Shown: positions 1 through 64,000 of the stretch, piece after piece
How the letters are laid out: the number at the start of each line of letters is the position of its first letter
How positions within the stretch are numbered: position 1 is the first letter of the stretch
Notes under the pieces: generated by a model
Seen by the model: only the letters and a program-made list of their open reading frames with translations
Told to the model about the DNA's origin: nothing
The model's database searches: none
Translations under genes and position numbers: made by a program
Assembly (NCBI GenBank): GCA_004764695.1
Contig: SMSO01000031.1
Location: forward strand, 6,678,761-6,742,760
From: Schizochytrium sp. TIO01
Lineage: Eukaryota > Protista > Bigyra: Labyrinthulomycetes
Direction of reading: 5' to 3'
DNA: 64,000 nt

Positions 1-1298
1 CCTCCGCGGCTCCTTGCGCGGCGCAACGAAGTAGTAGCAACAGCTCTGCAAACATGAACATGAACTTAGGACAACAACAGCAACAGCAACAGTTCCACGC
101 CCAAAGTCAAAGTCAACACGGGTTTGTGCCACTTCAAAGCCCGCTGTCAGCGGCGAGCCTCGGGGACCTCGAAGACCATGTCTCCATCGGATCATCATCC
201 TCAGTGACCATCACTCCCGATACCACACCACAATCTTCCCCCATGGGTGACGAGCGCTTCTTCGAGTTTGGGGACTGCCTTGCGGGGTCATCCCAGTCTC
301 TGCACCGCGGGCTTATGGTTCCTCAGCGCCACACTACAGTGCCAACTTTGACATCCACATCTAGTGCAGCTTTCCCTGCTACATCACCGTGCTCAACGAC
401 GTCTACGATGTCTTCTTCGTCCTTGTCTACCATCGGCACACAGCCGCAGCAGTCTGGAGGGTATTTGGTGGCTAGAACCGCAGTAGGTAGTGCTCCGTCG
501 TCGTCTTTGCACACATCTTCAACCGGCCCTCTCACGAAGACCTCTTCGACGGGCTTTGGTATGAAATATCCTAGAGTAAGAACCGGTAATTTGGCTTCGC
601 TGACTGTCACCACGACTACACCGACCGCGGCTGGAATGAGCTCGGCTTCGACGACGCCCTCTTCCATTTTGTCCTCCGCGTCGTCAACCTCGTATGGCAG
701 CAGTAGTGCTGCGACCACACCTGTGGAAGCGTTCACGCCCTCGGTTTCGCTCGTCCTTAATCAAGGTAATAATACGCCTGGAAGTAGCATCCGTTCTCAT
801 GCTCAACTCCATGCAAAGCGTGCGTCTGCCCTTTACACGGGCCCGCCGCCGCCTGGTTTCCGTTCTTCATCTTCATCGTCTTCGCTCAATTCCATGCACC
901 CAACGATGACCACGATGATGCGGAATAAATCCACTCCCACCCTCGGTCTTCTCAGTGCTGAAGTCGACCTCCGTGGCGATCAAGATGAGATTGATCACCA
1001 ACACCACGGACAACTCTTCACAAAGCACGCGGCTGCCTCCATGCTGCCGCGACACCTTGAGATCGATCCGAACTTTACATCTTTTTCTCCGTCTGCTTCT
1101 GCAACAACGACGCCAACATCTGCTGCATTCGCTACTTCCGTAGGCACAAGTGCTGCGAGCGTGCCGCCGACACCGTCGGCCTCCCGCCAGCCGGTCTACA
1201 CTCTAAAGGCGATGCCTGATGTTGTAGCAACCAGAATCTGCGAGTTCCTTGATCTCGGGGACTGCGCCAGCTTGTCGCAGGCGATTCTTCTTGAGTAA
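1..1298 (+). CDS. Ser/Thr-rich low-complexity protein with C-terminal F-box-like motif (probably 5'-incomplete)
   Basis: The frame of ORF 54..1298 is open back to the window edge. The C-terminus LKAMPDVVATRICEFLDLGDCASLSQ matches the F-box pattern L..LP.E/D...I..fL...d...ls. Confidence 0.6.
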   Translation, partial: SAAPCAAQRSSSNSSANMNMNLGQQQQQQQFHAQSQSQHGFVPLQSPLSAASLGDLEDHVSIGSSSSVTITPDTTPQSSPMGDERFFEFGDCLAGSSQSLHRGLMVPQRHTTVPTLTSTSSAAFPATSPCSTTSTMSSSSLSTIGTQPQQSGGYLVARTAVGSAPSSSLHTSSTGPLTKTSSTGFGMKYPRVRTGNLASLTVTTTTPTAAGMSSASTTPSSILSSASSTSYGSSSAATTPVEAFTPSVSLVLNQGNNTPGSSIRSHAQLHAKRASALYTGPPPPGFRSSSSSSSLNSMHPTMTTMMRNKSTPTLGLLSAEVDLRGDQDEIDHQHHGQLFTKHAAASMLPRHLEIDPNFTSFSPSASATTTPTSAAFATSVGTSAASVPPTPSASRQPVYTLKAMPDVVATRICEFLDLGDCASLSQAILLE

Positions 1299-3156
1299 GG
1301 TTCTACGCCATGTGAGATTTTGTGTGTGTGTGAAATTCCCCGCGAATCCACATTTAGCCTGGTACTGACAATGCTTTGACGCAAAACTTGTCCTGTGTGG
1401 CAATCTACTTCCGAACATATCCATCCAATGAGCCTTTTTCTCTCTTTAAAAAATGGGAAAAGGCGCTCGGAGAACCTGTATCGCGCTGTGCATTTTGCTT
1501 CCCACGTCGACGAGACAAACATAGAGATCATTACTTTCGTCTTTCTCGCCACTACATGCAACCACGCACGGCCTTCCGTTGAACGAACGCTTTACTGCTC
1601 CTATCCCCTGATATATGTGAGCTTTGAAGCTTTAATATCGCTTGATGTTCGACTCCGGAAGTCTGAACTTACTGCCAACACAGGCCCTATAAGGAAATCT
1701 TTACATCTCAACTTTATAATTCTGTTCCTTTTTTCACTGCATATATCTATCCAAATCGTTGGAATGTCAATCTTTCCTTTATCTATCAGGTGAATAACTT
1801 TCTTGAATTGGTATTATTTCCAAAAATCTTAACAAAGTGCACAACATCTATCATAATCAGCTCAGTAAGTCGTTATTATCTCTGAGTGTGTTTCCGAAGA
1901 TCAACTTCGTGTTCTGTTTTCAGAAATCTCTGTACGAAAGAAACCCTTGACACCATAAGTCGTTGTTGGTTGCATAAAATGAAGCACCGCAAAACTTAAA
2001 GGTATCATGAGTTAATATTTTTCGTAGGTGGTGAATTCTAAACCAGAAACCAAGCGACGCAGCCATTTACAAAAAAAAAAAGGTATCTTTAGATAAATTC
2101 TTTCAAGGACCAAACTTTTATACGGTTCCAGTTGGCATGCAACCAGGCTGCGGGCATAGATTTTATTTTTTAAAACAAAGAAACATATATTTAAAAGAGA
2201 GCAAACAGTAAGAGAGAGAGAGTCTTTGCGGACAATTAAAGTTGCCTGTTAAGTTCTGGCGCTAGAAATATAATATTTAGAGTCTTGAAATTCTTCTGAA
2301 GGTAATTGGGGAGTGTTTTTTTTTTGTAAAAATCTTCATTCATCTTTGAATTAGAAAACACGGATTAATGATTGATAAGAGCACGTATAATGGGTAAAGA
2401 CCCCGCGCCATTGAAATTGGAGGGGTTTCCTTAGTTCAAAACACTCAGACAGAACAAATTAACTTATCTTAAAAAATCCTGCTTACACCAAGCAAACATG
2501 TAAGTCCTTCAAGTCTACAAATTTTACATTTCAAAACATGTCGTAGTCACAGAAATGGCGTGGTGTAAGAGCTTTCCATTCTTTCGACAGAAAATAGGAT
2601 CTCACAGCAATACTCTGAAAGGCTAAATGATCCTTGGGTTTCTAGAAAATTCTTAAAAGCAGGGCACAGTTGAAGTCGTCAAGGAAAACGAAGAGAAGGT
2701 ATGAGAGAGTACTATTTCCTTCTCCTTGGATGTAAGAGTAACTTTGAAAGGCTTCTGGAGTGCATTTCGGAACTTTGCCTAGTTTGTCGTATCTAGAGAC
2801 GCGTGTAGCCTATGCGAATTAGCATCATCATAGGCGTTAAGCTAGCCTCGCTTTCTGTACAATACATCGAGTAAATTAAAAAGACGAAGTCATCCAAAGA
2901 AGGAGAAATCTTTGCGATAAAAAGTGTGTGATTTAGGAAGCTTTAAAGAATTCCATGGATCGACATAATAGACAAAAGGAACTTCCGGGTGTCACCAATT
3001 TGATCTGATAATATAACTGAATGAGTGCAGAAACATGGACATTAAAACCAGGTGCTTAAAAGAATAATTGAAATAATCAGGAATTATTGTCCACGCACGA
3101 AAAGATCAGGTTTTGTCAATAATTGTGATTAGCTCTTTCTACCACCATTAAAAGGG

Positions 3157-6100
3157 TTACTCGAAGAGCTCAGCCAGATTAAAGCGCAAATGCGCAGTTG
3201 CGATAACTGACCCAGGATCGAGTTCCTCCACGCTGGAACGCATCGTAACACGAATAGTCTCCTTTTGGTCTACACCGATCTCACGTATTGCCTCTACTTT
3301 AATACCTCGTATATCAAAAAAGAGATCGTGTTTTTCACTTGTCATAAAGTTAGGCAGGCTTGGGTGTTCAATCTCCTCAACTACGGCAGTGTCCATTCCA
3401 ATTTCTTCCTGCGTAGCCTGGTATCGAGCCCATAATCCAGATACAAGAGCGCGGGAGCGATTCAGAAGATCTTCAACCTGGGATTCGGGATCTTCATCGG
3501 TGTCCAGAGATGCCTCAAAGTCTGGACCAGGTGCTGACCTTGTCGTATCATGCTCAGGAGAGCTGTAGGTCATCTCACCCAGGGTTGCCATGTACAAAGA
3601 AGCACGAATCGACTCTGCTGTAAGACGCACAGAACCAGCAGGTTCGTGACTTTGGAACAAATTGAGTTGTACATCGCGTATAGTGGCCCTGCCATCCTCC
3701 TCGGGAGGAATCGAAAACGGATATTCATTTGGATCTACAAAGCGGTGTTTGGCACTCAGTGTATACTCGGAATCTCCTGGTCCAGCTTGTCCCTTGATAA
3801 CTAGATTGTATCCCTTTGAGAGGTCGATAGTCTCACCCATGAGTTTTGCCCACTCAAAATCGGGAGGCAGGCGCAGCTGAGCGATGAGGTTGGACACATG
3901 CGCCATGAGTATTCCTGAAATGAGGCCTCCTGTCATGCCAGCACGCAGATCCATAGAAATATGATCTGAAAGAATAGAAGCTGTGTTTTCCACAATACGT
4001 TCAATGTTTGCGACGAAGACTTTAGCATCCTTTATCTTCTTCTGGGCTGCAAACTTTGCCCGCTTGCCGATTGCCACCTCCACATCATGCTCAAGACCAT
4101 CAATATACATCCCAGTGCCAATAGCAATCATCTGTTGGACGTTGATATCTGCCTCCACGTCCGTAATATCCAAGTCGAAAGAGATAGGCTTGCGAGCGAG
4201 CTCACATACACGTGTCACTAATTGTAAGAGCCACCCATCAGGAGGATGCAACATCTCGGAGTTTTCTACATGGTTCTGAAGCTGCCTATCACTTTGAACT
4301 TCACTCAAAATTTTACCAAGACGGGAAAGAGGAATAGAGGCGTATTGGAGACGCCACTTGTACAAACGATATATGCTCGCACCTTTGCGATGAAATCCAG
4401 CAGTTGTAGCAAGATCGCCACGCAATAGCAAATCCAGAAGCACCGCTTCCTCACTTGTAAGCCCCATAGCACGACGAGCAAGCTCGCCAGATGCAGTTGG
4501 CGCAACTAGCGGCGCAGTCCATACGCGCGGAGGAATCTCACCTCGCATTTTGATCTGTCCTTGCAAACGCAGATAATTTTGTGGATGTTGGAAAAAAGCT
4601 CCAAGACGAGTTGGCAAATTGAGCATAATAGCATTAGAAATGACCTGTGGAATCAGCTGTGTGGTGAGCCAACGAACGATGCGATCAGGTAGGCGCACCA
4701 AGCTTGCACCAGCCATTTCCTTTGTCAGATGAAGCTCAAAATGACTTGTCTCCTTGATCCACTTCGGGCGGTGGTCTGCACTTGTCGCGCCTGGCTGGAA
4801 ACGCAGCTTAATACGCCAGGTTCCATCTAATTCAAGATCGAGGCGATTTACAGTTGGCGTTAACAACCCTCTCAGCAATTTTGAGTTCATGGTGCTTCCG
4901 TCAATCGAGAATTGATAAATGCCAACAATAGCTTTAATGTTGGTAACGTTGAGGTTCACGGTCCCAAGTTCATCGCCGCGACCCATCTCCACATCAGCAT
5001 CTAAGACCTCGAGATCGACATCACGCATACCAATAAACATACCATCCCCAGAATTCAATCGAACCTTCCAATTCATAGCCTTTGGGTAGTACTGTTCTAG
5101 CTCAAGTTCATTCAGATGCCCAACCGTGGTGGCAAGTTCTTCTTGCAGGCGCCCGAGACGAGCCTCAAAACGCTGCTGCAAGATCTGTTGTGCCTCGTTA
5201 ACGCGCTCCCTTTCATGTGCATACGCCTTTTCAAAGGCATCATCTTCATCGTCGCCACTAACACGCAGGCCCTCGTCCTCGCTGCCTTCGGAGGACGCCC
5301 GCTCACGATTGGACATAGACCTTGCAAAAGTGGCCTCCATAGCATTTACACCTGATATTAGCTGCTCAAGTTCCACAGAATCTTGGTCATCCTCCTCACG
5401 CAATTTCTTCTTAATTGTGTGAGTGAGCTCTGTAACATGCTTACGAAGGCCCTTGATGACTGCCTTAGATTGAGCACGCACATTTGCAATGAGCTTAGCC
5501 TGCTCATTAAGAAGGTTCGTGCGCAAAACCTTGATATGTTTTATTTTAGCAACTTGAAGCTGTTTCTCACCCTTATCTAGCTGAGCTTTGTTCCGTCGCA
5601 TCTGCTCAAGCGATGCTGCAAGGTACTGATCAATATCCCTGTTATAGAGGGCCTCATCTTCCTCTGGTACATCAACAAGGTCATCAACTCCTACACTTGA
5701 TTGTGTGAGGGTACGTGCGTGACCTTTCGCACCATTTTTTGCAGACTCGTCTCTGCGAAGTTCAGAAAACACATTTGCCTCTGCGCTTGTTGCCCTAAGC
5801 GCCTGCAACATTTCATGCATTGGTTCTCCTCTGAAGAACTCCTGCCTCAGTGTGTTTGCCCTATGAAGCCGCTTTTGCGTATTTTCTACCTGCACAGTTC
5901 TCCTTGCCTCCTCTAATCTACGTTGATAACCAGCATCCATAGTGTTCACTCGGTGCTGTGCTGCCTGCTTTAAAGTCCCCTCTAGCTTTGCTAGCGTTGC
6001 CCTCCTCATACGAGCTCTCCTCGTAACCGATAATCTCGAGCCCTCCTCATCTGCATCAATCGCCTCCGCAATCATCTGTTCCTGTGCCAGTCGCTGTTGG

Positions 6101-6630
6101 CGTGTTTTCACGCGCCGCACCCAACCACACTCAGGGCACTTCCCCGTATCACTCAAAGAGGCTCCGCACCTCTCGCAGTAATTGGAGAGGCCATTGTTGG
6201 CAATATCGGACTCGTCCCATTCGGACATGGCTGTACTGCTTCCACGAGTCCTCGAACCCGCCAGCAGCGAGGCTCTGGCAGACGCCATTGCAGAGCTCTG
6301 TCTTCGCGAAGACCCATCACTGCCACCAAGACCGTTAGCAAGCAGCCTCGACGAGAGCCTGTGGCCCTGGGCGGCAGCTGACTTGGGTACAAAACACGCG
6401 ACCATGCGTGAAAACCCATTCTTTCCCGACTTCTTGCCCCCAAGCAACTTGCCGTCTCGTCGCGAGCCAGAAGGTGACTCCTCCTCCCGCTGGGCCTTGC
6501 TCAGGAGAGCATCAACCTCACGAAGGCTACGAAGGTCTTCGCGCAGAGTTGACTCGCCTTGATCGGCTTCGTCATCGTGGGTGTCGTCATGACCGCTGCT
6601 GGTCTCGCGCCATTTACGCAGAGACGACAT
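3157..6630 (-). CDS. Large hypothetical protein (~1157 aa): CxxC...CxxC zinc ribbon, long coiled coil, beta-rich possible TULIP/BPI-like region
   Basis: Uninterrupted ORF. The likely ATG is at 6630 (MSSLRKW), just after a polypyrimidine-CAG acceptor; the ORF-track start at 6783 lies in a probable 5'UTR intron. Contains CERCGASLSDTGKCPECG and an E/Q/R/L-rich helical middle. Confidence 0.75.
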   Translation of the reverse strand: MSSLRKWRETSSGHDDTHDDEADQGESTLREDLRSLREVDALLSKAQREEESPSGSRRDGKLLGGKKSGKNGFSRMVACFVPKSAAAQGHRLSSRLLANGLGGSDGSSRRQSSAMASARASLLAGSRTRGSSTAMSEWDESDIANNGLSNYCERCGASLSDTGKCPECGWVRRVKTRQQRLAQEQMIAEAIDADEEGSRLSVTRRARMRRATLAKLEGTLKQAAQHRVNTMDAGYQRRLEEARRTVQVENTQKRLHRANTLRQEFFRGEPMHEMLQALRATSAEANVFSELRRDESAKNGAKGHARTLTQSSVGVDDLVDVPEEDEALYNRDIDQYLAASLEQMRRNKAQLDKGEKQLQVAKIKHIKVLRTNLLNEQAKLIANVRAQSKAVIKGLRKHVTELTHTIKKKLREEDDQDSVELEQLISGVNAMEATFARSMSNRERASSEGSEDEGLRVSGDDEDDAFEKAYAHERERVNEAQQILQQRFEARLGRLQEELATTVGHLNELELEQYYPKAMNWKVRLNSGDGMFIGMRDVDLEVLDADVEMGRGDELGTVNLNVTNIKAIVGIYQFSIDGSTMNSKLLRGLLTPTVNRLDLELDGTWRIKLRFQPGATSADHRPKWIKETSHFELHLTKEMAGASLVRLPDRIVRWLTTQLIPQVISNAIMLNLPTRLGAFFQHPQNYLRLQGQIKMRGEIPPRVWTAPLVAPTASGELARRAMGLTSEEAVLLDLLLRGDLATTAGFHRKGASIYRLYKWRLQYASIPLSRLGKILSEVQSDRQLQNHVENSEMLHPPDGWLLQLVTRVCELARKPISFDLDITDVEADINVQQMIAIGTGMYIDGLEHDVEVAIGKRAKFAAQKKIKDAKVFVANIERIVENTASILSDHISMDLRAGMTGGLISGILMAHVSNLIAQLRLPPDFEWAKLMGETIDLSKGYNLVIKGQAGPGDSEYTLSAKHRFVDPNEYPFSIPPEEDGRATIRDVQLNLFQSHEPAGSVRLTAESIRASLYMATLGEMTYSSPEHDTTRSAPGPDFEASLDTDEDPESQVEDLLNRSRALVSGLWARYQATQEEIGMDTAVVEEIEHPSLPNFMTSEKHDLFFDIRGIKVEAIREIGVDQKETIRVTMRSSVEELDPGSVIATAHLRFNLAELFE

Positions 6631-6639
6631 AGGCAAAGG

Positions 6640-6897
6640 CTGTGAAGAGAAGAGGAAAGTAGAAAAATCGAACCAGGAAAGGGTGACGTAAACGTTGTTG
6701 TCTATCACGTCCTTGGAAATGTTGAACTCGAGAAGAAGTTGGAAAAGCGATACAGAACTCGGATGCCTTGAACAGCAGACCAAGTAAGTGAGTACGATAT
6801 CTCAAGCTTTGCAGTCCAGGAAGAGCTGTACCACCTCGGAAAGGGCGCAGGCGACTGTAGGAAACACCCTTTTCTCCGGCGATGCAGCGCCACTCAC
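6640..6897 (-). other. Probable short conventional 5'UTR intron
   Basis: Minus-strand donor AGG|GTGAGT at 6897. Acceptor ACTTTCCTCTTCTCTTCACAG ends at 6640, 9 nt before the ATG. Confidence 0.55.
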
Positions 6898-8757
6898 CCT
6901 CCCTCTCGCCGCACTTGAGCGAGGGGTGTTTGTATTCTGTCTGCTCCTGAAGCGATGTTGTTATAATCTGTTCACGAGCGGCCCACTTTATCCTTATACT
7001 TGTATAAAGTAGTTAATCGCAGAAAGTGAAAGGGAGAAACAACACGTGTGTGCCAGCAGTCTGACCTTCTCTCTGATCAAGCAGAGGCTCGCTAAACCAC
7101 GTGTATAGAAAAATGACACTGCGATTGTGGCTTGCTAGTTTTCCTCTCCCGTAAAGTACGATTCCTTGCTGCTAGGACCGGCGCCAGGGTCGTTCGCCCA
7201 GTGAAGTTTCTATTCTCTTCTCATGAAGGTACTAGTATTATCGTGAGCTCGAGGCCTAGCTCTATTCTACTATTTACTTTAGGGATACGTACCTCAGCGA
7301 AAGTATGTCGGCACGTGCACGTGAGCTGGACCCTGGTCCCGTGAAGCGAAAGTGCAACTCGTGGTTAAGATGTGACAGTTGCCCATTTGAAGTAACTGGG
7401 GAAAGAGACAGTCATCGCCATGCTGGGTGCTTTGCGGCCAGAGATGCTTTGCTCTAGCGTTCTGTCCTCCCAGGGCTTGTGCGAGGAGCGCGCTCGATTT
7501 CAACTCATTTCGGCTATTCTGTGAATGACTGTGTGCGAGGGGACCAAATGAGGACGAATACTAGTAAAAACTCTATAAGTTGTATAGGTAGGTACACTGA
7601 CCCTTTTCTTTCTTTTTTCTTTCTTTCTCTTCTCTTTCGATAATATGATATCTGTGAAGATATAAGATGCGAATATAGAGTTTGGGCTACGGTGGACATC
7701 TGGAGTAGTGGAGTAGTCTGAACATGTTTGTAGTTACTGCAATGTGAATGAGTCATTTCGTCTTTCCCAACTGAGATCCTCGCCTCGCTCTCTTATTACA
7801 GTAAGCAGGGGAAATGCACAATAGGAAAGAGATTCTAGCGATTGTATTGCAGGAACCTACTACAATTAATAAGGAAGAAACTGTTCAATTCATGATGCAT
7901 CGACATATGTACACAAAGGCTAGCCACCTTCAGGAGATGATGACGATAGAATTAAGAGTTACTTCTACTACTAGCCTTAAGCTATTTACCTTTCTACCTA
8001 CCAGGGGTTTAGAAAAGCTTAGTACCTGGAAAATTCACACATAGAACTGCGCTGACTTTTCATTCAAGTTCATTGGCATATTATTCTGCTCAGCGATGTG
8101 CTCAGCCGTTTGGCAAAGTCCGCATAAGTTCACAATACGTAAAGCAATTCTCTTCCTCAATATTATGCTTGACTTATCCTTATCAGCAATCGCTGCCAAG
8201 ACAAATCATCACACTGATCCTGTGACCTTTGCCGCACACAATGTATTCAGGAACCCAAAAGAATTTAAACACATCAAAGAAAAGGCACGTCGATATTTCT
8301 TAGTCTTGAAAAATATATTCCAGCGCGTCGCATTGAATTTAGGGTGGGAAGTACACTAGAATGTGACAATTTAGCTTTTTTAAATACCACCCTGGGTACC
8401 ATGATATCAATACTTTCGAACCATACTATTAGTCTCTTTGATATCAAGATGATGAACACCAAAAGTAAGTAAAGCAATTACAAAAGATCTATTTCATAAA
8501 CAAACAAACACTTGGAGCCTCTTCCAGGGGCAAAGAACTTTATACAAGTGTCTCTTGCAAGAAGACTACGATTGGCACGATGAAAACGAATGAGAGAAAG
8601 AAAGAGAAAGAATATAATGATAGAGAATCAATAAATCACATCAGCCAGTCCTGCCAATAGTGGCATGGCGCAGATTATGTCAGCTGCTCGAATATCATGT
8701 ATGGGTCACAGATGAAAGATGGTAGTGGCTATCGAACTCAAACATAACAGCGGTTGA

Positions 8758-10836
8758 TCATGGCGGCGGGGTTTGGGGGGTTATCGGCGTAGATTGAGGT
8801 TGCATAGAACTAACACGAGAGCCAAAGTCGTCAAAAATTGTCTTGAGTTGCGCAAGCATGTGCTGTTTTGCCAATGGCGTATTTGTATTGCTGCGCAGGG
8901 CGTGCACAAAAGCAAGGAGCTGCACATCACGGGCTAAAATGTCTACTGCCTGGGAAAACCGTGGGCGCAAATTTTTAGACAATGTCTTCCAGTACAGCGG
9001 GAAAGTGCCATTGCTTAATGCTCGTCTGGCTAGCACACGACCGAGACGGCCACTTGCAGATCCAAAGATGTGTTGGGGGAAAGACGATGCAAGACTTGTC
9101 TGATGATGTGTCGAACGTGTCATAGGCTCATGCGGAGTTTCTGCACAAACAATAAGTGGGTCACATATTGTTGAAGAGCTGCTATGGGGCAACGGAAGAT
9201 AACGAATAGGTATATCTACATACTTGCTTAACAAGCTCACAAAGTGGGCTAAATAGCCCAGAGCTGTTGAGACCTGCTCCTCCTCAAAAGTTCCTAAGAG
9301 AGCTGGGTCCATAGGCACAGCTGGAACTTGGAGGCCACGGATCGTGTAAACCCATACCCCGGTGTCTGTGTATCGTTCTTGAAGTGGATAGATACGTGAT
9401 AAAGCTCTGAGCATGCTGATACGGTGTACTCGCATCAAGACACGTTCTTTGGCAAGGGCACGCCGCGCCACTTCTTCCTCAGATTGGACAGCTTCATTTC
9501 GAGCATGAATCTCCTCATATTTAGCTAATATTTCCTGCCCCTTTGTTATATCTTCGAGCCTTTTCACGAGAGTTTGCTTCCTTTTTTTAAGCGCCTCGCG
9601 TTCGTCGTCATATATACCGGCAAGATGGTCTCTTGCAAGGCGAAGCTTTTCGACACGCCTTTTCTGGGCATGGCGTTCTACATTATCACGTAAAAGGGTA
9701 GCTTTTGACTCTAGTAGCTGGGTCACTTTTGATTCTAATTCATTCACTGCAGCTTGTTTCTGAAGCAGTACTTGTACATTATGCAACATTTTTTCATATA
9801 CCTCTTTTCCTCCCAAGACTTGCACTAGTTGCGCCTTGGATGGCAGAGGAAGTGCTTCGGATAGTACTTTCGTATGAGATCTTTCAGTAGCACCATTTGT
9901 CGGAATCAAGTCATTTACAGAAGGTGCTGACGGTCTTGAGACATCGTCTAAGTTATCGCCTGGCAAACGAAAAGCCATCATGTTTTGTCCACTGCGAAAG
10001 TTGCTAGTGCGCTTGCCTACTTTCCATACGGGCAAGGTGGCATCATCGCCCTTAACAGAGTCTGTCGTAACAGTATCTCGCACAGCCCCTGCAGCTGCTG
10101 CTACTTTTGCAGGCGTGATATTCACTGACAGTGTTGAAGTCCGCTCTACGTGCGGCAAATTTCCAGGCCAGATCCCAATAAACACCTCATTTGGACCCTT
10201 AGTATCTAGCATGTGCATTTCCGATGTAGTCAACCCTGTAGATTGGAGCTGGTCCACATGTACAGTCCGCTCGAGCACTGTCACGCATGCATCTTCATCA
10301 GGCTCTTGATCATGATGATATGGGTATGCATCCATCCGTTCTTCACTGCAGCATTCCGCACTCCCACGGCCTCCTCCTCGGCTTGCCGTGCTCCTTAAGT
10401 TCCCCATATTTCTTAAATTCGTCCAGTTCTCAAACCCAAAATTCGTCTCGTCAAGATTTTGCTGGTTTTGAAGGGGTTTTGCATCTTCAGAACAGGATCG
10501 TGCTTCGACCATATTTGGTCGCAAAAGGATTCTTACACGAAGTCTTAGAGGCTCCGTCCAGGCAATCTGGTCTTCTTCGGCGCCAATATCTGGCCAGTGG
10601 CTTCGTGAAACGCGCGACCTCAGTGTCCACGTAGGATTCAATGACCTGTGCACCAGTCCTGACCTATAGACGAGCAAGTCCCCACGCCAAAGTTCACAGA
10701 AGACGTCAGGCAGACCTCCGCCCAGTTGCGCCTCGCATGTTGCCGGCACTCGAAGACTGCGCACGGAGACCGCACCGCAGACCTCCAATAGTAGGTACCG
10801 TTGAAGTGAGATGTGACCGGCTTCGTCTGCCTCCAT
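8758..10836 (-). CDS. UVRAG: UVRAG/Vps38-like subunit of class III PI3K complex
   Basis: N-terminal C2-like segment (VYRSGLVHRSLNPTW), central coiled coil, then the ATG14/UVRAG-family motif LSRIYPL...YTIRGL...EQVSTALGYLAHFVSLLSKYVDIPIRY. Confidence 0.8.
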   Translation of the reverse strand: MEADEAGHISLQRYLLLEVCGAVSVRSLRVPATCEAQLGGGLPDVFCELWRGDLLVYRSGLVHRSLNPTWTLRSRVSRSHWPDIGAEEDQIAWTEPLRLRVRILLRPNMVEARSCSEDAKPLQNQQNLDETNFGFENWTNLRNMGNLRSTASRGGGRGSAECCSEERMDAYPYHHDQEPDEDACVTVLERTVHVDQLQSTGLTTSEMHMLDTKGPNEVFIGIWPGNLPHVERTSTLSVNITPAKVAAAAGAVRDTVTTDSVKGDDATLPVWKVGKRTSNFRSGQNMMAFRLPGDNLDDVSRPSAPSVNDLIPTNGATERSHTKVLSEALPLPSKAQLVQVLGGKEVYEKMLHNVQVLLQKQAAVNELESKVTQLLESKATLLRDNVERHAQKRRVEKLRLARDHLAGIYDDEREALKKRKQTLVKRLEDITKGQEILAKYEEIHARNEAVQSEEEVARRALAKERVLMRVHRISMLRALSRIYPLQERYTDTGVWVYTIRGLQVPAVPMDPALLGTFEEEQVSTALGYLAHFVSLLSKYVDIPIRYLPLPHSSSSTICDPLIVCAETPHEPMTRSTHHQTSLASSFPQHIFGSASGRLGRVLARRALSNGTFPLYWKTLSKNLRPRFSQAVDILARDVQLLAFVHALRSNTNTPLAKQHMLAQLKTIFDDFGSRVSSMQPQSTPITPQTPPP

Positions 10837-12119
10837 TGTGGAGGGAAACTGCTGCCGGTAAAAGAACGCGAGACTCGCAGAAGCTGCTGCCTTTGACGAA
10901 GAGAGACCTAATTCGTCAAAGATCTGTTTTTTAGTCTCTCTTTTATTTTTTTATTTTCTCTTCTCCCCTTATTACCTGCAGTAGGTAGGTACTAACTAAG
11001 CACCTCCTAACTTGTTAGGGATTAGTACTATAACTTTTAGGACTCTGAAATAACACGAAGAAATTGCTACGAAAGTCACTTGCGGCTCTTTTTGTTTTAC
11101 TCACAATCCGCAGGTACACGTACTCCAGTTTGGAGAGGCAGATTCCTGACTTACAGCTGTACTGTAGAATTATCATCCGATTTTGCTAAGTTGAATTTGA
11201 AACTTAGTCAGCAAATCAGCTTTGAGACTGCTTGCAACGAAAGAGGATTTGTGGCGGTGGCTGTGGAAAAAGGAGGAGACTTGAGATGGACATCCATTCA
11301 TGAAATGTAGCAAAGATCCTAGCAAAGAGCGAGCTTCAACAGTTTGAAATTGGAACGAGTTTTGCGGAGCAGATTGCGAAGATAGCCCCCCTTACAAATT
11401 GGTGCAAATTGTGTAATTTGTACGCCTAGTTGAAAATTATCCAGGGAATCCGCACAAATTAATATAAGCGTCTTCTAGTTTAAGTAAAAACATAAGCGAA
11501 TGCAATTACAACAGGGACTGCACCGCAGAAATACAAGAGGTTTGTCGAATAATCAATCACACAGAACGTTAGATTTTTCACATACTTAGCGGTACTAAGT
11601 TTTTTTGTCGTTGTATGGCGCCTTCTCATTGGGTAAATTTGTTTCGAAGCATCTTTGTATCGTCCTTGAAGTCTTCGATACATTGTATAACATATGAGAA
11701 TCATTCAAGAAGATACTTTGTAAGAAATACAGACTCGCAACTTGAGCTTCATTCAAAATGTTGATAATAATAGGATACAACGTAGCCTCAGTTCACAGAA
11801 AATCCATCTATAAATAACAACGTAAGGCTTGCATGTCGCTTCAATTACACGCTAACTTGCAATAATAAAGGATGTAGAAAACAGCGTATAGTTGTTTTAT
11901 AAATGGCGCATAACCTTGACTGCTGTCCGTAAGGATCAGTGAACATTTGTACATTTGTACAGATTTACAGATGTGGAAGCGGGCACGTGCCCAGGTACCT
12001 ACTTTCCGTTCCACCCAAATGTGAGCTTTGGGGACTTACATTAACCGGTATCTTAAGGCGCTCATGAAGTAGAGAGATGGGGCTTTAAAAGAAGAAGCTC
12101 AGCAAGTAAGTATCCAACC

Positions 12120-12326
12120 TATTGAAGTAATATACAGCTACTGTCTAACCTAACCTAACCTAACCTAATCTCCTGTCCGTTGGACTGACATCATGCATTC
12201 ATCTCTACCTGTATGAAGACCTGAAACCCCGATAACTCATATATCATCCTCTTTCTCTTTCTCCTGAGTTCGTCATCCTTGTCAGACTACCTCTCCACGC
12301 TTCACAGCACAGGCTACTCTGCAATA
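12120..12326 (+). repeat. 5' LTR (TATTG...CAATA)
   Basis: Identical by eye to 17636-17842. Has a 5-bp terminal inverted repeat and is preceded by TSD CAACC. Confidence 0.95.
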
Positions 12327-12339
12327 GGTTATGGGCCCA
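12327..12339 (+). other. Primer-binding site complementary to the anticodon arm of initiator tRNA-Met (half-tRNA priming)
   Basis: GGTTATGGGCCCA directly after the 5' LTR is the reverse complement of UGGGCCCAUAACC in tRNAiMet, the Drosophila copia/Ty5-type PBS. Confidence 0.9.
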
Positions 12340-12485
12340 AGATACGCCAGGAAGACTCGAGCGTAACAACTCGTTTCCTAGACATCTTGAAGATCAGACG
12401 AGCTCAACATCAGAGATAGAGTAAACTTTTTCGAAGTAAGACTTCCTACGGAAAACTATACACAGTCCTCAGGAACGTCAACACG

Positions 12486-13586
12486 ATGTCTTCTGTGAGA
12501 GAAAGCAAGCGGAACAGGACAAACCAAGCGGCGAACTCAGAGAGCCAGAGTGCTCTCTCTGCGGAAGAAGTTCAAAAGATACAGGAAAAACTAGAAAAGT
12601 ACAAAAGGCTTTATGAAGAAAGTCAGAGGACGAAGGATCATCTCAAAGACTCCGACTATGATGATGACCTAGAATACTTGAATGACGACTCTTCGCGCAA
12701 ACGCCAGTCTCGCTCCCGCTCCTCATTCAGAACAACGGACCGTACTCGCGACATTCTAATCGATAGAATCAACAAGATTCCTATAGGACCTTCTCTCGAT
12801 TTAATGGGAAGTAACTGGGAGACCTGGTCAGCCAATGTACTGAGATACATGGATCACCATGGATGTACTCCTGAAGAAATTGAAGCTACCACTGACCCTA
12901 AGAGACAACGTCTACTAGACAGTGCACTTTTCGCCTTACTCAGCAATCAAGCTGGTCCAAATTTTCAAAAACAACTACTACATTATGGTAAATCACACCA
13001 TGGACATGAAGGACGCGCTGCCTGGGCACAGCTTCAAATTGCATTTAAAAAACAGCCTGGTGAGACCAATCTTGACAAGGTCACAGCACTCTTACAATGT
13101 CTTCGGAAATACCTTGACAATTCCCTTGAGAGTATGTCAGAAAACGAAATCATGGTATGGTTTATGGAACTATACAACACTCAGTGTGAATTGTTAGCTA
13201 CTGGCATGATGTTACATGATTACATGTTTATCCTTAACCTTTTACCACGTATTCGTTACATGGGTCCACAAACAACTGCGATCTATGGCAAAGCAATTAA
13301 ACTCAAAGAGTATAGTAAAGAATTGTTTCAAGAGTTACGAAACACGGAACGGGAAGTTGCACAACAATGCACACTTAAAGGCAAAAGTGGCTATTCTGCT
13401 GGGAACCCTGAACCCACACATCTACAAGCAAACTCCTTTCACCCTTCCGGAATAAGTTCAAGCGTCAAAAACGACCTACATCTCAAAACAACAATTCCGG
13501 GGGAGCACAACAACCCTTTCCTCAAAGGAATAAATGCTCACACTGTGGTTATTCAAATCATGCTGAGGCAAACTGCAAATTCTTGA
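12486..13586 (+). CDS. gag: Copia Gag (capsid part, without zinc knuckles in this frame)
   Basis: 366-aa ORF after the PBS. LMGSNWETWSANV resembles the copia gag L.G.NY..W motif; also GRAAWAQL. Confidence 0.85.
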   Translation: MSSVRESKRNRTNQAANSESQSALSAEEVQKIQEKLEKYKRLYEESQRTKDHLKDSDYDDDLEYLNDDSSRKRQSRSRSSFRTTDRTRDILIDRINKIPIGPSLDLMGSNWETWSANVLRYMDHHGCTPEEIEATTDPKRQRLLDSALFALLSNQAGPNFQKQLLHYGKSHHGHEGRAAWAQLQIAFKKQPGETNLDKVTALLQCLRKYLDNSLESMSENEIMVWFMELYNTQCELLATGMMLHDYMFILNLLPRIRYMGPQTTAIYGKAIKLKEYSKELFQELRNTEREVAQQCTLKGKSGYSAGNPEPTHLQANSFHPSGISSSVKNDLHLKTTIPGEHNNPFLKGINAHTVVIQIMLRQTANS

Positions 13587-16500
13587 CAGCAATTTGTCCT
13601 ATCTGTAACCAAGTTGGACACAGACCCTCTGTTTGTCCAAGTAGATCATCGCGACAACAAAAGTCGAACAACAAGCGTCAGCGTCATAACTCAACATCAC
13701 CGTACAAAGGTCTCGCGTTACACAACGCTCCTTTTGATCAAGGACCTTTTCATGCCAATTTCAGTGTCAACCTTCTGACAATCAATCATCTAAAATCAGA
13801 ACCGAAGTCAGCAGAGACAACCTCAGAAGGATTCCTACTAGATTCTGGATGCAATTTGCATGTCACACCAAATCTTGCATTACTTTCAAACTATGAGAAC
13901 ATTAATCCACTATCAATGGATGCAGCTCAAGGATCCTCAGTTCCGATTTTAGGAAAAGGTACCCTGGAGGCACGAGTAAGATCAACGTCGGGTAGAATTG
14001 TTCCTTTAACACTTACAGTCTACTACGCACCTTCCCTTGCTCACACATTACTGTCGACGTCTATTATGACTCAGCAAGGATTCTCATTTTTCTTCTCACA
14101 AGATAGCGATCGTATGACCACTCCACATGGAGAAGTTATTACACTCGGTCAGCAATCTGACATCCCAATGCTTATCCCTGTAAAAGCACCCAAAGTTAAC
14201 GCTCTGCAACTACGGAAAGCACAAAAACTCAGTTATAAAGGAATAGATTGGCTAGAAGCTCACCTTAAATTAGGTCACGCTTCAATTCCACGCATAGCAT
14301 CCTCCATAGGAGTTTCTGCATCACAAATCGACTTCTTATGCATGGATTGTAAAGTTGCCAACTTTGAACGTATTCCAGTGACAAAAGGACCTCACACACC
14401 ATATGCTAAGTCTCCTCGACAAGCTGTTACAGCTGATGTGATGGGACCATTCCACGTTCTAGGCATCCCCCACAAGTTAAAATATGCCATAGTCTACAGA
14501 GATCTTTACTCAGACTTTACATATGTTTATCCTATACAATCCACTGATCAAGTGTCCACGACCCTTCGTACCTTTGCTCAAGCATGGCTCCAAGGTAAAA
14601 ACACCTCGCGCATCATCATTCGCACAGACGGAGCTAAATATTTTACAGGCGGAGAGTTTGCAAGATCACTTCACACCATGCGGTGGGAACATAAACTATC
14701 TGCACCACACTCTCATGCTACAAATCCTGCTGAAGGCATCAATCGAGTACTAATGAATGGTCTTCGCTCCAATCTAAAAACTGCATTACTCGGAGCCAAA
14801 TATTGGCCCTATGCTTTATCTCATGCTGTACATGTCAAGAATCGCACAGCCTCCAGTCGCAATCGGAAATCTCCGTACGAACGACATTTTGGCAAAGCAC
14901 CAGACTACAGCTACTTCCACATTTTTGGAGCACCATGTGTGTTCAAGAAGTTTCCCATTCCGCAAAAGTTGGGAGATAGGGGTGAACTAGGCATTTTCCT
15001 TGGATATGCTGATAGTTACACTCATGGAACTGTACATGTCTTACCCAAAGACAAGTCCAACATCCTTCAAACGCGTGAAGTCAAGATTTTCGATCAAGCA
15101 TTGACTGAACAAACTCGTCAGCGTGCAATGTCGATAGAAACCGCTCTGACACCTGATCTAATTACTCATTGGACACGCGAAGAATCAAATAAACTAATTG
15201 CTGGAGAAATGTATCAGGATCTACCTGCTTTATCCTCCGCAGCTAATAATACTAAATCTTTCCTCACTCCTAATACCCCAGAATATAATGATGACCGTGA
15301 ATCCAATAGTGAACACGCTAGTCGTCTGGAGGGAAATCATAATGACCGTGAATCCAGTAGTGAACACGCTAGTCATCCGGAACCCAATCATAATGACCGT
15401 GAATCCAGTAGTGAACACGCTAGTCATCCGGAACCCAATCATAATGACCGTGAATCCAGTAGTGAACACGCTAGTCATCCGGAACCAAATCATAATGACC
15501 GTGAATCCAATAGTGAACACGCTAGTCATCCGGAACCAAATCATAATGACCGTGAATCCAGTAGTGAACACGCCAGTCATCCGGAACTAAATCACAATGA
15601 CCGTGAATCCAGTAGTGAACACGCTAGTCATCCGGAACTAAATCACAATGACCGTGAATCCAATAGTGAACACGTTAGTCATTCTGAGGTAAATAATGAT
15701 GACCGTGAATCCAAAAGTGAACATGCTCGTGAAGACATGGAACTAGAACATAGTTCAGTCCATGCACACGATAGTCATCGGAGATCCAAAAGGACTCCCA
15801 AACCTCATGTACCACTAAATGTTGGTCCCAGTGCCAAAGGCGCTGCAAATAAATACCGATACTATACCAATCGTCTGAAACGAAAACGTAATATGACGAA
15901 TACAGAGTTAGATTTCTCGGATATTAATTCTCTATCAAAAGAAGAGAACTTACATGAACTAATCATTCCCACGATATATCCGAGGGAACAGGAATATTTT
16001 GCTTTTCTTATTAAAACCAACACAGATAATAAACAATTACCTAAACCGGTCCCAAAACCATGTCCATATGACGACATTGTAGTTCCAAACACTTATAAAG
16101 AAATGCGGAAACTGCCTCAGGCATATCAGCAACTATGGATCGCTGCGATGAATACTGAACATCACAATCTGCAGTCCGCTGGTGTTCTGGAAACTGTACC
16201 CTTACACACTTTACCACAGGGACAGACTGTAATGGGAACTAGATGGGTCTTTACAAAGAAGGCACCACCGGTCAATCTGTTAAAAGCACGGGTTGTAGTA
16301 CAAGGCTACAATGAGGCCATTGAACATGTTTATGATATATACTCACCAACAGTTAATGTTGAAAGCATTCGTGTTGCAACAATTATTGCTTTAACGAGAG
16401 GCTATGATGCTATCACCGTTGATGTAACAGCCGCATTTCTAGAAGCACAAATTCCAGATGACGAATTCCTCTACATCAAAGGTATTGAAGGTCTTGACTT

Positions 16501-17623
16501 AGCAGAAGGTTATTGTTATCGTCTGCGTAAAAGTCTATATGGACTCAAAAGTGCCCCCCGTAGGTGGATGGATCATTTGACGGCTATATTAGAAAATTAT
16601 GGCTTAACACGATCTATAACGGACGCATCACTCTTTATTGGCAAAGATCTTCTAATGACTATCCATGTTGATGACATGAGAATTTTTGGCACACCCCAAG
16701 CACTCAAAGCGATTGTCAAAGAACTCGAACAAAATGTCGGCGTCAAAGTTAATCGTGAAAAACAATGCCATTATCTTAGTGATACACATGTCTATGACAA
16801 GTCACGAAAGATCTGTACCATCAGCCAACGCGAGTATTGTGAAAAAGCCCTTAGGCGATGTAATATGGAAAACTGCAATGGAGCTAAGACTCCATCCATC
16901 CTTAAAGAGTTAAGTGATCATCCTGACGACTCTGTGAATGAACACTATCGTCCACTTGTCGGCACTCTAATGTATTTACTAAAAACTCGACCTGATATGG
17001 CATACACTTTACACCAACTTGCATGTCATGGTCAAAAGAATGGAGCGGAACATATGCAAGCTCTTAAACATGCATTCCGTTATGTCAAGGCCACAAAGAA
17101 CAAAGTTCTAACACTCAAAGGCGTGGACTCAGAGGCACAACTTGTTTTGAACGTCTATACAGATGCCTCCTTCAGCAAGGCACATGACAAACTTCGTCGT
17201 AGTGTTACAGGATATGTTGTTATGATAAATGATAGTGCTGTTGTATGGAAAACAACCAAACAGTCTACAGTTGCAAGAAATACTCACGAAGCTGAACTAA
17301 TTGCTGCAGTTGCAGGAGTTCTCAGAGCAGAATCCATTCGACAACTTTTAGCAGACATGAACATTTACATCAATGAAATACAGGTATATATAGATTGTCA
17401 AGCATTAGTAAACACAATCAAAAAGGAAGAAGTTAATGGTACAAATGGTTATCTCGCAGTACAACTTGCAGTACTGATTCATCGAAGACAAAACCAATTA
17501 CTCAAGGTACATCATGTTAAAGGCACAGAAAATATAGCTGATTTACTTACCAAACCACTTGCAGCACCATCTCATTGGAAACACGCTAGTCGCTTACTTG
17601 ATGCTTCAGGTGCTGACGCGTGA
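13412..17623 (+). CDS. pol: Copia NC-Pol frame: two CCHC knuckles, protease, integrase, reverse transcriptase, RNase H
   Basis: Frame is open from 13412 (after TGA at 13409). Knuckles CSHCGYSNHAEANC and CPICNQVGHRPSVC; protease LLDSGC; integrase H..LGH...CMDC, ADVMGP, RTDG, AEGINR, GIFLGY; RT KARVVVQGY, DVTAAFL, KSLYGLKSAPRRW, HVDD; RNase H YTDASF, EAEL, NIADLLTK. Confidence 0.95.
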   Translation, partial: THTSTSKLLSPFRNKFKRQKRPTSQNNNSGGAQQPFPQRNKCSHCGYSNHAEANCKFLTAICPICNQVGHRPSVCPSRSSRQQKSNNKRQRHNSTSPYKGLALHNAPFDQGPFHANFSVNLLTINHLKSEPKSAETTSEGFLLDSGCNLHVTPNLALLSNYENINPLSMDAAQGSSVPILGKGTLEARVRSTSGRIVPLTLTVYYAPSLAHTLLSTSIMTQQGFSFFFSQDSDRMTTPHGEVITLGQQSDIPMLIPVKAPKVNALQLRKAQKLSYKGIDWLEAHLKLGHASIPRIASSIGVSASQIDFLCMDCKVANFERIPVTKGPHTPYAKSPRQAVTADVMGPFHVLGIPHKLKYAIVYRDLYSDFTYVYPIQSTDQVSTTLRTFAQAWLQGKNTSRIIIRTDGAKYFTGGEFARSLHTMRWEHKLSAPHSHATNPAEGINRVLMNGLRSNLKTALLGAKYWPYALSHAVHVKNRTASSRNRKSPYERHFGKAPDYSYFHIFGAPCVFKKFPIPQKLGDRGELGIFLGYADSYTHGTVHVLPKDKSNILQTREVKIFDQALTEQTRQRAMSIETALTPDLITHWTREESNKLIAGEMYQDLPALSSAANNTKSFLTPNTPEYNDDRESNSEHASRLEGNHNDRESSSEHASHPEPNHNDRESSSEHASHPEPNHNDRESSSEHASHPEPNHNDRESNSEHASHPEPNHNDRESSSEHASHPELNHNDRESSSEHASHPELNHNDRESNSEHVSHSEVNNDDRESKSEHAREDMELEHSSVHAHDSHRRSKRTPKPHVPLNVGPSAKGAANKYRYYTNRLKRKRNMTNTELDFSDINSLSKEENLHELIIPTIYPREQEYFAFLIKTNTDNKQLPKPVPKPCPYDDIVVPNTYKEMRKLPQAYQQLWIAAMNTEHHNLQSAGVLETVPLHTLPQGQTVMGTRWVFTKKAPPVNLLKARVVVQGYNEAIEHVYDIYSPTVNVESIRVATIIALTRGYDAITVDVTAAFLEAQIPDDEFLYIKGIEGLDLAEGYCYRLRKSLYGLKSAPRRWMDHLTAILENYGLTRSITDASLFIGKDLLMTIHVDDMRIFGTPQALKAIVKELEQNVGVKVNREKQCHYLSDTHVYDKSRKICTISQREYCEKALRRCNMENCNGAKTPSILKELSDHPDDSVNEHYRPLVGTLMYLLKTRPDMAYTLHQLACHGQKNGAEHMQALKHAFRYVKATKNKVLTLKGVDSEAQLVLNVYTDASFSKAHDKLRRSVTGYVVMINDSAVVWKTTKQSTVARNTHEAELIAAVAGVLRAESIRQLLADMNIYINEIQVYIDCQALVNTIKKEEVNGTNGYLAVQLAVLIHRRQNQLLKVHHVKGTENIADLLTKPLAAPSHWKHASRLLDASGADA
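15284..15727 (+). repeat. In-frame 51-bp tandem repeat (~9 units, NHNDRESSSEHASHPEP) in the IN-RT linker
   Basis: Unit aatcataatgaccgtgaatccagtagtgaacacgctagtcatccggaacc(c/a); nine DRES motifs in the translation. Confidence 0.95.
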
Positions 17624-17626
17624 TTT

Positions 17627-17635
17627 GCGGGGGAG
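17627..17635 (+). other. Polypurine tract
   Basis: GCGGGGGAG immediately before the 3' LTR. Confidence 0.85.
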
Positions 17636-17842
17636 TATTGAAGTAATATACAGCTACTGTCTAACCTAACCTAACCTAACCTAATCTCCTGTCCGTTGGA
17701 CTGACATCATGCATTCATCTCTACCTGTATGAAGACCTGAAACCCCGATAACTCATATATCATCCTCTTTCTCTTTCTCCTGAGTTCGTCATCCTTGTCA
17801 GACTACCTCTCCACGCTTCACAGCACAGGCTACTCTGCAATA
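17636..17842 (+). repeat. 3' LTR
   Basis: Identical to the 5' LTR and followed by TSD CAACC. Confidence 0.95.
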
Positions 17843-18879
17843 CAACCTAACTAGCATTTTGTAGATCCAAGTTCCCAACCCATAGTCCCTGGTCCAGAGT
17901 TGAGGTTTATGTTGATTTCCCAACTCATAACGTTCCCTTTCATTTTATCACTGAGGGACCTGCCATACTCTCTTCGAGAAACCCATTTATTTCAGATGCG
18001 TTTTATTGAAAAAGTTTTGCTACACTGATACTGAAGCACTTTGTACATATCTCAGATTTGTTTCCGACTAAACTAAAAACCTGTCTCATGCTCGAATGTG
18101 TAAGGCTACACCAGAAGAAACTGAAACCGTATCTGCCCCTCGAATATAGCATAGAAAGGCGACAACAACAGCATAGTATGCTATACCCTCCACAACTCCA
18201 CGTGGAGTCAATTTCACTGACATGTCCGCACGCAAAGTCTCTAAGAGTTTTCCTCTTCTTCTCCTCCCTCCTCCCCCCTCCTCAAGATACACTAACGAGT
18301 TGGCATCACAACACGGCCTTTAATCGAGGTCTTGAGGAGCAGGTCCACTACCATGAGTGCTGGATATCTTCGTTGCCGTAAAGCCTGATATGAGGGGCTT
18401 CTCTCTTGGTTCTCAAGCAGAGGACAGGCCGTCCGCCCGTGGGCCATCCTGCCTCTGTTTTGGCGCCATCAGCTGAAAAAAGCCACCAGAGCTGGCAGAA
18501 ACAAGGTCCTGAGGGCTAATAAATCCATTTGCGGCGGTGAGGACGTGCTATTGACGCAGGGAGCAAAAAGTCCTCTCGGAACGCAGCGCTCTCGAAATGA
18601 CGCAGGTAGATCGTCTTCGTGCAAGATGGTCTAGATGGAACTTGGCGGCCTCGTTGGCAGATGAAGGAAGTCAGTGAAGCAGAGGGGGTCGAACGCAGTA
18701 TCGCAGGTGAGATTGAGCGGCGAAAGAGCGCAAAGCAGGGAGAACGTTCTTCAGCAGGCAGGCCGCCTTCGAAGCCACGGTGCAAACTGTCGCGATACCC
18801 TCGACTCAACTCCTCCAACTAGTAACAGCGTGTTGCAAGTTCTTGGGAGGAGTTGCGCTTTGACTCATTGATAACTACA

Positions 18880-19005
18880 ATCCGAAACTCAAATCTCTCA
18901 AATCGAACTCAACGATAAATTCAAATTCGATCCTTTCAAAACTCCAAACCTTTCAAAATTCAAATCTCTCAAAATTCAAACTTTTCAAAATTCAAATCCA
19001 ATTCA
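18880..19005 (+). repeat. Degenerate ~16-bp minisatellite (TCAAAATTCAAA core)
   Basis: Repeated tttcaaaattcaaa / ctctcaaaattcaaa units are visible. Confidence 0.6.
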
Positions 19006-20741
19006 GACATTGTGTTCAAAGCAGACCTCATTGAGACGGCGAGGCCGCCTCTCCCTCTCTGTCCACTTCCCGCCCGAGAGAGTGTCAGCGCTGCTTTGGA
19101 GGATGCGGCCTGAGTACATTCTACAACCAAGTTGCCAGTCAGTCATTCGTTCATTGCTAACCATCTGGAGAGAAGAAGAGCCGAGGAAATGCGGCATGAA
19201 TCGACGCCAGAAACCGAGAAAGGCTCATACAGCCTTTCATAAGTCCCCAAGCTGACTTGTAGTGAAAGAATAATTGGAGGTCCCGTGGCTCTTCCTGGTG
19301 CGCTTACTTCTAATAGGTCCAATAGGTATTCATTCTACCGGTCGCTCTGAGTCAGTGCTTGAGTGATTGATTAGTCAGCAAGTCGCTCTGTTCTCAGGCC
19401 CCGCTCTCTGGTGGAGATATGAAGAGACCTTTCGCCTCCAGCAGCTGTAGAGCATGGGTTCTTGTCTTTCTGTTCACTGGTGTTGATTTGGCCTCCAGCT
19501 CCTTTTCCCCGCTCTTGGTGTCTTTGGAAAATGGGCTCCTTGATTGCCTCTTCTCACGTGATGGCTTGTTTGTTGCTGTAAGGAGGGATAATTTTCGTCC
19601 AAGTTGTTCAATTAAAGACTCATTGAGCTCAGCTTGCTAGGTAGGGTAACAACCCGATGGTCTGGTCACCACTACCACCCTTGCGTGCAGGAGAGGCACG
19701 TGATCCATCGAGGGCAAGCAGAGAGAATCATTATCGCGTGTGATTCGTTATCTCTTCTCCGGGCTAGTCTTTCTTGCTTTTTCGATTCTTTTCAAGTTCT
19801 TTCCGTTCGGCAACAAAAAGACAGCGAACCATCGGAGAATCAACTAATAATTCATTAAATCGCACAGAATCAACAACCGGTCGAGCCTTCAGAAGGCCAA
19901 CATAGTCAGAAGCCTAGGCCTAGCTAGTGGTAGCTTCTGCGTTTGATATGTTCATTCTTTCATTCTTTCATTCTTTCGCTTCTTTCTTTTTCAACAGTCA
20001 GTCAGACAGTCAGACGGTCAGTCAAAAATGAGGCGGAAGTTAGAAAGGAAACATTAAATAACAGACAAACACGCAAGCACGGATCCTCTGACGGATCGGC
20101 ATAGTGGAGACTCGCCTGACACAGGGCTAGATCACCCGTCACGTCGTGAATCTTTCGCTACTTCTTGCATAACATAGTCGGCAAAGGATTCGCAGTTGCC
20201 GGTGAGTCAGTCAGGATCTGCTCTGACTGATTTTGGGAGCTGGTTCCTGCCCTCATCTTTGCTGCTTGTTACTGCACGAACATAGTAAAATAAACTTTCT
20301 GAAACCTTCCTATACGGTTCTATCTCTTCGAGCTGCTCGACTTCACCAGCCAATTCCAATTCGTGCGCTCGCTTGGTCTACGTTCGGTCGGTAGTGATTG
20401 TCCAAGTTTTGACTCATCTAGGGAGGGCTCGGAAAACTCCGTGCTAGTTGTGGAAAAGCTGGGCAGCTTTCTTTGTTAGCGCGGGCTCTTCACTAGTGGA
20501 CGCTGGTGAAGGCTTGAACTTGGTCAAAGAGAAGTTGAAGCAGACACATATTCTCTTTCGCGTGGACCTTCTGTTCGCCGAGCAGCTGGGCAGATTGATA
20601 AGCAAAGCTGAAAGAAAGATAGATTGATTCATTCATTCATTCATTGATATATCAATTTGTCAGGCAGGGGCAGACAGATAGGTTGACTTTGTGGAGAAAA
20701 GGAGGCACTGCATTGACTTTCTTTGCCCATTTATTAGTATC

Positions 20742-23700
20742 ATGAGTAGGGTTAAATCACACCTCATCGAGCAAGCGCTGTGCGAGGTAGTGGCCAAACA
20801 CAGCACTTATGTTGACCCATTTAGCTGCCAACACCTGCAAATTACTGAGCATGGTGAAAAAATTGTGGTTACGATCGATAAAGATAGTGCCGTGGCACGA
20901 GAAGGAACTATTCTTCCCAACCCAAGAAATGCACAACAAAAGAATCTAGATCAAGATGTTGCGTTTCATGCCGAAGATTACTTGGCGCCAGTGTTTTTTG
21001 AAATCGCACTGAAGCTGTTGCCAAATGAGTTTGACTTTCGAATGAATCGCAGGATTCTGCTTGTAGGTGGGCCTTCTTGCGGAAAAACAATGCTTGTCAA
21101 GCACATGGCTGTACTTTGCGCCACAAAACAAGACATTCCACGAGGCCATAAAGCAGATGCCTTTGTGCCCTTGGTCCTCAGCATAGCAGATCTTACAAAG
21201 TTCATTGATATGCATGATCTGACAGCAGAAGATGATATCCTCCTTGCATATTTCCAAAGCAAATATAGCAGCGAAATATCGCGCGCGAAATTGGCCATGA
21301 ACTTGATTTGCACCTGCCATGCGTGGCTCTTTTTGGATGGTTTAGATGAAGCAGCTTCCCCGAAAAGCCTCGAAATACTCGTTAAATTTTTAGACCATCT
21401 CACGCTGGTAGCTCCAAATCTTCGCATTATTGTCACGAGTCGTCATGGTGCTGAGGAAAGTATCCATCGTCTTGCGCTGATTCATATGGGTTTTACACGT
21501 CTACGAATGCGGCCCTTAACAACAGATCTTGCAGAAACTATGCTTTCTAAACGACTCTGCGGAAACCCGGGTTCTGTGCTCTTTCCGCATCAAGGACGAC
21601 TTCCCGACTGGCTTCGCTCGGAGATCCGACGTCCTGTGTACAAACTTTTCCGAAAAAGCCCACTTACTCTCATTCTTCTTGTGAATGTTTTACAAGACCT
21701 TGATCGAGAGAATGGGGCAGTTTCAGTGTATTGCCCGCCACCTCTTCTTTCGCCAGCAAACATGCTTACCCCGCCTTCCATTGGCTCCGAAGGAAGAAGC
21801 GCAATGACCTCCCCTTTATTATCTACATCAACAACTAGTTCTGCATCTGCGTCTGTAGACTCGCAGACCGAGTCCCCTTCAGATTTTGGCTTCGCTTACG
21901 AGCAAAAGGAGTCCCTTAGAATAGAAGATATCTCAAAAGGTGATCATGGTGCTAGCAGCAAGGTAGGACTTCATCTCAGTCTACCAGGGGCTACATCAAG
22001 TCCTTCGCATGGATCCAAGCCCAAATTAGGAGCCCTGGCTACAACTCCCTCATATGGTGGAACACTTGGCTACAGTCATAATTTTGCCCATCACAATTCT
22101 TCATGGCAAGTTAATGAAACAGCATACCACACGTCAGCAAACGACGAAGAGGGCGACAATAACAGAATGGATAATGACGGTGGCGAGGAGAACGAAGAGA
22201 CTGCCGAGGAAAGACGCGCGCATGATGCAGCTGTGGAAGCGCATTATAAGCAATCGTGTCCCGGCATCACTCTGAAGCCTCCGTTTTCGCGTGTAGACTT
22301 GTTACGTCGCGCTCTTATCAAACTTCTCAACTTGCAGCCAGTCGAACGCCGCAATAAAACTACATGCAGCTCGCCAATGAATCGCTCCCCAATTCTGAGT
22401 CCCTACAATTCTTCACGGTCTATCAAACTCTTTCCTGAATCTGGGCTCTCACTTGAAATGCCATCGAATCTTCTCAAGAATTTTGACGAAGTTGATCCTA
22501 ACCTCCTCGAGCTTTTGCAATTAGCGGCATATATCACGCACGACCGGAACACCCGCGAACTGCGCCTCAACGATTTGCGTGTTGCTGCAAGTGAATCCTC
22601 AGATCCTGCTGGTGGAGAACGGGCCTTGAATAAGCTATTAAAACGGATCGAGTCGAACGAGGTGCCACTCTTTACTATTGAAGACCGCGAGGATTATCTC
22701 GATGAGGAGACCCTTGAACAACGCATGCATCAACAGCCTCGTGCAGCTTTTGTTGCAACAGGATCCCCAGATGAACTTAAACGGAAGGGGATTATGATGT
22801 TTTTACATATTACGTTGCAAGAACACCTCTGCGCAGAGTACATTGCCAACAATCTGCTAAACGTTCTAGAGAAATCCCGCCCACAAGCCAACGTAAGGGA
22901 GAATTTGATCAATGAAGAGGAGTCGACGGGGGGGAAATTGCAGAGTGGTCAAGAAAATATCACTGCTGGTTCACAAAACAGGCGCTGGTCTCGTCAACGG
23001 AGTCGTTCAATCGTAGTCCCCGAACGCGGTCTTCGCCGATATGGGTCATCAACACCTCGTGTACGACGTTCTTCAGTGCCTGAAACTCGAAATCATGAGC
23101 TCCTAGATATTAATAAACTTCCCGAAGTTCGTGCAAGGATCAAGAGTGAGGTTGAACGACTTTTACTAGGGCATTTTCGGCCTGAATCATTTCGGGTTAA
23201 TCAGGAATGGTGGCAACCAGTGATTCTTTTAGTTTTTGATCTTTTGGCTGAGCAAGGTCCACCTGCTGTAAAATGTGGAGGTTTGTTTGATATTGTCCTC
23301 GACATTATCGTGGAATCCTGTAGACGCTTGATGACTCTCCAATTCGGTGAGGTGCCTACAGCGTTGTCTTCATTCTGGCTAGCAGCTGCTGCTCATGGTA
23401 ATGTACGGGTTGTAAAGGGTATGATCCAGATCATGGGCGCACAAGTACTCCTTCAATCTGTCAACGCAGATCAGAATAATGCACTACATCTTGCCGCCAT
23501 CAATAACCAGCCAGAAATTATCAAGCTGTTGATGGCTGAAGAAAATGTTGACCCAGATTACCTTGACCGCAATAATGAGCATGGCTGGGACCCGTCAAAT
23601 ATGGCTATGATTTTTAACCATACATATTGCTTTCGACTTTTGTGTTACACCGACGGTGATAAGGTCGCCGAAACATGTAATCCTAGACGTCGTCCAGACT

Positions 23701-24938
23701 TTGTTGACGCCGCAATGAAAGGTGACCTGGCGAAAGTAAAGAGACTTCTTAAGTCTGTTCTGAACGAAGTGGAGAAGGTCAAACAGCTTGATAAAGACAA
23801 AACATGTGATAAGAGTGGCGAACGTGTCTCGAAGCAAATGGGCACACCATCCTATAATAGCTCCGCAACTTCTAGCGCTTACCAAACTGAGAAGGATGCA
23901 GCACGTCGTCGCCTAGGAATAAATCGTATGTGTTCGTCACCTGGTCTTGAACATGACCAAACACTTGCAGAACGACGCAAGGTTCGTCAACACCAGCGCA
24001 TGCTACGGACGTGCCTTGATGCGCGCAGTTCTTCAGGTATGACCGCCTTGATGTGGGCAAGTCGCAATGGTCATGATGATATTGTTGATTATCTGATCAA
24101 GTCTGGTGCTAATATTAAATTGAAAGCACAGGGTATTTCTGCTTTAATATTTGCTGTAGAATCTGGGCATGTTGGATGTGTCAAACTCCTTTTAAATGCA
24201 GGTGCAAACCCAATGGACCGCACATCCGATGATGATTCCTCACTGCTTTGCGCGTGTTCCTTCGGATTTGATGATGTGGCAAAGGTATTAATTGGTGCTG
24301 GTGCGTCTGCACTCGAGGCTCTTGTGGTTTCCTGCGTGCAAGGTAAAAATGCAACCGTCCGATCACTCGTAGAAGCTGACCTGGTGGATGTAAATACGGT
24401 ATGGGAAGATCTCATGGTTACTCCTTTGGCTGGAGCCTGCGTCGCGGGCCACCTCTCTACTGTGCGTTTGCTGCTGGCTCTTGGTGCTGACCCGAATATC
24501 CCTATAGATGTAGAGTATGGCTCAACCCCTCTCATGCTCGCAAGTCATATGGGAAATCTAGAAGTAGTGCAAAGCATCCTTGATGCTGGAGCGGATGTTC
24601 ATGCCCGCGCACCTCCTTCATCTCAGTGCGCACTGACACATGGAAAGGATTCAACTGCAATCTCTATGGCAAAGAAAAATAACAATCTCGAGGTTGAGCT
24701 GCTGTTGCGCTCCCGCGGTGCAAAACAATATGTTCCGGTTGATCTTGAGTTTTATGAATGGCTTGGTGGACAAGTTCGATACCCGGACCGTGCACCTGAT
24801 TTTGAACAGCGTCGTAGATCTGGTGTCCAGTTCAAGACGCTCATGCTTGAGGATCCTTATTTCCATCGAATTGATCTTCGTATGTGGCAATTCCTCGGTG
24901 GCCGTACCCAAGGCGAAGCGGCCTGGGATCTCCAATAA
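20742..24938 (+). CDS. NACHT (STAND NTPase) protein with C-terminal ankyrin repeats, NLR-like
   Basis: Walker A GGPSCGKT, Walker B LFLDGLDE, sensor-1 IIVTSR, SPLTL, winged-helix FLHITLQEHLCA. Ankyrins include GMTALMWASRNGHDDIVDYLIKSGAN and GSTPLMLASHMGNLEVVQSILDAGAD. First ATG is at 20742. Confidence 0.88.
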   Translation: MSRVKSHLIEQALCEVVAKHSTYVDPFSCQHLQITEHGEKIVVTIDKDSAVAREGTILPNPRNAQQKNLDQDVAFHAEDYLAPVFFEIALKLLPNEFDFRMNRRILLVGGPSCGKTMLVKHMAVLCATKQDIPRGHKADAFVPLVLSIADLTKFIDMHDLTAEDDILLAYFQSKYSSEISRAKLAMNLICTCHAWLFLDGLDEAASPKSLEILVKFLDHLTLVAPNLRIIVTSRHGAEESIHRLALIHMGFTRLRMRPLTTDLAETMLSKRLCGNPGSVLFPHQGRLPDWLRSEIRRPVYKLFRKSPLTLILLVNVLQDLDRENGAVSVYCPPPLLSPANMLTPPSIGSEGRSAMTSPLLSTSTTSSASASVDSQTESPSDFGFAYEQKESLRIEDISKGDHGASSKVGLHLSLPGATSSPSHGSKPKLGALATTPSYGGTLGYSHNFAHHNSSWQVNETAYHTSANDEEGDNNRMDNDGGEENEETAEERRAHDAAVEAHYKQSCPGITLKPPFSRVDLLRRALIKLLNLQPVERRNKTTCSSPMNRSPILSPYNSSRSIKLFPESGLSLEMPSNLLKNFDEVDPNLLELLQLAAYITHDRNTRELRLNDLRVAASESSDPAGGERALNKLLKRIESNEVPLFTIEDREDYLDEETLEQRMHQQPRAAFVATGSPDELKRKGIMMFLHITLQEHLCAEYIANNLLNVLEKSRPQANVRENLINEEESTGGKLQSGQENITAGSQNRRWSRQRSRSIVVPERGLRRYGSSTPRVRRSSVPETRNHELLDINKLPEVRARIKSEVERLLLGHFRPESFRVNQEWWQPVILLVFDLLAEQGPPAVKCGGLFDIVLDIIVESCRRLMTLQFGEVPTALSSFWLAAAAHGNVRVVKGMIQIMGAQVLLQSVNADQNNALHLAAINNQPEIIKLLMAEENVDPDYLDRNNEHGWDPSNMAMIFNHTYCFRLLCYTDGDKVAETCNPRRRPDFVDAAMKGDLAKVKRLLKSVLNEVEKVKQLDKDKTCDKSGERVSKQMGTPSYNSSATSSAYQTEKDAARRRLGINRMCSSPGLEHDQTLAERRKVRQHQRMLRTCLDARSSSGMTALMWASRNGHDDIVDYLIKSGANIKLKAQGISALIFAVESGHVGCVKLLLNAGANPMDRTSDDDSSLLCACSFGFDDVAKVLIGAGASALEALVVSCVQGKNATVRSLVEADLVDVNTVWEDLMVTPLAGACVAGHLSTVRLLLALGADPNIPIDVEYGSTPLMLASHMGNLEVVQSILDAGADVHARAPPSSQCALTHGKDSTAISMAKKNNNLEVELLLRSRGAKQYVPVDLEFYEWLGGQVRYPDRAPDFEQRRRSGVQFKTLMLEDPYFHRIDLRMWQFLGGRTQGEAAWDLQ

Positions 24939-25951
24939 TTTACTAGTATCATAAATTATGTTTCTATATAACATTACAGTACTGTTTTGCTTCATTCAGC
25001 AAAGCAGAAACTTTAAAGAATTTGTACCAGTGCCATTTAATATTGTAAAACTTAACATTGTGAAGTAAATGCAGCTTCGTTCATTGATCTCATCAGTTGT
25101 GACAATATGACAATATCATAATCTTCTTACGTTTTGAATATAATTACGCTACCGCATAGCTCAACTTCGCACTAGGTAGTAAGTAGGCAGTTGAAATTAG
25201 GGTGTTCAATCTTTCTCATCATACTAAACAGCCTGCTTCTTCACTTGAGGAATAAATTGAGGTGATGAATTGAATTTATTCATGCCTTCTAATCCCATAG
25301 GATTAATTGTAGAGAACTTTTAAAGAACACAAATAAAAAGAACGAGAACTAATAGTAGCTATCTCAGATTAGTACTTTAGTTTGACTTGAGCTTCTAACC
25401 TACTTTAGACATAGTAGTGGTTATTTTCAGTCTGCTCGCACGCCTTCAAAGGTCCACAATGGCCAGCAATTTGCTTTGAGTTGCAGAGCAAACGTGAGCA
25501 AAGAGATTGTTCAGATCAACGGAAACATATAGTACAAGGCCACTCCAAAGCACGAGTTTCCCGCTTCTTGAGTTGTATTCAGTGTTTGTACTTTTGCGCT
25601 TCATTCCTGAGATCAGTCACGAGTGGAGTGGTGTTGAAGTATCGGAGCTAGCGCTGCCGAAAGCAGGATCCAAACGTAGCCCTGGCGGATGCGGGGGCTT
25701 TTGACTCGTGGTTGGGCATTTATTGTATTAGCACAGTGATTAGGTTTACCCAAGAAAGCAACACAAAACACAAAACGTACCAAGTGTCGAATTTTTGGGA
25801 CCAAGGATTCAGCGTCATTTATCAGCAGACCTTACTAAATCTCTCAAGAGTTTGTGACAAGCGAAGCGTAGAAACGGGATCATTTGTTGAAAAACAAGAA
25901 CCTTGTAGACATTGTTTGATCTTCACGAGAGAAGTGCTGACAGAAGTTTGA

Positions 25952-28168
25952 ATGATATTAAAACCTCTCCCAGAACCCGCTAAGCACCAAACAACTCTCA
26001 AAGTCACTATGTGGCAAGACTTCATGCACGTAGACCCGTGCAAGGGGCGCTTGCTGACTGGTGAGAGTGAAGACGAATCTTTCACGTGGCTGGAGTTATA
26101 CTCTTCGTTAGCGTTCATGATTTCGCTCTGGGTTGTAGGAAAGTTAGCAAGCCTTGTCAAGGCACCACCACTTGTGGGCCAGATTATAATTGGTATGATT
26201 CTCGGCCCTAACTTGGTGGATTTCGTTCCTAAAGTCAGTGCTTGGAAACTAGTTGGCGAGGTTGGCTTGATGTTACTTGTGATTGAAGCAGGGCTTGAGG
26301 TCGATTTAGAAATGCTTCGGCTCATTGGTCTTCGAGGTGCTCTCGTGGCTGTGCTAGGTAGCATGGTACCTTTTGCGCTAGGTAACCTCATTGGTTCACA
26401 AATCCTTGGATTAGACATGAAAGCAAGTTTCGTTCTTGGTGCTTCACTGTCCCCAACGAGTATGGGTATTTCTCTATCAGTCTTGCGAGCTAGCAAATTA
26501 CTCAATGCTCCAACTGGACAACTTATTATTGCAGCGGCTGTTTTAGATGATATTTTGGCATTAGTTTTATTGTCAGAGCTGGGAGCTCTGCAAGACCCTA
26601 CACCATGGAATTTCATAAAGCCTGTGTTTAGTGCTTTGATGCTGTTGCTGGGATTTGGAGTCCTTGCAATTTTTGTCATTCCGCCAATTCTTAACCGTTT
26701 GGTGTTTCCCAACATTCGACGAGAATATGAAGAGAGCTTTGCACTAGGACTACTTCTTCTTGTCGCGATGGGTCTAGCTCCAGCGGCTCATGCAAGTGGT
26801 GGAAGCTATTTACTGGGTTGCTTTATTTCGGGTGTTTCTTTCTGCACTTCTGCGCAAGTAAAAACGGCCTGGACGACCCAAGTCAAACGGATTCTTGCAT
26901 GGCTTTTGCGCATATTTTTTGGGTGTTCGATTGCTTTTGAGGTACCTGTACGCTCCTTTGCATCTGCTGTTGTTGTGAGAAACGCATTTCTCTTCCTGAT
27001 AGCCCTCTTTGGGAAAATTGCGACATGTATTTGGGCACGACCTTTGAATAAATTCAACGCGATGGTTATTGCTGCAGCTATGTGTGCTTTAGGCGAGTTT
27101 GCGTTTATTGTTGTGGTCAATGCTCGACAACAAGGATATATTGAAGACGACCTGGCTGCGAGTATCATTCTAACCATCTTGTTATGCATTTTGGGAGCCC
27201 CGACATGTTTACGTCTAATCATTGTGTACTTCACCCGTAAAGCAGAGGAAGCTGTGAGCAAAGCTCGTGATGAGACTTCTGAGGGAGCTCAAGGAAGTCC
27301 GCCACTGTACTATTTTGTGCAGACACGATGTTCGGGGAGTGTCGGGCTACAAGATCGTGTCTTACGAGCAATCTTACAACCAAACATCGAGATTGTTGAT
27401 ATTCGTTCATTCCATCCCCGCATCAACGACTGTAATGTGGAAATAATCTATGAAGCGTTTTTGTGTGACCATGGGATGCACCTTCCGGCACTGCGATATC
27501 GTGTGCCGAACCCTGATGAGGAGGATAAGATACGTACAAGACTGCACCAAATCTACGAACTAGTCTATAATGCGCTGCGGGATCCTCACCATGGAGTCGT
27601 AAGAGTAGGGCGCTGGTACGCTGGGATTCGATGTGAGGATGACAATGAAGTTGCTGTGAAAGCAGCCTTTGATTTAGCAGGCAAAATTATGGAGGCACGC
27701 CACGAAGACTACGATATATCTGTGACACGCAATGGGCAGTCAGACCAAGAGTATGGTCTGGGCGGATTCGTGCATCGTCAAATTCACGATATTGACTTTT
27801 TAGGAAATGATGATAAAAACAATAGCAGTTCCAGTCTCAGTGGCTCTAAGAATCTTAAAAAATCGAATTCGACTGAGTGTAGCCAAGGTACATGCCCACT
27901 CACAAACACATGTACTTCTACTGAAAGTCATAAGTCTATGCCAATTTCTGCGTTTTCTTCTGCAAATCCTAGTGCGAACAATAGACACCACCACGCTAAT
28001 GAGCCTTTTGATGAAGGTCCAGGGTTACTAGAGATATACCCATATGGAGCTTATGACGGAACCCAGGATTGTGAAGGATTTGCGCATTCAAGTACAACTC
28101 AAGTTGAAGAAGAATTGCATGCATGCCCTGACACAAGCAAAGAGACAGCGGCGCTACAGAAGATATAG
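25952..28168 (+). CDS. CPA2 family (KefB-like) cation/H+ antiporter with C-terminal ACT-like domain
   Basis: About 12 hydrophobic segments with motifs PPLVGQIIIGMILGP, EAGLEVD, SPTSMGI, AAAVLDDI and GEFAFI, followed by a soluble C-terminal region. Confidence 0.88.
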   Translation: MILKPLPEPAKHQTTLKVTMWQDFMHVDPCKGRLLTGESEDESFTWLELYSSLAFMISLWVVGKLASLVKAPPLVGQIIIGMILGPNLVDFVPKVSAWKLVGEVGLMLLVIEAGLEVDLEMLRLIGLRGALVAVLGSMVPFALGNLIGSQILGLDMKASFVLGASLSPTSMGISLSVLRASKLLNAPTGQLIIAAAVLDDILALVLLSELGALQDPTPWNFIKPVFSALMLLLGFGVLAIFVIPPILNRLVFPNIRREYEESFALGLLLLVAMGLAPAAHASGGSYLLGCFISGVSFCTSAQVKTAWTTQVKRILAWLLRIFFGCSIAFEVPVRSFASAVVVRNAFLFLIALFGKIATCIWARPLNKFNAMVIAAAMCALGEFAFIVVVNARQQGYIEDDLAASIILTILLCILGAPTCLRLIIVYFTRKAEEAVSKARDETSEGAQGSPPLYYFVQTRCSGSVGLQDRVLRAILQPNIEIVDIRSFHPRINDCNVEIIYEAFLCDHGMHLPALRYRVPNPDEEDKIRTRLHQIYELVYNALRDPHHGVVRVGRWYAGIRCEDDNEVAVKAAFDLAGKIMEARHEDYDISVTRNGQSDQEYGLGGFVHRQIHDIDFLGNDDKNNSSSSLSGSKNLKKSNSTECSQGTCPLTNTCTSTESHKSMPISAFSSANPSANNRHHHANEPFDEGPGLLEIYPYGAYDGTQDCEGFAHSSTTQVEEELHACPDTSKETAALQKI

Positions 28169-30181
28169 TTAAAATTGATTATCAGTATATTACAGTCGAC
28201 CATGAAATTATAATAATATTAAAAAACAAAAACAAAAAAAAAAGGTAAGTGCTTGCCTACTCTAAAGTCCAGGCATTTTTCTTAATGAAAACCCAAGCTT
28301 CTGTCAAAAGTGGTAGGTTGCGTATGCCCTTCGGTTCACGGTTGGGTTTTGCAAAAGCTTATCCAAACAATATTATCAAATATTAGGCTAAAAGAGTATT
28401 CCTGCCCAATCAATGCGTCTCACGGACATGCACAATGAGTGTTCTACCCTTGTGGATTACAGCGAGCATTGGAACAGTTACTTCTAGTGTATTCTTTCTT
28501 TCAAAGACGCGATTTGCAGGGAGAACAATCTTTCGATGTGAATAGTCGTATTATTGTCGATTATGCTAACTATACATTGGTTATTTTAAACAGGCAAAGC
28601 TGTTACAAATAACTTGATTTGTGATATTTCCAGAGCTGGTCTTTAAAGCAAACTGTACTTAGCATACACATATATGTCACATGCCTACAGCCTCGCGATT
28701 TCCCATGTAGCGTTTTAAATTTATGAATATTGCGTTATCTATCCCCAGGTTATACTATTAGTCTTTTTACTTCTAGTCGCATCTGTTTGAGTTTCCGCTC
28801 TCAACTCTGAATAGCCACAGTTAGCTTCCCTCTTTTTGATGATAATGGAGCACTTGGAAATCAGTGATGACGCGATTTTGGCTAGACGGAGGTCTTGGAA
28901 GCGGTGCGAAAGTTATCTTAAGGAAGTTCGTGGGCCGTGGGCCATGGCCCAGCAGATGCGCTTGCGACGGTAATTGGTGGCCCGCCGAACAAATGATAAA
29001 AATAGCATTTTCCACAACATCTGCACGAGCTTGCATAGTCCTGCAATGAATCATAGAGACCAATTGCCATTGGCAAATGTTTTTGAATGCAAACTATTTT
29101 ATGGCATGGCAAAGTAGTGCACCCGGAATTGATTTTGGTATAGGCCTAAAAAATATACTTTTGCATTAATTAAACTTTTATTATCAAAAACATTTTTCAT
29201 TAAACAAATAAAAAACAAATAAACATAATTATATTATATTTAAGACTCCAAATAACAGTATCAGTATCACTATTTTATATATTACTAAGCAGTATTGTTT
29301 TTATAATTAAAAAGGATTATAAATGATTGTGAGACTTCTGATACCAAATCACAAGCCCGACGAGGAAATTAAGCCATAACTATCAAATTGATTAGCGGGG
29401 CCAATAGTTTTCTTTTAGACTCTTTTACCCTAATGCAAATGGCAGGTTTGCAACAGAAGGGAGGAATTTGTAGCGCCGAGATTGGATCGGTGATTGATTC
29501 TCGAATTAAAAGAAAGGAAACAAATCGTGAAAACACTCCAAGTTGAAAATAAAAAGTAAAAGAATAGATAAAAGAAAGAAAGAGCGATGGAAGGAAAGAG
29601 AAGCAAATCGCACCGAATTGGTGCAAATGTCTTCCTTTTGACCTTCCTAGAAATGGGCAAGTACAAGATCATACTAGCCTTCGAAAAAACGAATCAAGAA
29701 GTTGAAGGTCTTGCAAACACACGGAATTTGATCGATTGAACAACGCGAGACATGGAGTGATTCGAAAAATCAGTTAAAAAAAAGGTAAGCAAGTAAGTTA
29801 GTTATGTGTTTGTTTTGTTTGGGTATGGAGGAGGTTCGTAAGTCTGGGGAAATACGAGGGTAAAAAGATGTTATCAGCAGCGAAAGACATGTTAGCTCAT
29901 TTGGCCTGCTTGACGCACCTAAGGAACCAAGCTTTATAAAAATTCAGCTCAAGAGTCCCATGGAGAGATAGCAAGGTGCAATGTGCGTCATCGACCTGAG
30001 GGGGAGTAAACATAAGAAACAAATTTAATCTCCTCATGTGCCAGAGGCATAAGCGATCAGATGATAGCAGTAGTCATGATGCACCTTCGCTGCTGAAGAT
30101 TGGAAAATACACTCTACGTTCTCTTGCGATCCATTGTGGATACGACATGAAAACGGTGGGGGTGACTTGAGATATAAAAAA

Positions 30182-30211
<30 letters not shown>
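30182..30211 (+). repeat. G30 homopolymer (C30 in the 3' region of the succinyl-CoA ligase transcript)
   Basis: 30 consecutive G about 60 bp past the stop codon. Confidence 0.9.
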
Positions 30212-30212
<1 letters not shown>

Positions 30213-30272
30213 GATGACAAGACGAGTCTGAAAGAAAAAATCACACGAAGGTAGCGGAGGAATTCCTAGCAC

Positions 30273-31556
30273 TTAGGCCTCAGCAGCGAGCTTAACGGCG
30301 GTCGCGGCAGCATCGTCGAGGTCATCAATAATGATGGCCTTCACATCAGATTTGTCGAGGATTTCGCGGGCCTTCTCCACGTTGGTGCCACGAAGACGGA
30401 CAACAAGCGGCTTGGCAAGGCCGATCTCCTTAGCGGCGGCAACCATACCCTCAGCAATGATGTCACAGCGCATGATTCCACCGAAGATGTTGACAAGGAT
30501 GGACTTGACCTTCTTGTCAGAGTCAAGAATCTCAAAAGCCTTGAGCACGGCATCCTTGGTGGCACCACCACCAAGATCGAGGAAGTTGCTGGCACTGCCG
30601 CCGTGGAGAGTGACGATGTCAAGAGTGCTCATGGCGAGACCAGCACCGTTGACCATGCATCCGACGGATCCGTCAAGACCAATGTAGTTGAGGCCGTACT
30701 TGGAGGCCTCAACCTCGCGGGGGTCCTCCTGGGTGCGGTCACGGAACTCAAAAATCTTTTTCTGGCGGAACTCTGCGTTGTCGTCGAAGTTGAGCTTGGC
30801 GTCAGAGCAGAAGACGTCACCGCTCTGGGTCTCAGCGAGCGGGTTGATCTCGACGAGGGTGCAGTCGCACTTAAGGAAGAGGTTGTAGAGGGAGCGAATG
30901 GTGTGAGCAGCCTTGGCGTGGGCCTTACCCTCAAAACCGAGGTTGCGGGCAAGACGCTCGACCTGCTCATCCTGAAGGCCGCTCATGATGTCAATCTTCT
31001 CAGTGAAGATCTTCTCCGGGGTCTCTTCGGCAACATCCTCAATGTTCATACCACCGGCGGGGGAGCCAACGAGGGTGACACCAACGTGGGAGCGGTCGAG
31101 GAGGATGCTGAAGTAAGTCTCGCGCTTGATGTTGAGGCGCTCCATGAGGAGAACACGGTTGCAGGGCTTGCCAGCCTCGCCGGTCTGCTTGGTGACAAGG
31201 AGCTGGCCGAGCATCTTGCTGGCAACCTCCTTGGCCTCCTCGCCCTTGGAGATCATCTGGACACCACCCTGGTATCCGTTCTTGAAGTGGCCACGGCCAC
31301 GGCCACCAGCGAGAACCTGGGCCTTAAGGACGGCATCCTTGCCGAGCTCACCACTCTCGAAAATCTTCTGAGCCTCCTCCGGGGTGTCGGCGTACTTGTT
31401 CTTGGGAACAGGCACGTCGAACTCGCTCATGACCTGCATACTAGCGTACTCATGGATGTTGAGGTTGCGCTTCTGGGTCTTGCGGAGAAGCTGTGCGCTG
31501 CGCGCGGGGCGGCCGGCCTTGGTGGCCATGCGCGAAAATCCCATGAGGCCAGACAT
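30273..31556 (-). CDS. SUCLA2: Mitochondrial succinyl-CoA ligase beta subunit (ADP/GDP specificity not determined)
   Basis: Transit peptide, then LNIHEY, KAQVLAGGRGRG, EINPL, DAKLNFDDNAEFRQ, GCMVNGAGLAM, NFLDLGGG, NIFGGIMRCD and RLRGTN. Confidence 0.96.
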   Translation of the reverse strand: MSGLMGFSRMATKAGRPARSAQLLRKTQKRNLNIHEYASMQVMSEFDVPVPKNKYADTPEEAQKIFESGELGKDAVLKAQVLAGGRGRGHFKNGYQGGVQMISKGEEAKEVASKMLGQLLVTKQTGEAGKPCNRVLLMERLNIKRETYFSILLDRSHVGVTLVGSPAGGMNIEDVAEETPEKIFTEKIDIMSGLQDEQVERLARNLGFEGKAHAKAAHTIRSLYNLFLKCDCTLVEINPLAETQSGDVFCSDAKLNFDDNAEFRQKKIFEFRDRTQEDPREVEASKYGLNYIGLDGSVGCMVNGAGLAMSTLDIVTLHGGSASNFLDLGGGATKDAVLKAFEILDSDKKVKSILVNIFGGIMRCDIIAEGMVAAAKEIGLAKPLVVRLRGTNVEKAREILDKSDVKAIIIDDLDDAAATAVKLAAEA

Positions 31557-31646
31557 TGTCTTTAATGTAATGAGAGTATGTGATAACAGTATAATTCACG
31601 TGTGTTGCTATTGACTTCCACTCGAATCTGTCCGCTTGATACAGTT

Positions 31647-32775
31647 CTGTTGATTGAATCCGTACGTGCAAAAGCAATTACAGTTTTGTTTGTTGTTCAA
31701 TTCACCCGACCAGAACCAGAGAACCCAATATGTGTAAAGAACGGAGATAGGAAGAACAGAATAAAACAAAAAGAAACCAGAGCCGAAATATGTGAGGAAA
31801 AGGACCAAAAATAAATAGGAAGCAAAATGAGGCCCAGTTGGTGCAGGTAGAGTGCAAGAGAGACGGGTGCGAGAGACAGCAGATACAATTTTTACATCAC
31901 ATCGTCCGTATCGAAAAGAAATGGTGGTCCATTTCCATCGCATCATCGTCGTTACGGAGAGAGCACGCGCGCGAAGGGAAAACAGACGTCCATTCATTCA
32001 TTGGCAGAAAGGTCAAACAAATTGCCCAGCATCAGAAAGCACGCGAGGGACGTTGGTTGCGGGGCCACAGCAGATGTGCAGTTGAGCATGCATAAGGAAC
32101 AAAACGAATAGATAATGCATTCATAGAGAACAGCAAACGAACAAGAGGAAAAAATGTCAATCGAATGCGACCAGCAACGCCAGCGCAGCATCCATTTCAC
32201 CGTGAGCACAGTACCGGCCAAGGCAGGCAGTCAAAGAAGCGAGGGGAATGGCGGCGAGGGGAATGTCAGAGGTTCAATCAAACAGATGGTTCATTGACAG
32301 CGGGTAGAGAGAGAGACATGTTGCGTCCAGAGCAGCGACAGGAGGTTTGCATCACATAAATCGGGAAACAAACAACAACAGCAGCAGCATAATCATACAG
32401 AAAATTTATCCGAGTCACAGGGGTAGCAAAGGCCGCAGGCAACACGAGTGAAGGTCAGCACGCAGAGCAACATATCAACAAAACAGAAAGAAATTACAGC
32501 AAAAATAGCACGAGTTCACGTCAGTCATCATTTTCATCAACATAATATTTTCCCCATTATATCTATCTTTCTCTATTTATATAAATATATAAATATAGAT
32601 ATAATCATCAGTCTACCCCAACATCGCGTCAGTCCGTCGCCCGTCTCTTTTCGGTTTCTTTCTTTCATGCCTTCTCTTTCGCTCTTTCCCTGTGTCTGTC
32701 ATGCCCCCCACCGACCCGCACCCAATGCCAGTCGGGGTTGAGGGAACAAAAACGGGGGTGTAGTATGCACCTTAC
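31647..32775 (-). other. Probable long 5'UTR intron of the succinyl-CoA ligase beta gene, with a 914-nt AG-free 3' region (donor position uncertain)
   Basis: Acceptor TCAACAG| at 31647, 90 nt upstream of the ATG. No CT on the + strand between 31649 and 32562. Branch-like GATGACTGACG at 32529-32519. Donor candidates are GTAAGG 32775, GAG|GTGAGA 33077 and GTAAGC 33351. Confidence 0.7.
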
Positions 32776-33419
32776 TGTGAGAAAGGCCTTTCGCATCTCA
32801 GCAAGCTCAGACCTACGATTCTTTTGCTCCTTCGACCTTTCCGAGCGAGAGAGACAAAGTCGGAGATCGAAGAGCAAAGGAACAGGAAGAACCGGGCACG
32901 CAAGAACTAAGGGGAGCAAGCTGAGCCTGCGACTGCACGCACGCACAACGATCACAAAAAGAGCGACATGTGGACCATCATTTCGGTAGGTGCAGCAGAG
33001 ACTTGAAGAACCGAGTCAAAAGAAAAGAACAGGCTTTTTCAAAAAACCCATCTATCTTTTTTCGGATCCTTTCTCACCTCCAGGCCGACGCGCCCGAACA
33101 AATGAAACAAAACCCCAGGAGGAGAACGGACATTGCGCCGGTGCCGAGCGGCAGCAGCGCAGATCGGAGAGGACCCGCGCTACTGCCTGGAGCCTCGGGC
33201 AAGACCGTGTCTCTCCTTGACGCATTCTCGAAGCGAGGTTGAGCATTGCTCTTGATTTGTTCTTCGCTCGCCGCCGTTGAAGCATGGCTGTATTGCAGTG
33301 CAGTGCAGTTTCTGTTCCTGTTCTTAGTGCATGTTAACTTCGCTCGCTTACTTCTGCTTATTCATTTGTTTGTCAACACGCTGCTGTTCCCAAATTTCCT
33401 TTCCGCTGGTTTATTCAAC

Positions 33420-36400
33420 AGTAATAATGAAGAATGGGTCAGAACAGAATTAACAAACAAGCAAAAGGAAGGAGGAAGAGAGAAAGAAAGAAAGAAAGAA
33501 AGAGAGAAAAGGGAAAAAAGCAGGAGGAAAGAAGGAAAGAAAGAAGGAAAGAACGAAGTTCAAAAAAGCGCGTCTTGTGCGCTTCTCCGCTTCGACCGTT
33601 CCTCGATCTCCGGACCTCGCCTGACGCGTACCGCGCGATCGAGCGAGGCCCGATGCTGCTCCCTGTCAATGGCCAGGCTTGCTTGCACCGGGCAATCCCA
33701 GGGATCAGTCTATCTTTCTCTCCGCTTGTGGTTTCCCTATATTTAAATATCCAAAAAGCGAGACGGGCGCGGAATGCGCAGCTGGGACCATCCGTGGCGC
33801 CTCGGCGGGCTTACGGAGCAGCTGACGCCTTCGCGTTGGAGCAGGACTCGAGGCGGGCGGGGCGGGCGAGCTCGCGGCTTGCATGCGAGCGTGAGGTCAC
33901 GCCGCCATGCCGCCGCCCTTGTTGCGCCTCCTGTCTGTCGCCTAGTGTTGCATAGTTCACGCACGAGTGTAGTGAGTTGAAGATTTGAATTCAAATTTGT
34001 AGCTCCCTCGCCGCTTTTGCGCCTTTGTATCTCCGCCCTCTGGGCCTCCTCACAAAGCGGCCAGTGTGCATTCCTCCTGACACCACTGCGAAAACGTCCC
34101 TCTCGAGACGCCCCTCAGATCCCTCACGCCTGGTCGCGGCGACCTTTGAAGGGCTCCTCTGCGCCGTTCCGCGTTTTCCCGCCGTTCTGCGCATTCATGC
34201 AGTTTCTCCTCTCCCACACTGGCCAGAGCGCCGCCCTGTGAGATCTCAGTCCGTCAAAGCGCCAGCCTTGGCCTTCAACCCGCCCGCGCCTGCGGAAAAC
34301 CTGGCCGAGCCGCTGGGAAACCCGATAGACTTACAGAAGCTGCCCTGGGCCGCCCTTCCCCCGAGTCTTTATGCCCCAAGAGGTGGCGAGCGCAGCGCTT
34401 TCGGGCGCGCGAAGATGGTCTTGAGCCATTCTCGCCATCCAGATTATTATTTACCTATTTATCTTTTTTTTTTTTTTTTTTTTTTAATAAGTTAAGTAAA
34501 ATATAACATTTTATTGAAATTTAAAATTCAAATCATTGTTTTCAAGTGTTTCAAAAATAAAATAACAAAATAATAATCATTATAAAATAAAACACAGTAA
34601 AACATTGTTTTTAAACTCGTTCCAATTATTTACTACCTCATATATGGTGCTTTCTTTCCGCAGCGGGTTTCTTCGTCAGATTTTCATGCCACCGACTCCT
34701 ATGTATTTAGGTATCTGGCCACCTAGGCAGCTGTCCAAAAAGAAAGAACTTGAACACCTTCAGAATTTGTTCTTTGCAAGCAGAATGAGTGAATTTGCGC
34801 CTTGAAATCCAAACCCGGTCGGATGAAAATGCCCATTTCTTCCCTCTAAGCCCTTGAATGGGAGTGGGCCTTGAAACCCCGCCTTCGGGCCTTCGCTCCC
34901 CCTGATCTGAGCGCCCATCTTTCGCTCTCTCGATCAGCTTCTCTTCAACTTTGCGGCGCATCGCCATTCAATCAATCCTTTCATCGATCGATTCCGCGTG
35001 AGCAGCGCCGATTTCAACTTTCCGACTGTTAGTTGGATTCTTACAGAGCGGATTTTTAGTTACCTCCTTGGCCCATCTATCTACCCTTTTGCTTAGCAGT
35101 CCCGAACATCTTTCGGAAGCATGAGTAATCGCTTTCATGAATACCAACTAGTCCGTGCCTCCCTAGTAACTACTACCCGGGGGATAGGTACCTCTACCGC
35201 TTGTTGAAGACTTTCACAGTTTGTAGTTTTAAATAATAGAAATAACTAAAATGGTTTGTAAGCGAGTTAATGAATTTGTGAATACAAATGAAAAAGAATA
35301 CTGGTAGGAAAGTAAGTACCTAGAACCTAGCAACAGGTAGGTAGGTAGGTATACCAAAGTATCCTTCGAAGAGATTTGTAACTGAGTGAATTGTTCATTA
35401 GAGTGAGAGAGAACAAAGAGAGAGTGGAGAACTTGAGAAAAGAGGCGTCAGAAGAATGAATGAACGAATGAATGAATGAATGAATGAATGAATGAATGAA
35501 TGAATGACATCATAGTCTGCTTTGAATTAGTTTCGCTCTGAGTTCGGAGAAACGACTTCTGCTTTAGAGGATACATTTCACTCACCGTAGAGACGAGAGA
35601 GCGCGAACGATCGGAGGGACTCACTCAGTTTCTGGGAAAAGCTGCCTCTCATTATTACAAAATTAAAACTCTTCATTCTAAAACAACTTTGATTTAGTGT
35701 AAAAGAAAAGAAAGAAGGATGGGAACACCTCCAGAATAGAACGAAGGAACGGGCGAAGATTTGGGCCACGCGAAACGGAATGAACTTGAACTGACTAAGC
35801 GCAGGTCAGCTCAGAACCAGCGGGCGATCGATCGAGATAGGGCTGAGGCCGGCAGACCCGGCTTTAGAGGGGTCCCGCTGAGACTTTCTGAGGCCGCCGC
35901 GCCGACAGAAAGGTATTCGCCAGGCTTCGAGGAGGAACAGAGGCGCAGAGAAAGAACTCGACGAATTTGCAAATTCGGGCATTCGATCGATCGACCAAAT
36001 ATATTTTAAATAAATTAAAAATTAAAAAAGTAAAATTAAAACAAATAAACGTTTTTTTGTTTTAAATTTATTTTTTAAAGAATGAGTTGGCCTACTTCCA
36101 TTAAATGCATGTAACAGAAAAGTGTAAAGGAGTTAGATTCATTGTTTCTTCTTTTCAGTCTTCTAATTCACAGGCGGCAATGTATCTTTCTATCTATCAT
36201 TCGCTCCCTTTCAGAAGAATGCTGCCGATGATCTTTCGGGCGCTGCGATAAATCCCAACAAAAGCCGCGCAAGGACGAAGATAAGGGCGCTATCGGCCTG
36301 CCTTCCTCAGCCCTCCCTTCGCCTTCGCGAGGCTTAGCGGAGAGGAGGCGCGGAGCGGATGATGATGCTGAGGAGCACTTTCGTCGTCATCGCCGTCGTC

Positions 36401-37222
36401 GCCGTGTTATCCTCCAGGATATCCTCGAATCCGTGTGGAACAGAACACAACGGAACAGAACAGGGCTATCGCCATTCTTTCTATCTATTTCAAAATATTT
36501 TTATTTAGAAAAAGGAATGAAAGTACAAGTTCTAATTTGGTTGAGAGGAAATGACGCGCAGCGATTCATTTTCAGGCGTCATCCTCATCGTTGTGCAAAA
36601 ACGCCTCCTGAAAGCGGCTTCGAAGCGCTCGAGGAGAAGACGGGCAGAATAAGCCTTGGAGAGGTAGGCCCTCGCAGGAACTCAGGTCTTCCGCAGCTCT
36701 GCGCGGGGGAAGACGCGCGTAAGGGGGTTCGAGAATGGCGCTTACTTCTTGATTTCTGGTTTTCCGGAAAGAAACTTGAAGAGAGTCTGAAAACAGAAAA
36801 ATAATGAAACAGCGAAAATAACAATTGAATGTGAAACAATTTTGATTTATTTGAACATCTGCAGTTTAATTTTAGTTTTAATCAAAGAACGACGCCGTTC
36901 CTTTCTTTGCTTTTCGAATTGGGCAGAAGAAGGGAGGACTGGAAAGGCGAAAGGATAGATTTCAAGATGGCTCTCGGCTTTCGCGCTTGCTTGCTTACCT
37001 ACTTACTTACTTGGTTGCTTTCCTTCTTCACGATTGCATGCGCGACAGATCACGCGCTTTGGAGGCCGCCTTTGCTCTTAAGCTGTGCGGGTTTCGCTCA
37101 ATCGTCACTCAGACTGTGAGTCTTTCTGTCTGTCTGTTGGCCTCTTAGGCTCTTGGTCTGTCCTCCCTCCCTTCCGTTTCTTCTTCTCTTTTCTCTTTCT
37201 CTTTCTCTTTCTCTTTCTCTTT

Positions 37223-37265
<43 letters not shown>

Positions 37266-37988
37266 CTCTCTGCGTCTGCTTTTTCCACCCATATGTATAT
37301 GTGTACATATGTATGTATGTGCGTACGTGGCGAAAGCAGTCGATGGATTGATCGATGATCGCCGCAATGGACGACGTCTGCGCGAACGAACGAAAGCGCA
37401 GGCCTGAATGCGTCTTTCAGGAGCGACTGAGGCAGTGTTTATTCATTCATTTGTATATTTATTTGTTTATTGATTTGTATATTTGTATATTTGTATATTT
37501 CTTCATTTGTTTGTTTGTTTGTTTATTGATTTGCAGCGCAGGCGACAGGAGACAGTAGTGTTTTTGATAGCCCACGTATCGACGGAGCTTTCTGCAGACA
37601 GCAGCGCAATTCAATCTTCATCGATAGGGGAGCACAGCGCAGAAGAAGGAAGGATCGATCAGTGGAGAGGCCGAAGCGTGTGCATTTTCATAAGAAGTTA
37701 ATGAAGAATCCAATGATTACAATTGCAAAACAAACGATCAAACAAAAGGAGGAAAGGAAGTCGCTGCGCTGGCTAGCTAGAAGTTGGCTAGTGGAATCAG
37801 TAGTAGCAGCTAGCTAGCAGTCGGCGTCGTTCAAAAGAACGCCTGCAATGAACGAATGCTTCAAGAACATTAGAGACGCACTTTCATTACGAGAAGGACA
37901 CAAAGACTTCAAGAGAGAGAGAGACCAATCAACGAAAATAAACAAAGGCTTTGTGGCATGATCGGTCGATGGCGCTTGAACATCATCA

Positions 37989-38019
<31 letters not shown>

Positions 38020-38060
38020 CTTCTTCTTCTGCTTCTGCTTCTGCTTCTGCTTCTTCTTCG
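33420..38060. repeat. Microsatellite-rich intergenic region ((GAAA)n, (GAAT)n, (CTTT)n, (CTT)n, (GTAG)n)
   Basis: Direct inspection, e.g. (GAAT)n 35455-35505, (TTTC)n 37190-37265, (CTT)n 37990-38030. Confidence 0.85.
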
Positions 38061-41000
38061 CCTAGTTTTCATCTGCTTCTGCTCCGATCAGATAGACCAG
38101 CGCCGGCAGCTCTGCGAGGAGGTCGGGTGAATGGGCGAAGAAAGCGCCGCCGCCGCCCTAAATTCGATCGATTATTCCGCAGGTTTTCAAGTCAGAGAAT
38201 TGGATGAGCTCAGGTTTTGGAAATCTCTGCTCTTATTTCTCATATTGAGAGGAGGAGGATACGGTCGTGCCAAAACTCAACATGTTCAAACAAGGATCAT
38301 AGTGACAAACAAACCAACCAAGAAACAAACCAACCAAGAAATGAACCAACCAAGAAATGAACCAACCAGGAATGCGGTGCGGATGGCCTTCTTGAGCTGC
38401 TTGTATGGATTGGCCATTCAAGTGAGCGATCGATCACCTTTGAGTATACTTTGGAATGATATTTGACGAAATGATATATTCTATTTTTTATTTTTTATTT
38501 TAAAACTGAGGCTTCTTTTTATTTTTATTTTTATTTTTTATTTTAATATTCAACTACTTCTTACAAATAAATGGTGAAAGCAGTTCACATTTGGAGCGCA
38601 GTCGTGAACGAAATCAAAGACAGTCGCAGAAATTAGACAGCCAGACGATGAGAAGCGCCTTGGGGATGGGTTATATTTGAAGATCGTACATGTGTACATG
38701 GTGGCGAAGGAACTATTTTCAATGAGATACGAGGTTGGCTTCATGGTTTGCTTGGAAAAATTAGCCTGAAGAAGCAGGGAATGTGAAATGTGGAATGGCC
38801 TGAGTCCTAACCTTTGTCGGAAAATCTAACTGGCACACCCATAGAGGACACTATTTATGCGTCAGAGCGACGTCATGATGGCGTCAGCACTGCTATCTTC
38901 TCATTTTCTTTTTTTAATGTTAAAAGCGCCTTCGCGCCTATTCCGCTCCTCTGTAACGATCGTGTTATACAACACCGATGGCTTATAGAGCTCAAGGCGA
39001 AATTCGAATTTGCGGCACGCTGGATCAAAGCCAAGACCGTTATTTTGCGTTTTGGTTTCTGAATATGCGACCCCATCGACCAAACCAGGTTTCGTTCGTT
39101 CAAGTGCAAATGCTGATTTCTTGACTCTTGACCTTCATCTTTTAGAATTACATTATACATTATAAACACGGACCGTGCTGGCAGTGTAAGATCTAATACA
39201 GCGAGGGGTGTCACCGCGATTGGGATGTATGACTAACTCATGAGGGAGGGCACCGAGTCCAACATGATCGGTGCCGACATAGCAAAATGTCCAACCTGTT
39301 CTACGATAAGCGAGCAATCTTGACTGGCAGCAATCAACTAAGCGCTATCATCTTGAAAAGAGGCGCACACTGCCACGCACGACATGTTCGTGACTATAAA
39401 CGAATAACCTCGCATTCGGGAGCCCAGAATCCAGCGACGCTCAGGGAGGGTTTCACTTTCATGGCATCTGCGTTAAAAAGAAACGCTCTGGGTTCGGGCG
39501 TCATCCAACACAAAAACCGCCATGAACATCCTACGACGCGGCTGGGCCCTGATAGTGTCATATGCTGGCATCTATCTGCGAGCTTGGAGCGTAGCTGTGC
39601 CTGTTTGCTGCGAGCTTCAGAGCATCTTCTTCAACTATCCCATTCGCATTGTTTTGCTGTTGGTTTTCATTAAATTCCGTTTATTTATAATATTTTATTT
39701 TTATTTTTAAGTGTTAATTAAAACTCATTTAAATTAAAAAAATAATCAAAAAATAAAAGAGAAGAAAGCATTTCCCTGTACATATATATATTTTTCCTAT
39801 TCGTACACACTCATATGGGTGCTCCTCGCTCTTGAACGCGACGACTTGCTCCATTCTTTCCAAAGTCTGCTTCTCACATCGACCTCTCTCCTTCTTTCGG
39901 GAGGTCTCTGCTCAGGCTCCTCATGAAACCCTTTCGATGATCCTTTCTTTTCTCACTTAATAACTTTAAAAAGAAAAGTAAAAGTAAAAGTAAAAGTAAA
40001 ACAATTAATCTTCAAATTCAAAAGCCATCTTATTACTCCTCTCAACAGCACCAACCAGCAGTAGGACCCCCCTAACGCCCCCTACCACCCGATATGTGGT
40101 TGTGGGGATGGCGCAACCACTGGCGAAACTTGCATCCGACGCTTGTACGGACTGACTCATCAATGATTGACTGCCGACACCATCGTGCTCAAAGTCCTCG
40201 GCACCTCGAGAGCCCTCGGCCCAAGGCCCGTAACCCCCGCCGCCGCTACGCCCTGCGCTCGCATGCAGCCAGCCTGCCTGCCTGCCTGATTATGCGGCTA
40301 GCTGCAGGCAGACCTGCCTGCTCGCGCCTTGCGGCAGCCGCCTCGAACTTGGGACTGAGCGCACAGTGCAATTCTCGCGGCGCAGCTGGTGCGGGTCTAA
40401 AAGGCTTGCGAGGTCTTGGAAATGGGCATATCCTTCCTTCTCGGTCCCGGTTTCCGGTGGACGGGCGCCCTGGGCGAAGGGGCTTAGCCCGTCGTAGCAG
40501 GGGCCTAGGGGGCGCTATAATATGAGGGGGGCGCACTGCATCGATGCCGGTGCAAACTACTGCAGAAAAGGCGCATCCTGCCATATCTTGGAGCTATTTG
40601 AGCCTGCCTGAAGATCCGGTACCCTTTGGCTACCTGTTTATCCTTGGAGTGTTGCGAACTTTGCGAAGAGCACACCGCTTCGTCACGAGTAGGAAGTTCT
40701 CAGGCACGCGGGAAATCCGCCAAACGTAAAAAATGCGTTAGTGGTACCGACACGGCGCACGGAGAAATAGGTACTGTAAAACAGTACCATTTGTCCGTTC
40801 GCCGCTTCTGGAGGAGGGTGGATTGTTGTAGAGGAAATGCTGCAGCTGCGTGAGGACAGGCCTTGGTTCTAGTTGCATTTGTACCTCATGAACTGACACA
40901 TAAGGCTGAATTAGAAAAGAGGGGGAGAATTGAGTGCAGAGACTTACAAGAACCACAAAAGCAACAGCAAGAACCTTCTACTGCCATTTTATCAGGTAGA

Positions 41001-41302
41001 TGTGCACTTACGTGCTGGCTATAGCCGCCGTAGAACGCACATCCTGAGGTTGCGGAGTGTGTACTTACTTGTGGGAGAGCAGCTAAGGTAGCCAAGTAGA
41101 AAAGGCCAGCAAGACTTTCGCGTTCTCATTTTAGGTCTGTCAAGTTCTGACTGCTAAACCAAGCGGTCGAATTGCAATCATCAGCAACAAACAGCAACAT
41201 AGGTTGCACGCAAGTCTTCCTTGTTGTGCTGATTTCTTTTGTTTGTTGCAGGCAATCGCGAACGGACACGCGCCGAGGTCGTGTGGCCTGCGAAGAACAA
41301 CA

Positions 41303-41338
41303 CGACGCGACGCGACGCGACGCGACGCGACGCGACGC
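41303..41338 (+). repeat. (CGACG)7 CpG-dense pentanucleotide repeat upstream of the putative TF gene
   Basis: cgacgcgacgcgacg... seen directly. Confidence 0.9.
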
Positions 41339-41701
41339 AAGTGATCCTCTACGAGCTAGCTCTGTAAGACAGAGCGATAGCTAAGGATCGGATTCGACAA
41401 ATCTCGTTAAAGTTCGACAGGCAAATCATACCATATCTTCATCGAGGTGAACGCTTACACGTGCAAGACGATTTGAGATTTCTTCAAAGCATCGTCGCCG
41501 AGCATTCCGTAGTTCTCTGGCGCATCAAGCGGCGTCACTTTCCTCAAGGTCTTTCGTCAATCAAAACGCACGAATCTCAACTTGGCGCATTTATTTAGGT
41601 AATCAGGGTTCGTGTTTTCTGTTTTTCACACGAAAACGCACTCGATCGATACACGCACGCAGTATAGCAGGTCGGTAGGATTTGGAAAAGTAACAATCAC
41701 A

Positions 41702-42747
41702 ATGGCGTGCGATCAAGGTGACACATGGCTCTTTGAGCCCCTCAGTCCGGATACGTTGACGCTTGGCGAAGGCGATCAAGTTAGCATGGGTGATAGTGCC
41801 CTCGATACTCTATTGGGAGATGACCTGCTTAACGAGGCCGTGCAGCTCCTTGGGGCGGAAGATTCTCAGACCAATATCATGCTTCAGAGCAGCGCACCAG
41901 GCGCAAACACTTCTGCGAGCAACAACAGCAATAACAACAACAACAACAAACAACAACAGCTATCAAGACGACAACTTCCCAAATCATTTGTCAAGAAGCA
42001 GTAGTTCTAGTAGTAACATCCGCGGCAGTATGGTGATGACCAGCAATCACAGCTCTCGTTTAAGCAACCACAAGGAGCGTATGATGGCCACTATGAACTT
42101 CCGGCAGCAAGAACCAGATTTCTTCTGTGGGAAGTAACAACAACGAAGATGCTGCTGCCTTCGACTTTGTGAGGCAGCAAGACATGCGTCTTGGCACGAT
42201 GGGTCAGAGCAGCGATGAAGGTGAATTAGAGCGGGAAATCCTTGAGTCTCTTGCAAGTGGAGATCCGGGTAAGCCCGAGGTAGATGAAGATCAGACCTTC
42301 AATTTTGTTGGTGACATCAAGCGTGCCTTTTCCCCCATCAAGCAGATTGTATACAACGGCCCGCGCTCCTCGTCTTTCACTGAGAGAGTCGATGATGACT
42401 GCGTAAGCCCGGAACCCTCGGACTTTTTAATGCCGCCACCTATGCATCAGCCTCACGCTTACAAATCTGCTGATGTTATCAGTGGAATGCAAGCCAGCAG
42501 CGTCAACAATGTCATTAACAGAAATAACAACAGCGTAAATAGCCAGAATAATAAAACCTCTGCGCCGCATCCGTACATTGGCAATAGTAGTAATAGCAGC
42601 AGTAGCAGCAGCCTCATGAGCCGCAAGGCTTCAGTGACAATGCCTAAGGACGACCTCGCTTCAGATCACGAGCCTCTCCTGAACTCGAACCCGAATCCGA
42701 ACCCGTGGCCTTCGGCAGCAGATTATAGGCGCATCTTCCTCGACTTC
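41702..42747 (+). CDS. Exon 1 of a putative transcription factor (N/S-rich), broken by two apparent +1 frameshifts
   Basis: ATG at 41702. Three overlapping ORFs (41612.., 41763.., 42127..) of similar composition step +1 each time. Ends at a phase-0 donor TTC|GTAAGT at 42748. Confidence 0.65.
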
Positions 42748-43477
42748 GTAAGTTTATTCTTGTTTCACTCAATGTGAGGGTGCTTGGGCGTGAGGAAAAT
42801 ACGATGATGAAGGATGGTATTGTGTTGGGATTGAATGAGTTGTTGCGCAAGACAATTGCTTGTGTTACTTCTAATTAGAGGAGAATCGGCGGGGGGCAGG
42901 CTTTTATTTGTGATGGATGAGAGAGAAAAATAACTGCACCGGCGGCGCTCTCAGATTTATACCTCTTTTTTAAAGTTCCCCGCACTGAGAGGAGCTATAG
43001 GTGTAAAGATAAAGAGAGACACCACCACATGTACTAAAAGAAAAGGCTTTTTAAGGACAACTTGACGAGCGAGCCATAAAAAATACTGGTGCCTAATCTT
43101 TTCTGAAGGGCGTGTGGTGTTGCATATTGAAATCGATGCATGCATGGCCTTGAAAGGGCGCGTGGATGTTCAACGCAGTTTCTTAGTGCATGTGTTCCAG
43201 AGATATCGGAGCGAGAGAGAAAGAGAGAGAGGGGGAGGGTTGGTGTAAGGGATTAAGAGATCATTTTGTTAAACGAGGAGTGTGTCTGAGGAAGAAAAAG
43301 AGAACACAAAGCAGCACCGCACCGAAAAGCAAAAAATCATTCAACGCGGAAATCAGAAACCATAAGGAAAGAAAAGAACGCAGATTGAAAACAACAACCA
43401 AAAGCAAACAAAACAAAAAAGAGAATGCGAAACAGAAACAAAAGAGGCAAAGGAAACATGCACGAAAGAACAAGAAG

Positions 43478-43508
<31 letters not shown>

Positions 43509-45266
43509 AATGCAATGACGAAGAAAGAAATCAGAAAGAAGAAAGAAGAAGAAAGAAGAAGAAGAAAGAAAAGAAAAAGAAAAAACTAGCGCTGCAAACT
43601 GAAGAAAAGGAACGGAAAGGATCTTTTAAAACGCTGCTGCAAAGCAAGAGAACAAACAGATACAGATAAGAGAGACCGACCACAGAGACGAAGACAGTCA
43701 CATCTACCGAGTTCACGACAGGGAGATCCAAACTCCGCCTGCGTTCTCTTCCTTCTTCTCTCACCCCGCGAATCGCAGCCTTCGTGCGTGCGCTTTTGCA
43801 GAGGCGGAAGAAGGAAACATTAAAATTTAGAGAGATCCTCCTCTTTTTCTTCAAGTTCCTCTTCTTCTTCTTCTTCTTCTTCTTCTTCTTGAAGTTCTTC
43901 TTCTTCATTCCTCGCATACGTTGCGTGCGGGAGCGAACTAAGTCGTTCACTCTCCCTCCTCTCTCGCGCCTCTTCTTCGCTTGCTTGCGTTCTTTTCTTG
44001 GCTTCTGTTCTTTTCTGTCGTGGCGGTTGTTCCACTCAATCACTCACTCACTCATTCATTCTAAGTGGTCCAAGATCGCGAGCACGCGATCGAGGGAGAT
44101 CCAGATTTCACCGGCTGCGAGCCAGGCAGGAGGGAGATCCAAGAACTAACTGAGAGGCGATCTCGCATGAGAGAAATGGAGGGAGAGAAAGATAGGATAG
44201 CGGAGCAGAGCGAATGGGAATGGGAATGGGTTCGAGAGCGAATGCAGAGAGGACGAAAGGGCTTTCACTCGGGGAGAGATGAGGGAGGGCCGGGGCGGGC
44301 GAACTGAGGTGGTGCGTGTGCAGACAGAGACAGAGAAGAACTCGGATGACTGACGGAAATGCTGTTGACGTTTTTATTTTTGCTGGTTTCCTTCCTTCCT
44401 TCCTCCTTCCTTCCTTCCTTCCTTCCTTCATTCATTCATTCATTCCCTCCTTCCTTCCTTCGTTTGCTCGCTTGGTTGCTTGCTTGTTTGTCGATTGCGC
44501 ATTGTTTGCATATTCAATGTGTTCTTGGGTACGCATTCCATTTCATTCCACCTCATTTCATTTCATTCCATCTCATTCCATTTCATTCCATCTCATTTCA
44601 CTCGGCGACGACTGCCTTTACTTTACCTTTGGGGCCATTTGCGATACCATACTTCCATGGCGGCTCTCTCCCTCCCCGCACTCGCGCACGCGGGCTCTCG
44701 AAATCGAAATTGAAATCGATTCGAAACGATGGACTCCGTCTGCCACGCGATACGATACGCACTGCCTGCCTCTGGGCTGACGTGCGGTCGACGTAATGCC
44801 GCCTGCGAAACGACGCAACTCGCCACCGCGACCATGGCCGCCTTCACTTACTTCCTTACTTCTCGCGCACTGCCTCCTTCATTCCTGCATGCCTTCACGC
44901 CTTCATTCCCTCACTTCTTCCTTCCTCGCCCACCTGCAACTGCTCTCTCTCTCTCTCTCTCTCGTGCCTCCTGCGTCGGCTGTTCATTCGCGCATGGTCC
45001 GCGGCTGCGCGGTTTGGTGATGTCTTGTCTTGCGCGATCTCCGCTTCCCGTGCGGCTGGCCTGGCCTGCCTCGACATCTCTGCGGTCTTCGATTTGCCTC
45101 TCGCGGCGTTGACTCTGACTAACTTAACTTTGTGTGCGCACACGCCGGAACGAACTTGGACATGGATCGCGTGTGCAACGCAAAATAACAATATCCTGCG
45201 ACGAATCTCTGCGCCGAATAAAATACCAACAAACGAACGAACGAACAAACAAATAAACAAACACAG
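42748..45266 (+). other. 2519-nt phase-0 spliceosomal intron with a 926-nt AG-free 3' region
   Basis: GTAAGT donor and ...AAACAAACACAG acceptor. Splicing joins RRIFLDF|LADETKYPLYTVEQL in frame. No AG from 44339 to 45264. Branch-like GATGACTGACG at 44345-44355. Confidence 0.85.
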
Positions 45267-46424
45267 CTCGCCGATGAGACCAAGTACCCGCTGTACACGG
45301 TGGAGCAGCTCGGCGTCTGCAAGCTGACGGGAACGCCGAAGCAGCCGAGCTGGCTGTACTGTGAGCCACGCGTCGGTATCTTCTTCTTCGAATGCGAGCA
45401 CCTGCGCGGCAAGGCCGGATATGGCTTTCCCAAGGCTGAGGGCACGAAAAAGCTCTTCGAGTGGAAGAAGACCTCGTACATCAACGAGGTGCCCCGCGCG
45501 AAACCGCTGGTGTCTTACATCACTGCCAATGGCAAGCCGCGCAAGGTTGAAGGCAACCCGTACACCACGGGCTTTCGCATGCGCATCGTTAAGATTGCCA
45601 ACCCTGATCAGACACAGTATGGAAAACGTGCCAAGCAATTAGTCCTGTGCGACATTCGCGAAGCCCACGAGCTTGCGAAGCGCCAAGGCCCGCGGCCACC
45701 GAAGCGTGTTTCGAAATTCGATTCTTCTTCCACCGATGGCTACTCCATGCATGGATCTTCGCTTCACGGATCGCTTCAGGGCAGTCCACTCAGCACGCCC
45801 AGAAACAGTGGTTCTACAGCAGCAGCAGCAGCGGCTCGGTTACAGCAACAACAGCAGCAACAGCAGCAACAGCAGCAGCAGCAGCAGCATTACCTTCGGG
45901 CACAGCTTCTTCAGCATCAGCAGCAACAACAGCTGCAATCTCGCCAGCACCTCCACCAACATCAACACCAGCTTCAGCAACAACAGCACCACCACCACCA
46001 CCCGCATCAGCTTCAGCATCAGATGACGCAAGATGAGCGCCACGAGTGTGGAAATGGCCACCAAGACCATCTTCCGCAGCGACGCACCATGCCTGTGCAT
46101 TCTGTGCAGACGCCTCGGGACATGCCAGCTCCAAACTCTCGCAAGACTCCACCTTCGATCGACACAAGCCCGAAAGAAGTCGAGTCTCCCGTTTTTATTA
46201 CGGCCTCCACCCATCGGCCGTACCACCCGACGCCCGTTCAGCGTACCCAGCTCGTGCATCCTCACCCCACTCCGGCTTGGGCAGCTCGCGCAACGAGCGA
46301 CATGAACGCAATGCCCTTGTCTCCCCTGAAACGTCTTTCCATTCAGTCCCAAGAGGACGGCGCCAGTTTCGTCAATGGGTCCCCCAAGGGCTCCAAGATG
46401 CAGCGGCGCAGTGTTTGCCCATAG
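45267..46424 (+). CDS. Exon 2 of the putative transcription factor: basic CG-1-like domain, then poly-A/poly-Q/His tracts
   Basis: In frame with ORF 45300..46424. GC3-rich codons in the ordered domain; CAG/CAA poly-Q at 45843-46020. Confidence 0.8.
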   Translation, partial: LADETKYPLYTVEQLGVCKLTGTPKQPSWLYCEPRVGIFFFECEHLRGKAGYGFPKAEGTKKLFEWKKTSYINEVPRAKPLVSYITANGKPRKVEGNPYTTGFRMRIVKIANPDQTQYGKRAKQLVLCDIREAHELAKRQGPRPPKRVSKFDSSSTDGYSMHGSSLHGSLQGSPLSTPRNSGSTAAAAAARLQQQQQQQQQQQQQQQHYLRAQLLQHQQQQQLQSRQHLHQHQHQLQQQQHHHHHPHQLQHQMTQDERHECGNGHQDHLPQRRTMPVHSVQTPRDMPAPNSRKTPPSIDTSPKEVESPVFITASTHRPYHPTPVQRTQLVHPHPTPAWAARATSDMNAMPLSPLKRLSIQSQEDGASFVNGSPKGSKMQRRSVCP

Positions 46425-47565
46425 ATGAGTTCGTCTACACCATTCGCCTCGGAAGGCGTTTTTTTAATACGTTTGATCGAGACACAGAATTCTTGGACAA
46501 ACAGGAATCAAAAGAACAACTTATCAGAACATAAAAATACACCCTGCAATTGAATGAATGAGTTGAACAAAGCCTGTTCATGCACTAACCCGGTCACTAT
46601 ATCATTGATCTCCGCCTACACCTCGTTTTAATCTTTATTGAAGTGCATGCTTACGCAACACTGTTTCATAGAATTGGTATCCAGTCCACAACTGGTTATT
46701 TTGTTAATGCACACGTACACTAGCAATGCCTCTCGAGATTGTCGCCGCCGCACGTGCTTTGTTATGTCCTTCAGTTGGTTCGTTTTACATGGTACATGAG
46801 TTGAATAAACACCGAGTAGTAGTGGAAAGGTGTATTATTCTGGCCCATTTTCATAACAAACCTTAAGCCCTCTGTAAACATAAACATAAAGATTTTACAA
46901 CTACCTTTTCTAAATAGCCATTCCTCCTCTAGACACTATAATACTACCTTTTCTTGAGACATTATGAATATAACATTGCCCCATGATTGACTATTTACTC
47001 TTTTTCATTCGAAAATTGAAAGCCTGGCCCGTTGCGAGAAGCGATGTGTTCACAAGGTAGCTTACATTTTAAAAACAAAATAATAGTGACCCTTCGCAAG
47101 GAAGAAAACGCAATTAGCTATGGTTCCCAAATCGATTCCAAGGCCATGTAATCATGTGTACAATAGAGCCTACCAGCAATGTAGAGAATACAATCTAATC
47201 AACTAAATACTTGAGTACACGTCCTAGTAAATCTCAACTGCTCGACTTTGATCGATTGAATTATCCTAGGATAGAGTAGGTAGGTGTCTAGGTATTGATT
47301 TTGCTTAAGAAATTGAAATTGTGAATTTTGCGCAATTTGGCTTATCTCATCGACATGTAAACAATATATACAAGTGAAGAAAATCAATAAGGTTCTGAAA
47401 GATTAGATTGCAAAATGAAAACTTGACCTTTCACATTTTCGAGAGCAGAAGTACAAATCAAATGAGATGATTTTACTTGATTTACTGCCAAATAGTTCCT
47501 CATAAGTTTTATAGTCACCATCAGCAAGATACAAATAACAATATGCAGATTATATTATTCTTAAG

Positions 47566-49311
47566 TTAAAGCTCATTTAGAACGATGCCAGCTGCGTTAC
47601 GTCCAGGGGCACCCATGACACCACCGCCAGGGTGAGTTCCAGCAGATGCCATGTACAGTCCCTTCACAGGAGAACGGTGGTCATGGAATCCTGGAGCAGG
47701 ACGTGAAAAACCGAGTTGATGCAGGGCCAATGCACTGTGAAAGATGTTTCCACGAGGAAGACCAAACACCTGCTCAAGGTCAAGTGGGCTCAGTGCGTCC
47801 ATACCAACGATAGAGTTCTTGAATCCAGGAGCAAATTCCTCCACAATGTTTAGTACACGGTCAATAAATTCTTGCTTGAATTGAGGATCGGCCCACGAAG
47901 CACCCTCCAGGTCATACGGAGCAAACTGAACAAAGAGTTGGGCCACATGATGACCAGGAGTGTCAACGAGAGTGTGATCCACCACAGAAGGCAAGGTCAT
48001 TTCAATCACTGGGCGGGTAGCAGGGCGGCCCTGGCTTGCTTCACGGAAAGCATTGTGGATATCATCAGGATGAGCCTCGAAATGAATGGTACCGCGGTGC
48101 TGAGGGCCAGGCTTTCCATCGACGTTTGGGCAGCACAAGAAGTCAGGAATCTTGTTGATAGCCAAATTAATTTTGAACGCTCCACACGTAGCATCCTGAT
48201 CCAGTACACGCTTACGAAACGGCTTCATATCCTCCGGGAGGGCTTCAGGCAAGAGATCCTTCAAAAGATGCTGCGGAGCACAGCCTGCTACAACTGCACG
48301 TGCCTTGATTAGCGTGCCATCCTCAAGACGGACACCAGTCACACGTGTACCATCTTCCGTGAGATCAACTCCTTTCACCTTAGCATCAGTGACGATTTTG
48401 GCGCCATGGGCCTCGGCACAGCCCTTGAGAGAGTTGGAGATCATTCCCATGCCACCACGTACGTAAGCCCAAGTACCCGGGCGGCCGTTGACTTCTCCCA
48501 TGACATGGTGAAGCAATACATAAGCTGAGCCAATGTCGCGTGGTGAAAGAAGCGCACCAATGACAGCATCCGTGGCGAGAGTAGTTTTTAGGATACTGCT
48601 CTCAAACCATCGATCGAGAATGGTGATTGCAGGACTGAGAAAGACTTCATATGCCTCCTGCATGGATCGCGGCGAAAGATGCGGCAGGAGCTCTTTGAAA
48701 ATCTTAAATGATCGGCTAACGTCGGCGCGAGATTGCAGGGGCCAGTTCGGCAACGGGTTATCGAGGAGTGGAACCACGATCCTCCGCACTCGAGCAAGCA
48801 TCTCCTCATAATCTTCAAACCGATCAGCATCCTGCTTGGAGAATTGTGCGATAGACTCGTAGTTTGCCTTGCTATCGGCACCAAGCATAAGATATTTCCC
48901 CTTGTTGACTGAGTCTGTGCTCAGCGTCGGAGTAAACGATGAAGGGTCGCGGTCAAGATATTCGAGTCCATATTTTTTTAGTTCGAGCTCTTCAATAATA
49001 CGAGGGCGGAGAAGTCCTGCCAAATAAGACGCCCGACTAAATCTGTAACCAGGCACAATCTCTTCCGTTACAGCAGCTCCACCCACCATAGGCCGTCGCT
49101 CAAGCACAAGAACACGCTTGCCAGCCTTGGCCAAGTATGCTGCTGTAGTCAATCCATTGTGACCAGCGCCCACCACGACCACGTCGTAATCTTCTGCCGG
49201 TACTGCTGTGGACGTAAAGCTGCGAGACACATTCTTACCGTTTAACGCTTTGCGCTGCGAGAGTTGAGCAAGACGGGACTTGCTCGCACGGGCCCCAGCA
49301 ATCATTTGCAT
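47566..49311 (-). CDS. PYROXD2: PYROXD2-like FAD-dependent oxidoreductase (phytoene dehydrogenase-like family), mitochondrial presequence
   Basis: VVGAGHNGLTTAAYLA, GGAAVTEE, FSRASY...LLRP, YVLLHHVMG, GNIFH and HPGGGVMGAPGRNAA. Confidence 0.92.
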   Translation of the reverse strand: MQMIAGARASKSRLAQLSQRKALNGKNVSRSFTSTAVPAEDYDVVVVGAGHNGLTTAAYLAKAGKRVLVLERRPMVGGAAVTEEIVPGYRFSRASYLAGLLRPRIIEELELKKYGLEYLDRDPSSFTPTLSTDSVNKGKYLMLGADSKANYESIAQFSKQDADRFEDYEEMLARVRRIVVPLLDNPLPNWPLQSRADVSRSFKIFKELLPHLSPRSMQEAYEVFLSPAITILDRWFESSILKTTLATDAVIGALLSPRDIGSAYVLLHHVMGEVNGRPGTWAYVRGGMGMISNSLKGCAEAHGAKIVTDAKVKGVDLTEDGTRVTGVRLEDGTLIKARAVVAGCAPQHLLKDLLPEALPEDMKPFRKRVLDQDATCGAFKINLAINKIPDFLCCPNVDGKPGPQHRGTIHFEAHPDDIHNAFREASQGRPATRPVIEMTLPSVVDHTLVDTPGHHVAQLFVQFAPYDLEGASWADPQFKQEFIDRVLNIVEEFAPGFKNSIVGMDALSPLDLEQVFGLPRGNIFHSALALHQLGFSRPAPGFHDHRSPVKGLYMASAGTHPGGGVMGAPGRNAAGIVLNEL

Positions 49312-52080
49312 GCTTAAAGTCCACGTTCACTGTTGCAAATGTGCTCCAGATCTGGCTGAATTATGTCTTCGAAGACCTTGACCCACGATTGTTCCAGGCA
49401 CACCCAAAATCAACACCCAGTCCCAACGAAGAATTCGGCGGCCAAGTATTGGCAACACTCCTGTGCTAAACCGCTGCGGCCTATTCCAGGTTTGCTTCTA
49501 CAGCTGCTCTTCCCGTCAAGACGTTTTACTTCTTCTTTGTTTTTGCGTTGACCGATACAGCGACACGGAAGGTTTCCACCACGTCCTCCTTCTCGTTGCA
49601 GTTCTGGTCCTAGCAGTCAAGACTCAAGATACAAAAAAAAGTTATATCCAACGGGCTACACCCCGTTGCTAAGTTAGGCTGCAGGTGAAAACGCAAATTG
49701 TCTGCGTTATCAGATCCTCTCCGCGAACGTGCCGTGAGCAACCCAACAATCTGCGAACACCCTCGGTTTGAGGGTCCGGACGAGGGGATTTGGACTTCCG
49801 CAAAGTTGATGAAAATCCCATGCTTGTCGTGCACAACCCATTTTTGTACATTTGTTGCACTTGTTAGAGGAGCTTTCGCTAGCAAATTGGTAGCTCGCAT
49901 AGCTACAACGAGGGAGCCATAAGAGTCACCTACTGTTGAAGTTAAGGACTGCGCTTGTTGCAATTCTAAGAGCACCTGCTTGTAAGCTGCAGTGAGGAAC
50001 TAAACTACTACAGTGTTGTTAGAATTCAAGCTCGGAGCCTCCGGGCCTGGACCGCTTTGCAAATTAACAACCTCCATGAACCGCGGAGTGGTAGATAACT
50101 TGGGCTGCTCGGATTTGAGATATCTTCTTCAAGTTCCCTTGGTTTTCTGTTCTTGTAGCAAACAAGCTGAAGCAATCATTCGGATCCACTTAGGGCGTCT
50201 TCCCAATTTGAGAAGAGGGTAGGACGCTAGCTACCTGCCCATCATGTTGAACCTGAAGTTAAAGCTCAAGTTCGTTACAGATATTTTACAACATCTGAGC
50301 CGGCGCTGACAGAGTGTATAAACTCTAAACTAAAACCCGTCGTGCAAACTTTAACAATTGATCGCTATGATTAAAAGTGGATTTGGACATAGTTTATCAG
50401 TGAAAGCACAGATCACCATGGTATCGGACACGATATAAGGACCAACACTACTACTGCAACCAAGGAGACATGCATTAAATTTCACACACGATGATGGTCA
50501 AGATAGCATTGAGAGGCAAACATGCACATTATGATGCTAAATGTGATTTAAACTAACTCTCGGAAGCAAAACCATTTACTATGAGCCCTTTATGAAAGTC
50601 AAGTCGGGCGGCTCACTGAGTTCCGACCTACCATAACAGCTCAACTTCATGCGCAAAAGGCGTTTATCAACATCAGTGTCACAAAAACACACACTCCATA
50701 TTCCTAAAACTGCGTTGCGCAGTCGCTCCCATATTATCCGTTTCAAAACGTATTAATTCCAACGTTATTCATAAAGACGTTTCGATTTACACACGTGCTA
50801 ACTCGTGCGCTCTCGTGCACGATATGGAAGTTGGCAATACCGTGCACGAAATATACGTGGCGCTGCGCCCGCAGGTTATCCACCTTAATGTTGGCAGATA
50901 TATCTTTGCACAGACATAGCGCAAGCGGGTCTTTTAAGGCTCAAATCTGTATCTTTGGGGAAAGGGCAGTCTTATGATCTACCTATGCCAAACATTAGCA
51001 CTTGTATCAGTTCGAGCTCCAGAAGAAGTGCTATCAACGCCAGCTCATCCCCTCTTACCGTTGGCGTAGGGAGTCCTATGGGATGCTATATCTTATAGTT
51101 CATCGATCATCATTAAATTTGCAATTTGTTTATTACATTGTTTTATGATTAACTAAAACAGTTTTGTGCTGTGTTCTCCGTAGAAGAATAGAGAAGAAAG
51201 AAGAAGAAGAAGAAGAAGACATAAGGACGGCCTCGGAAGCCTCGCTGGCAACTTGTGCGATTCTGTGATGGGTCTCGGAACTGTGAAGGTAGATGGACAC
51301 TGGTACAGAGAGCAGCGGCTCAGTTGAGAGGGTATGGTGGAGGCGATTTGGTCGATTGCAATGTGAAGGCATCTCAAAGTCGTGTTTCGTAGGGGCATCG
51401 ACGATATTTTACAGCGTCATATCTATTGGAAATACAGAGAGCGATTCATGATAGAATTTTTATTTATTAGATTTTTAAAAGGAAAGAAAGAGAGAAAGAA
51501 AGAAAGAAAGAAAGATTTACTATGTGTTTTCTACTAGGGATGACTAAGAGGGAGCGTAGCACTATGTACTATCTGCGTTAACAAAAGAAGGGCAAAGTAG
51601 AGGATAATAAATTAGCTAACAGCAGAGAAGACGATCAAAATCAAACTTCGCTTCGATCAGTCGTGGATCGAAGCCGACGGCGCTTGTATCTTCGAGGCGC
51701 GTCGAGGCAGAGCAAGCTTATTCAGAGCAGGGCGGCGGCGTGATCCTCGCCTGCTGTCTCTCTCGTCGCGGCGGAGCTTAGAGCGGCGATCGAGGCCCTC
51801 CTACCTCGGTCGGCTTCTCTGGGTTTCTCTCGATCTCCATACCCGTACAACAGAGGGAAGAAGTCTGAGGACATCTTCACTCTACAACTCAATCTCAACT
51901 TCAATCCCCATCTTGGTCTCTGTTGCCGGATCTGATTTGGCGTGAGGGCCAGGTCCATCTCAATTGACCTTGATCTCTGAAGATCTGATTCAATAATCTT
52001 GGACGACCAAGAAGAACAATAAGAAGAGATTTAGTCCTCTCGCTGTCTGTAGTTTTGCTGTTTGGATCAAAGTAGTCAAG

Positions 52081-55000
52081 ATGGCGCAGCAACTCCCAAT
52101 TCACTTCACGGAGCGCCTGAACCTGTCGGCGCAGGGCGTGAACCCTTCGTCGCTGCGTTTTGGCGAGCTCACAATGGAGTCCGACAACTTCATCCTCATC
52201 CGCGAGACTGGTTCTGATGGTAAGCAAGTGCTCACTACCGTAGATCTCAATGCCGGAGGCCAAATGCAGAGACGTCCTATCGCTGCTGAGGCCGCCATCA
52301 TGAACCCTGTCGGCCGTGAAATTGCTCTTCGCGGTGGTCAAAACCTGCAGATCTTCAACACGGAGACCCGAACGAAAATGAAGTCCTTCAAGCTTCCTGA
52401 GGGCACCGAAATTAAGTTCTGGCGTTGGATCAATCGCACAACCGTGGCATTTGTGACAGCGACTTCTGTGTACCATTGGAGCATGGAGGGCTCCGAGGAC
52501 CCCAAGAAGATCTTCGATCGCCACGCAAGTTTCCCTCGGAACGCACAAGTCATCAACTACAAAGCGAGCGACGACGACAAGTGGCTGCTCATTGTTGGCA
52601 TCTCCAAGGGCGATGATGGCAAGGTTATGGGTAGCATGCAACTATACTCCGTCGAACGCAAGGTCAGCCAGCCTCTGCAGGGCTTTGCAGGCAGCTTCAC
52701 CACTATCTTCAAGGACGGTCACTCTCGCAACATGTTCTGCTTTGTAGAGAAGAAACCCAACTCCCCCTTCAAGCTCTACTGCATGGAGGTCGGCAAGGAC
52801 AAGGATGCTCCGGGAGGCGTCTTCAAGCTGCCTCCTCGGGATATTGCCTTCCCCGCCGATGCCCCGGACGACTTTCCCGTTGCATTGATCGCAAGCCGTA
52901 AGTATGATGTCCTGCATCTCATTACCAAGATGGGATACCTGTACCTGCACGACATTCACTCCGGAAACCTCATCTTTTGCAACCGCATTACTGCCGATAC
53001 TGTTTTCGTTTCTACGCCGATGAGCGACGGCTCAGGAGTCCTCGGAGTCACTTCTGGCAAAGGCCAAGTGCTCCAGGTCTCTATCAACGAGCAGACCCTC
53101 ATCCCGTATCTTCTGGCCCAAGGGAACCAGAGTCAGCTCGCTATGGAGCTTGCAGGGCGCCTTAACCTTCCTGGTGCTGGCGAGATGTACGTTGGCGAGT
53201 TCAACCGCTTGTTCCAATCAGGAGACTACAAGGGAGCAGCAAGAGTCGCAGCAGCATCGGGACAATCCTTGCGAACCCAGGAGACGATCAACAAATTTCT
53301 GCAGATTCCTCAACAACAGGGCCAGCCGCAGCCCGTGCTCATGTATTTTAGCACCCTGCTCGAGAAGGGCAAGCTCAATGTGATTGAAACGCTCGAACTC
53401 GCACGAAGGGTGCTCCAGCAGGGACGCCAGAACATGCTCGAGAACTGGCTCAAGGAGGACAAGCTCGAGTGCAGTGAGGAGCTTGGAGATATGGTGATTC
53501 AGTCAGACCCCAAGATGGCCCTCAGCATCTACCTCAGGGCAAATGTTCCTGAGAAGGTTGTACAGTGCTTTGTGCTCACTGGAGACTTTGCCAAAATTGT
53601 GCCGTACTCGGTGAAGGTCGGGTACCAGCCAGATTACATTCTCATGCTTCAGAACCTTGTGCGTCAGAACCCCAAGGCTGCAGAGGACTTCGCCAAAAAC
53701 CTTGTCAACAATGAGGGAGGTCGTCTCGTCGATGTCGGCATGGTTGTCGATGTATTTATGCAGCTCAACCGCATTCAGGAGACCACTTCATTCTTGCTTG
53801 ATGCACTCAAGGGTAACCGTGCTGACGAGGGACACCTACAGACGCGTCTGCTTGAGATCAACCTTTTGGGCGGCGCACCCCAGGTTGCCGATGCGATCTT
53901 TGCGAGTGAGATGTTCTCTTACTACGATCGTGCTCACATCGCGCGCCTCTGCGAGAAGTCTGGTCTTTACCAGCGCGCCCTCGAGCTTTACACTGACATT
54001 GAGGACATCAAGCGTGTGATTGTCAACACCCAGGCGATTTCAGCTGGCTTTCTTGTGGACTTCTTCGGTACCCTTACTGGCGAGAACTGCATTGAGTGTC
54101 TCAACGTCCTCATGATGCACAACATCAAGGCCAACCTTCAGCTCGTCGTGCAAGCCGCGACGAAGTACGCCGAACAGCTTGGAGCCTCTGAACTCATCAA
54201 GCTCTTCGAGTCCTACAAGTCTTACGAGGGTCTTTACTACTTCTGTGGCTCTATTATCCATGTCTCTCAGGACCCGGATGTGCACTTCAAGTACATCGAG
54301 GCTGCTGCCAAGATGGGCCAATTCGATGCTGTCATCCGCCAGTGCCGTGAGTCCCAGTACTACGATCCCGAAAAGGTCAAGGAGTTCCTCCTTTTGGAGA
54401 ACATGCAGGATCCGCGCCCTCTCATCCACGTCTGTGATCGCCACGGATACATTGCTGAACTCACCAGTTACTTGTACTCCAAGAACCTTACTAAGCACAT
54501 TGAGGTTTACGTGCAGAAGGTTTCCCCGCAGCGTACCCCTGAGGTGATCGGTAAGCTCCTTGACTTGGACTGTGACGAGGCCTTTATCAAGAGCCTGCTT
54601 GAGTCTGTTCGTAACATGTGCCCTGTGGCTGAGCTCGTGAGCCAGGTCGAAGAGCGCAACCGCCTTCGCATGCTCCAGCCCTTCCTTGAACAGCGCGTTG
54701 CTGAGGGAAACACTGAGGTCGCTACTCACAATGCCATTGGTAAGATTTACGTGACCATTAACAAGGACCCTGCAGAGTGGCTCCAGAACAACCAGTTCTA
54801 CGACTCCAAGGAGGTTGGTAAGTTCTGTGAGAAGCTCGACCCGTACCTTGCCTTCCTTGCCTACAAGCGTGCCTGGGGCTCCTGCGACGACGAGCTCATT
54901 GAGGTCACCAACGCAAACGAGCTCTTTAAGGATCAGGCTCGTTACTGCGTCGAGCGCCAGGACATGGGTCTTTGGGAGCGCGTTCTCCGTAACGACAACC

Positions 55001-57156
55001 CGCACCGCCGCCGTGTTATTGACGAGACCGTGCAGACTGCTCTCCCCGAGTCTAAGAACCCGGACGAGGTTTCTCTCACCGTCAAGGCGTTCATGACCGC
55101 CGAGCTCCCGAACGAGTTGATTGAGCTCCTTGAAAAGATTGTTCTTCAGGGTTCTGAATTCTCTGACAACCGCAACCTTCAGAACCTTCTCATCCTCACT
55201 GCCATCAAGGCTGACAGTGGTCGTGTGATGGATTACATCCACCGTCTTGACAACTTTGATGCTGCTGATATTGCCAAGATCGCCTGCTCTGAGCAGTACC
55301 AACTCTTCGAGGAGGCCTACGAAATCTTCAAGAAGAGCAAGCTTAACGTGGACGCCATCGATGTTTTGCTCAACCACATGGAGGACCTCGATCGTGGTGT
55401 CGAGTTTGCCGAGCGCTGCGATGAGAGTGAGGTATGGAGCCACCTTGCCAAGGCACAGCTCGATGCCAACCTCATCCCCGATGCTATCAACAGCTACATC
55501 AAGGCTGACGACCCTACCGATGGGTACAAGGAGGTTGTCGAGGCTGCTAAGCGCGAGGACAAGTGGGCCGATTTGGTGCGCTTCCTCAAGATGGCCCGTA
55601 CCAAACTCAAGGACCGCTTCCTTGACAGCGAACTCGTCTTTGCTTACGCCCGTACCAGTGACCTTGCTGAGCTCGAGACCTTTGTCACAGCCCCTAACCT
55701 CGCCGACATTCAGGCCTGTGGTGACCGCTGCTTCGACCAGGGCCTCTTCGAGGCTGCCAAGATCCTCTTCAACGCCGCATCCAACAACGCCAAGTTGGCC
55801 AGCTGTAACTTGCAGCTTGGTCTCTTCAAGGAGGCTGTCGATGCTGCTCGCAAGGCAAACTCTGTGAAGACGTGGAAGGAGGTCTCTGCCGCTTGTTTGG
55901 CCGCTGGCGAGACCAAGCTTGCTGGTGTCGCTGGTTTGAACATTGTCACCCGCCCGGATCACGTTGAAGATCTTATCTCCGAGTACGAGCGCCGTGGTTT
56001 GATCGATGAGCTTCTCTCCCTCATGGAGCAAGGCCTTGGTCTTGAGGCCGCCCACGCCGGTGTGTTCACTGAGCTTGCCGTGCTCTACTCTAAATACAAG
56101 CCCGAAGCCCTTATGGACCACTTGAAGGTGTACTCGCGCCGCTGCAACGCACCCAAGGTGCTTCGCGCATGTAACAAGGCTCGCTTGTACGAGGAAGCGT
56201 GCTACCTCATGCTTGAGACCGAGGACTATGATTCGGCTCTTAACCTCATGATGGAACACCCGGAGACAGCCTGGGAGGATGACAAGTTCCGTGACACTGC
56301 CACTAAGGTTCGCAACCGCGAACTCTGGTACAAGGGTGGTGCCATTCCCTTCTATCTCAAGTATGCCCCGATGAAGCTGAACAAACTTCTCCTTCAGCTC
56401 AAGGAGATCGACCATTCGCGCGTAGTGCAGGTCATCCGCCAGGCTGACAACCTTCCCCTTATCATGGACTACTTGAAGGCCGTGCAGAAGGAGAATATTG
56501 CGTCTGTTAACGAGGCTATCAACGAGGTTCTTGTCGAGGACGAGAACTACGAGGCTCTTCGTGAGAGCGTTGACGAGCATGACAACTTTGACCAGATTGC
56601 TCTTGCCAAGAAATTAGAGAAGCATGAACTTATTGAGATGAAGCGTATTGCATGCCATCTTTTCAACAAAAATAAACGCTTTGCCGACAGTGTTCGCCTC
56701 GCAAAGCAGCTCAAGCTCTACAAGGACGCTATCAAGGCTGCCGCTGAGTCTCGCGAGGAGGCTGTTGTCGAGGAGCTCTTGCAGTTCTTTGTGGCAATCA
56801 ACGACCGCGAGGCCTTTGCCGCTACTCTTTACGAGGCCTACGATCTAGTTCGTCCTGATCTGGTCTTGGAGCTTGCCTGGCGTAATCAGCTCACTGATAT
56901 GGCCATGCCATTTATCATTCAGTACGTCTCAGACCTTACTGACCGCGTCAAGAAACTTGAGGAGGCCGCCAAGCCTGCCGAACAGGACCAGCAGCAGGGT
57001 GGCCAGGTACAGGAGACATACATGTCCGGCCCCATGATGATTGCTAACTCAGCCTACAACCCCGGCATGGCCCAGCAGCAGCAGTACATGATGCAGCCGA
57101 ACCAAGGAATGATGCCGAATGGAATGGGTTATGGCCAGCACAACTACCAAATGTAA
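52081..57156 (+). CDS. CLTC: Clathrin heavy chain
   Basis: 1691 aa with LPIHF.E, TMESD, RRPIAAEAAIMNP, MQLYSVERKVSQ, DFPVA, KLECSEELGD, FKYIEAA, NLQNLLILTAIKAD and LELAWRN. Confidence 0.99.
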   Translation: MAQQLPIHFTERLNLSAQGVNPSSLRFGELTMESDNFILIRETGSDGKQVLTTVDLNAGGQMQRRPIAAEAAIMNPVGREIALRGGQNLQIFNTETRTKMKSFKLPEGTEIKFWRWINRTTVAFVTATSVYHWSMEGSEDPKKIFDRHASFPRNAQVINYKASDDDKWLLIVGISKGDDGKVMGSMQLYSVERKVSQPLQGFAGSFTTIFKDGHSRNMFCFVEKKPNSPFKLYCMEVGKDKDAPGGVFKLPPRDIAFPADAPDDFPVALIASRKYDVLHLITKMGYLYLHDIHSGNLIFCNRITADTVFVSTPMSDGSGVLGVTSGKGQVLQVSINEQTLIPYLLAQGNQSQLAMELAGRLNLPGAGEMYVGEFNRLFQSGDYKGAARVAAASGQSLRTQETINKFLQIPQQQGQPQPVLMYFSTLLEKGKLNVIETLELARRVLQQGRQNMLENWLKEDKLECSEELGDMVIQSDPKMALSIYLRANVPEKVVQCFVLTGDFAKIVPYSVKVGYQPDYILMLQNLVRQNPKAAEDFAKNLVNNEGGRLVDVGMVVDVFMQLNRIQETTSFLLDALKGNRADEGHLQTRLLEINLLGGAPQVADAIFASEMFSYYDRAHIARLCEKSGLYQRALELYTDIEDIKRVIVNTQAISAGFLVDFFGTLTGENCIECLNVLMMHNIKANLQLVVQAATKYAEQLGASELIKLFESYKSYEGLYYFCGSIIHVSQDPDVHFKYIEAAAKMGQFDAVIRQCRESQYYDPEKVKEFLLLENMQDPRPLIHVCDRHGYIAELTSYLYSKNLTKHIEVYVQKVSPQRTPEVIGKLLDLDCDEAFIKSLLESVRNMCPVAELVSQVEERNRLRMLQPFLEQRVAEGNTEVATHNAIGKIYVTINKDPAEWLQNNQFYDSKEVGKFCEKLDPYLAFLAYKRAWGSCDDELIEVTNANELFKDQARYCVERQDMGLWERVLRNDNPHRRRVIDETVQTALPESKNPDEVSLTVKAFMTAELPNELIELLEKIVLQGSEFSDNRNLQNLLILTAIKADSGRVMDYIHRLDNFDAADIAKIACSEQYQLFEEAYEIFKKSKLNVDAIDVLLNHMEDLDRGVEFAERCDESEVWSHLAKAQLDANLIPDAINSYIKADDPTDGYKEVVEAAKREDKWADLVRFLKMARTKLKDRFLDSELVFAYARTSDLAELETFVTAPNLADIQACGDRCFDQGLFEAAKILFNAASNNAKLASCNLQLGLFKEAVDAARKANSVKTWKEVSAACLAAGETKLAGVAGLNIVTRPDHVEDLISEYERRGLIDELLSLMEQGLGLEAAHAGVFTELAVLYSKYKPEALMDHLKVYSRRCNAPKVLRACNKARLYEEACYLMLETEDYDSALNLMMEHPETAWEDDKFRDTATKVRNRELWYKGGAIPFYLKYAPMKLNKLLLQLKEIDHSRVVQVIRQADNLPLIMDYLKAVQKENIASVNEAINEVLVEDENYEALRESVDEHDNFDQIALAKKLEKHELIEMKRIACHLFNKNKRFADSVRLAKQLKLYKDAIKAAAESREEAVVEELLQFFVAINDREAFAATLYEAYDLVRPDLVLELAWRNQLTDMAMPFIIQYVSDLTDRVKKLEEAAKPAEQDQQQGGQVQETYMSGPMMIANSAYNPGMAQQQQYMMQPNQGMMPNGMGYGQHNYQM

Positions 57157-57506
57157 GCGAACGAAAGTTCTGCATCAGCAACTTGCAAACAAATATACAT
57201 CTACTTTTATCAAATAATAAAACATTACTCCCCCCTTTATATCTCTTCTGCTATCGTCTCATTTCTGATTGGCATCTAGTCAACTCGTGACCTCGTGTGC
57301 CTTGTTACATTTTTGCTGCTGCAACATAAGACATAATTCGCCGTCAAGACAAGTTTATACAAAATATGTTGTAATTTCTTTCAGAGTATGTTTGTTATAC
57401 TTTCAATAGTATTTGGAACGCTGGGAACATGCTGCAATTGAAGAAAAAACGCTGTCCCTATGTGAGATGAAAATTGATTACAAGTTTATGTGCATGAAAA
57501 ACAACT

Positions 57507-58958
57507 TTAAGCCGCAGTAATATGGGCAGATGAACTGAAGGTAGGTAAAGTTTTCTTAAGCTTTGTGCCATTCGTCTGTTCTTCCAATGTGATGTCTTCC
57601 TCATCAAAACCGTGCTCAACTCGTCCTGAACGTTTTATTTTGTTCAACTCCATATCACAAGTGCGTCGAGTACCTTCAAGATCTTCGTCATAGCGGTCAC
57701 GGCCACGGCCATCACAAGGAGCATGGAAACAACGCAACAAAAAGTAAAAGAGAACGAATTCAACAAAAAGCCACATGACAGCGAGCATTGGAAAACTCAA
57801 AGCTTCGCCACGACTACAGCCTTCAAAAGTATTTCCAATAAGAGCAAAAGCAACACCAAAATTTTGAACCCCTGTTTCAATGCCAATTGTACGCTGCTCT
57901 TTACGATGAAGTTTGCTGCAGGCGCTAACAGCCATGCCAATAAGTAGCCCAAGAGGCAGGTAAATTGCTGTTGCTGCCCACAACATGGGAAAACTTGTGT
58001 AGTCAAAAATTTCGCGATTCTCGTTTACCACAGATCCGAAAGCACCGCCAAGAAATGCCAAGCCAAGAACACTTCCAATTCGTGCAGTGTACTTTGCGGC
58101 AGGCTTCGAAAAGTACAATACAATCATTCCTACCAGCATACTGATCACTACGACTAGCATAGTACAGACAATACGAGCGAATGGGATAGCACGTACACCT
58201 TCGTTCAGGCCAAGGCCTAAGTTACCGTACAGATAAACGTTGAAGGGCATCCACACCACAGCGAAGCAGGAGGATAGTACTGCAAGCACAATCGAAACTG
58301 GCCAGTTTCCCTTTGTTATGTAACTCAGTAGATTAGAGGTAATACCACAAGGAGAGGAACCTACGATCACTGCTCCAACAGCAACGAGGTCACTGAAACC
58401 AAAAATCTTCGAAATGACAAATGCAAGCAAAGGCATTATAATGAATTGAGCGAGTAATCCTACCACGATACTCCGTTTGTGCTGGCCAAATACCTCTCGC
58501 ACAGCAGCAAACCGCACTGTGGCGCCCATTGACATCGACACGCAGACAACGAGAATCCAGCTAAGGATTGCGAATGTGTCCAGGACCTGCTCACATGATA
58601 TTGCGATCTCAATCACTTCCTCGTTGCATACAGCCAGGGCATCACTTAAGTCTACCGAACATGCTCCTTCGCCACGGCACTTGGCTTGAAGTGCTGATTT
58701 TGCAGACTTACAAGGCACAACATTCCCTTCGAGATCGCCATATATCTCCGTATTAGTTGATGCATCATAGCAGGTACTGTTGAGGCTCGCTGATGTACTG
58801 ATTTTGACAATATTCGCATGTGCTGCCTTGCACGAGAGGTTTACGATGGGGTCATCTAATGTTGCAGTCTCGCAAACCGTCAATGAGCACGACCTTGTGA
58901 CATCTGCTTGCACTACGTATGCTGCAAGTACAAACGTACAAAGCTTGATCAAGCGCAT
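57507..58958 (-). CDS. SLC10/BASS bile acid:Na+ symporter with signal peptide and Cys-rich (SUEL lectin-like) N-terminal ectodomain
   Basis: SMGAT, GLLAQFIIMPLLAF, GSSPCGITSN and RTIGIETGVQN are SLC10 motifs. N-terminal signal peptide plus a ~100-aa domain with about 8 Cys. Confidence 0.9.
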   Translation of the reverse strand: MRLIKLCTFVLAAYVVQADVTRSCSLTVCETATLDDPIVNLSCKAAHANIVKISTSASLNSTCYDASTNTEIYGDLEGNVVPCKSAKSALQAKCRGEGACSVDLSDALAVCNEEVIEIAISCEQVLDTFAILSWILVVCVSMSMGATVRFAAVREVFGQHKRSIVVGLLAQFIIMPLLAFVISKIFGFSDLVAVGAVIVGSSPCGITSNLLSYITKGNWPVSIVLAVLSSCFAVVWMPFNVYLYGNLGLGLNEGVRAIPFARIVCTMLVVVISMLVGMIVLYFSKPAAKYTARIGSVLGLAFLGGAFGSVVNENREIFDYTSFPMLWAATAIYLPLGLLIGMAVSACSKLHRKEQRTIGIETGVQNFGVAFALIGNTFEGCSRGEALSFPMLAVMWLFVEFVLFYFLLRCFHAPCDGRGRDRYDEDLEGTRRTCDMELNKIKRSGRVEHGFDEEDITLEEQTNGTKLKKTLPTFSSSAHITAA

Positions 58959-60357
58959 TTTGCTACAGAACTTTGATTCGCTTTTAAGAAATCAAGAAAT
59001 TGGTTTTGCAGAGACGCTGTAAAGCTCTAGTGTGTAAATAACCCCTATATCGTGGGCTTGCCCACGGTTGGTGCCACGAAAATAGCCTTTTCTTCGTTGA
59101 GGTTTTCCACAACTGCCAAAATCTCAACAGCACACGAAGTTCTTTACCGCGCGGTGCTGGTCTCCCTTTGTGTAGTATCGTGCTGAAGCAAAGTAACGTT
59201 GTGTCTCTATCCAGTCTACTTCAAGTCGCCCGCGACACTGTGCATCCCAAACGCAGGCTTGTTGTTCTTTGTTGTTATGTCACCTTCGCACCCTCTTCCC
59301 CGGCGAGAGAATGTCCACATTAAAGATTTACCCTCGACTTCGCTGGCAAGCGACCGAGGTCCTCTTTTACATTAAAGATTTCCCTAAAATATGTTACTGT
59401 CAATAATGAAATTAAGCTTCACGGCGTCAAGTGCCAAGATTTCTTAGTGCTTACAACTTTGACAAACATGAAGATCATCAAAACAATCTCTATTGCTTGT
59501 CTGTATAACAACAGGTCACCTGGGAAAACAAGGGCGGCCAGAGCAAGCGTGGATTCAAAGCAGCAGCTTCAAACCCAGCTTGAACTCGAACGACGAAGAG
59601 TATTTTCTTTTAAGTCGGCAGCGCGTCGGAAGTTCGCTGAGGCTGTGCCTTGTGGTCCACGACGACTTTTGCATCACAGCCGTTCAAGTGTGCTTTGTGG
59701 AGATGCCTACTCTGAGGGAAGAACAAACAAGCCCACTGGCCCTAGCCTACGCTTGAGACTAGCATGCAGTGTTTCAAGCGGCTCTTGCGCGGTGGCGAAG
59801 CGTAGAGACTACTTCAAGAGCCTTGACTGAGCTACATGAGGTGCATCGTGATCTGGTTAGAACTCGTTTTGCTTCCAAGAGGATGGATTCTTCCTCTGTC
59901 CTGCTACTACTATCAGTTATCGGTAAATGTCTTTATGCTACTCATTCAGGATATCAAAAGAGATATAGTACAAGGCATTTTGGATTCCTTTTGGTTCATT
60001 TCCGAGCCTTCAGGAATTGTTGTTTTCTTCTACATCTAGCCGGCCTTCAAGACCTTGCATTGATACTAATTCCACACAAAAGTGCATGTTTCATGCGATA
60101 AATTATGAGCCAAACTTAAGAATGCTATTGTAGCGTGAAAGTGATTGACAACAATCTTGGTGATAGGAAAAGGCTTGCCTAAGTTGCTCAAGAGGTCCAT
60201 GAATACATTCCGAACCTTCATAGTGCATTCATGCGCAGGCCTCTATGCAAATTGGTCGGTTCATACAATTCAAAGCGTAAGCATAAAGTGGTTTAATATG
60301 TTTAGATGATAGATGATCGATTACGAGGAATTCGTCGCCAAAGGCTATGCAATTTAG

Positions 60358-61644
60358 TTAGCTGCTAGGGCAGAGATTGGAGAAGAGTTTGGAAACACTT
60401 CCAAGCTCCGTCTGAAAAGCAATGGACGCGTCAACTTGATTGCCCAACTTCCTGGCAAAGCTAAAATCAAGCACGAGAACTCGGTCTTTTTCTTTACAAT
60501 AAACAAAGTGATGGAGCGCAATGTTCCTATGCAGAACTCCTGCTTCATGCAACGCACGTACAGCATGCAAGGCTTGTGTTTTGGTGCTAGGGTTCTCTCG
60601 AATGAGAGAGGGTGTCAAAGGCTGACCAGCGCCTAAAGTTGCAATGCACATGGGGCCCATCGGCTCGAGCTCACCATAAACACAACGAGGCACGAAGACA
60701 CCTTGAAGGTGAGAAAGGGGTCCACTGTACATAGATAGTTCGTTTGAGTAAAGGTTTTGGGGTTCTTCTTTTGGTAATTTAGAAGATCCCACTTTGGGTC
60801 CATCTTCACAATAGAACTTTACGTACATGCTATGAGGGGAATAAACACCAAGGAATGGCATTCTACTAACTTCACTCACCTCGGAAGAAGAAACCTTCTC
60901 TGACTTTTGAATGGATCGAAATAGCACTGATTGGAAGATTTTCGTGGACAGCGGCAGGCATCCCATGAACATGCTTCGTGACTTTTGATATGCGTCAAAC
61001 TGAGCTTGCCGTTTCTGTAATTTATTTTCATTTTGAGTTTCCTTATCCTGAATGACTACTTTTTGTTCAAAGCTCTCGCTTCTGGGTACCGGTGCCGTGG
61101 TGTTTGCTGTCGAGCGAAATGATTCTTTACGAATATGATGCGCCCTTGCCAATACTGCAGCGGAAGGCTTTACAGGTGTGCACAAAACACTAGAGCAACT
61201 GCTCAGTACAGATGATATTGACGGTGATCGAGTTAAGACAGGTTGCTCTGACGCTGTTTTCGGGACGCTGGTACAGTTTGATTGAGCAATAGGGGTGTCT
61301 TCTTCGGAGTTACTCTCGTTTTCTCCTTTAGGACGTACACGAATCTCCAACTTTAGCCGCAGGTTTCTAGGGAGATGCTCATACACGAGGCAGCGTTTCG
61401 TCCCTCGTTGGGCATCCGCTACTAAGCGAAACTCTTGCTTTTGATCTCCTCCAGAAAAGCTTGGATGACGTACGCTCATGAGCAAAGCCTTTCGCAAGTT
61501 ACGTTCCGCTATTTCGTCGCTCGATGGAGCTTTACTTTGACACATATCCTGAGGATTTTCCGGAGACGATGATTGCGTCCATGTCTCCACTCTCTGTTCT
61601 AGTGATACGCCAGCAGCTTCAATAGCCTGGACCACCCCTTCCAT
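60358..61644 (-). CDS. Protein with C-terminal minimal protein-kinase-like domain, probable pseudokinase
   Basis: YVKF...NELSMY...LSHLQGVFVPR...ALHEAGVLHRNI...VLVLDFSFA. The catalytic-loop Asp is replaced by Asn. Confidence 0.7.
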   Translation of the reverse strand: MEGVVQAIEAAGVSLEQRVETWTQSSSPENPQDMCQSKAPSSDEIAERNLRKALLMSVRHPSFSGGDQKQEFRLVADAQRGTKRCLVYEHLPRNLRLKLEIRVRPKGENESNSEEDTPIAQSNCTSVPKTASEQPVLTRSPSISSVLSSCSSVLCTPVKPSAAVLARAHHIRKESFRSTANTTAPVPRSESFEQKVVIQDKETQNENKLQKRQAQFDAYQKSRSMFMGCLPLSTKIFQSVLFRSIQKSEKVSSSEVSEVSRMPFLGVYSPHSMYVKFYCEDGPKVGSSKLPKEEPQNLYSNELSMYSGPLSHLQGVFVPRCVYGELEPMGPMCIATLGAGQPLTPSLIRENPSTKTQALHAVRALHEAGVLHRNIALHHFVYCKEKDRVLVLDFSFARKLGNQVDASIAFQTELGSVSKLFSNLCPSS

Positions 61645-64000
61645 TTTACTATCCTTACGCTGCTCTCAAGAGCTCTATGTTCTGGTGCTTTATGTTGCTA
61701 ATTTGGTTTTGTTGGCCGTCTGGGTCCGCTTGAGCGAGCCGGCCTTTTCGTCCAGCTTCCGCTACTCTTTTGTTCGAGTCAGCTTTGCTTCAAGTTGGCT
61801 TCAAGTCTGCGTCAAGTTAAATCTCCAGCTCAATCGCATTTGCAGTCTGCCTCATCATTTACCGCTCCTCCGTTTTTTTTCCGACCGTCAAATGGGTACT
61901 CCACAACTTCAGTTTCCGCGGCGACCATCATTGTGTTTAACATCGCCGTGGTACCACCAACGATTGTGCTGCTGGTAAATTCCATAAAACTTGATCATTG
62001 AGTAGCGCAAGCAAGATCTTACTTGCCACGTCAAATCGCGTGCCCCGACTCGGAGTTCTGTCACACTGCCGCTGCAACCATGATCATCGCATTGCGTTGC
62101 ATTGCATTTGCATTCAATGCTGTGGCCATGGCAGAGATCGCAGTCATGCTCATCGTCAGGTTCTTTGGGTTGGCGACGCCAAACTTGGAGTTCAAGTTGA
62201 AGCATCGTTGATGGGGCCGCTCTTTTCACCAGAACGCATGTTTTGGAAGGCACGTGCAGGAACTTTTCTATATTTAGAATATAAAAACGTAGGAAAATAT
62301 AGCAGAATAGAGACGAGGGAAAAAAGAAGGCAAGAAAGACCCCATTTTGCTTCAGGTTGAAGATTGGTCTTCAGGCTGGAACTCTCCGCGCTGCAATTTA
62401 TTTTTGATCTAGTTTATCTCGCAAGGTCCAGGCTGCTCATCATACACATGAAGATGAACGAGGGATCACATCTGTGTCTTCTGGAGTTTTTAGTTTTTTA
62501 TTTTTCAACTTGAGGGTTCTTCAAATAGTACCCACGTACGTACTACCAATGAGCAGGTGCTCTTAAGGTAAATGATAAGTAGGTGGGGCTAGTGCCGTGG
62601 GTTCTGGTAAATTTGCAAACCTTTATGTTAGAGTAGGCAATTCTTTGGCAAAATCGAAGGCAATCGAGAGTCGCAGAATAAGCTGAGAATGAAAGGAAGG
62701 ATCGCAATTCCAACTCTACACTCATGCTGGCTCTGCACAGGAACCCATGGTCGACCTTGGCATAACAGTTTGACCAGTGACAGGAGAGAGCTTTAAGAAC
62801 CGCGAGCTAGGACTGGTTTGGGGGCAATTGAACAGCGTACAGACTAGCAGGCGAGCAAGCACTCGGGTGTAACTTGGATCCTGGTGAGGCGAGCTATAGC
62901 AGAGATCTGATACGCTAGTAATGAGGGGCCTCGAGCAGTTTCCAGAGAGTGCCGCTGGTAAAAACTCGAAGGTTCCGCATCTGAACTATGTCCTGACGTT
63001 TTTCCTGAGCGAGTACTGGGAATAGCGACGTTGCAGTCTCCAATGTTCTTATGAGCTACCCTTTGCAACTCGTGTCTTCACTAGTACTAGGTATGTGGAG
63101 TATGAGGCCTTGAGGTACTAGTATTTCACCATACCCTTACGGTGGTGATTGTCTCTTGTCTACCAATCATGCATGGAAGCTGCCAATTATAGTGGATAGC
63201 TTTCAACATGGTGAATGGGCTGCAGAAGCCATTCTCTATCAGTCTGACAAGTCAAGCCAAAAAAGCTGTCAGTGCTGACATGCAGCTGATTCTTCAAGTC
63301 CTTCGCTGATGATACTTTGGACAAATACTTGGATAGGATAACATTTGGATTTGTCAAATTTCATGGTGTGGTGTACAATCGAGCAGATTAAGAACATTCG
63401 GAGACGTTTCCTGCCTGCCTAATACTAACCAAAATGTCAACAGGCAAACAAGCTTGCCAGGATTTCGAGCACCAATGCGAGAACAAGAGAGGCTGTGATG
63501 CGCTAGAGGCAGACGTCATCGACATTGAATGAGACTGCTCGAGACCGTTTGGTTGCTACCAAGGTAACACTATACTAGCACTATACACCAGCTGCATGAA
63601 GTACTTATATGACGAGTTGTGCCTAGATCAGGCTGCCATGATAATAGATTGGCAGCCCACGCACGATTCCAGTGATGAAGGGATTCTTGAGCATTATGTG
63701 CAGATTAATATAGCGCGTGTGCCGAGAGTCACCGGTGTTTGGTCAAGTTTCTATCTAAGGAATGCGGGTCTAGAGCTCTAGTTTTAATTTGCAGCTCATC
63801 GACATTCGATGTTACCGTGGAAGTATTCACAGCCGCAGCTCGATAGATGTCCCCAAGGTCAAATCTACTACAAATAGGCATGAAAATAACTTCAACGTAC
63901 CTGGGGTGATGCTTAGGAACAAAAGTTCACGAGGTAGAGTCATGGCTTTAATCCTCACCATAATGGGAGGAATGTTGGACGTGCTTGTCTTCTTGCAAAG

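Follow-up and report, generated by a model that had tools for sequence, protein, structure and literature searches.

Branch-to-acceptor distances in yeast introns go up to about 150 nt, and introns with distant branch points were reportedly described in vertebrates by Smith et al. in 1989 and 1993. The vertebrate AG exclusion zones that accompany distant branch points are now an established class, with examples in alpha-tropomyosin, PTB exon 11, and GABBR1 exon 23 (Gooding et al., 2006; PMC1431707). In these introns the AG exclusion zone opens with the branch sequence and its pyrimidine tract and splicing uses the first AG that follows, over verified distances that reach approximately 400 nt, as in PTB exon 11, where UACUGAC is at position –351 (PMC1431707). 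Longer zones have been predicted, including an unverified one of 1126 nt in human PTP sigma, which spans nearly the whole intron, is represented by 229 nt in the mouse, and contains closer candidate branch sites, and one of 590 nt in Fugu PTB exon 11 with a predicted branch at –566 (PMC1431707). U2AF2 binds distal branch points, which are conserved (PMC5378181), and in yeast introns with a long branch-to-acceptor distance it is RNA structure that shortens the distance (PMC3239191). For thraustochytrids, our literature search found no paper on branch sites. The original prediction for the locus described here, that no description of such an architecture in such organisms was known, is too strong, given the established vertebrate class (PMC1431707).

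The locus lies in the 64-kb window (the whole stretch of DNA that was analyzed, 64,000 nucleotides) and precedes the gene for succinyl-CoA ligase beta, hereafter SCS-beta. Its features, together with a second zone in the same window that we refer to as the twin, are as follows.

30273–31556, minus strand: coding sequence of succinyl-CoA ligase beta, intronless, 427 aa, mitochondrial type, with ATP-grasp_2 and Ligase_CoA domains
31557–31646, minus strand: leader from the putative acceptor to the start codon (ATG at 31556), 90 nt, ATG-free
31647–31648, minus strand: inferred 3′ splice site ATTCAATCAACAG/, the first AG past the zone, acceptor G at 31647
[quoted passage not shown]
32497–32506, minus strand: U-rich second box ATTTTTGCTG, 12 nt past the branch-site-like box
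32519–32529, minus strand: branch-site-like box GATGACTGACG, candidate branch A at 32521 in CTGAC
32565–32720, minus strand: purine- and AG-rich stretch upstream of the box, 68% purine and 12 AG in 150 nt
32775–34334, minus strand: candidate 5′ splice sites (G of GT) at 32775 (GTAAGG), 33077 (GTGAGA), 33351 (GTAAGC), 33631 (GTACGC), and 34334 (GTAAGT)
33738–33750, minus strand: TATA-like ATATTTAAATATA, near the beginning of an ATG-free stretch of 426 nt (33791–33365)
44339–45264, plus strand: twin AG-free zone with the same box (44345–44355) and ATTTTTGCTG, inside the intron 42748–45266

The plus strand has no CT between 31649 and 32562 and the minus strand, which is the strand of the SCS-beta gene, accordingly has no AG. 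A gap scan of the window gives 31647–32563 (916 nt) as the longest CT-free gap of the plus strand, with a runner-up of 300 nt, and among the gaps of all 16 dinucleotides in the window the sole comparable one is the AG gap of the twin (44337–45265, 928 nt), the rest being no longer than 434 nt. In 2000 mononucleotide shuffles of the zone the mean AG count is 32.4 and the minimum 17, compared with none in the zone itself. On the same minus strand GA (44 vs 33 expected) and CT (98 vs 85 expected) are both in excess of expectation, so that what is avoided is AG alone, and on one strand only. The edges are sharp, with 12 AG in the 150 nt upstream and 5 AG in the 40 nt past the acceptor; AG density in the flanks is normal, the upstream AGs are spaced a few nucleotides apart, and the AG-free run is far longer than both the neighboring AG-to-AG intervals and the length expected from composition. 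The zone is not a microsatellite, since its four commonest 4-mers cover just 8% of it. The original prediction of a minus-strand zone of about 914 nt without AG and made of mostly mixed sequence is thus confirmed on both points, as are the positions that it gave for the box (32529–32519), the branch A (32521), the acceptor G (31647, 874 nt from the branch A), and the 90 nt to the ATG.

The zone is also single-copy in the 64-Mb genome. A genome search for the multi-copy similarity that would mark an introner-like element or an AG-poor repeat returned its own locus alone, the one further match, of 50 nt, falling within that same locus, and pairwise comparison of six loci gave no match at E ≤ 0.01. 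An origin of the zone as a repeat- or transposon-derived (introner-like) intron, or as an AG-poor repeat, is not supported, given this single-copy status and the absence of cross-locus similarity.

The organization of the leader is that of a distant-branch intron when read in the sense orientation of the SCS-beta gene, whose product matches a solved mitochondrial ADP-forming beta subunit at 4.7e-136. The zone ends at a CAG 90 nt before the ATG, and at its 5′ end, 40 nt into the zone, lies the consensus branch motif CTGAC inside GATGACTGACG, followed by ATTTTTGCTG, which is likely to be a polypyrimidine (U2AF-type) site. U content is 52% (pyrimidine 67%) between 3 and 63 nt past the branch A, compared with 30% in the final 40 nt before the acceptor, and neither a yUnAy motif in the final 60 nt nor a U-rich tract there was found. 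A pyrimidine tract is therefore present beside the distant branch and no good one is found near the acceptor. The five candidate donors are proposed on sequence resemblance only, which is no better than that of chance matches. Further upstream, ATATTTAAATATA and the ATG-free stretch 33791–33365 may possibly represent the promoter and first exon of the SCS-beta transcript, and if transcription were to start near 33.7 kb, as ATATTTAAATATA hints, the zone would lie within the transcript. An Rfam scan of the whole window found no family, such as a snoRNA.

Other elements occur in the same region. A (TTTC)n-rich tract of 168 nt at 33406–33575 on the minus strand is likewise AG-free, with a CTGAC approximately 35 nt before CCAG/, and the GTAAGC at 33351 lies 54 nt past that CCAG/, so that a small internal exon of the 5′ leader (33405–33352) could result. 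The region between the two divergent genes (33900–42100, approximately 8 kb) contains no ORF of at least 150 aa on either strand, and an A/T-rich segment within it has a 23-nt poly(A) run (34463–34485, minus strand).

Conventional introns of the same genome provide an independent view of the box. The 11-mer GATGACTGACG occurs 85 times in the genome compared with 31 times for the reversed control, and about half of the occurrences are in tandem arrays. Tandem 477-bp units carry it at G000:C4:246443-265814 (L002–L027) and also at L030 (C6:440-441 kb), where each unit has one exon of 84 nt encoding one leucine-rich repeat (LRR) of the ribonuclease-inhibitor type and the introns are about 390 nt long, with GTAAGT or GTACGT donors and the acceptor ATTCAATCAAATCAACAG/ (CAACAG). 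In the C4 array the box A is 64 nt before the CAG in 19 of 20 units, and in the two units of L030 the distances are 62 and 65 nt. Because it lies 62–65 nt before the acceptor in these 22 introns, which are defined by coding sequence through their one-LRR-per-exon periodicity and their donors, the 11-mer, by its placement, behaves as the branch box of this organism. In 19 of the 20 C4 units a GAG 34 nt past the box A has to be passed over, and at a further locus (L029) the box is 106 nt before a coding-like exon. Every box instance that we read, a set that leaves out about 40 single 11-mer sites, is in the 3′ part of an intron and is followed by a stretch free of usable AG up to a CAG or TAG. 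The SCS-beta leader shares with the LRR introns the 11-nt box, an acceptor context that nearly matches ATTCAATCAAATCAACAG/, and, among its candidate donors, the GTAAGT type; by sequence, real introns of this genome carry the signals found at its head and tail. They differ in that the LRR introns have 62–65 nt from box to acceptor and tolerate the GAG at +34, whereas the SCS-beta leader has 874 nt without any AG.

The second box sharpens the signal. The strict form, GATGACTGACG followed after 8–40 nt by TTTGCTG, occurs four times in the 64-Mb genome and is absent for the reversed control, and all four sites head AG-free tracts (369, 572, 874, and 913 nt, counted between the box A and the first AG that could be used), each of which ends shortly ahead of a gene start or a coding exon. 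A random 200-kb block contributed a fifth long case, with a variant head.

G000:C3:506404-509414 (L001), minus strand: 369 nt AG-free, ending 35 nt before the ATG of a mitochondrial carrier (PF00153)
G000:C5:609997-613007 (L028), minus strand: 572 nt AG-free, then 40 nt to the start codon of mitochondrial ATP synthase subunit d (PF05873)
SCS-beta locus, minus strand: 874 nt, ending 90 nt before the ATG
Twin locus, plus strand: 913 nt, followed by a coding exon
G000:C31:1013206-1013428 (L034:3206-3428), plus strand: 221-nt AG-free tract with the variant head TTGACTAACC, from the random 200-kb block

At all four strict loci the AG-free tract starts within 35 nt of the box, AG density just before it is normal or high, and the switch from purine- and AG-rich to AG-free sequence seen at the SCS-beta box is also present at the other three. 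Beyond the head signal the four tracts have no sequence in common and are therefore not copies of a repeat. That four unrelated loci carry the exact head signal is an argument for placing the functional beginning of the zone at its head. In the ATP synthase tract one AG 5 nt past the branch A is presumably skipped, being too close for use by published rules. From the end of the fifth tract it is 57 nt to the ATG of an NDUFS6-like zf-CHCC protein, so that in four of the five long cases the gene that follows encodes a mitochondrial protein; a donor candidate, CAG/GTGCGT, is found 300 nt upstream of this fifth tract. GTGCGT was also considered as the donor just upstream of three of the boxes and was rejected, as it is not over-represented (113 vs a median of 105 for its permutations). 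A relaxed signal, TGACTRAC…TTTGCTG, is weakly enriched (38 vs 18), partly through microsatellites, and a rough search for a branch context of general validity yielded no consensus.

The second of the strict sites in the window lies in an intron whose borders can be placed from protein homology. In the twin gene the last 16 residues of exon 1 (ending at 42747 and followed by GTAAGT) align to residues 89–104 of homologue P0002, and exon 2, starting at 45267, aligns without a gap from residue 105, so that the borders 42748–45266 are supported by gap-free colinearity with the homologue; a Pfam search of the twin's exons found no recognized domain. The twin and SCS-beta zones have nothing in common except the head signal. 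The two signals (44345–44385, plus strand, and 32497–32529, minus strand) are 11.8 kb apart in divergent orientation, and the longer second box ATTTTTGCTG is common only to these two among the four strict sites. The chance of two of four strict sites lying so near one another is about 0.002, a post hoc estimate.

Any mechanism put forward for this locus must account for both the head signal and the strict absence of AG beyond it, and we propose that the 5′ leader of succinyl-CoA ligase beta probably contains a spliceosomal intron, with its branch at the head box, and that the zone is the 3′ part of this intron. Specifically, the region would be transcribed and spliced with the use of one of the upstream donors, the branch box GAUGACUGACG (A at 32521) and the adjacent U-rich box would be recognized by U2 and its helpers independently of the distant acceptor, and the branch would form at the box. 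Once the first catalytic step was complete, the next AG downstream, at 31648–31647 and 874 nt away, would be chosen by the spliceosome. Any AG arising between branch and acceptor would be used or would compete, and selection would therefore keep the 914 nt free of AG. Splicing would remove the 28 upstream ATGs that the zone contains and leave a short, ATG-free leader.

It should be noted that the intron and its acceptor could be real and the productive branches located further downstream, at CTGAC (A at 32455 or 32266), at CTGAT (32032), or at a non-consensus site, so that the head box is the most upstream of several or serves as a holding site that delays splicing. The zone does contain three more CTGAC/CTGAT motifs, possible branch sites at 812, 623, and 389 nt from its end, and the ATP synthase tract has a CTGAC 24 nt before its acceptor. 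Human distal branch points make only a small contribution to productive splicing, and their main effect may be to slow it down (PMC5378181). However, an AG-free tract that begins so close to the box at all four strict loci should be seen only if fitness depends on branching there, and at SCS-beta, where the final 60 nt have no yUnAy, the nearest consensus-like motif is 389 nt away. We therefore regard productive branching further downstream as unlikely.

Considerably less probable is that the region is unspliced promoter or leader DNA from which AG is missing through composition, mutation bias, or a constraint other than splicing. The zone is indeed T-rich (37%) and A-poor (17.5%), none of the 24 sequencing runs that contain the stretch is on record as RNA, and large AG-free zones caused by repeats and unconnected with splicing are on record (Gooding et al., 2006; PMC1431707). 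Yet this same composition predicts some 32 AGs, with never fewer than 17 in shuffles, GA is over-represented, the sequence is complex and single-copy, and apart from the twin no other dinucleotide gap in 264 kb approaches such a length. To our knowledge, strand-specific avoidance of AG points to a constraint at the RNA level, for which the only known cause is the choice of 3′ splice site. The association at four loci with gene starts and with the branch box of coding-defined introns has no explanation at the DNA level, and a retained leader would place at least 28 upstream ATGs on a housekeeping gene that is strongly codon-biased (GC3 0.74). It is more improbable still that the region is an outron, with the acceptor at 31647 receiving a trans-spliced leader instead of a cis exon, for while no cis donor is identified and an outron would likewise need an AG-free stretch from branch to acceptor, the twin, with the same head signal, joins two coding exons in cis, neither the window nor the box-bearing tandem arrays gave a match to a spliced-leader RNA family, and we know of no report of trans-splicing in this group.

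The proposed intron with its branch at the head box would resemble the vertebrate distant-branch introns in having branch and pyrimidine tract at the 5′ end, normal AG density upstream, the first AG as acceptor, and no conventional site near the 3′ end. It differs in scale, with at most approximately 400 nt verified in vertebrates and a predicted 874 nt (913 nt in the twin) here, and in setting, since the vertebrate cases flank regulated alternative exons and the SCS-beta case belongs to the 5′ leader of a housekeeping gene, in a protist with few introns. PTP sigma and Fugu PTB have similar AG-free stretches up to the acceptor, of near-kilobase to kilobase length, with far-upstream candidate branch sites that are predicted; in PTP sigma the length is not conserved and there are closer candidate branches, whereas the exact head signal recurs here at four unrelated loci. 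The yeast introns are comparable in that the acceptor lies well beyond the usual branch distance, but their distances are much shorter and depend on a stem. An RNA structure that would shorten the distance from box to acceptor was rejected for the zones described here, as the minimum free energy of the SCS-beta zone has a z-score of +2.2, with 20 of 20 shuffles folding at least as well, that of the twin zone is +0.84, no better than its shuffles, and the predicted fold keeps box and acceptor apart. What would be new, as judged from these sequences, is the scale, about twice the verified maximum, the occurrence in a protist poor in introns, where housekeeping genes would carry such introns constitutively in their 5′ leaders, and an exact head signal shared by unrelated loci.

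The original prediction had regarded the second zone in the window as evidence both of the same architecture in an unrelated gene and of a lineage-wide mode of splicing long introns. The first of these claims is strengthened by the four strict signals in the genome, each heading an AG-free tract of 369–913 nt; the second is not supported by the surveys. In the 200-kb block, which was taken from another contig (contig 31), AG and CT gaps are no longer than 256 nt, and when the 65 ORFs of at least 200 aa in 264 kb were examined, an AG-free stretch of more than 128 nt was found upstream of SCS-beta alone. About 50 other genes for mitochondrial carriers were checked, and none is near an 11-mer site. 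The best SCS-beta loci from metagenomes belong to unrelated eukaryotes and share no more than 67% identity, and the longest AG or CT gap in approximately 150 kb of them is 226 nt. Because these surveys are nearly empty, long AG-free zones of this kind are a rare, small class and not the default splicing mode of the lineage.

How such a class might be used can be considered tentatively. In a joint reading that we put forward as doubtful yet arguable, the spliceosome could search nearly 1 kb past the branch, and a small, box-marked, and mostly mitochondrial gene set (SCS-beta, ATP synthase d, a carrier, and the NDUFS6-like protein) would use AG-free leader introns as a shared regulatory device. 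Retention of the intron, for example, would leave dozens of upstream ATGs and so silence translation.

If the branch of the proposed intron does form at the head box, this would be the longest known branch-to-acceptor distance, about twice the verified record, and it would occur naturally in constitutive housekeeping genes of an organism that is culturable and genetically tractable. That AG is missing altogether speaks for the use of any AG along the way, in line with the linear-search model, and the strictness of this absence, over about 900 nt and across four unrelated loci, amounts to evidence from evolution that the spliceosome would pick any AG within the span. [quoted passage not shown]

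Follow-up and report, generated by a model that had tools for sequence, protein, structure and literature searches.

Within the window, the whole 64,000-nt stretch of DNA analyzed here, two tracts of more than 900 nt contain no AG dinucleotide, and both are headed by the same two 11-nt words in the same order. This raises the question of what the words mark and why AG is excluded behind them. The first word (box 1, GATGACTGACG) occurs exactly at 44345-44355 on the plus strand and at 32529-32519 on the minus strand, and the second (box 2, TATTTTTGCTG) at 44375-44385 (+) and 32507-32497 (-), with 19 and 11 nt between the boxes, respectively; the letters following box 2 are GTTTCCTTCC and TAATTTCTTTC. 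The plus zone (926 nt, 44339..45264) is the 3' part of an intron and contains no AG where 30.4 would be expected from composition. The minus zone (914 nt, 31649..32562) lies in a transcribed region upstream of a succinyl-CoA ligase beta gene, has many ATGs inside, and likewise lacks AG against an expectation of 32.3. The last upstream AG precedes box 1 by 6 nt in the former and 33 nt in the latter, and the predicted branch A (44353 in the plus intron) would be separated from the next AG by 913 and 874 nt, respectively. On the words, their order and positions, their placement at the heads of the zones and these distances, the preliminary description was accurate.

The zones are exceptional in length, and the avoidance is specific to AG. 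The 926- and 914-nt zones were the only AG-free stretches above 300 nt in 264 kb sampled, the third-longest in the window measuring 298 nt, and no dinucleotide other than AG left a gap above 432 nt in the window. No AG gap above 145 nt was present in 200 kb of contig C31, a stretch of lower G+C with a (TTAGG)n run that may be atypical. Across the six zones headed by box 1 in the genome (276-926 nt, see below), each held 0 AG against 13-32 expected. Other dinucleotides, including GA, occur within them, and several are not pyrimidine-rich. Enrichment of k-mers in the six zones was limited to microsatellites, with GCTG mildly over-represented. Rfam covariance models gave no match at 32400-32700 or 44200-44500 and three sub-threshold hits elsewhere in 31000-46000. 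The literature searched contained no report of long AG-free zones in labyrinthulomycetes.

Origin from a repeat or mobile-element (introner-like) family was rejected, as both zones with their heads are single-copy and find only microsatellite matches elsewhere. Bridging of head and tail by RNA structure was also rejected, as shuffled sequence folds at least as well as the two window zones (z = +1.0 and +2.5). The minimum free energy fold pairs (UUUG)n-like pieces of the head with (CAAA)n-like tails, but chance alone would produce helices this large.

Genome-wide comparison established box 1 as a real signal marking the 5' edge of AG-exclusion zones. Exact copies numbered 85 in the 64-Mb genome, compared with 31 for the reversed control. 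Outside tandem arrays, 6 of 46 exact copies head AG-free zones of 276-926 nt, with the last upstream AG located 2-33 nt before the box at all six loci. With the two window loci set aside, zones of 276-378 nt, starting 2-10 nt before the box, are headed by 4 of 44 dispersed copies, where 0.12 would be expected (P ~7e-6). These four lie in the regions C3:506300-509400, C24:3687300-3690400, C31:2929300-2932400 and C32:399200-402300. The first AG was at least 40 nt away in 14 of 45 copies (44 dispersed and one from a tandem array). None of the 109 other ACTGAC sites in the 264 kb headed even 100 nt without AG (Fisher P = 5e-4), suggesting that the longer word matters and not the core alone. The variant with CTAAC (GATGACTAACG) was not enriched (23 versus 22 for its control), and neither were the one-mismatch neighbors of box 1 genome-wide (942 versus 947 for the control). 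The identical 11-mer also lies approximately 60 nt before the acceptor in about 40 short introns, each of approximately 390 nt, in two tandem arrays of leucine-rich-repeat (LRR) genes. Taken as a whole, box 1 is most likely an intron branch site, located up to ~900 nt from the acceptor, in at least six genes.

The far ends of the zones were examined through exon junctions, with spliced models searched one exon at a time. The plus intron (GTAAGT...ACACAG, 42748..45266) is flanked by exons that align gap-free to homologue P0002, exon 1 ending at 42747 and matching residues 89-104 and exon 2 beginning at 45267 and matching from residue 105; its acceptor AG (45265-45266) is the first AG after box 1. 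In the ubiquitin-L40 gene, exon 1 ends ..ATGCAG|GTAGGT and exon 2 begins at position 1 of the ubiquitin profile. The RPS5 junction (..FNKW|GTACGT...ATATAG|G TCC) matches Ribosomal_S7, and that of TGT (..KHS(R)|GTAAGT...ATACAG|) matches the TGT profile at position 3. By homology or Pfam boundaries, then, these four genes have their 3' splice site at the first usable AG beyond the zone; the confirmation covers this set, with the minus zone and the sixth locus (C3) lying outside it. The word "usable" carries weight: a GAG 30 nt after box 1 is skipped in the LRR-array introns, as is a GAG 6 nt before the CAG that is used in ubiquitin-L40, so that a first-AG rule needs the known weakness of GAG. 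Branch-to-AG distances were 259-369 nt in four genes and approximately 40-85 nt in many apparently ordinary introns with box 1. The similarity of the two distances in the window had been proposed to reflect a length constraint, which the range of 259-369 nt at the other loci does not support.

The minus zone is less clear. The succinyl-CoA ligase beta coding sequence (30273..31556, -; Pfam ATP-grasp_2 1.9e-69, Ligase_CoA 1.6e-28) lies downstream of it, and the first AG after the zone, at 31648-31647, is 90 nt before the ATG at 31556. That AG belongs to a putative acceptor, ATTCAATCAACAG (31636..31648, -), which resembles the tail of the LRR-array introns, ATTCAATCAAATCAACAG. A Pfam search of open reading frames in the leader gave no match. 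RNA-like Logan contigs were examined over 30300-35300, none of the 24 runs being recorded as RNA. A spliced form of the zone was not seen in the RNA-like contigs from four runs of four studies, which as contigs cannot prove its absence; individual contigs extended unbroken from the coding sequence across the zone and as far as ~34154-34378, without a joint. This makes it unlikely that a form spliced at the AG at 31648-31647 is abundant in those four runs. Strain variants in the zone (three SNPs and two indels) create no AG, an uninformative result given that only ~13% of substitutions would. We infer that the minus zone is an intron at all. The preliminary description had spoken of two otherwise unrelated introns; the zones are indeed unrelated apart from the boxes, local and global alignments scoring like shuffled or permuted controls, while for the second the term intron goes further than the RNA-like contigs do.

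In the explanation that we favor and hold to be probable, this thraustochytrid-like genome has a small class of introns, of the ordinary U2 type (GT-AG), whose branch-point sequence is box 1 (GAUGACUGACG in RNA). U2 snRNA would pair with ACUG(A)C, leaving the branch A bulged. Once the first catalytic step is complete, exon ligation would take whichever usable AG comes first beyond the branch, whatever its distance. Such a rule would lead selection to purge every AG between branch and acceptor, giving AG-free zones whose 5' edge lies a few letters from box 1 and whose other edge is the 3' splice site. Box 2 would merely be the start of a U-rich tract beside the branch site at the two longest zones. 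Branching at box 1, as we infer it, agrees with the U2 of this genome, which carries the canonical GUAGUA complementary to ACUG(A)C inside box 1. The predicted duplex comprises the usual five pairs plus GAU across a bulged G and ranks 390th of 1024 NNNNACUGACN contexts, so that the pairing appears only average; the extended U2 pairing suggested previously finds no support in it.

More than the usual machinery may be involved. Tentatively, and with considerably less confidence, a dedicated long-range search for the 3' splice site can be envisaged, in which the invariant word GAUGACUGACG would be recognized by a reader more specific than U2 pairing (e.g. SF1/BBP or an SF3 component), the spliceosome would travel or wait over up to ~900 nt of unstructured RNA to reach the first AG, and box 2 would be needed for the longest tracks. 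If true, this would exceed by more than a factor of two every branch-to-acceptor distance so far proposed, whatever the organism, and the genes concerned would be housekeeping genes.

Equally tentative is the possibility that the two window heads are related by descent, either because a local inverted duplication took place long ago or because the 3' part of an intron was copied into a neighboring gene. Only the constrained pieces would still be recognizable, namely box 1, the U tract with box 2, the freedom from AG and perhaps the length, so that the sharing of box 2 would stem from ancestry plus local constraint; this is compatible with box 1 as a branch site. The pair of boxes is unique to the two window loci in the 64-Mb genome, and these lie 11.8 kb apart in inverted orientation, the chance that two of six long zones with box 1 fall within 12 kb being P ~0.006. 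Their lengths of 926 and 914 nt are nearly equal, compared with 276-378 nt in the other four zones. A third common word, AGAGAAAGATAG, lies upstream in the same order, with 3 of its 44 genomic copies at this locus, and a gapped alignment of the heads outscored 296 of 300 shuffles and all 294 real-sequence controls. Against descent, the zone bodies (850 nt) and flanks retain no residual similarity, the inter-box spacers match neither in length nor in sequence, the genes that follow are not related, and the zones are single-copy apart from microsatellite matches. Had the zones diverged to saturation, each with microsatellites of its own, their equal length would also have to be coincidental.

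Composition offers another account of what the heads share. The plus intron and the minus leader have about a dozen exact words of 11-14 nt in common, mostly of low complexity. One of them, the purine-rich AGAGAAAGATAGGATA upstream of box 1 at both loci (44184..44199, +; shared with 32574-32560 and 33721-33710 on the minus strand), is probably a composition effect, the chance of sharing it (box 0) being estimated at ~0.26 given two GA-rich stretches. For box 2, with box 1 taken as the anchor, the chance of two T-rich tracts sharing a further 11-mer within 50 nt is P ~0.01; the pair thus exceeds chance, but by less than raw 11-mer odds suggest. The identity of box 2 is either a coincidence of T-rich tracts of about 1 in 100 or a trace of common origin of the intron heads.

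In its full form, the preliminary description had held that box 1 and box 2 constitute one bipartite signal, with extended U2 pairing and a U tract ending in CTG, in place of CAG, as a pseudo-acceptor, that nucleates the spliceosome on very long AG-free zones. This now appears doubtful. In both of the longest zones, with branch-to-AG distances of 874 and 913 nt, box 2 does lie 11-19 nt from box 1, and a branch site with an adjoining U-rich tract at the 5' edge is the architecture of human PTB exon 11 (PMC1431707). Furthermore, exact copies of box 2 are about twice as frequent in the genome as its reversed control (82 versus 37). However, box 2 is absent from the four further zones with box 1, three of which (ubiquitin-L40, TGT and RPS5) have no polypyrimidine tract after the branch site at all; at both window loci box 1 is followed by a tract rich in U and C that begins with box 2, and the C3 locus is moderately T-rich. 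In 40 other copies of box 2 sampled, none lay in a long AG-free stretch (the longest was 173 nt), so that of a signal expected at AG-free edges genome-wide the box 1 half held and the box 2 half did not. A relaxed bipartite pattern, GACTGAC..TTTTGCTG, gave 16 matches versus 2 in the control, partly in (GACT)n microsatellites, and outside the window its matches head no more than 96 nt without AG. The U2 pairing of box 1 is no better than that of an average context. Real acceptors in this genome are A/C-rich (..CAACAG, ..ACACAG, ..ATATAG) and not U-rich, which leaves box 2 no acceptor to mimic and the pseudo-acceptor unsupported, and the class of very long zones has only two members. Box 2 is not a general splicing signal.

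A still less probable alternative places branching near the acceptors and makes box 1 some other intronic element, such as a transcription-factor site (it contains TGAC/TGACG) or an intron-mediated enhancer, with AG avoided for another cause. It would fit the position of five of the six long-zone loci in first introns or 5' leaders of their genes, the transcription of the minus zone without a spliced form having been seen, and the presence of branch-like words closer to the acceptor: a strong candidate, CTGACTAAC, inside the plus zone (45115..45123, 147-150 nt before the acceptor), CTGAC at -53 in TGT, and TTAAC/TTGAT at -9/-14 in ubiquitin-L40. Three zones, however, have no such candidate, as no YTRAY motif occurs within 160 nt of the acceptor in the minus and C3 zones or within 107 nt in RPS5. 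Box 1 also lies at branch-site distance in the ~40 short LRR-array introns. AG is the sole dinucleotide avoided. At all six loci the avoidance sets in 2-33 nt before box 1 and stops at the acceptor, a pattern that no rule other than one running from branch to acceptor explains. It is scarcely credible that the two shared 11-mers match by chance between unrelated sequences: the low-complexity words common to the two loci show that such sharing occurs, and a metagenome scan for the exact bipartite string gave 14 matches (12 in one soil-bacterial gene and 2 unrelated, with no relative), about as frequent in unrelated bacteria as chance predicts, but for box 1 the four further long zones that it heads contradict chance, while chance for box 2 alone has P ~0.01; in addition, the pair occurs nowhere else in 64 Mb, and the only zones above 900 nt, two in number, each hold both boxes within their initial 70 nt.

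With box 1 read as a branch site, the locus bears on a wider problem. How the 3' splice site is found after branching is debated, with linear scanning, diffusion and structure under consideration. To our knowledge, mammalian work on the question has had to rely on a handful of weak, regulated exons in which the distance does not exceed ~400 nt. In the organism studied here, a single exact branch word seems to serve AG-free tracks of 260-910 nt with no excess structure, which would make the organism a natural test bed for the search for the 3' splice site, and an AG-creating mutation anywhere in the zones should be deleterious. Thraustochytrids are also industrial producers of DHA, and gene prediction in them will miss first exons across such introns; the JGI homologue model P0001 starts just before the position at which exon 2 starts.

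Among known systems, U12-type introns share the long and highly conserved branch-site word, with branch sites 10-26 nt from the acceptor. They were ruled out here, since the 5' splice sites are GTAAGT, GTAGGT and GTACGT rather than [AG]TATCCTT, and box 1 is unlike TCCTTRAY and lies 259-913 nt from the acceptor. Budding-yeast introns such as that of COF1 have a long distance from branch to 3' splice site that is bridged by RNA structure (Gahura et al. 2011, PMC3239191). They resemble the present case in their strong, invariant branch word and in the choice of 3' splice site being set by the interval from branch to AG. In yeast a stable hairpin shortens the effective distance, whereas the lack of excess structure in the window zones gives no indication of bridging, and the distances found here are several-fold longer.

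The closest counterparts are the distant-branch-point exons of mammals with AG exclusion zones, namely alpha-tropomyosin exon 3, PTB exon 11 and nPTB (Gooding et al. 2006, PMC1431707, where the scanning model of Smith and colleagues is cited). As in those cases, a branch-site consensus (UACUGAC in PTB exon 11) lies at the 5' edge of an AG-less stretch, in some with a U-rich tract adjoining, the first downstream AG is the 3' splice site, and no good branch site is found near the acceptor. Unlike in the PTB-type architecture, the branch site here is not generally followed by a U tract. The human zones extend up to 381-438 nt, and their branches are predicted to lie at -351 to -389 (PMC1431707), compared with two zones of 914-926 nt in this genome. 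Furthermore, the human cases are mostly regulated alternative exons with degenerate branch sites, whereas here the genes include ubiquitin-L40, RPS5 and TGT, and one invariant 11-nt word recurs. The introns described here are an extreme variant of the known introns with distant branch points.

The two AG-free zones of the window carry the same pair of exact 11-mers at their heads. Box 1, GATGACTGACG, was located at 44345-44355 on the + strand and at 32529-32519 on the - strand, and is followed by box 2, TATTTTTGCTG, at 44375-44385 (+) and 32507-32497 (-) after a gap of 19 nt (+) or 11 nt (-); positions, gaps and the letters after the boxes are all as the preliminary description gave them. The + zone (44339-45264, 926 nt) and the - zone (32562-31649, 914 nt) have no AG on the strand read, versus 30.4 and 32.3 expected from zone composition, respectively, and GA, CA, TG and the remaining dinucleotides occur inside both. 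AG is spaced at a mean of 15 nt in the window; after the two zones the longest AG gap there is 298 nt, and no other dinucleotide has a gap >432 nt. On another contig (C31:3188000-3194500, L019-L020), an internal run of telomere-like (TTAGG)n lies next to a 5.8-kb N block; the surrounding 200 kb has ~42% G+C, below that of the window, and no AG gap >145 nt.

In the 64-Mb genome, where the window spans C30:6678761-6742760, box 1 occurs 85 times versus 31 for the reversed control, with ~40 of the 85 copies held in two tandem arrays. Forty-four dispersed exact copies and one array copy were surveyed, with AG statistics from 264 kb plus short loci. Four of the 44 dispersed copies head further AG-free zones; in these the first AG comes 255-365 nt after box 1, and the preceding AG is only 2-10 nt before it. 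The expected number of such sites is 0.12 (P = 7e-6), based upon the 0.27% of sampled positions that are followed by 255 or more AG-free nt, the window's own zones counted. The first AG was at least 40 nt away in 14 of the 45 copies, and many of these 14 end in an acceptor-like ..ACAG. The 264 kb hold 109 other ACTGAC sites, and not one of them heads an AG-free run of even 100 nt (Fisher P = 5e-4), so the longer word is informative beyond its core. One-mismatch neighbours of box 1 and the CTAAC variant were not enriched in the genome. Identical flanks surround box 1 in L062 (C14:81816-82286) and L073 (C31:36157-36627), on different contigs, and in L067 and L068 (C30:5729920-5731521), 1.1 kb apart; these are duplicated segments whose motif occurrences are not independent.

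In the ubiquitin-L40 gene (C24, zone 276 nt), exon 1 ends ..gcacgATGCAG before GTAGGT, and a CAG 6 nt past a GAG precedes ATCTTTGTAAAG, which follows the Pfam ubiquitin profile from position 1 onward (ubiquitin 2.4e-33; Ribosomal_L40e 3.7e-25). In RPS5 (C32, zone 342 nt), MAATEIKLFNKW precedes GTACGT, the intron closes with ..AAAATATAG and exon 2 opens with G TCC TTC.., running on as SFADIQIEDLGLQDY.. (Ribosomal_S7 6e-17), with the conserved KWS re-formed across the junction. The queuine tRNA-ribosyltransferase (TGT) gene (C31, zone 350 nt) has ..KHS(R) before GTAAGT, and ..ATATACAG before ARVGIIETPHG.. (TGT profile position 3, 9e-23). The fourth zone (C3, 378 nt) ends 33 nt before the ATG of an unknown gene. 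The ubiquitin-L40, TGT and RPS5 loci (L099, L100 and L101; rc ~1270, 1290 and 1265), whose genes are unrelated, share the start context gcacgATG and have their first intron 2-17 codons from the ATG. Across the six zones, the predicted branch A lies 913, 874, 369, 259, 338 and 331 nt from the first AG; the length constraint suggested by the near-equal window distances is thus not general, the others being 259-369 nt. Several of the six zones are not pyrimidine-rich, so the avoided feature is AG itself.

Box 1 is also present in tandem arrays of LRR (RNI-like) genes (C4:246443-265814 and C30:8206625-8214099; period ~480 bp), in which each 84-nt exon (..NxIGxEGAKALAAAL..NQSLTSL) precedes an intron of ~390 nt (L038, C4:246300-247500). 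Every array intron contains box 1 ~60 nt before a ..ATTCAATCAAATCAACAG acceptor, with a GAG between box 1 and the used CAG. The intron tail is nearly the same as the - zone tail, ATTCAATCAACAG.

In the gene containing the + zone, GTAAGT follows the last base of the upstream exon, 42747 (..AADYRRIFLDF), and the open frame LADETKYPLY... begins after 45265-45266, the first AG past the zone. With each exon searched separately, the homologue P0002 matched the final 16 residues of exon 1 at its positions 89-104 and exon 2 from position 105 onward (E = 2e-49). This match at residues 104/105 shows that 42748-45266 is an intron, with the first AG after box 1 as its acceptor. The model of a second homologue, P0001 (JGI protein, 326 aa), begins MNSQLEDETRYPLY.., just before the point matching the exon 2 start; there too, an upstream exon lying beyond a long intron may have escaped gene prediction.

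The gene downstream of the - zone encodes succinyl-CoA ligase beta. The zone contains many ATGs, so it is not a scanned leader, and analogy with the other five loci makes it look like the 3' part of a candidate intron. Assembled contigs of four runs from four studies were RNA-like, with totals of 25-48 Mb versus the 64-Mb genome, differing depth among neighbouring contigs of one run (X1), and coverage ending at varying points (34154-34378), none beyond. Each run yielded one unbroken contig from coding sequence through the zone and no spliced joint across it, although absence of splicing is not provable from contigs. A contig break at 31647 is expected with an abundant spliced form, so either the main mRNA has its 5' end shortly past the zone, or little splicing took place there in the conditions sampled. 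The contigs cover ~2.8 kb upstream of the ATG (31557-34378, -), and an A/T-rich block, including a poly(T) run (34450-34620), lies directly beyond their ends. No ORF of the - leader was Pfam-recognisable.

The window's two sites are the only ones in the 64-Mb genome to combine box 1 with box 2; box 2 itself has 82 copies versus 37 for its control. Raw 11-mer odds exaggerate the significance of the shared pair, since the + intron and - leader have ~12 exact words (11-14 nt, mostly low complexity) in common. Common origin of the neighbouring heads is one of two readings of the sharing of box 2, consistent with the uniqueness of the pair, its inverted sites 11.8 kb apart, the location of two of six known zones there (P ~0.006) and the almost equal zone lengths, although the heads have no other similarity. 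A third common word, AGAGAAAGATAG, precedes box 1 at each locus (3 of 44 genomic copies in the 12-kb locus); its sharing by chance is estimated at ~0.26 because GA-rich sequence precedes both heads. Between the zone bodies, local alignment and blastn found microsatellite-like matches with no residual similarity, and global alignment scored 31.5 versus 29.9 +/- 6.3 in block-permuted controls; each zone is single-copy in the genome. The other reading is that two U tracts simply coincide: with box 1 as anchor, two T-rich tracts would have a second 11-mer in common within 50 nt at P ~0.01. In metagenomes, the exact bipartite string was found in unrelated bacteria at about the predicted chance frequency. 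Twelve soil-metagenome contigs (L039-L051, 54-59% G+C) have one conserved stretch in common that includes GATGACTGACG, 11 nt and TATTTTTGCTG; this occurrence is coincidence, the contigs being unrelated to the window.

None of 40 further exact box 2 copies (half of 80) lies in a long AG-free stretch (longest 173 nt), and CTRAC occurs within 80 nt upstream in only six. The four further zones lack box 2, three also lacking a U tract after the branch site, and at ~12 other places with a relaxed bipartite pattern the following AG-free run never exceeds 96 nt. Box 2 is therefore no general head signal. Extended U2 pairing had also been suggested. The U2 snRNA (C36, 92.7 bits) is canonical at GUAGUAUCUGUUCU; it was the sole reported match (L037:1501-1696 (-), G000:C36:2305511-2305706), with 47 of 1871 first-look candidates scored, and seven consecutive U take the place of the Rfam consensus AUCAAGU immediately before its branch-binding GUAGUA. 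Box 1 is predicted to form the standard ACUG(A)C duplex of five pairs (one G-U) with the A bulged; three more pairs, with GAU, would require a G to bulge out. At a predicted -3.7 kcal/mol, the duplex takes rank 390 among 1024 NNNNACUGACN contexts, and far better pairing is predicted for contiguous GAUACUGAC; extended pairing is therefore not what sets box 1 apart. Acceptors at these loci are A/C-rich just before AG, unlike a U tract that ends in CTG, contrary to the pseudo-acceptor proposal. Structural shortening of the branch-acceptor distance is not indicated: folding of the zones does not improve on that of shuffled sequence (z = +1.0 and +2.5).

We propose that box 1 is the branch site of one class of U2-type introns, whose exons would be ligated at the first usable AG downstream, GAG being passed over, so that selection would clear AG from the whole branch-to-acceptor interval. 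Skipping of GAG is known from studies of scanning and competition that PMC1431707 cites. The literature searched gave no report of such zones in labyrinthulomycetes. The proposed architecture is that of mammalian distant-branch-point exons, among which reported zones reach 381-438 nt at most; in PTB exon 11, UACUGAC and a U tract lie at -351 (PMC1431707). This genome differs from the mammalian exons in a range extending up to ~900 nt, in the use of one exact word, and in the inclusion of housekeeping genes.

Follow-up and report, generated by a model that had tools for sequence, protein, structure and literature searches.

The window, the whole 64-kb stretch of DNA that was analysed, carries on its plus strand a gene whose coding sequence is interrupted by a single intron of unusual architecture. 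The parts of this gene and its intron, with the evidence for each in brackets, are as follows:

41352..42747, plus strand: upstream exon, to the reach of the spliced contig (X9 record 28 and X1 record 1, from 41309/41352), continuing at 45267
42748..42753, plus strand: 5' splice site GTAAGT (sequence, and the joint in four runs)
42748..44338, plus strand: AG-rich 5' part of the intron, with purine-rich blocks and (GAAAGT)n / (GAA)n repeats (AG count, motif scan)
44339..45264, plus strand: AG-exclusion zone, 926 nt without AG (dinucleotide gap scan, shuffles)
44345..44355, plus strand: GATGACTGACG, candidate distant branch site, with candidate branch A at 44353 (sequence, recurrence, enrichment)
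44376..44460, plus strand: U-rich box ATTTTTGCTG (44376-44385), then (TTCC)n, together a candidate polypyrimidine tract (sequence)
45109..45128, plus strand: proximal branch-like cluster TTGACTCTGACTAACTTAAC, made of four overlapping motifs, TTGAC, CTGAC, CTAAC and TTAAC (139-154 nt before the acceptor)
45265..45266, plus strand: 3' splice site AG, in an ACAG context (sequence and contig junction)
45267..45806, plus strand: downstream exon, open to 46424 (contigs)

A preliminary description of this DNA had predicted a junction at 42747/45267 and had noted that joining GTAAGT (42748) to the acceptor AG gives an in-frame protein, and both statements were borne out. The junction, with GT..AG ends and 2519 nt skipped, was present in contigs of runs X9, X12, X10 and X1, which come from three studies, and it was the single joint found across 41000-46900 in the Logan contigs of these four runs, being the same in all of them. 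The flanks of the junction exceed 255 nt on each side in a 1991-nt contig (X9) and in a 2055-nt contig (X1). Since X9 has contigs in neither the intron nor the intergenic bin, the runs were read as transcriptomes (run record: guess 'RNA?'). The last codon of exon 1 is complete (phase 0, ...RIFLDF), and the reading frame continues past the junction (LADETKYP...).

The host protein contains long Q, H and N runs, and when the exons of its gene were searched one by one against Pfam, there was no match even at E = 10. The transcript contigs all stop at a CAG/poly-Q repeat in exon 2 (45807-46024, plus strand). Purine repeats, (GAAAGT)n and (GAA)n, occupy 43440-43910 (plus strand) in the 5' part of the intron, with (TTC)n following ~300 nt later, and they are a potential long hairpin of the pre-mRNA. 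Elsewhere in the window, identical 32-nt contexts at 12183 and 17699 (plus strand), 5.5 kb apart, fit the two LTRs of a copia element. A search of the whole window for known RNAs (Rfam, gathering threshold) found none.

The acceptor at 45265-45266 is the first AG following the one at 44337-44338. The absence of AG from this interval had been pointed out in the preliminary description, and at 928 nt the gap between the two AGs exceeds every other in the window, where the second longest measures 188 nt. Among the sixteen dinucleotides, only CT also has a gap of more than 434 nt (916 nt, 31647-32563), and this gap is an AG-free tract of the minus strand. The zone, referred to below as zone 1, is poor in neither A nor G: it contains 160 A, 176 G and 39 copies of GA, as well as every dinucleotide other than AG, and the dozens of AGs that the preliminary description expected there amount to ~30.4 when calculated from its composition. 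In 20,000 shuffles of zone 1 the minimum was 13 AGs and none had 0, and the chance of zero AG, by arithmetic from 160 A and a G share of 0.19, is ~1e-15. The void is specific to AG and to one strand. Its onset is also as abrupt as first described, with 164 AGs in the 5' 1,591 nt of the intron (10.3 per 100 nt; window mean 6.7), and then none.

When the window and 200 kb of upstream flank (264 kb, both strands) were scanned, the only AG-free gaps longer than 300 nt with normal complexity were zone 1 and one other, zone 2; a geometric model gave an expectation of 0.02 for gaps of at least 200 nt in the same sequence. Microsatellite, in the form of (TTCC)n, (CATTY)n, (CT)n and (CAAA)n, makes up about a quarter of zone 1, and the ~680 nt of non-repetitive sequence are likewise without AG. 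The three SNPs and two deletions of X12, which are too few to test selection, create no AG.

At the 5' edge of zone 1, 6 nt past its start, lies GATGACTGACG (44345-44355), followed by the long U/C tract noted previously. This 11-mer, which contains GACTGAC, is separated by 6 nt from the nearest AG on its 5' side, and from its candidate branch A44353 to the acceptor G is a distance of 913 nt. The 100 nt following it are rich in pyrimidines (Y = 0.76, T = 0.47). At the other end, the last 100 nt before the terminal AG are A-rich, with Y = 0.27-0.41, so they do not constitute a pyrimidine tract, and in zone 1 the sequence leading up to the acceptor is A/C-rich, (CGAA)n / (CAAA)n. This stretch (45228-45262, plus strand) matches many unrelated contigs in the RNA runs, and a closely similar CAAACAAATAAACAAA..CAG is located just 5' of the ATG of a ~3,770-codon ORF, ~195 kb upstream of the window; the repeat may be a common leader or intron-end repeat.

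Matches to YTRAY occur in zone 1 at 913, 898, 486 and 154-139 nt before the acceptor. The last group is the cluster at 45109-45128, which includes the proximal GACTAAC (45117-45123) mentioned in the preliminary description; the strong CTGACTAAC at -144 has its candidate branch A (A45122) in this same sequence and is a better match to the classic consensus than the head motif. Downstream of the cluster is an A-rich, purine-containing stretch with no pyrimidine tract. The 5' part of the intron (42748..44338) contains just four matches to YTRAY, all of them followed by an AG at a distance of 3-11 nt and none by a pyrimidine tract. A perfect ACTAAC is also found at 44146-44151 (plus strand), 200 nt before the zone, where the sequence is dense in AG and rich in purines; this ACTAAC should activate the AGs around it if a branch site could work without a pyrimidine tract beside it.

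The combination of an AG-free tract with the same 11-mer at its head recurs in a second position of the window and at a third locus, L001:

31647..32563, minus strand: zone 2, AG-free, 916 nt between AGs (dinucleotide gap scan)
32519..32529, minus strand: GATGACTGACG heading zone 2, with its A at 32521 (sequence match)
L001:1133-1511 = G000:C3 near 507904, minus strand: L001 AG-free tract, the third case (11-mer match)

In zone 2, ATTTTTGCTG follows 12 nt past GATGACTGACG, and 874 nt separate the motif A (32521) from the terminal AG. The terminus is CAACAG, ~90 nt 5' of the start codon ATG (31556) of a succinyl-CoA ligase beta gene without introns (30273-31556, minus strand; ATP-grasp_2, E = 1.5e-20), and a candidate 5' splice site, GTAAGG, is present at 32775-32770 (minus strand), 250 nt upstream of the zone 2 motif. 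Zone 2 is probably a 5'-UTR intron. In L001, GATGACTGACG comes after a purine-rich stretch and is followed by about 369-376 AG-free nt, ending in GTACAG 45 nt 5' of an ATG, with GGTAAG upstream of the tract. The downstream ORF looks, by eye, like a mitochondrial carrier, and the L001 tract is a putative 5'-UTR intron. All three tracts end in ACAG, and all three lack AG on the strand that is sense for the gene downstream. The last YTRAY before the terminal AG is 366 nt away in zone 2 and 202 nt away in L001.

We considered whether the zones are copies of one element, and this was ruled out by a pairwise alignment of zones 1 and 2 and a three-way alignment of the head regions, in which homology was confined to the 11-mer and the TTTTTGCTG box. 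Since the three tracts are unalignable beyond the head, they are independent.

The behaviour of the motif across the genome was evaluated by pattern searches at the level of coordinates. The 11-mer GATGACTGACG has 85 sites in the genome, ~39 of them in two tandem arrays, and 18 of the 46 non-tandem sites are followed by at least 32 nt free of AG (background probability 0.063, P ~1e-10). For unique GATGACTGACGV sites, more than 92 AG-free nt lie downstream in 5 of 34, with the first AG at ~93-97 nt in 2 more. The background for such long runs is 0.004-0.007, corresponding to fewer than 0.3 expected sites (P 5e-6 to 1e-10), and the enrichment is still far from chance without the index case. Judged by coordinates, the 11-mer heads at least 4-6 further tracts of more than 90 nt. 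The pattern CTGACG-N5-30-TTTTTGCTG had 12 genome matches, compared with 1 for the reversed control. Outside the tandem arrays the 11-mer itself is only weakly over-represented (35 versus 26 for a 12-mer control). The shorter GACTGAC showed a raised AG-free fraction that is confounded by (CTGA)n microsatellites, and an ab initio intron set, intended as a baseline for branch distances, was too noisy to use.

The two tandem arrays, at L002-L027 (G000:C4:246-266 kb) and at G000:C30:8.206-8.214 Mb, consist of ~477-nt repeats. Each unit contains an 84-nt RNI-type LRR exon and a ~390-nt intron, in the arrangement ...CAACAG / exon / GTAAGTTGG, and in about 40 of these LRR-exon repeats the 11-mer is positioned 64 nt before the inferred CAACAG acceptor. 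Based on this exon-intron structure, the 11-mer looks like an ordinary branch site in the LRR introns. Most LRR units carry a GAG downstream of the motif and before the inferred acceptor. For GAG, then, the 'first AG' rule does not apply strictly, and the sequences suggest that the organism is able to skip at least this trinucleotide. From the motif to CAACAG, in their 3' parts, the LRR introns are nearly identical between units and the first exon codons vary, making the intron more conserved than the exon.

Branch sites pair with the GUAGUA box of U2 snRNA. The U2 snRNA gene of this organism was located at C36:2305511-2305706 (minus strand), and we infer that the extra GAU of GATGACTGACG would not pair with a canonical GUAGUA box. 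A compact or bridging RNA structure that shortens the ~900 nt was also considered, and it was rejected on the folding results: folds of the whole zone had no extra stability relative to shuffles (z = +0.85 and +2.44), and a duplex between the head (first 200 nt) and the tail (last 90 nt) was not significant (z = -1.9, -1.3 and +1.5). Complementarity between TG-rich and CAAA-rich segments that had been seen by eye was gone when the duplex was evaluated. Contig depth, which is not quantitative, gave no sign of a stable 1.6-kb lariat loop, with the zone covered at least as well as the 5' part of the intron. The contigs, which as assembled sequence cannot show branches, yielded no back-joined reads.

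In published distant branch points, the AG-exclusion zone has at its 5' edge a consensus branch site and, next to it, the tract (PMC1431707). Because the anatomy of zone 1 matches this description, a distant branch point with its pyrimidine tract, using the first downstream AG as acceptor, is the best explanation for the locus, and one in which we place slightly more confidence than doubt. In such an intron, the spliceosome would commit at the 5' edge of the zone, on GATGACTGACG (A44353), the U-rich tract and (TTCC)n, and after the first step the first downstream AG (ACAG, 45265-6) would be taken as acceptor. Any AG arising between branch and acceptor would act as a premature acceptor and hence would be purged, so that the 926-nt tract would be held free of AG by selection on splicing, and the zone would still be able to grow by AG-free insertions and microsatellites. 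A44353 would then be the branch in use and the second step would reach across ~900 nt, possibly by long-range scanning, a mechanism taken from other organisms. The preliminary description had arrived at a similar proposal, which is supported in part: much of what it relied on stands, including the spliced 3' end of the intron, the AG-specific void, the head motif with its U/C tract and the first AG as acceptor, to which the recurrence of the tracts can be added; its choice of A44353 as the branch nucleotide is still that of a candidate, with a rival in the cluster at 45109-45128.

More tentatively, and with confidence somewhat short of even, we suggest that these loci may represent a class of introns in which GATGACTGACG and a U-tract commit the spliceosome, and the first AG (ACAG) is found at most ~0.9 kb away without any bridging structure. 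If so, they would be a natural demonstration that the distance over which a 3' splice site can be sought, once the branch has formed, is for practical purposes unlimited; there would be several such cases, independent of one another, and many would lie in 5' leaders.

The alternative that survives best places the catalytic branch at the proximal CTGACTAAC cluster (A45122, -144) and leaves the GATGACTGACG/U-tract module as an auxiliary element, an occasional branch, or a U2AF/SF1-type platform. The 770 nt upstream of the cluster would be AG-free since minor use of the head module, or of the mid-zone CTGAC (-486), makes AGs into cryptic acceptors. We consider this reading rather unlikely as a whole, even though CTGACTAAC lies within four overlapping YTRAY motifs (-139 to -154), would fit the U2-pairing consensus one position better than GACTGAC, and could do without a structure bridging 900 nt, of which none was found. 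Human distal branch points, moreover, often coexist with proximal ones and contribute modestly (PMC5378181). However, what comes after the cluster is an A-rich, purine-containing stretch rather than a pyrimidine tract, and 144 nt already counts as a 'distant' branch point. If branch sites must be YTRAY, a proximal branch also does not hold as a general solution, since zone 2 and L001 are without this motif within 366 and 202 nt, respectively, of the terminal AG. A proximal branch would, in addition, still require that the spliceosome recognise the head module, to explain where the zone starts. Were the proximal site nevertheless the branch, the extra 770 AG-free nt would still call for an explanation and would be a sign that decoy branch sites upstream are strongly selected against.

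It is improbable that the AG-free tracts stem from some other strand-specific constraint or process, with the 11-mer serving as a protein-binding site (bZIP-like ATGAC half-site), for example in a pyrimidine-tract protein platform controlling intron retention, in a promoter or leader DNA element, or through AG-free microsatellite growth: two of the three sequenced zones, both putative introns, do lie directly 5' of start codons, about a quarter of zone 1 is microsatellite, and the conserved 11-mer appears longer than U2 pairing needs, but AG alone is missing, from the ~680 nt of non-repetitive sequence as well, the same motif stands at branch-site distance in the LRR introns, and all three ends are ACAG. 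To our knowledge, splicing is the sole process that selects specifically against AG, and a non-splicing cause fits poorly with a loss that is AG-specific, that affects the sense strand in three of three cases, and that in zone 1 ends exactly at an RNA-verified acceptor.

How the 3' splice site is found after branching is debated, with linear scanning and diffusion or collision among the candidates and a part for helicase proofreading as well, and very long distances are beyond the reach of in vitro substrates. If the distant-branch reading is true, an efficiently spliced natural intron with ~900 nt from branch to acceptor would be a clean genetic test bed, and its value is increased by the recurring, recognisable head motif and by the fact that the microbe, according to the run listing, has been sequenced in several studies, under several organism labels. 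There would also be a practical consequence for annotation, in that gene finders seeking branch sites less than 100 nt from acceptors will mis-annotate such introns and apparent 5' leaders.

Branch-acceptor intervals in yeast run from tens of nucleotides to ~150 nt, shortened by a stable hairpin. Our locus shares with Saccharomyces cerevisiae a strong, yeast-like branch consensus at a long distance from the acceptor, and in both the acceptor used is one that lies 3' of this consensus. In S. cerevisiae the long branch-acceptor intervals depend on secondary structure (COF1 and others; PMC3239191), in contrast to zone 1, where we found no fold or head-tail duplex above chance that would bridge the interval.

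Human distal branch points, which have been mapped by lariat reads and are usually binned at >100 nt, act for the most part as regulatory 'holding' sites that add modestly to splicing (PMC5378181). They are conserved, have U2AF2-type tracts and are sometimes found beside a proximal branch point, and the locus described here resembles them in these respects. Unlike the human distal sites, the AG void here implies sustained selection across ~900 nt.

The closest relatives are the distant branch points of vertebrates, which have AG-exclusion zones and 'mega' polypyrimidine tracts and extend up to 400 nt from the acceptor (PMC1431707, PMC7969005). Examples are alpha-tropomyosin exon 3, with its branch point at -175, PTB exon 11, with an AG-exclusion zone of 381 nt and the branch site UACUGAC at -351, and OGDH intron 4a, with an AG-exclusion zone of ~280 nt (PMC1431707, PMC7969005). 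Judged by the criteria for distant branch points (Gooding et al., 2006), our intron has an AG-free interval far exceeding the usual 40 nt or less and ending at an RNA-supported acceptor, a consensus at the 5' end of the zone, a tract beside the candidate branch, and AGs that are not excluded upstream. As in the vertebrate cases, the AG-free interval opens with a CUGAC-type site and an adjoining long pyrimidine tract, the sequence immediately before it abounds in AGs, and the first downstream AG is the acceptor. The differences are in scale and in setting. The distances to the candidate branch, as judged from sequence, are 913 nt and 874 nt here, compared with up to 400 nt in vertebrates; the host is an intron-poor unicellular eukaryote, in which an identical 11-nt head motif recurs; and nothing indicates mutually exclusive or cassette exons, the cases being one coding intron and two putative 5'-UTR introns. 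The comparison suggests a branch-acceptor distance two to three times longer than any given in the papers cited here, and what is new here is an extreme, recurring form of this known class.
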